This document shows, piece by piece, positions 1 to 34,615 of a stretch of DNA of 34,615 bases. A program made the position numbers and the translations under genes. Numbering within the stretch: position 1 is the stretch's first letter; each line of letters starts with the position of its first letter. Location of the stretch: the NCBI GenBank assembly GCA_025603075.1, contig MU626461.1, positions 1 to 34,615 of the forward strand. Reading direction: 5' to 3'. The notes beneath the pieces were generated by a model. The model was not told the DNA's origin, made no database searches, and worked only from the letters and a program-made list of their open reading frames with translations. The DNA is from Neoconidiobolus thromboides FSU 785. Taxonomy: Eukaryota; Fungi; Entomophthoromycota.

Positions 1-938
1 TTTCAACAAAAAATAAAGTCAAATAACCCTATTTATATAATTATGTATTTATATAATTATATAATCATATAGTTATATATTATATATCTGTTAAATATCT
101 AACAGAACTAACATAAAATACATAGTTAGGAAAATTAGCTATTTAAGAAAAGGAAACAATTAAAATAAGTTTTAAATAGAGACATTTAATTTTAGGCTTT
201 TTAGATTTAACCGTTATATTGGACACAAACTTGAAATTTTAAATTTGGATTAATTTCTAAGTAGATTCTGAAACCAATTAGGACAGCCCCATATAGCATT
301 TTTTCTGAGCTTAACCGTAATTATCAGAACATTTTTAACAAAAAAAAATCTACTAACTACTTTAAAAATAAAATTCACATTTCAAGTAAAGATAACTTTG
401 TAAAAAATCTTACAACCTAGCGCTTTAATTTGATTTTTATGTATTATGTTAACAATTAATATCAGGTAAGAAACAAATTATTTTTACGCTAATTTGTTTA
501 GTTGAATCTTATTTGAAGAAACTGGACAAAATTTCATCTAAAATGAGATATCCTTTTCGTCTCATATTTTATTTACTTTTGTGAGGCCTAAAAGCTAATA
601 AAAATTATCTAGTTAAACTCTTAAACGAGAAATATAATTAATAAAATTTTATAATAATTTTATGGCCTTCACTTTATAAAAAAGTGACTTTACAATGGTA
701 TGTTTATTTACTATTACTTATTTTTTCATATTAAGCTTTAGCTTTTAGTATAAAATAGCATGTAGTTATTACATTACTACCTTTATTATAAGGATAAACT
801 AATGATACTAAATAAGCATAAAATTTCTACCCGCAACTAAACTCCAAAAATTAATCAATTCGGATAAACGTAAGAATAAAATATGATACTATTTAACTCA
901 AAAATTGATAAGTTCACTTTTTAATTTAAAAAAAACAA

Positions 939-1472
939 ATGAATTCAAGTATAAAGCTATTATACAACCAACTACTTCAAAACCAAACCAATTGGCTTTT
1001 AACTGCCATTTTACTAGTAATACTTTACAATTTGTGGACTGCTGAGTCTAAAGACCAAGATTTACCAGTTCCAAGCTATCCTAAAGCAATATTATTTAAA
1101 GATTATACACCCACAGAATTATGCTACTATGATGGCCAAAACAACAAGCCAATCTACATGGGAGTGAAAAATAACATTTACGATGTGACCAATGGGAGGA
1201 ACTTTTACGGACCTGGTAAGTTATGATATTGAGCTCCTAAACATCACATTTTAAACATTCTGATTTTAGGTGGCCCATATGAAAATTTTGCTGGAAGAGA
1301 TGCATCAAGAGGATTAGCTAAAAATTCTTTTGATGTTGAAGTGCTTACTGATTTGAAGGATCCTATTGATCTTTTAGAGAATCTTACTAAAGATGAGTGG
1401 GACTCGTTAAACGATTGGGAAAGCCATTTTGCCAATAAATATACCTTAGTGGGAAAATTGGTTAACCCTTAA
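939..1472 (+). CDS. DAP1: Membrane-associated progesterone receptor / cytochrome b5-like heme-steroid binding protein (Dap1/PGRMC1 family), 2 exons
   Basis: Exon 1 is 939-1215, intron 1216-1269 (GTAAG...TTTAG), exon 2 is 1270-1472. The splice gives an N-terminal TM segment and the motif [40 protein letters not shown]...W..HF..KY..VGKL typical of MAPR proteins. Confidence 0.93.
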
Positions 1473-1670
1473 GTTTTTAAGTATAAATAAATGAAAACTG
1501 TAATATCCAAATTGATCATTTTATTTTATTGTGTATAATATATTATTCAAATTTAATTTAATTACTAATAAATTTGTATTATAAAAGTTATACAATTTAT
1601 TCTAAGCTTAACATTGAAATTTTACAACTAAAAAATTACGAAATCACTTTTTTAAAAAGCATCTAAAATC

Positions 1671-2616
1671 ATGACCACAATAACAATCTTAAAAACAATT
1701 CAAGAAGTACGGGTATGGCACAAGCAAAACCAGTTAAAATCGGTAGGCTTTGTACCAACGATGGGAGCTTTACATTCAGGTCATTTAGGTTTAGGTAATT
1801 GTTAAACAATATATAGAAAAGAAATTTGACTAAACATTTAAAATAGTAAAACAATCTAAGCAACAATCCGACCTAACCATTGTAAGCATATTTGTCAACC
1901 CAAGCCAATTTGCACCTACAGAAGACTTAGACAAGTATCCACGAGACGTTGACAGTGATATCAAAAAACTAGAAGGTTTAGCGGATGCCGTCTTCCTCCC
2001 TTCAGTAGAAGAGATGTACCCATCTGGAATAACATTAAATGTCAATTCCCAAGTAGGCACCTTTGTAGAAGTATTGGGTAAATCGCATCAACTCGAAGGT
2101 TCTATCAGACCTCATTTCTTCCGAGGAGTAGCTACCATAGTGAGCAAACTGTTGAATATAGTACAACCAGACTTTTTGTATTTAGGTCAAAAGGATGCTC
2201 AACAATGCGTTGTAGTAAAAAATTTAATTAAAGACCTTTGTTTTAATACTAAGGCGGTGTTGTGCCCAATTGCTAGGGAAGAGAACGGACTCGCTATGTC
2301 AAGTAGAAATCAATATCTTAGTCAAGAAACTAAGGAGAAGGAAGCGTTGGCTCTATACAAAGCACTTTGCTCAAGTGAAGCTCTTTTTAAACAAGGTGTA
2401 GTTGACAGAGAGAGTTTATTAAATGAAGCTAAAAAAATAATCCAGGAGTTTAAAGAAGTCGAGTTGGAATATGTTAGACTTTCGGATCCGATTACTTTAG
2501 ATGAGGTTGAGCAAGTTACTCAAAATGGAGCTCTTTTATCAGGCGCTATTAAAGTTGGCCCAACTGGTAAAACAGTTCGTTTGATTGATAATGTAATGCT
2601 TGGGGGCAGCTTGTAA
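1671..2616 (+). CDS. PAN6: Pantoate-beta-alanine ligase (pantothenate synthetase), 2 exons
   Basis: ATG at 1671, intron 1795-1846. Spliced protein has GFVPTMGALHSGHLGLV, VSIFVNPSQF, DLDKYPR, LEGSIRPHFFRGVATIVSKL, GQKDAQQ, GLAMSSRN and RLIDN, all PanC motifs. Confidence 0.96.
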
Positions 2617-2773
2617 TCTAGGTTATATTGCACTATATTTTATAAAAGTTTATAGCTATTAAAGCAATTTTTTAACCCAATCATATATACAATTTTAAAT
2701 CTATATAATAATATAATAATAATAAACTATAATTAATAAGATAAAAAAAGCTTTTAGCCAAATTGAGGTTTAA

Positions 2774-5700
2774 TTAAAAGCAAACTCTGTCTTTTTCATT
2801 CAACTCAAAATTTTGAACCATACTAGCATGAAGTACGCTTTCTGATTTATAAACGATAGACTCATTTCCATTCATAAACTCCTTACCCACTCTATCACTT
2901 AAAAACTTATCATCATCTCCCTCCCCACATAAGACAATAAATTGGTAATCTCCCCTTTTTGCAGCTTTAAGTTTTTCTTCAATAATTCGCTTTGATGGGA
3001 AGGGGCTTATCATCTAATTTTAAGAACCAGTTAATTAGTATGATTTTATTTAATTATTCTGACAATTACCTTTCCACCCCCAAGTTCAACAATATCTTTT
3101 AAATCATTTGGATTAGGCTTAGCTTGTGGTGTACAAGCAAACTCGTAATTTTTAAACACTTTATCTTTTTTTGCCCTTAGTAAAGATTCTTTAAGTCTAA
3201 ATTGGTACTTCTTTTCTGTCTGCGGATCTTTTATTATATATTTATTTTCATCTGTGTTATATTGCATTAATTAAATATTTTATTGATTAGTATATCACAC
3301 TTTACCTAACAGCTTGCCCTTTTCAATCGAATCTAAAAGCCACTGCATATAAACAATATATTTTCCACCATTAATAGCACATAATAATTTAAAGGTTCTA
3401 TTAGCACTTGATGCAATGAGGTGGGTAAATTCATAGATCGAGTCTGTAATTTTTACCCCCAAATTTTTTATTTTCTGAAATGCGAATATTAATACAAATA
3501 ACATAAATTAATGCTAATTAAATTACCCTTTTTTCAATAGTTGTAGGTTTCACCCCAGTAAATAATAAAACAACAGACTTATTATTTAATGCTGGAGTTA
3601 TCTCTTTTTTTAAAGATTTTCTTGGAGTGATATTAACTTGAGATTTATCTTTGTCCGAAGTTACTGGTGGACTAATACAAAAATATATTAAAACTATTAA
3701 AATAGGTTGTAAACTAAAACCTACTTCGGGGAAACTAAATCAATCACACTTGAATTTTTTCTTTTTTTACTGTTTGGATCTTTGATTTCAATTTTGACTT
3801 GAATATTTTTTATCCCTTTTTTAGTTGGAACATTTGATTTCTCCACCTTTTTATGTTCTTTAGTCTGATTCTTTTCTTTGCCTCCTTTGCTATTATCTTT
3901 ATTTTTAACTTGCAGTATAACGTTTTCTTTTATTTCACCTACAATAGGTGGTGGCACTAAACTAAATTTTTTCAATTTATTACCAACCCTTTTTTCAAAT
4001 TGGTTTTGTGCTTCCATCAACTTCATCAGAGTTTTTGTTGCGAATGTAGCAGCTTTACGTGATGGACGGGGATTACATTCTTCTTTTACTTCTTTTACTT
4101 CTTTTACTTCTTTTATATTCGTTCTCTCTTTATTTTCTTGGTTCTTTATTTCTTCCTGGGCACCATTACGCTTTTTTTCCTCCTTATTTTGATTATCCTC
4201 TGTTTCTTCTTTGCTGATATCTATTTTCGCTTCCTCCTGGACATCTTGAATACTCTGAATGGTTCCTTTTGATACTTCCCCAAACAATTCGTCCAAAGTA
4301 GGCAACATACTTTCCTCTTCTTCAATCCCATTTTGTAGATTAGCAAATTCCTCAGGTTCAGATTCTGTAATTGAAATAGAATTTTCATTAACATCCAAAT
4401 CATCTCTCATAGCAATATCTTCATAGGAATAATTAGAATAGGAGACCAAATTAATCATACTTACACCATGAGGAAAATGTGAATAATGGATTTTTGTTAC
4501 CGGTTGGCAAGACCATGAACGGTAGCAATCTTCTAGCCACAAATGATTGACCACTATTATATTCCAATCAGGTGCTTTAGAATATTTTTCTCCTTGTTGG
4601 CTAAATCTGAGTAAACAAAACTGATTTCATAGCTATATTATAAATGTACCTGGCGCATATCAAATGAGTATTTTTGGCACTAAGACCAGTGGTAAATGTG
4701 GCTCCCATAGCAGTAATTAATTTTTCTAAATACTCTTTGGAACCTTGGTCATAGTTAGAAATAGAAATGACCTAAACCACTAATTAAAAAAGAATAAAGA
4801 TATAGATGAAACAAAACTTTACATAATCTTTCATGTCTGGAACTGCATAAGCTTGAGTAGGGTAAAACAATAACTGGTTCAAAGGCGAATCCAACCTTTT
4901 ACTTAATATTATATGGAATAACCAAGTTAAATTACCAATAATTATACTTGCTTTTAAACTCTATTATAATCAATAAGTTTTTAGTAGTAAAATATATAAT
5001 ATATTACCTCTTCATAACGCTTTGAGTTCTTAAACTGACAAATATAACAATTAATTATTGATAGATCGAAAATAGCACTAATTCTAGCCCCATACTTTGT
5101 TAATTCATCTTTTATTTTCTCCACAAACTTATGTTGTAGTTGTAGTTCATTATCTAAATAAATAACGAGTCCACTTAAATAATTACTATTAAACCAAGAT
5201 GATTTTATTTTGGTTGAGTTTACTTCTTCTTCTACCCCAAGGTATTGTCTGGATACTTTAACGATTGATTTTAACGGGTTAAAATCATCTTTGAATATAT
5301 TTGGAGTTGGAAATTGATAGTTTTTCTATTCAAAAAAAATGAATAATTAATGTAAACTTGCACAAATTAACCTTACCTCGGGTAGAAGTTTTCTTAACTT
5401 GATACAATCTTCAAACCAGTGAGAAGTAACTAATTTAATATCATTTTCTTTTTGTAACTTTGAGACGTTATTTTCCTTTAATTTACATTATTAATTACTC
5501 TTAGATACTATTCTTTATTTTTTTACTTACAGCTTCTGAGTCCAATACAATGTAATGTGTTACTTCCTTACTTAAATTGATTCTATATTGACCTCCTAAC
5601 GCTACTACTCCACCATAAATTTTCTCCATATCCGAAGTTGGAAGCTTTTACATTTTAATTAGTTACTAAATTATATATTTGAATTCTACTTTACTCCATG

Positions 5701-6225
5701 ACAACAAATGATAATGCCAGAAAATATCGACTTAGGTTCTGGGGAATAAAACTTCGAACTAGAAAATTTAATAACCTTGATCTTATAATTAAAATATTAT
5801 AACTCACCTGTAGTGGATATTGCATTTAGTACAATCAAATACCCATTTCGGCTAAATCTTATAAATTTAGAACGAAATAAAATAAAAACTACTAATTACT
5901 GTGACAATTCTGCAATTTCGTTTTGATTTAATGAGCTCACTATGACCAATAAAATCCCAGGTAGCACTAATTATATGCGTTACTCTTTTAATATCAAATA
6001 ACTGGAATTTGGTTTGATTCAATTCTAAATCCTCTTCTTTTCTAATGGCTGGGTAAGCACCGTTTTGCTCCAATAAGTTCCTTAACTTTTGTATATTAAA
6101 TTTTAGTTTTCTATAAGCCGAATTGATTCTTTTACTTGCTTTCTTAATTCTAATGGTAGATAAGGATTAATCCAGTACCTTACATTCGGAAATATTGGCT
6201 TGTTTTTTTTCTCTTTAGCTTCCAT
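2774..6225 (-). CDS. Multi-BRCT DNA-damage scaffold protein, Rtt107/Brc1-like, many short introns
   Basis: ATG at 6225 (MEAKEKKNKPIFPNVRYWINP). Spliced segments include THIISATWDF...VT|PKWVFDC, GGVVALGGQY...VTHYIV, VNHLWLEDCYRSW...YSHFP, a K/E-rich linker, and C-terminal FTHLIAS...RTFKLLCAINGGKYIVYMQWLLDSIEKG BRCT units. Internal exon boundaries were not all resolved. Confidence 0.8.
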
Positions 6226-6669
6226 CTTGTAAATTTATTAATTCAAGTTTCATTTTTTAATTTTTATTTTGTAGACCAGTGGATGCTCATTGGATAACAT
6301 ATTTGTCAATTTACTATCTTTGTTAAATTCAAATCAATAATTAAATAATGAGACATTAATAATATTATTCCCAATTATTTTTGTATTTAAATTGTTATAA
6401 ACAAAAATTATCATTATTTGATTTTGCTTTTAATACATCATTTTTATTAAACGATTCACAGTTATTTTGCAGTGGTCTATTTTTGATAAAAATATCGGAA
6501 TCAAAGCTGTTTATCTATTCATAATATAACTTTTAAAGGATTTTCGTTTTTATGGAATAGTTGAAACTTATAAATAATTAGTAATCATAGACTTAACTAC
6601 TATAAAGTAGTTTATATTGTCTATAAAGGAGTTACATTTATGATTCCTAAAAGCAGTAAATTACAGCCT

Positions 6670-7500
6670 AAGTAATGATGTCAATTGACTAATTAACAAT
6701 TGGGGATATATTTACGCTTAACCTTCACTTTTCACCAATTTTTCTTTCGAAAATGGCTATACAATTCGAGTTTTTACTCGGCATCTTGCTAGTACAAATA
6801 TTTAAATTAATACATCCATTCGAGTTACTTGAACTCAGATTTTTAAATAAACATCTATTCAAGTCAGTTAATAGAGTCATAATACAACTCAACCACTTCA
6901 AGTCATAACCACCATAAACTTCAAGAATATTTAATATTATAGCTTAACCCGGGAAATAGAATTGAACTATAAATTACTGAAATTGAAAAAATAGTTATTG
7001 GTAGCTATTATTGTTTAGATGTATTAAAAAACTTCAGAAATTATTTCAATTAGTTTCAGGTGTTAAAAGCGTCTGGTACGATATAATACTTATTAAAGAT
7101 ATTATTCTATACTTAAGTCATAACAAGTTAAAAGTATTAAAATTGTACATCAAGGGAAGTTTGTACCTGGATAGATCGGGTACTGTAAAAGAGCAATTTT
7201 ATAAACTGAAAGTTTTAAATTGAAATCAATAATGACTGTTACTAAGACTGAAATTAATTACATAAACTTCAAAGCAAAGTTAGATTTGAAAATTAGAGGA
7301 TATTTCAAGCTTTACATCAACTTACAATAGTTCGGCGATTTGGAACAACTTGAAAAAATTGAGTTAACTATTTGTAATCCTATTACTTTTGATATTAATG
7401 ATAACCATAATATAAGAAGAATGAAGAACAGTAATATAATTCTTTTGGGTTACTTAATGCCACTTCATGAATTTAATTATAGCTATTACATTTTATAGGT
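6670..7500 (+). pseudogene. Possible decayed LRR/F-box-like gene relic
   Basis: ORF 7011-7223 joins via a 1-nt shift at ~7220 to a frame with one stop (7328) running to ~7498. It contains LxxLxxLxL-like motifs (NKLKVLKLYI, FYKLKVLNL, LEQLEKIEL). No diagnostic domain was recognised. Confidence 0.25.
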
Positions 7501-7624
7501 TAAACCGTTCCTTTATATAGCCCTATGCAGACTTTTTGGTCTATATTTTATAAAATATCAATCGAAAGATTTAACTATATTTATTAACAAAATCAATTTG
7601 TATACTAGGTAAGTTTTTGTATAT

Positions 7625-8196
7625 GGGGGATCTATTTTTGTGTTTAAGAATTTTACTAACAATCTTTCCGCTCAAATAGCACTTAAAAAATGGAAAAAAT
7701 AATGAAGTCAAAAAAAATACTCCTATGTGAAATATCACTTTGTCAGTCCCATGGTTAATTATAACATAACAATCGCCTAAGCTGTTGTGTTCTCGAGCTC
7801 AGAGGAAATCAATCCCATGTTCTTATTTTGATTTGTTATGAGAATTTCTAGCTCTATCCAAAAGAATATTATCTTCTCATTTTGATATTTATACTTTTCA
7901 GAGTATAAAAGAGTTTACAGAGTATAGTATTTCGAGGCTTTTTAACTGAATTATTCCTTGATATCTCGTACATTTAATAAAGCCACTAAGTTTTCTTAAT
8001 AGTATTTTACATAGATTTTACATTAGTATTGTCTATTCTATTTGTCTTATATAGCTTGTAACCTATTACGTGCTATTCCTCATAACCCAAGTCTATCTTA
8101 GTCACATAAACTAAGACTTTTCGACTTATAGAGTAGTCAACCCAGCAATAGCTGTTCTTGACTCCAAACCCTGAGTACCAGATTTCACACCTATAT
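7625..8196 (+). mobile_element. ~98-bp MITE copy A (7625-7724), split at its right end by the 464-bp LTR-like element
   Basis: ATAT|GGGGGATCTATTTTTG...AAAAAAATACTCCT. Removing 7726-8189 plus one CCTA restores ...TACTCCT|ATAT (8193-8196). Confidence 0.85.
7726..8189. mobile_element. 464-bp solo-LTR-like element, copy 1
   Basis: Perfect 8-bp terminal inverted repeats TGTGAAAT...ATTTCACA, flanked by a 4-bp direct repeat CCTA (7722-7725 and 8190-8193). A near-identical inverted copy lies at 34126-34587. No ORF. Confidence 0.8.
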
Positions 8197-8207
8197 CATA
8201 GACAATT

Positions 8208-8585
8208 AATCACATGTTCTTATTTTAATTTACTATAAGAATTTCTAACTTCATTCCAAAGAACATCATCCTCTCGTTTTGATATCCATACTTACTTAAC
8301 CATAAAAGAGATGTTAGAACATAGTAACTGAAGTCTTTTTAACTGAATTATTCCCTAATATCTCGTACATTTAATTAGACCCACTAAGTGTTCTTAATAG
8401 TACTTTATGTAGATTTTACAGTATTATTGTCTATCCTGTTTGTCCCACATAATCAATATCCTATTATGTGTTATTCTTCATAATTCGTGTATCTTAGCCA
8501 CATAAACCAAGACTTTTCAACTTACAGTATAGTCAACCAAGCAATAGCTACTTTTAACTCTGATCACTGAGTGCCAGATTTCACA
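8208..8585. mobile_element. Truncated, more diverged copy 2 of the 464-bp LTR-like element (same orientation as copy 1)
   Basis: Aligns by eye to 7811-8189 (AATCACATGTTCTTATTTT...GCCAGATTTCACA) and lacks the first ~85 bp. Confidence 0.8.
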
Positions 8586-8640
8586 CAATAACAAAATTAT
8601 AAATGAATATAAATATTTGCCAAAATATTATTTAATATAT

Positions 8641-8737
8641 GGGGGTGTTTTTTGGTTTCATTACTTTTTCCATTCTTTAAGTGCTGTTTGAGCGGAAAGA
8701 TTGTTAGTAAAATTCTTAAACACAAAAATACATCCCC
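8641..8737 (-). mobile_element. ~98-bp MITE copy B (inverted)
   Basis: ATAT|GGGGGTGTTTTTTG...CAAAAATACATCCCC|ATAT. About 15-bp imperfect TIRs with ATAT on both flanks. Confidence 0.88.
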
Positions 8738-8800
8738 ATATAGATTTTGTGATAACGTTTTTTATTTTATATAATTTGTATAATTTATAGCTTGTTACAT

Positions 8801-8899
8801 GGGGATGTGTTTTTGTATTTAAGAATTTTGCTAACAATTTTTCTATTCAAATAGCACTTAAAAGATGGAAAAAGTAATGAAGCTAAAAAAAACACTCCC
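8801..8899 (+). mobile_element. ~98-bp MITE copy C
   Basis: ACAT|GGGGATGTGTTTTTG...AAAAAAAACACTCCC|ATAT. Confidence 0.87.
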
Positions 8900-9007
8900 A
8901 TATGCTATTTTTATTGATTCAAGTTTATTTTGATTATATAGACTAAGACTTTTTGATTTATAGCTAGTTAATTAGGTAAAAACCATTTTTAATTTTAATT
9001 ATCAAAT

Positions 9008-9103
9008 GGGGATGTATTTTTGTATTTAAGAATTTTGCTAGCAATCTTTCCACTTAAATAACGCTTAAAGATGGAAAAAACAATGAAACCAAAAAACACC
9101 CCC
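9008..9103 (+). mobile_element. ~98-bp MITE copy D
   Basis: AAAT|GGGGATGTATTTTTG...AAAAAACACCCCC|ATAT. Confidence 0.87.
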
Positions 9104-9149
9104 ATATAGTAAACAAAGATATTTGAGAGTTGGTATTTTAATATAAACT

Positions 9150-10257
9150 TAAGTTAAACATTGAGATTTAACTAATAAGCTTTAATCAAGTGGTAGTTAT
9201 AATAAACTAGTATATTTAATTATGTATAAATTTAAAAAAACTATTAATAAAAGTAAAGCATGAAATAAAGCTACTTATTAGATATATATTAATATTGTAT
9301 TTAATATTATTATATTTTCTACTGTTGATTTTTTTTATTTTTTTTATAAGTGTCAAAATCTAATAGAACATAGTTAACACAGCTACTAACTATGAGTAAT
9401 TTATGTTTATTTTGTTTATAGTTTAACCACTGTTTGATATAGAAGCAACTTAGTTTTTAAGCAAACTATTGTATTAATACTAATTAAATAAATGTAATTT
9501 TATAATTACAATTAAAAAAAGCGAAATTACCTATCTTTGGCGGTTAACTCCTTAGGTAAAAGTAACTTATTTTCTATCCTTTCGTTGTAATAAACAAGAC
9601 TTAACATTTTTAATACTTGTTATAGCTACTTATGCTAAAATTTTATTAATTGTAAAATCATTTTTATTAAAACTAAACATATCATTACTAAGAACAGTAT
9701 ATTTATTAATTGTATATTTAGTATTTTTAAATCAATCTACAAGCACCTTAAGGTCCCCCGTTTTTACTCCTTTTGTAATTATACTTCCTATCAAAATAAA
9801 TTTGTAGCTCTGGCTGCTTTTTTATAAAACTAGTAGCCCATTTTTTTCCTACTGGGGATGAGTTATGTTGAGGAAGAAACTAATTGGTCATTTCTCTAAA
9901 AGCACCATGTCTACAAGGAAACTACTTGAAATCTAAATCAACAACATACCTAAAAATCGCTCTTTGCTCCAATTTAATTAATCTTTGGGTATTGAAGATG
10001 GTATTTGCTTTTGAAGGTGTACTTTTAACCCTACGTCCTAATGTAGCTGCACTAATAGAAAAATAACTAAGAAGCAGCTCTAATTAACAGTTTAAGGTCC
10101 CTTTTAATAGTTTGAATGATTAGGTTTATGTTTGATTCTTTTACTTTGTTTTATTTTTCATCTCTAAGATGTAAAAATCAAATTTTTATATATACTTTTT
10201 AAAATTTCTGAATTAGTTCACTATGTTTACCATGTTCACCACGATTAAGATTTACGT
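9150..10257 (-). mobile_element. Decayed Fot1/pogo (Tc1-mariner superfamily) DNA transposon: 5' terminus plus pseudogenised transposase
   Basis: Minus-strand translation with stops and frameshifts: ESNINLIIQTIKRDLKLLIRAAS*LF/SISAATLGRRVKST (HTH-psq); IFRYVVDLDFK*FP...VGKKWATSFIKKQPELQIYFDRKYNYKRSKNGGP (CENP-B HTH); /KVLVD*FKNTKYTINKY...DMFSFNKNDF; LLQRKDRK*VTFT*GVNRQR*VISLFLI; *Y*...KN*VASISNSG*T; PLD near 9190 (DDE_1 motifs). Terminus TA|ACGT at 10259-10254 with three 9-bp tandem repeats at 10216-10242. The 3' limit is uncertain. Confidence 0.85.
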
Positions 10258-10719
10258 TATAAAATATAATTGTAGTAAAATTATATTTGATAAAAATCTA
10301 ATAAATAAATTTGTATAAACAATAAATCATGTACTTATTCATAAATTGTTTACAGATTGTACAGAAATTATAAATCTGTGTATAGTATTTAGTTGGAAGA
10401 ACTTTATAAAGCTTTTTATATGTAAAAAATATATTTCATATACATTTATAGAATATTTAAACAAATGTATTGAAGATAGAATTACTGAACTTAAGCCATT
10501 GTAAAATTAAAAATCTAACCAATAAAAAGCGTTCTGATTTAAATGTGAAATGTACTCGAAAACAGCAGTTAATAGCAAAAGAATATAATTTGTCATTCAA
10601 CTAAGATATTAGGTTGATTGGTTGTTAGTAAAATTCGAATAAAAAATACTATAAATACCAACTTATTTAACTATAATAGATTTTTATTTTTGATAACAAT
10701 TACAAATACTATTAAAACA

Positions 10720-11619
10720 ATGTTGAGCCGTGCTTTTTCTTCTCTCGTCCGTGGTAATTTTAAATAATTTATTATATTGTATAAAATTTTACCATATTTT
10801 ACAGCCACTCGTACCAACGTACGTAGCATTCAAGGTACTATTTTTAATTTTATTATCCATTTCAAAATTAAAATCTACTATTTTAGTTCGTTCTATTGCC
10901 ACTCAAGGTGCCAAAAAAACCAGCAATGCTTTACCATATGCTTTACTTTTAGGTGCTACTGCAGGTGCTGTCACTTCTTATCTTACCACTGGTAAATTTT
11001 ATTTAACTATTTATTTATAACTAATAAAACTAACTGTAATATCTAAAGCTAACACCAAGATCCAAAATGACGCTGCTCCAATTGCAGGAATCAAAGGTAG
11101 TAATAGCGAACGTACCTTTATTGCTGTTAAACCAGATGGTGTACAACGTGGTTTAGTTGGTGAAATTATCTCTAGATTCGAAAAGAGAGGTTACAAATTA
11201 GTTGCTCTTAAAGTAACTGTACCAAGCAAAGAGTTAGCTAATCAACATTATGCTGATTTATCTTCTAAACCTTTCTTTAATGGACTTGTTGATTATATGA
11301 CCAATGGTAAAGCTCCAGTTGTTGCTATGGTAAGTTTTTTAATTCTGTTATTATTTATGTGTTTATTCACTTTATATAGGTCTGGGAAGGTCTTGATGTC
11401 ATCAAGCAAGGTAGAGCTATGATTGGTGCTACTAACCCATTAGCTGCTAATGCTGGTACTATTCGTGGTGACCATTGTATTTCTGTTGGCCGTAACATTA
11501 TTCACGGATCTGACTCTTATGAATCAGCTAGCAAAGAAATTCAATTATGGTTTGGTCAAAAGGGTGATATTGTTGAATGGACCCCAGCCATCGGTGAATG
11601 GATCTTTGCCAATAACTAA
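10720..11619 (+). CDS. NDK: Nucleoside diphosphate kinase with N-terminal mitochondrial presequence and hydrophobic segment, 5 exons
   Basis: Exons 10720-10753, 10805-10834, 10887-10991, 11049-11329 and 11380-11619. Motifs [38 protein letters not shown] and [10 protein letters not shown] (catalytic His). Confidence 0.95.
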
Positions 11620-11738
11620 AATATCCTAATAAATTAAGTAAAAAGTTAAATTTTATTATTTCTAGTGTCTTTATATGTGCATATTTAGTAATAAGTATAA
11701 AGGCAAATGAATTTTGATTAATTTTTACATATATTTAT

Positions 11739-12836
11739 TTAAAATTTAAAGACCATATCTTCCATCTTAGATAAAGCACGAGGTTTGTCAAAACCAATTT
11801 CTTCGGCAAAAGTAGAAACTGCTTTAATCATTGGAGGAGGACCACATAATAAAAGTTTATTACTTTTGGATACTTTGATACCATAATTTTCCAAAATTTC
11901 ACGGGTAACAAAGCCAGTAGAGCCGTTCCATTTTTCTGGTGGGTTGTTAAGTACATGATGGATCTTAAATTGTTCTGGATGTTTTGATTGTAAATCTTCT
12001 AAATCTTTTTTAAGCAAAATATCATTTTCAGATACATTGGCATAAATCAATGAAATTTTGGTTTTATCGTTAGGATTACTTAAGATAGCTTTAATTACCT
12101 AAATTATTATTAATTACAATGTTGAATAAAATGACTTCTATTTTACTTGATACATTGGTGTAATACCAGTTCCACCTGCGATCATACCAAATTCTTCGTA
12201 TTGATTTGGTACATATTTAAATGCTCCTTTTGGTCCACGTACATCAATAGTGTCCCCAATCTTCATTTCAGATACATATTTTGAAATCATTCCATCTGGA
12301 TAAGTCTATTTTTATTTTAAGTTATACTCATATAAATACGAATTTAATAATCTACCTTAATAACTAAATCAAAGTGGCCCAAATCTTCATCTGAACTAGT
12401 TGGGGTATAACTACGTAATACTTGTTCGCCATTTTTCATAATCATAAGTGAGATATGCTACACAACTTAATAAATATTTTGACTTTTACTATTTATATGT
12501 CATTTGACTTACTTGACCAGTAGGTAAACCAAGGATATCAGTGGAATTAGGTAAAGCAAAACGATATCTAATGTAAACAATAAAAAAAGACGAAATAATT
12601 GATGTTTTACTTACAAGGCTGAGTTATGAGATAAAACAATTTTTTCAGCTAATTCAAATTTTCTAAACTCTTTGGGATCTAAAACTATTGAAATAAAATA
12701 AAGCTTGTCAGTTGACTATTAACCTATTCAAAATAAAATTACCTGGTACTCTCTTTTTATTACTACTTATAACAAAATAATAAATAGATCCTAGTATCAA
12801 TAATACACTTGAAATTAAAGTAAACGACAATGCCAT
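11739..12836 (-). CDS. CBR1: NADH-cytochrome b5 reductase, multi-exon
   Basis: ATG at 12836 with an N-terminal TM. Motifs YRFALP...[49 protein letters not shown] and LLCGPPPM. Confidence 0.95.
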
Positions 12837-13412
12837 TTTTGAATCTTAATTTTTATATTTATAAAAAAAATAACAACTTTTGAGTTTGATTTTAATACTA
12901 ATCATTTATAGAAGTATCACTTTTTTATCGTACTATGTTATAGCCAATAGCTACCCTTAATATAAGAATTTGTTTAGGATGCTTTTTATCCTCGGATTTA
13001 CCCTTGAATACCATTTCGATTGGGTGAGAGTCCTATAATTTAGCCTTTCATTCCCTTTTTTGCCGTAATAGACCAATTGGAGCTTGTTAATTTGACTAAT
13101 ATCAAACTTTGATTGGCTAGGGTAAAGTACCTCCGTTTATCCTATAATAGAAAACTCAATCTATAGTTTATAGCTACACTATATCACTGATTGCAATTTC
13201 GGTACAAAAACTTCTATTAACACTGACAACTTTAAATTAATGTAATCATATCTTACCGTTTATATTGACTTTGATAAACACTGTTGACAAGGATTTAATT
13301 TCTAAGAGAAAATACGTTGAGTAGTTAAATCAACTAAGTTTTTTATAAAAGTCAAATTACAAAAAAAAGCTAATTTTAAAAATCAATAAAAAGTAATAAT
13401 ACATTATAACTT

Positions 13413-14009
13413 TTAATATTGTATGCCAAAAGTACACCAAATTTCGATGTTACCAAAGGTGTAAAGGTGAAGCTTTAGTTTATTTGTTAGGCATTCTTTA
13501 TAGACAATTACTGCTATAAAAGAATAAGCTCTTGAAAATAGTTGATAATAAGCTAACGCTAAAATATTTAACAAAATATTTATAGTGCTATTTATTTTAT
13601 TTCTAAAAAATTTGAAAATAGATAGTGAAAAAAAATTATAACAATGTTTTGGTTTCATATTAAAAACTATTTTAGTATAAATCATTTAACTAATTTTTAA
13701 TATCAGCAATAATACTAACTGCATTTATCGAACAAAACAATTAAAGTATAAATAAGAATATTATTTTATTATTTCATTGTACATTAACACTACAGTTAAT
13801 TAGATGAATATTCATAATTTAATAATATATTGCATTACTATAAAAATAAGTGGTACACAAAGAATACTACCACAAGAAAAATTAGAATATTCGATTAAAT
13901 AAACAATATAAGAATTAAAGTTGATTTTTTTAATTTCTGGTTTTCTTTTTAAAAATTTTACTTGGTATTTAATCATTACTTCTGATCTAATAGGTAGGTT
14001 TAATTTCAA
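13413..14009 (-). pseudogene. Possible decayed multi-pass membrane protein (7TM-like) relic
   Basis: ORFs 13812-14009 and 13413-13685 share one frame and are separated by five stops. Both are hydrophobic. No diagnostic motif. Confidence 0.15.
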
Positions 14010-14269
14010 AAACTGAGAACAAAACTGTGGGAAAAAAATGAAAAATCAAATAGGAGTTATTTATAATGATTGGCGGATCTTATTTCAAATTCAAAGCATA
14101 ATTGGTAATTCAACAAAAAAATAGTAGTCAATCTTGAACCTTATGCAAAAAGCTAGCTCTTAGGTAAGAAAGTAAATAAAAATTTCAAACTTGAGAGCTT
14201 TGGTTTCAAGTTATGTTGATTTATTTTTTTAGTTTTTCGTTAAATAGTTTTTGAGTTTTGATTATAATA

Positions 14270-14624
14270 ATGGGATCCCAAGTAAGTCTTATTCATATAC
14301 GTAAATTACAATATGCTGATATAAATTCAAGGAAGAAGATATCGATAAACTTATTTCTGAAGTAATACATTTTAATTTAACAGAACTGAATAATAACTGG
14401 ATTCTTTTAGCTAGAAGACTTAGTTAAACTAGAAGGTAAAATATTTCAACTTATATATAAAGTATTAATACTGACTTTTATCAGACGCAAAACCATTAAC
14501 TGGTTCAGGTTCAATTAAAATTAAAAAAGGAGATAAGATACTGCCTATAGATTTGCAAGAAAAAGAAAAGGTATCAAAGAATTTAACTTCTATTTATGAA
14601 GAATGGCTGCAACAAGAAGACTAA
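14270..14624 (+). CDS. Hypothetical 68-aa protein encoded by 4 exons (not in ORF track)
   Basis: Exons 14270-14281, 14332-14361, 14411-14435 and 14485-14624. Introns of 50/49/49 nt are all GT-AG, with branch-like GCTGAT and ACTGAC in introns 1 and 3, and the phases join into one open frame: MGSQEEDIDKLISELEDLVKLEDAKPLTGSGSIKIKKGDKILPIDLQEKEKVSKNLTSIYEEWLQQED. Confidence 0.7.
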
Positions 14625-15043
14625 GTATAGCTTAATATATAATAATAACCGAAAGAGAAAAGTGAGACAAAGTAATTGATTGTTGTCAAGCTAAAGATCT
14701 TTTCTTTTTATTCTTTATTTTTGTTTTTTAAAAGTAATTGTCATATTTCTTTTCTCTTAATTAGTTAATTTACACAAACCTCCCCCTTCTCTTCTCTTGC
14801 TTTTCCTACTTTATCATTCTGATAAACTTACTTCTTAAATTATTACTTTTTATTTTACTATTTGTTAATATGGTATCTTATATCTTTATATAAGTTAATA
14901 TTTTTAATAAATATTAATTTAACTCCGGTTTTTATTCTTTAATATTCTTATGTTTTCACTTCGCTTTTATTATTATTAGTAATAAATTTTACTCAATTAC
15001 ACTTGTATTTTAAGCTATTAATATAAAAAAATAAAGAATACTT

Positions 15044-16774
15044 TTATTCATAATTTGCTTTTGCCGTCAATTTAGCTTGGGATTTAAGAGATTCGGGTGC
15101 ATCCATCTTGTCCATAATAATTTCATATAAATTCAACTTGTTATTGTCTTTGTTACTGTTTAATATTTCCTTCAACTCATTTATATCATCAACCTTAAAT
15201 GATTTACCTTTTGACTCAATATTAAAAAATTCCAACGCTTTAGAATACTGCCAATTTTGGATATCATTATACTTTCTTTTTTCTCCATGAATGTATCTTT
15301 CAATTGTATATCCCTGATTATTTATAATAAAAAAATGGCAATTCAAATCATTTCTGCCGATGGTACTAAGCTCTTGAGCAGTAAGTTGAAATGATCCATC
15401 CCCAACAAATAAAACGACTCTCCTGTTTTCATATTTAGCTGCCACCGCTGCCCCAAATGCTGCACCAACTGAAAAGCCAATACTGCCCCATAAAAATTGA
15501 GTAATGCAAATTGCATTTCTTGGAAATTTAATATTTAAAATGCCATATCCCGAAGTACCAGTGTCAGCAACAACGATATCTCCTTCGTTTAAGTAATTTT
15601 CAATAGAATCCCAGAATGCCTCTTGTTTAATTCTGGTATCATTATCCTTAGTTAAGCTGTTAATGTTGCTTTGCTCTTTCTTGTGCTTATAAAAGTCAAT
15701 TCCTTGATTAGGAAACTTTATGTTCTTTTCTTTAAGTAGCTTATTTAATTTAGGCAATAGCTCTTTCATTCCATAGTTTTTGTGAACTTTTTCAAACACC
15801 TGAATAAAGTTACTATGAAATTCGATAGTAGAGCCAACCGGCAATTTGAATGAAAATCCACCAGTATTAAAGTCTGATTTAATAGCCCCGAATGATAAAA
15901 TCAAGTCTGCCTTTTCAACGAACTCTTTAGTTATTGAGTTGAGTGTAATGTCTCCGATAAATACTCCCATATAATTCAAACTATTCTCGTCAAAGGATCC
16001 CTTTCCCATAGGCGAAATGACGACTGGTATATTAATAATGTTACAAAATTCTTCAAATTCTTTTTTGCAATTATGACGTAGAATACAAGCATCACTTAAT
16101 ATTACTGGAGATTTACTTTTTTGAACCAAATCAACAATCTCATTCAAAATCTCATTTTCAATTGTATTGTTATCACAATTATTGTTGTTTAGGATATTAC
16201 TATTATATATTTCATTATTATAATAGTTAATTGGGGCTAAATCAAATTCAAGCTCAATGTTGCATATATCTGTTGGTAATGAGATATAAACTGGTTTTGA
16301 ATAAAAGATACATTTTTTTAACAAAGTATCAATACTGTTTTGAACATCATTTCCATCGGATATTAACAAACTATCAACACTTACAAACTCGTACATGCTT
16401 TTGAAAGCATCGAAATTCCCATTACCAAAAGTATGGTGTAACAATGCACCTTCTTTTTGTAATTTTATAGATGGTGACCCAACAATATGAATTAATTTAA
16501 CCATTTCTGAATAGGAACCTGCACAACCATTGATGGCACTTAATTCGCCTACACCAAAAGTAGTTACTACACATCCAGCCCCTTTTACTCTTGAATAACC
16601 GTCAGCTGCATATGAAGCATTTAGTTCATTACAACAACCTATCCAATTGATACCCTCGTAGTCTTCAATCAAATCCAAGAACTCCATATTGAAATCCCCA
16701 GGCACACCAAATATGTCATCAATACCTAGCTGCTTTAGACGGGCTAATAAAAAGTTTCCGATACTTAATTTCAT
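15044..16774 (-). CDS. PDC: Pyruvate decarboxylase / 2-oxo-acid decarboxylase (ThDP-dependent), single exon
   Basis: 576-aa ORF with IFGVPGDFN, CNELNASYAADGYSR, TTFGVGELSA, QFLWGSIG and the ThDP motif GDGSFQLT...NNQGYTIE. Confidence 0.93.
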   Translation of the reverse strand: MKLSIGNFLLARLKQLGIDDIFGVPGDFNMEFLDLIEDYEGINWIGCCNELNASYAADGYSRVKGAGCVVTTFGVGELSAINGCAGSYSEMVKLIHIVGSPSIKLQKEGALLHHTFGNGNFDAFKSMYEFVSVDSLLISDGNDVQNSIDTLLKKCIFYSKPVYISLPTDICNIELEFDLAPINYYNNEIYNSNILNNNNCDNNTIENEILNEIVDLVQKSKSPVILSDACILRHNCKKEFEEFCNIINIPVVISPMGKGSFDENSLNYMGVFIGDITLNSITKEFVEKADLILSFGAIKSDFNTGGFSFKLPVGSTIEFHSNFIQVFEKVHKNYGMKELLPKLNKLLKEKNIKFPNQGIDFYKHKKEQSNINSLTKDNDTRIKQEAFWDSIENYLNEGDIVVADTGTSGYGILNIKFPRNAICITQFLWGSIGFSVGAAFGAAVAAKYENRRVVLFVGDGSFQLTAQELSTIGRNDLNCHFFIINNQGYTIERYIHGEKRKYNDIQNWQYSKALEFFNIESKGKSFKVDDINELKEILNSNKDNNKLNLYEIIMDKMDAPESLKSQAKLTAKANYE

Positions 16775-17469
16775 TTTTAAGCTTATAAAATTGATATTTT
16801 TGCTTCTATTTATACTTTTGATTGAATTTGTATTACCTCATCATTTTATATTTTTATCCTTGTTTGATTTTATAATGATGATGGTGTAATTCCAAGAGCA
16901 TTAATTTAGTAAGCTTGGTAATAGTTTTAAATTATTTTATACCCTTTAATATTTCAAAAAAGAATGTTTTTCGAAAGAATGTTTAATGTGTAACGTTACA
17001 TTCTAAAATATATGTTATATAAATTTTATTTACAAAAAAGCAAACGTTTGATTAAAATTTAATTTTAGTTAAATTACTTATGGTTAATTATACTATTTTG
17101 TCATAACAAAATTTATAAATAGATTATCTCAGAATAACTTTCACTCAAAAATAATTATTTTATTATTTCATCCCTGAACTTTACATTAGTTTACCCCTAA
17201 TATTATTAATATGAATGTTATCATTTCTATTCCTATTCCTATTGTTATAATTGCTACTATTGTCACTGTGAAAAGAAATTTATATTATTAAAGTGATATA
17301 GAGGATATCGGATGCTATTACTTATCGATAAGCCTTACTATTAATATTATTCATACTACTTATGGCTTAGCACATTACTTTACAACTTAATTTTGAACCT
17401 TATATTTCGTCATCTAAGTTGAACAAAGCTAAAAAATTAACTCCACTTTTAATCACTTTTAAAGGAAAA

Positions 17470-18254
17470 ATGCTATTTAACAAGAAAGAATATAATTTAC
17501 CAGGGGGAGTGATTGCACGCAAAGTGCAAAGAAAGTTTTATAAAGTTAAACGTTATTATTTGTTCATCTTTTTGATTTTGGTTTTGTTTTACTATTATTC
17601 GAGCTTAAGCGAAGCTCCAACCTCAGCTCCAAATTTAAATGAAATTAACTTGGAGCCTCCCATTCAACCTGTTCAAGGTATTAAGTGTGTTTTTATATAT
17701 TCAATTGGTCTTTAACTTTATTACAGTAGCAGAATTGAACCCAGTTAGACCCGAAAATACTGATGTAGAAGGAGTTCAAGTAACAGATGAAAGCGAAAAA
17801 CAAGGTAAAGCTAAATTTAAATCAACAATAACTATTTAAATTATAAAAGCAGAAACTGAAATTTCAAAACGAGTTGAAGATTTGATAGCAAATTATCAAA
17901 TTGTTATCTTTTCAAAGTCTTATTGTCCGTAAGTATATTTTGTAATAGTGAATTTACTAATAACACTATTTTTTAAGTTACTGTAAAAAAGCTAAAGCAG
18001 TCTTGCTCCCTAAAAGTGAAAATAAATTTGTACTTGAGTTGGACTTAGATGGTAAAGCATTTATTAGCCTAAATATATTATTTTATTTGATTCATTTAGA
18101 TGATGGTGCTAAAATCCAAAAATACTTGTTAACAAAAACACATCGCAATACAGTACCAAATATTTTTATTAATCAAAAAAATGTAGGAGGTTTGGATGAG
18201 TTGGATGCAATGATTGAAGAGTCCAAGCTAGATTCCTTATTAAATTCTAAATAA
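17470..18254 (+). CDS. Dithiol glutaredoxin (CPYC) with N-terminal signal-anchor, 5 exons
   Basis: ATG at 17470, TM segment YYLFIFLILVLFYYY. Splicing gives IVIFSKSYC|PYCKKAK, VLELD, TVPNIFINQKNVGG. Confidence 0.88.
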
Positions 18255-18287
18255 AATTACATTATGTAAAAACGCATTTATTAAATT

Positions 18288-18656
18288 TTATGAATAGTAA
18301 AGTTCTAAACTCATGCCATCGTGAATTTCATCTATAAACAAATAAATACAAATAAAAATGTGAATAAACATATTAAGACTTACAATCTTCCAAAGTAATG
18401 TGATCTTTGAAAATATTGTACCTAGTAGACATGTAAGTAAAGTAACGTAGTATAAAATTGAATATTACCATTTCTTTAATACAATCTTTTGATAATCAGT
18501 ACCAGTTTGAGCCGCAATTAATTTTTTCAAGTCCCCTACAGTATCGTCTGGACTAAGTTAATAGATTAATATATATATATCATGCTATGGATATACTTAC
18601 TTGCACTTAACTCGCACTTTTTTACCTAAGCGATCATTGACAATTACTTCAATCAT
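18288..18656 (-). CDS. HUB1: Ubiquitin-like protein Hub1/UBL5
   Basis: Spliced [36 protein letters not shown]...[29 protein letters not shown], with the di-tyrosine end. Confidence 0.95.
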
Positions 18657-19021
18657 TTTGTTAAAAGTTTTGATAAAAGGCTTAGTGCTTATTTTTATAA
18701 CCAGAATTCAAGGAATTTTATTTGTTGAATTTATAGTGAAGAGAATTTTGATTATTAATAACTAATAATTAATATTAGAGTAACATAAATAGATAAAATA
18801 AAACATAGTCACTAACAAATAGTAAAAGTCAGTATCAGTGTTTATTGATCCAATAAACTTTTACTTTACATATCAAAATAAAATAAAATTGAAATACTTA
18901 GCACAGTTTTCAAGCAAAGCTATTTAACTTGTTAAAGTTTGAGTCAATTCACTTTAGCCACTTAAATTTTAATACATTTTTTAAATTATACATTTCAAGT
19001 AGCATTTAAAATAGTACCAAA

Positions 19022-19834
19022 ATGGATCTTTTGTCAGAATATCTCTATCACGAAAAAGTAAAGAAATATTATTTACATCAACTAGGATTAAAATTTAACA
19101 GCAAGATGGGCTACTATGTGCTCAACACTGTCTTAACTCCCTGTTGCAAAGTAAACTAAAATTCAAAGTTTAAAATGTTTACTAAAATAAAGTTTAAAGA
19201 TCAAACATTTTCGGCAGTAGATTTATCAGAGATAGCACAACGTTTAGATAATGAAGAGAAAAAGATATTATATACTTCCAATTTTACTTCAAAAAATATG
19301 GATGATACTGGTTATTTTTCATCACAAGTAATATTACTTTGATTTTATTTTAAATTCTAATCAAATTCAAAAGGTAATTGAAGAAGCCTTAAAAATATTC
19401 TCTATGGAACTTATAAATATTGATTCCGATAATCCCAAAGCTATAAAAGCTAAAAAGGATCCAAGGTAAAATTAGCTTTACTAACTGTTTATTTAATTTA
19501 TTAAATTCACTTTCAAACTATCCAACAATCAGTAAACAAAAAGCGTTTATATGCAACTATGAAAGTCACTGGTTTACTTTAAGAAAATTCGGAAAAAACA
19601 ATAACCATTCTATGTGGTATAACTTAGATTCAAAGCTGAATAAACCAAAGCAATTGTCTTTTACGTATTTAGACGCTTATCTATCTCAATTAAGAATTGA
19701 AGGTCCATATTATTTATTTATTTTGATTTAGTTTCTTATTTTTAGGTTATACAATTTTTATTCCTTCCTATATCAATGACCCTGAACGTCAGTTGGAACC
19801 CTGTGAAGCAGATGCCATTATCGATATTTTGTAA
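19022..19834 (+). CDS. Josephin-domain deubiquitinase (ataxin-3-like), ~187 aa, 6 exons (not in ORF track)
   Basis: Spliced YHEKQDGLLCAQHCLNSLLQ (Cys codon 19117), FSAVDLSEIAQRLD, NMDDTGYFSSQVIEEAL, AFICNYESHWFTLRKFG (His codon 19567), WYNLDS (Asp codon 19627), QLRIEGYTIF and PCEAD. Confidence 0.92.
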
Positions 19835-20229
19835 CTTTAGAGTATCTTTTAGGGGTTATGAAATATACTTTTATGACTAATGTCATTGTTGACAAATAAG
19901 TTTCATTTAATTTAGGTCATTTTAAGGACATGGTTAATCTAATACAAAATAATAATATTTAGAATATCCCAATTAACATGTTTAAAATGAGTAATAAAAG
20001 ATGGTATATATTGAAAACAGCTTTTTAAAAAATACTTTTATTATAATGTTTTATTTTTACATATGATTATTAATATTTTGGTTATACTGTGATTAAGTAA
20101 TATTGATAAATGTAACCTAAACTTGATCTTTTAATTTTCATATCAGAATATTTAATGATATAAATTAAGAAATTTGTCCAAGTTTTTACAAAGTATTTTT
20201 AATTTAATAGAGTATAAAGTTAATAATTA

Positions 20230-21962
20230 ATGAAAGAGAAGCGAGCAACAAGAAAGAAAGTGAAGAGCTCACAAAACACTGATTGGAGTAAAGTAAGGTA
20301 TCCTACATGTCCAACTAAAAGAAAGTAGAAATAATGACATAAACTCTAGTGCTTCGCATTATGTAGGCTACGTTGAAGATGGAGAATCCATCGAAGCCAT
20401 TATGAAAAAGTTCGAAGAGTTAGATCGACTAAAGGAAGAAGTAACTTCAAAAAAGAGCAAAGTCCAAGAGGGCGAAGATTCGGAGCCCGAGGTTTATGGA
20501 TTAGCAAATCTTTTTGAACCTGAACCAAAGGTTAAATCTATACCTTCTGAAATCAAGGTAAATAATTTACACTTCGTTTTATGAGCATATTCAGTTTTAG
20601 TAGGAAAACGTTGAGCTATCTCAGGAACAGCTAGAAGAACTATTTGTAAGGACCTCAGTATTTACTTTAGAATCCGCTGCAGAGCAACTAGATCCTTTAT
20701 CAGAATGGTGGCAAATACAAGATAGTGAGTATAACTCTGAAATAGATATGGATGAGTAAGCAGTTTTCGAGCATGACTAATAATAAGCTGACTTTTATAG
20801 TGATTATATGGACTATGGAGATGATGAATGGGAGGAAGAGATTAGCTCCAAAACCAAACGAAGTAAATCAAGTAAAGGTACAAGAGGAGGGGTTAAGGAT
20901 CGAAGCAAACAAAGGGAGCTTGTTATGAGGAGATATAAAGAGAATCAGTTACAAGACAGCTCAGGAAATATGCTAGCCATGTTAAAAAAAGTTCAGCTTA
21001 CAGATCCCTCCTTACCTACTTATGTAAAGATACCCCCAGCACCTATCCCGTTGTCTTGGGCTCGTCGTATCACCCCGTTGTTTAGGCCAAAGGAGGAAGC
21101 TAGAAAGTAAAATTTTTACTATGCGGTATTATAGTTATTAATAAGGCTTAGTTTTAAAATAGATATTTTAAATGAGTTTGATAAAATCAAAAAATTAGGT
21201 AATGAATTTCAGGCCATCCTTATGGATCCACCGCTTTTGTTAGATGATGAAGAAATGAGTTTCAATACCTCACAGAGTCACCGTAAACCAATAAGAATGA
21301 AAGAATTTGTAATAGTTACTTTAGTTTATTGAGTAAAATATCTCATTTATTTAAATTATAGAAAAAATTGAGGATCCCAGAAATAATTAAATGTGGGTTT
21401 TTAATGATATGGATAGAAAAACATCATTTGAGTGAAATATTGAAACAATGCATCGAAGGGTGGAAATTTCGATATGTTGAAAATGTAGCTTGGGTTCACT
21501 ATAATTTAGATAACACCATTCATAAAAAAGATTCTAAAATACCACCCAAACTTCAGGATGAAAATGGTACTAAAGGATATTTTAAATCCTCAAAAACAAC
21601 TTTACTTATTTTCCGTATTGGTGGTGATATTGATATAAGACATCAAAGATCTCCTGATGTTATTTTTGATCATACAAGGCCAAGTTTGGATGAAGGTAAC
21701 CAAAGAATTCATTTCCCTGCTTTTTTGTTTTTTAAGCTATGTTTATTTAGATCCTTTTAACATTTATAAAGCTTGTAATCATCAACCTAAATTTATTTAT
21801 GACCTGATTGAAACCTTATTGCCAATACCAGTAGGGCATAAACATAATCAATCCCCGTTTAGGTTTCTAGAACTTTGGGCTTCTCCCTCCAGGTTCAAGA
21901 CGGCTACTACTCCTTGGATTTCGATTGTTAATCAAGAGCAATCTGCTGAAGATATTGAATAA
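20230..21962 (+). CDS. MT-A70 family protein, MTA9/AMT6-7-like subunit of the ApT DNA 6mA methyltransferase complex, multi-exon
   Basis: The spliced C-terminal half has FQAILMDPPL, LRIPEIIKCGFLMIWIEK, FRYVEN, GYFKSSKTTLLIFR, IRHQRSPDVIFD, IYDLIETLLP, FLELWAS and WISIV. This order matches recalled ciliate MTA9 motifs (GILFIWSEK, YIENF, YFKK...LLMFR, LRHQRTSDVVF, VYQMIETLLP, MMELFAS, WISV). Intron boundaries near 21107-21151 are inferred. Confidence 0.8.
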
Positions 21963-22604
21963 GTGATAATTCGTAAATTATAGAAAAAGATAAAAAGTTA
22001 GATAGGAAACACCTTTTTTAATTTTTATTTGAAGTTGTTAGAAATTATTCATAGAAAAATCATACTAAGTTATTTATGCAAATTAATAATATATGAAAAA
22101 GATTAATAACTAGATTGTAAATTTTTATTTTTTATAAAAATAGTATTAATAATAAATAAAGACGAAACAATTTGTAATAATTATTGTATCTTTTCGACCT
22201 GAATTTCATAAAAACCATTATATCATTATCTTGTTAAAACTGTTTGTGTTAATAACCATTTATAGTTCATATTAGTCATCTACTGAATTGATTTGAAATA
22301 TTTTCCATGTTTCACCCTTTGATTAAATTCATAAACTTTTTAACATTATATTTCCATATTATCTTATTTCCCTATTATACTATCGTTTCATATAATTCGT
22401 TTCATGCCTTTTTATTTTGATTAATTTATTTCAGTATTCAACATTCCATCTAATTTCAAAATCAAAACAAAACCTAAAAAAAATCCAAAATAATTTCGAA
22501 ATAGATTTACTTGACTTAAATATTCTTTTTTAATACTTTTACTTAACCATTTTGGTTACTTTATTAAGCATTGGTGCAGACAATAGGTTTAAGCAGATTC
22601 GGCT

Positions 22605-23186
22605 TTAACTACTTGCTTTTTAGCAGCAGTACCTAAAAAAAACTGTCAAAAACATTTCCTTTATTAATAATGATGTTTTACCTTCACGGAATCCATTTCT
22701 GAAACGTTGGTAAACGGAACGGAGATGGCTCATACGGCCAGTACCGGTAGTCTTTCTACGTTTAGCTTTTTCGCTCCAGTTGACTAAATAAAAATCAATC
22801 TCCATCCTTAATTTCAATTCTGAATTAAATAACTTACATTTACGGATTTTAGCACTTGGGTAACCGCAAGAAGCACAAGTCTTCTTTTGGTTGTGGAAAG
22901 CACGATGTCCACAACGGCGGCAAATGGTGTGTGATTTAGTGTGACGTTTACCAAAACTAGAAGTACCCTTAGTCTGTACAATTCAATACATTTTTAGTTT
23001 ATTATTCCAGTAACAAAAATATTTTTATAATGTCTATCATAATAGAATCTGCTTCGTTTTATATCTTTATAAGTCCATTTGAATACTGATTCTCATAGTA
23101 TTTGAATACTTTTTTATATCGTTTAAAAGCCGGATTTTATTAAAGTTGACGATTCTTTTATATTGAGGTTAAATAAAACCTACCAT
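22605..23186 (-). CDS. RPL37: 60S ribosomal protein L37 (eL37), 4 exons, first exon is ATG only
   Basis: ATG|GTAGGT at 23186, 210-nt intron 22974-23183, then [45 protein letters not shown]|[18 protein letters not shown]. Confidence 0.96.
23028..23156 (-). ncRNA. Candidate intronic box H/ACA snoRNA in RPL37 intron 1
   Basis: About 130 nt. Stem ATCGT/ACGAT is followed by ATAAAA (ANANNA, 23117-23112), then a second stem CTAT..AGAATC/GATTCT..ATAG directly followed by ACA (23033-23031). The host intron is ~4x the local intron length. Folding is weak and the context is AT-rich. Confidence 0.25.
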
Positions 23187-25653
23187 TGTGATGGATGTAG
23201 TTTCGCTACTTTGTTATTAACAATGTGGGAACAGAGAGATTTTATTCATAACCTTCTTAATCATTTTTTGTAAATTGGCTTTTTTGAAATTTGGATTTTG
23301 CTTCTGTAGGATATATAATTGTTTTAATTCGTTCATTTTAAATTTTTAGCAAATTAAATAGATTTTAAATTGTTTATCTTCAATTGTAATAAAATGTAAA
23401 ATTTTATATTATAATCAAAGTACTTTGGATTTCTTAAAATATGATATTATACCATTTAATAAGAATCAAATTACAATAATGAAATTTAATATAGATCGAC
23501 TTCCAACTTGTTGTAGATTTACTTATTACATTTAGTATTATGATAAACTCCTAACAAAATAAATTCGAAAGCATTTTTTAGTATTATATTGTCCATTTTT
23601 CATAAAAATAAAATTCCAAAAATCTGTAACTACAAGTTATAAATGCTTTCTACAATAACTTGTTAAATAGTAATATCTAGAACAAAAACCAAAGTTAATA
23701 TGTATAATTCTGGAACAACTGGAATACTTATCCTATTAGAAATACTGCTTGATAATATTTATAACACTATTGAAAGCTAGATAGACTACTACAATCTTTT
23801 CGAAAAGTTTATTTAAAACGAGAAATCATTGATCATTAATAAAACTGATTATGTTCTTATTCATCTTAGTATACACCACGTAATTAGTAATAATAGTAAA
23901 AATCATCACATATGCGAGAGAATGACCGTTTATTTATAGCTAAAGAGCATATTTATTAAATTGGATCAGGTTTAAAAATACTTATAAGGATAAAACTATG
24001 AAGCTTGTAAGAAAATAACATAAGCTATAAGAAATGCTATAATTTTTAGAAATAACTTCTAAACAACATTTATTAAGATTATACTCAAGAACTATTATAC
24101 TAAAACGCTTATTCATTATAGTAGAATACCGTAATTTAGTATGAGTTTAGTATATTCTTACCTCAAAGGACAGCATTTTATTCATAATCAAAAATAAAAT
24201 ATAATAATGTTAAGTGAGCTGTTTATTGGAACAAAAAGGAATCATCAAAAAGGCATGTGTTAAAGCTAAGACACTGTCAAGGAATTTACATCACATTTTA
24301 GATTTAAATAATGTACAGGGACTAGATATAATTTGCTTAAACTTTAAAAAAAATGTAAAATTAACAGCAAAGTAACTAACCTGAAAGTAGCTGGATATAT
24401 GTTTTGGTTTAACGTTATTACCTTAATGTTTATTAATATTAATAATAAAGTTAATACGGATATTAACATTTAAGTTATAATATTTAGATTAGATTAGATA
24501 GATTATTAATTTTTATTTTATTTTTGCTGTTGCTATAGCTATTTAAAAATATGACAAAAGGTGCTCTAATCTTATAATTTTTTTAAGATTAAATCCTTGG
24601 AGCAATGTTTATTGTGATAAAAAGGAGAAGAGAACCAGACCGTATTACTGACCCATTTACAGGGACCAAGTGATACAATTAGAAGTGAAAGTGTTTATAT
24701 CAAAAAAGTTTTTGTGAAGGATTATTTTACATTTTTTCAATTACCTTTTAAGTCTTAAATTAGAAATTCATATACATTTGTTATTTGATTTATTGAAAGT
24801 ATATCAAAATAGCAATAATAAACAAAGTGACTAACTTTAGGATTTATTAAATTCAGCTCATATGTGTTAAATGTTATTTAACCAAGTTTTTTATTTTAGT
24901 AAACTTTATAGATATTCAAATTAAAAAAACGAGATCTAAAGTAATATTTGATTAAATATATTTAAACTTATTAGTATTATAATATAACAACATGTCTTAT
25001 TTAAATAATTTAAGATAACAAAATAAAATAACAAGACGGAAATTGACATATTATAAATGCCTTAAGCCGCATATGGTATCATAAAATGGTATCATAAAGA
25101 AATTTGAAATTTTTATAAAAATTTATGTAACAAAAATTAATTTAACGCTAACTTTTAAACTTAAATTATATATTGAAGTTCTTAATCGAGAAAGTTGACA
25201 TAAATATACTTATTTTATGAGATGTTGTAATGTATAATTTGTGTCTTTTTGGAAACGAATATAGCTAACTATAAGGAAAAGTATCTAGTTTAAAAATGGA
25301 ATTTTAAATTTGATTTTAAAATCTTATTAGCTAATATTACTTTTGTAATAGAATATTAAATATCATAAACACCTAACAATATCATACTTTTTATTTAAAA
25401 GACTATAATGTTTTATTATCGACAATAAGCATTTTATTATTAATATTTCATTAATAATCAAATATTAAAATCGAATAAATAAACTTCATAATTAAAATCT
25501 CCACAAATTAAGTCAATTTACAAATTTCTAACCAAACTGTAAATCGAATAACTCAGGGATAAACATTAATGGGTTAGTTATAATCACAATCGAAAAATTT
25601 GTGTAGCTAAATTTTCTTCCCTAACTTCTATTTTCACTTTTCAATTTTTTAAA

Positions 25654-26630
25654 ATGAATTTACTTCACGACAGTTATCTACTCAAAGGAGGCATACTTAC
25701 TATTGTCCTCCAGTTGTTTTTTTTCTTTATAGCTTATACATTTCAAATTGATTTACTTACCGATTTCGGTGGGTCTTCAAATTTTGTAATTTTGGCTATT
25801 TTATCTTATTTACAAACTAAACATCACCCATTGCGCTCAACAATTATAACTGCTTGTGTTATTGTTTGGGGTTTAAGATTAGGATGTAAGTTATATTATT
25901 TAATTATTTAAGTCTAATATTTATACGATACTTATTAATCCTTTTAGTCTTTTTATTCTACCGTATTGTTCATACAGGAAAAGATGATCGATTTGATACC
26001 ATGCGTTCAGACTTTAAAAGATTTTCAAAATTTTGGATAGCTCAAATGGTATGGGTTTATATAGTTTCCTTGCCTTGTGTCCTCACTAATGCTAAACTAT
26101 ATAAAAACCAAAGCAAGTTTGGTAATCCATTAGACATCATTGGATTAACTTTCTTCGTGGTTGGATTGTTAGTTGAAATTATAGCCGATTACCAACGTTT
26201 TCAATTTATTTTTCAACGACAAAGTAAATTACAAGTATTAAACTCAGGATTATGGTACTATTCCCGTCATCCCAATTACTTTGGTGAAATCATGTTATGG
26301 TGGGGTATTTTTATTATATCTTTATCCTCAAGCCCTTACTTCTATATCGGTATATTAAGTCCTATTTTAACTATGTTTTTGTTATTAAAACTAAGTGGTA
26401 TTCCAAAATCGGAACCTCAAAAAGATCAATTGATTCAGTCTAAGGGTACGGAAGAACAAAAGAAGGAATATGAGAATTATTTAAATAGAACTTCTCCATT
26501 GATCATGTTACCTCCTAGTGTGTACCAGAATATCCCATTGGATTTGAAGCAGAAGTTTTTTTTTGAATTGAAATCGTATAGATTTAATAGGGATAGTGAA
26601 CCTTTGCTCAATTCTCAACAAGGAGAGTGA
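25654..26630 (+). CDS. DUF1295 / steroid 5-alpha-reductase-like integral membrane protein, paralog 1 (2 exons)
   Basis: Intron 25886-25947. Motifs TDFGG, WGLRLG|FFLFYRI..TGKDDRFD, WIAQMVWV, SGLWYYSRHPNYFGE and SGIP..E. Confidence 0.9.
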
Positions 26631-27113
26631 TGTTATTGGTATAATAAACTAGCATTTTAATTTTATATTAGTTTTCTTTAAATTTATAGTTAATAATAAC
26701 ATAATACTGTTTATTGAATCTAATAAGACGCATCAATGATTAATAATATAATAGTTACATTATAAAATATCATTGTTTTTGGTTTAATGTAAAATTTTGA
26801 TTATTTAATAATTATACAGTTTTTTTCTAATAAAACTCCACACTTCTTAACTAAACTTGAACTAATTCGGTTTTAGAGAAGCTATGACATCATTTTTAAA
26901 TTCAGCTTAATATTCAAGTCAAATTGAATCGAACTTCTGGCAACTTAAGATTAGCCAGTGTATAAAATTTAACGATCTTGACTTGGGAGTGTGTTTAAGA
27001 TCGAAAAAAGTCATATGCCTTTAAAACAAAAAAAGAATATAAAAAGACTATCAACCTAATCAATTATGTAAAAAAGAAATTATAATTTTAAATTAATAAT
27101 ATTAACAAACAAC

Positions 27114-28028
27114 ATGATTTTACTTGAAAATACCAACTTAGCTTTAACAGCTATTATTACAATAGTTATGCAACTTATTTTCTTTTTTATTGCTTATGCT
27201 TTTCAATTTGATAAAGTGACCGACTTCGCTGGTTGTACTAATTTTATACTATTGGCTGTAGTTACTTTTTCTACTACTGAAGAATATAAGCCAAGATCTA
27301 TTGCTATTACTATATTAGTTATCTTATGGGGACTACGAATTGCGGGGTTTTTATTAAATCGAATCTTAAAAACTGGTAAAGATGATCGCTTTGATGAAAT
27401 GCGTGAGAATTTTTTTAAATTTTTAGGCTTCTGGGTATTTCAAATGATTTGGGTATTTATTGTATCTATACCATGTACACTAATCAATAGCCCAATTTAT
27501 TCAAAACAAGAAGATTTTGGTAATGCTTTAGATATCATTGGTATTATTTTATTTTGTATTGGACTTGTTATAGAAGCTATTGCCGATCAACAGAAGTTCA
27601 AATTTAATAATAATCGTAAGGATAGGTTAGATATAATGAATTCAGGTCTTTGGTATTATTCTAGACATCCCAATTATTTTGGTGAAATTGTATGTTGGTG
27701 GGGTATCTTTTTATTAAGTTTAGGTACCTTGGTTTATGCTAATGATCAATCCACTATATGGGCAGGTATTTTATCGCCTTTATTAACGATGTGTTTATTA
27801 TTATTTTTATCTGGTATTCCACAATCAGAGCCAGGGAAAGATAGAAAAATGTTGGAAAAGGGAAGTTCAGAACAAAAACAAGAATATTTCAAATATTTAA
27901 ATTCCACTTCTCCTGTTATCCCCTTACCACCTACTGTTTATTCAAATATTCCTATGTTTCTTAAACGTATTTTCTTTTTTGAATTTCCATTTTATAGGTT
28001 CAAAGAAGTTCAAACTCCATTAATTTAA
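27114..28028 (+). CDS. DUF1295 / steroid 5-alpha-reductase-like integral membrane protein, paralog 2 (intronless)
   Basis: 304-aa ORF with DKVTDFAG, WGLRIAGFLLNRILKTGKDDRFDEMR, SGLWYYSRHPNYFGE and SGIPQSE. Confidence 0.92.
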   Translation: MILLENTNLALTAIITIVMQLIFFFIAYAFQFDKVTDFAGCTNFILLAVVTFSTTEEYKPRSIAITILVILWGLRIAGFLLNRILKTGKDDRFDEMRENFFKFLGFWVFQMIWVFIVSIPCTLINSPIYSKQEDFGNALDIIGIILFCIGLVIEAIADQQKFKFNNNRKDRLDIMNSGLWYYSRHPNYFGEIVCWWGIFLLSLGTLVYANDQSTIWAGILSPLLTMCLLLFLSGIPQSEPGKDRKMLEKGSSEQKQEYFKYLNSTSPVIPLPPTVYSNIPMFLKRIFFFEFPFYRFKEVQTPLI

Positions 28029-28165
28029 TAAGATGATTATATAATATTGTAATATAAATATTTTTTAAATAAATTTTATAAAAAAAATAAGAGTATAATA
28101 TTTAGATATCAATTAATAATTTTCTATATATTTTTTTCTATATTAATAAAACGGAGTTATAAAAC

Positions 28166-28981
28166 TTATTCTTTGGCAAAGGATAATTTATCTTCAAATA
28201 TTAGTTTTTGAACCTATATATAATATTTGTCAGATATATTAATTATACATAATATAAGCTTACCTCTTCTTTAATAGTTTTATCTATAAACTCATTTTCT
28301 AATTTTTTATTTTCTTTTTTAACTTTTTTCTCAACTTTAGAAATTAATTTTGATAATACTAAACTTTTTTTCTATAATAAAATAAATCAATTCTCATCCT
28401 CCCATTTAATTTCAATAGTATCCTTACCTTATCAATCACTTCTTTTAATACTTTAATAATAACTTCATTATCATCTAATTTACTTTTCTTTTCTTCTTTC
28501 TTAACTTCAGTTTCATTTTTACGTTTATTATTTGAGGCATCTTTAACTTCTTCTTTTATCTCATCATTAAAAGTAATTTTATTTCCTTTACTATGTCCAT
28601 TATTGTTCCCATTTCCCATATTTTTTCCATTTCCATTACCACCATGTCCATTATGGCTACCCTAAATTTAAAAAAGAGTATTAGCATTACATTCTACTCA
28701 TCAACCTCTCCTTCTTTCCCCTCACTTACTTTTTTATACAAAGCTTTTTGATATTTTTCAGCTTCAGAGATACATTGGGTATGTTGTTTATAATCATTAT
28801 TATAAAAATCAGTATTACAATCAATACAAGTAAAATTAGCTTGACGACAACGATAGGTATGAGGTTCGAGCTTTGGTTTTTTTAAGGTTTCTTGACAAGC
28901 ATTGCAAACTGATGGGAAGAATAAGGTTAGTATGAGTGATAAGAGTATATGAGAGGATTATATATTACCAAAGGAGACCAT
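28166..28981 (-). CDS. LYAR-type C2HC zinc-finger nucleolar protein, 5 exons
   Basis: MVSF|VCNACQETLKKPKLEPHTYRC...FTCIDC..DF...YKQHTQCISEAEKYQ is the LYAR zinc-finger signature. It is followed by a G/N-rich and K/E-rich tail. Confidence 0.9.
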
Positions 28982-29224
28982 TTTTTTGAAGTAGAATCGG
29001 GAAATGAAAAAGAGAATTTGAATAATTTTGAGATTTAAATTAGAGTGGTTTCCAAATTAAAATTAGATTTCACAAGAATAAAAATTTGATAATAAAAATA
29101 AATCAAAAAAATATTAAAATCAAAATAAATTTATTATCATTATATCAATATAAATTCATTTATAAATAAACGAATAACTCTAAATTCAACCCCAAGAGTG
29201 TCCATTCCTATCATTTAATCTCTT

Positions 29225-30142
29225 TTAAGCATACATAGCTTCTTCTAGTTTCTTTACTTTTTCTTTATCCTCATTAGTCCCCAATGGCTTATTAGGAATA
29301 TCAGGTAAATCTAATCAAATCATCAATATTAGAACCACAGACCAACAATAAAGAATCCTTACCTAATTCTACCTTAATTTCCGTTTCTGGTTTGACTGGT
29401 ACTTCTGGTAAGCTTTGTTTAACTTCTTGTATGACTTGGTCTTCCAATTTTGATAATTCTGATAATAAATCATCATCATCAATAATACCCATATTTTCGC
29501 TTAACAAATTGGATATCTCCTACACAAAAGGTAATAATTATTAGTAAAAAAAAGTTGAAGTAAAAAAAGAGAGTTGATTAAGCTAATAGACTTACTTCTT
29601 GTGATTGAATTGCATCTTTGACATCATCCATTATCCTTTCTACTTCATGAATTGGCATTTCAGATTGTATTCTTATTAAAGCGTCTTTTCCAGCTTCTAA
29701 ACTTTGAAGTACTTTTACCTCTAATTGAGACATTTCTATATTATCAATCTAAAAATGGGATTAAGTGAATATAAAAATACGATATGAGTAATAGTAGGGC
29801 TTACCAGTGTTTTTAAATTAAGTAATGAGGCCGTGGAGTTTTCCAACATGTTGTCAAGGGTTTTTTTATATTTTAGTAATTGAATAGCTTTCACTTTGTC
29901 TTTTTTTTCCAATTCCGAACGGATTAACTTGCTTTGTAAACTGATTTTACTTTCTAACTAAAACAAACATTAATAAAAATATTAATATCCATTATTACAT
30001 ATTGTTTACTCAATTAATATATTATTTTTGAGCTTACATTTTTATTGAACTGCCTTAATTCTCTACATTTTCCTTTCATATCGATTAATGTAGTATCATT
30101 TTTATCGATCTTTATTGTATTTTTACTACCTAAATTGCCCAT
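29225..30142 (-). CDS. VPS20: ESCRT-III Snf7-family protein Vps20/CHMP6
   Basis: N-myristoylation-type start MGNLGS. Helical Snf7 core (IDNIEMSQLEVKVLQSLEAGKDAL...VERIMDD...EISNLLS..DDDDLLSEL) and C-terminal LPEVP/LPDIP MIM2-like motifs. Confidence 0.85.
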
Positions 30143-30331
30143 TTTATAAATTTAAATTAAAAATTAAAAGTTAGTTGAAAAAATAAAACTGGATTTTTAT
30201 CAAGTTAATTCTTTAGCCAATCAATTAAATATTATTTAGTTAAATTCAACCATTAAACCAATAGTTTCATTATTGTTTGTTTTATTTTCTATTTTATTTT
30301 ATTGAATTTTATTTTTATACGACATCACGCT
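30143..30331. promoter_or_regulatory. Compact bidirectional promoter between VPS20 and TAF9
   Basis: 189 bp separate the divergent start codons. CCAAT boxes at 30217 and 30258. Confidence 0.5.
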
Positions 30332-31153
30332 ATGTCTTCCCCACCACCAAACAATCAAGATTTAACAGAAGCCAATGATTTGGTAGGGAAAAAACGCAAA
30401 TTATATGAACAACCTATTTATGATTCATTAAAACGAAAAGCGTTGCCTAGGAATGCACAATGTATTTCGGTAATACTAAAATCATTTGGTATAACGGATG
30501 TAGAACCTAATGTTATTTATCAACTTCAAGAATTTGCTCATCGTAAGTACTTTTCTTTATTTATAAAACAAAATCGATAAATTTTTGTTTTTAATCTATA
30601 AATACTAATACCAATTCTTTATCTTTTAGGTTATACTACGGACATTCTCTCAGATGCACAGGTTTTTAGTGAGCATTGTGGTCGTAGTACCATCAACAAA
30701 TCGGATATTGTAGAGTCCATTTCTTCCCGTCTCCATCACTCTTTCTCTGGTCCACCAAATCAAGAATTTTTACGAGAATTAGCTAACAAAACGAATAGTA
30801 AACCATTGCCTATTATTCATGAAAAATTTGGTACCCGATTACCAAAAGAAAAATATTGTTTAACAGCAACCAATTTTCAAATATTACCAGATGTTATAGG
30901 CGCAATTGGAAAGGAAAAGGAGGATAGAATGGGATATATGGCTGCAATGAAGGAAAAGGAAAAAGAGAAAGATATGGGGTTAGCGGATTTAGAAATGGTG
31001 GATAAAACAGTGAATGAAGTCATCGAACAACAGAACAGAAGTGAGAAAGAAAAGGAATTGGGGGAAGTAGTGGTCAAAAAAGAGGAAATGGAGAGGTTAC
31101 AGAGTGTTGAAGGGGTAGAGCATGAAGAAGATGTTTTTGAAGAGGTGGAATAA
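30332..31153 (+). CDS. TAF9: TFIID/SAGA subunit TAF9, 2 exons
   Basis: Intron 30543-30629. Histone-fold motifs LPRNA..I..IL...G....EP.V..QL.EFAHRYTTDILSDA..FSEH, GPP..EFL.ELA...NSKPLP and G.RLP.EKYCLTA.NF. Confidence 0.93.
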
Positions 31154-31591
31154 ATTTAAGTTTTTATTTGGCTATTAAGTTTTCATAAATAATATTCATA
31201 TACTATTATTTTTACGTAGGAGAAAGGAGTTTTATAATAATATTTTAATTTTTGAAATCTCTTTATAAAAAAACAAACTAAGATTTATTTTAAAATCGTT
31301 TTATAAAATAAATTAACAGAATTGTTTAAACAAGATAAATACTATATATTAGCATATAAAGTATTTTTGTTTTAATATTGTTAATTCTATTAATAACATT
31401 TTAATAAATTATCAATTAATCAAATGTTTTCATGAAAAACTTCCATTTCAAATATTTCTAAGAACAGCAATAAATTAAAATGACAAAATTGAAATCTAAC
31501 ACTCAATGATAGGTTGCAAGTATAAAACCTTAGTTAAAGCTTATTTCAAACCAATTTTCAATTAAAGATCTAATTTTTATATTAAAATAAG

Positions 31592-32993
31592 ATGCAATTC
31601 AATATATGCACATTATTACTACCTCTCCTTGCTACAGTTCAAGGTAGTATATTAAGCCATGGTAAATCAAAACCTTTTAGTCTCTCTCATTTTGGTACTT
31701 CTATCATAGGTAATCAGGTAATAGTTCTTTTGGGTGAGCAAGTCGATCATAAAAACAAAGGTGTTAATTCCCGTTTGGTCTACTCTTTAGATGTAAACAA
31801 AGACAGTGCTATTACGAAACTACCCTGGGTAACCAATGAAATCCAATCCGGTGTCAGCAATGTACATTCTTTAGCATGTGAAGTATTGAATTCTAACTCA
31901 GATGAAATAGTTTGTTTTGGGGGTTATTTCACCGAAAAATTAGCACCTGTTCAAGGACCATTTTTAGGTTATAATCATACAAATGGTAATTGGACCGAAT
32001 TAATTCTATCGGATAAAACACCAAGTTCTAGATTTGGTCATGAAATGCTTAAGATGGGAGATGATAATATTTATTTATTTGGTGGGAAGGTGCTAAATGA
32101 AGAGCTAAAAAAGACAGAATTAGAAGTTTGGAAATTAAATAATAAAAAAGAATGGAAGTTAGTGGAAGTAGAGGAAAAGAATAGCCAATTAACTGGAAAC
32201 AGATATTATTCAACAATGACAAGAATTTCTGGAGAGAAGTTTATCTTGATTGGTGGTAGAAATGATCAAGAAGCTTATGGACTAGATAAAGTATATATAT
32301 TTGATATTAAAGCAAATAAATGGGAAGAAAAAATTACTACTGAGTTTCCAGATATTAAAGTAGCGGAACATAGTGCAGTTTGTAAGTTTTTACTTTACTT
32401 TTATATTCTATTTTTATGGCATTTTTAATAATATATTATTATTTTAGTTTATAATAACAATATAATAATTTATGGTGGTAGCGATTTCAATAATAAAAAG
32501 AATTATAATCAATTATATCAATTAAATATTCAAAATTGGAAATGGAATGAAATCAAATTAGATAATGAATTAGCTAATAGATACGGTCATAAAGCTATTA
32601 TAATTCAAGATTCGATGTTAGTTTACTTTGGTAAGATAATAATAATAAATAATAAAACAATATTAATTCTCCTATTTATTCTTAGGTGTAACCTCTCCAC
32701 CTAGTTTAACTACTCAATTGATCAACCTTAAAGACTTTAAAGTCATTGAAAGTTTACAACATAGTGATCAAAAAATCAATCTAGAACAACAAAATGGGCC
32801 ACAAATACAAACTACATCTCAATCACATACATTATTCACTATTATTATTGTTATTTTAGTATTCGCTTTATTAGGTTATTTATGGTATCGACGATCAGTT
32901 AAACATACTATTGATTTTAAACCATTGCCTACAGGGGAAGAGCCTGGTTATGATGATTTAGAATTTGAAGAGTTTGAACCAAGTCATAAATAA
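31592..32993 (+). CDS. Kelch-repeat type-I membrane protein (signal peptide, beta-propeller, single TM), 3 exons
   Basis: Signal peptide MQFNICTLLLPLLATVQG. Kelch repeats (IVCFGG, RFGH..IYLFGG, FILIGG, IIIYGG, RYGH). Introns start at 32382 and ~32632. TM IIIVILVFALLGYLWY is followed by RRSVK. Confidence 0.85.
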
Positions 32994-33559
32994 CTGAGGA
33001 AAAGAGGACTAGAAGAAGATTTCTTTTTTTAATTATAAAATTTAGTTTTTGATCAAATTAGATTATAATGTTTTTTATTACTTATTATCTCATTTATAAT
33101 ATTAATACGGATTTATGTTTCTTAATCAATAATAAGACTAATTTTGTATATGATATATTATTAATATTATTAAAGCTGAATTCTATATTTTTATTTTTAT
33201 AAAAATATAATTAATTTTCAACATAAAGCATCAAAAAGAGTTCAATAATAAATATAAAAAAATAGAGTTTATTTTGTAGTTGAAAATAAAACAATATAAA
33301 CTTGTAATTCAATAAGTTCTAATTATTAAAATAAAACTATAAAGTTATTCATTTTATTTTCAAAAAAATAGTTTTATTGGCGAAAAATAATTCTTTTTTA
33401 CAAGGAGAGTCTAGATAGTAATAGCATAACTATTGAATAAAAGTACTTGCCAAATAATGTATATGATTGGTCGATTTCTATCTTTTTTCAGAGTTAGGTC
33501 AAATTTAGAAAATAAGATTAAGATTAAATTCAAGGTTTAATTTTTTTATAACAATATAT

Positions 33560-33657
33560 GGGGATGTGTTTTTGTGTTTAAGGGCTTTACTAACAGTTTT
33601 TCTTCTCAAATAGTGCCTAAAAGATGGAAAAAGTAATGAAGCCAAAAAAACATCTCT
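33560..33657 (+). mobile_element. ~98-bp MITE copy E
   Basis: ATAT|GGGGATGTGTTTTTG...GCCAAAAAAACATCTCT|ATAC, homologous to copies A-D. Confidence 0.85.
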
Positions 33658-34125
33658 ATACAACTTAGTAAAAATAATATCGAAATAAATTAAAAATTAA
33701 AAGATTTAAAGCTAATGTTTTTATTTTTATTTTTGTTTTTATATTAAATAATATTTTAATATAAACATTTACTTTTTTAATTTATTATTATTATTGCTAA
33801 TATAATTTTATACTTTATTAGATAACTTTATTAAATGTTTTATACCTTTTTTTAATAAATTATTACAAACTTTTTTAGACTTTTAATTAATAAATATAAA
33901 TAAAAACAATATTTTTTGATTTTTGAGGTTGTGTTTTTAACACATAAGCCAAACTCAAGTAATTGATTCATAATTCATTATTTTTAAAAACAATTTAAGG
34001 TTTGGGTTAAATAGCCTTTTCAAGATTAATTAATATTTTATTATAATCGAAAACATAACCTCCACTTATAAAAATTAAATTTATATTATATTTTTGCTAT
34101 TTATTTAGTTAATAAAATTTGACTA

Positions 34126-34587
34126 TGTGAAATCTGGTACTCAGTGTTTGGAGTCAAGAACAGCTATTGCTGGGTTGACTACACTATAAGTCGAAAGGTT
34201 TTAGTTTGTGTGACTAAGATAGACTTGTATTATGAAAAATAGCACGTAATAGGCTATGGACTATGTAAGACAAATAGAATAGACAATACTAATGTAAAAT
34301 CTACATAAAATACTATTAAGAAGACTTAGTGGCCTTATTAAATGTTCGAGATATCAAGGAATAATTCAGTTAAAAAGCCTCGAACAACTATACTCTGTAA
34401 ACTCTTTTATACTCTGAAAAGTATAAATATGAAAATGAGAAGATAATATTCTGAGATAGAGCTAGAAATTCTCATAACAAATCAAAATAAGAATATGGGA
34501 TTGATTTCCTCTAAACTCGAGAACACAACAGCTTAGGCGATTGTTATGTTATAATTAACCATGGAACTGACAAAGTGATATTTCACA
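34126..34587. mobile_element. 462-bp solo-LTR-like element, copy 3 (inverted relative to copy 1)
   Basis: TGTGAAAT...ATTTCACA termini. Roughly 93% identical to 7726-8189 by manual alignment (~30 differences). TATAAATA at 34422-34429 on this strand. No matching TSD. Confidence 0.82.
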
Positions 34588-34615
34588 AAAGCCAAAAAAA
34601 TATCTTTATATGGGG
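34588..34615 (+). mobile_element. MITE right-end fragment followed by the probable start of another MITE copy (window edge)
   Basis: AAAGCCAAAAAAATATCTTT (matches the end of copy E), then ATAT (34608-34611), then GGGG. Confidence 0.6.

Follow-up and report, generated by a model that had tools for sequence, protein, structure and literature searches.

A predicted AMT6/7 (MTA9)-family subunit of the ApT 6mA methyltransferase in the fungus Neoconidiobolus thromboides

Background

AMT1 and AMT6/7 proteins co-occur across eukaryotes, and each of the 15 tested species that encode AMT1 was found to carry symmetric ApT 6mA close to the start sites of active genes (PMC12695648). In the Tetrahymena complex, MTA1 is the catalytic subunit and connects to p1 and p2, whereas MTA9, in which motif IV is eroded to NALW, does not bind SAM, and mutation of the eroded motif leaves activity unchanged (PMC9852454). 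The p2 subunit, which the ciliate complex also uses, was not found in Mucor (PMC11258239) and is reported from some early-diverging fungi (PMC12019607). On the fungal side, two-hybrid assays show that Mta9 interacts with Mta1, and mta9 is essential; the Rhizopus microsporus protein PHZ11537.1 has been named Mta9_A, and a duplication of Mta9 has been described in Entomophthoromycotina (PMC12019607). A further comparison is with human METTL14, the partner of METTL3 in RNA m6A, which is a non-catalytic MT-A70 protein, as predicted for the protein described here, and shares with it the fold and a degraded motif IV ending in leucine.

The gene analysed here comes from Neoconidiobolus thromboides FSU 785 (assembly GCA_025603075.1) and lies in a window, i.e., the whole stretch of DNA under analysis, of 34,615 nucleotides (contig MU626461.1, positions 1 to 34,615). 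It is an expected, ordinary member of the 6mA machinery already published for early-diverging fungi and introduces no new principle; a protein filed as hypothetical gains a name and a likely role.

Results and discussion

Structure of the gene

A gene of seven exons, spliced by GT..AG rules with six introns of 39–54 nt, is predicted from the sequence at positions 20230–21962 on the plus strand of the window. The exons sum to 1443 nt, that is, 480 codons and a TAA stop. The window is AT-rich (GC 27%), and in the list of open reading frames the locus is split into fragments of 32–130 aa. An exhaustive protein search started with exon 6 identifies KAI9292256.1, a 480 aa protein of N. thromboides FSU 785 titled in GenBank "hypothetical protein K502DRAFT_332502", with 100% identity over this exon. 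The in-frame pieces of all seven exons are exact consecutive substrings of the same protein, with one residue left for each split codon. The exons were searched singly, and the public protein was used for all full-length analyses.

Exon 1 (20230..20297) starts with ATG, encodes a basic N-terminus (residues 1–22 plus 2 bases; an exact substring of KAI9292256.1) and ends at a GT donor. Exon 2 (20350..20557) carries the conserved HYVGYVEDGES..AIMKKFEELDRL motif, from 20357–20389 onward, and exon 3 (20604..20755) the conserved QLEELFVRTSVFTLES motif, from 20628. Exon 4 (20801..21106) encodes an acidic/basic linker and the conserved RYK..DPSLPTYVKIPPAPIPLSWA segment directly ahead of the methyltransferase domain. 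The MT-A70 domain begins in exon 5 (21146..21308), where motif IV reads DPPL (21225–21236, residues 272–275), and its core occupies exon 6 (21362..21695), with GFLMIWIEK, YVENVAW and, at 21638–21667, RHQRSPDVIF. Exon 7 (21751..21962) contains IETLLP (21807–21824), ELWAS (21870–21884), WIS (21915–21923) and the TAA stop codon (21960–21962). All exons are on the plus strand. The acceptor of intron 4 is set at 21145 in this gene model; 21151 is an alternative, and conservation does not decide between the two.

An intron 1 at 20288–20366 was considered and rejected, because the public protein places this intron at 20298–20349, as does the conserved SxSHYVGYVEDGES motif; the motif SASHYVGYVEDGES, restored by the public gene model, is conserved in all relatives. 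The preliminary description, made from the DNA letters alone, had claimed a spliced gene with a series of MT-A70 motifs that is broken up among the open reading frames. The seven-exon model and the match to KAI9292256.1 confirm this, and the motifs that it listed (RHQR..DV.F, IETLLP, EL.AS and WIS) are all located in exons 6 and 7.

Assignment to the AMT6/7 (MTA9) family

The Pfam MT-A70 family (PF05063) is identified with E = 5.8e-7 when exon 6 is searched alone and with E = 2.8e-10 for the full protein, in which Pfam detects no domain besides MT-A70. In a search against solved structures, exon 6 matches MTA9/AMT7 (E = 2.6e-8) and MTA9-B (2e-6), followed by METTL3 (3e-3), METTL14 (0.055) and MTA1 (0.3), with no hit to METTL4; the sole match of exon 7 is the MTA9-B chain 8xyl_B (E = 1.2e-3). 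For the full protein, the ranking is MTA9-B (8xyl_B, 2e-12), MTA9/AMT7 (6.6e-8), MTA1 (1.5e-5), METTL14 (9e-5) and METTL3 (1e-3), again with no hit to METTL4. The best solved-structure matches are thus the Tetrahymena thermophila MTA9/AMT7 and MTA9-B chains (7yi8_A, 9o6k_A, 8xyl_B and 9vu6_B). A profile built from 50 fungal and nucleariid (Holomycota) homologues, with ciliates left out, scores MTA9 and MTA9-B at 137 bits each, MTA1 at 91, METTL14 at 57, METTL3 at 46 and METTL4 at 19.

The motifs RHQRSPDVIF, IETLLP, ELWAS and WIS align with counterparts in MTA9 and MTA9-B, and the patterns GFLxIW.EK, YxEN, RHQR(S/T)xDxxF, IETLLP and ELxA...GWIS are common to both Tetrahymena proteins and the N. 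thromboides protein. The exhaustive search with exon 6 yields 250 cluster representatives at E<=1e-3; of the 83 listed matches with a length of 300 aa or more, 74 contain RH[QE]R. The alignment of the 50 homologues has 38 invariant columns and many more that are nearly so. In the AlphaFold2 (AF2) model of the protein, the mean pLDDT is 66 and the core exceeds 90; a Foldseek search with this model matches all MT-A70 dimers alike, so that the fold does not discriminate between families.

The subfamily call rests on the ranking of the scores and on published trees, our own tree (below) being one of AMT6/7-family members. Membership of the gene in the AMT6/7 (MTA9) family is shown by these sequence comparisons. 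The preliminary description had held that the motifs fit MTA9 better than METTL3, METTL14 or METTL4, and both the structure-search ranking and the ciliate-free profile bear it out. The grouping with METTL14/KAR4 or METTL4 that it had named as its refutation is not observed: MTA9/AMT7 and MTA9-B are top by a wide margin, and the protein clusters with Mta9_A. A METTL4/DAMT-1 identity is contradicted by the score of 19 bits and by DPPL in place of DPPW, and the METTL4-type gene of this genome is a separate locus (C236, below). The AMT2/5 family is marked by DPPW together with a C-terminal ZZ zinc finger (PMC12695648), whereas motif IV is DPPL here and MT-A70 is the sole Pfam domain.

Fungal relatives

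A word search finds 236 relatives. The 120 matches listed come almost entirely from early-diverging fungi, the rest being two eukprot entries, one beetle-labelled record and unnamed metagenome/Logan proteins; the closest among them are from Massospora (49% identity) and Entomophthora (44%). The Rhizopus microsporus match (P0171; 37% identity, 94% coverage, E = 1e-71) falls in one 90% cluster with PHZ11537.1, the protein named Mta9_A. An IQ-TREE phylogeny built from 47 members of the family joins the N. thromboides protein to Massospora and Entomophthora (SH-aLRT 100) within the fungal group that contains Mta9_A, and its branching tracks fungal taxonomy. At the level of sequence, the gene is shown by these results to be orthologous to fungal Mta9_A.

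The full-length layout is that of R. microsporus Mta9_A, with the N-terminal HYVGYVEDxES and QLEExFxRTSxFT motifs followed by an MT-A70 domain that contains DPP plus an aliphatic residue or Phe, RHQR and IETLLP. The Entomophthorales copies differ from Mta9_A in a longer loop after YVENVAW, which in the N. thromboides protein amounts to 13 additional residues. Rhizopus has two Mta9 copies (A and B), whereas one was found in the N. thromboides genome: neither a profile search nor a search with the Entomophthora DPPW paralogue detects a second. One candidate paralogue, on contig C127 (exon 6 search, E = 0.15), was rejected as an ArfGAP/UBA-type gene; the same search of the genome gives a weak match on contig C61 (E = 0.4).

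The DPPW paralogue just mentioned, KAJ9049938.1 (P0067) of Entomophthora muscae, belongs to the RHQR family as a second, distant member, with a full DPPW and without a ZZ finger; its counterpart was not found in the N. thromboides genome. Several further representatives of the RHQR family (P0097 and P0132 among them) also retain DPPW, so that motif IV is not eroded in every member of the family.

Partner genes in the same genome

The D-P-P-W codon pattern occurs at seven sites in the 24.6-Mb genome, in a search that would miss a DPPW interrupted by an intron or falling into an assembly gap. Two of the seven, on contigs C60 and C236, have an MT-A70 context.

The C60 gene (G000:C60:51930-53572; L011 1000-2642, plus strand) has seven exons and reads FDVILMDPPWQL, NGFIFIWV, SERRGQSQKP and LEIFGRKNNLRDYWVTIGNEL, in addition to carrying DPPW. 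Against solved structures, its exon 4 matches MTA1 (E = 1e-10) ahead of METTL3 (2e-3), and its exon 6 matches MTA1 (5e-8) ahead of METTL3 (0.12), with SERRGQSQKP identical to the MTA1 sequence. By these matches, the C60 gene is of the MTA1/AMT1 type; the preliminary description had suggested a check of the genome for MTA1, and this gene provides it. The absence of MTA1, which that description had counted towards a refutation, is thus not observed. A Pfam six-frame scan of the genome recovers the Mta9-type gene and the C236 gene only. The practical lesson is that six-frame domain scans miss the catalytic partner on C60, each of whose seven exons is shorter than 66 codons.

The C236 gene (L001 859-2114, plus strand) encodes, in three exons, a METTL4/DAMT-1-type MT-A70 protein of about 370 aa with DPPW, HSKKP and ELFAR...SWGNE. 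Its top structure match is 7cv6 ("Methyltransferase-like protein 2", E = 3.6e-10), which we take to be the Arabidopsis METTL4 structure. A Dus-like gene adjoins it, tail to tail.

No METTL3-type DPPW gene is seen among the seven sites. The predicted inventory of the genome is thus a single gene each of the AMT1, AMT6/7 and METTL4 types, with no METTL3-type gene visible, and the C60 product is accordingly the sole candidate for the catalytic partner. A Myb scan identifies roughly 15–20 Myb-domain loci in the genome.

Motif IV and the predicted loss of catalysis

An exon-wise alignment with the C60 protein shows that the N. thromboides protein keeps Asp-Pro-Pro in motif IV, has Leu in place of the aromatic residue and carries the RHQR insertion of its family. 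Throughout the fungal clade, the residue after DPP is Leu, Ile or Phe; within the clade, P273 and P274 do not vary, and D272 is conserved in at least 90%. The motif is less eroded than the NALW of Tetrahymena MTA9. In METTL14, motif IV is EPPL, and the fungal DPP-Leu/Ile/Phe is closer to this form than to the ciliate NALW. Also of practical interest is that the fungal subunit retains DPP-Leu and a conserved N-terminal module that is not seen in the ciliate structures (below).

The survival of Asp-Pro-Pro raises the alternative that the protein is itself an active adenine methyltransferase, e.g., a de novo DNA 6mA enzyme. Conservation of D272-P273-P274 across the clade and the full DPPW of some RHQR-family members are compatible with such an activity. 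However, motif IV of this protein ends in Leu, and across the fungal clade it ends in Leu, Ile or Phe. The place of the SERRGQSQKP segment of MTA1 is taken by DHTRP...NHQPK; this is the region of S332, one of the SAM contacts of MTA1 (PMC9852454), which lies inside the MTA1 span 314–348 aligned to exon 6 of the C60 gene. AMT2 and AMT5 are described as the de novo enzymes (PMC12077518), and the ZZ finger that marks the AMT2/5 family (PMC12695648) is absent from the N. thromboides protein. In Tetrahymena MTA9, moreover, the eroded motif can be mutated without change of activity (PMC9852454). An active enzyme is accordingly an improbable reading of this gene. The missing aromatic residue and the behaviour of the family argue that the protein should be non-catalytic, and Leu in motif IV, the replaced SERRGQSQKP segment and the properties of Tetrahymena MTA9 together point to the non-catalytic partner in a dimer of Mta1 and Mta9.

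Predicted role in ApT 6mA

Taken together, the observations make it very probable that the gene encodes the AMT6/7 (MTA9) subunit, predicted to be non-catalytic and to pair with the MTA1/AMT1 protein from C60 for maintenance of ApT 6mA. On the model of the Tetrahymena complex and of the Rhizopus microsporus proteins, this subunit would not transfer methyl groups itself and would pair with the catalytic MTA1/AMT1 in a butterfly-shaped heterodimer. Together with a Myb/homeobox-like p1, this dimer would maintain adenine methylation on both strands at ApT after replication, and clusters of ApT 6mA would lie in active genes, downstream of their start sites. The Mta1-Mta9 heterodimer in N. thromboides is inferred from these systems, and symmetric ApT 6mA from the published co-occurrence of AMT1 with this modification. 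A literature search found no 6mA measurement for N. thromboides or any Entomophthorales; the Mta9-type gene and the AMT1-type gene on C60 predict symmetric ApT 6mA on active genes in this insect-associated fungal lineage.

A different partnership would follow if the protein were the METTL14/Kar4-type non-catalytic partner of a METTL3/Ime4 RNA m6A writer rather than a DNA 6mA subunit. Its DPPL does resemble the EPPL of METTL14, the METTL14 match is significant (9e-5 for the full protein, 57 bits with the profile), and the fold search does not separate the MT-A70 families. Nevertheless, MTA9 and MTA9-B score 80 bits above METTL14 (137 vs 57 bits) with a profile that contains no ciliates, and RHQR..DV.F and IETLLP are common to MTA9 and MTA9-B, whereas RHQR and IETLLP are not seen in METTL14. 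Furthermore, the METTL14 system includes METTL3, whereas none of the seven D-P-P-W sites of the N. thromboides genome belongs to a METTL3-type gene and the only ones with an MT-A70 context are the AMT1-type and METTL4-type genes. A role in RNA m6A is therefore very unlikely, slightly more so than the active enzyme considered above, and the AMT6/7 (MTA9) subunit remains the preferred reading.

That the gene is a decaying or unexpressed copy is hardly credible, given that none of the seven exons is interrupted and every splice site is canonical, that the 38 columns invariant across the 50 homologues are retained, and that searches of the genome found no further copy.

The N-terminal module

The first ~120 residues of the protein (P0001, KAI9292256.1 residues 24–120; window positions 20350–20700) form a bipartite conserved module, the first part of which follows the pattern S..HYVGYVEDxESxEAIMKKFEELE and the second the pattern LxxxQLEExFxxTSxFxVxS. 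The module is conserved in AMT6/7-family proteins of fungi, nucleariids and green algae. It corresponds to no Pfam family, and a profile of its motifs matches no solved chain, those of Tetrahymena MTA9 and MTA9-B included. The AF2 model shows helices in the module, with moderate confidence. A speculative and rather doubtful reading is that the module constitutes a functional domain of AMT6/7 proteins that has so far escaped description, e.g., a site at which p1 or chromatin docks in lineages that lack p2; in that case, the ciliate structures would represent the ancestral complex incompletely.

Unusual records among the homologues

One of the relatives (P0044) is labelled as coming from the beetle Zophobas morio. 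In the tree, it groups with a single unnamed cluster representative; both fall outside the fungal clade, in an unresolved part shared with nucleariid-type sequences, and the record may represent contamination of an insect assembly by a microbial eukaryote.

In some public gene models, the Mta9 homologue is fused to a cytidine deaminase, peptidyl-tRNA hydrolase or gamma-glutamylcyclotransferase domain. Such models are found in Coemansia/Dipsacomyces (P0238, P0244, P0252, P0253, P0256 and P0259), Smittium (P0037) and Paraglomus (P0161); they are probably merged neighbouring genes and not true fusions.
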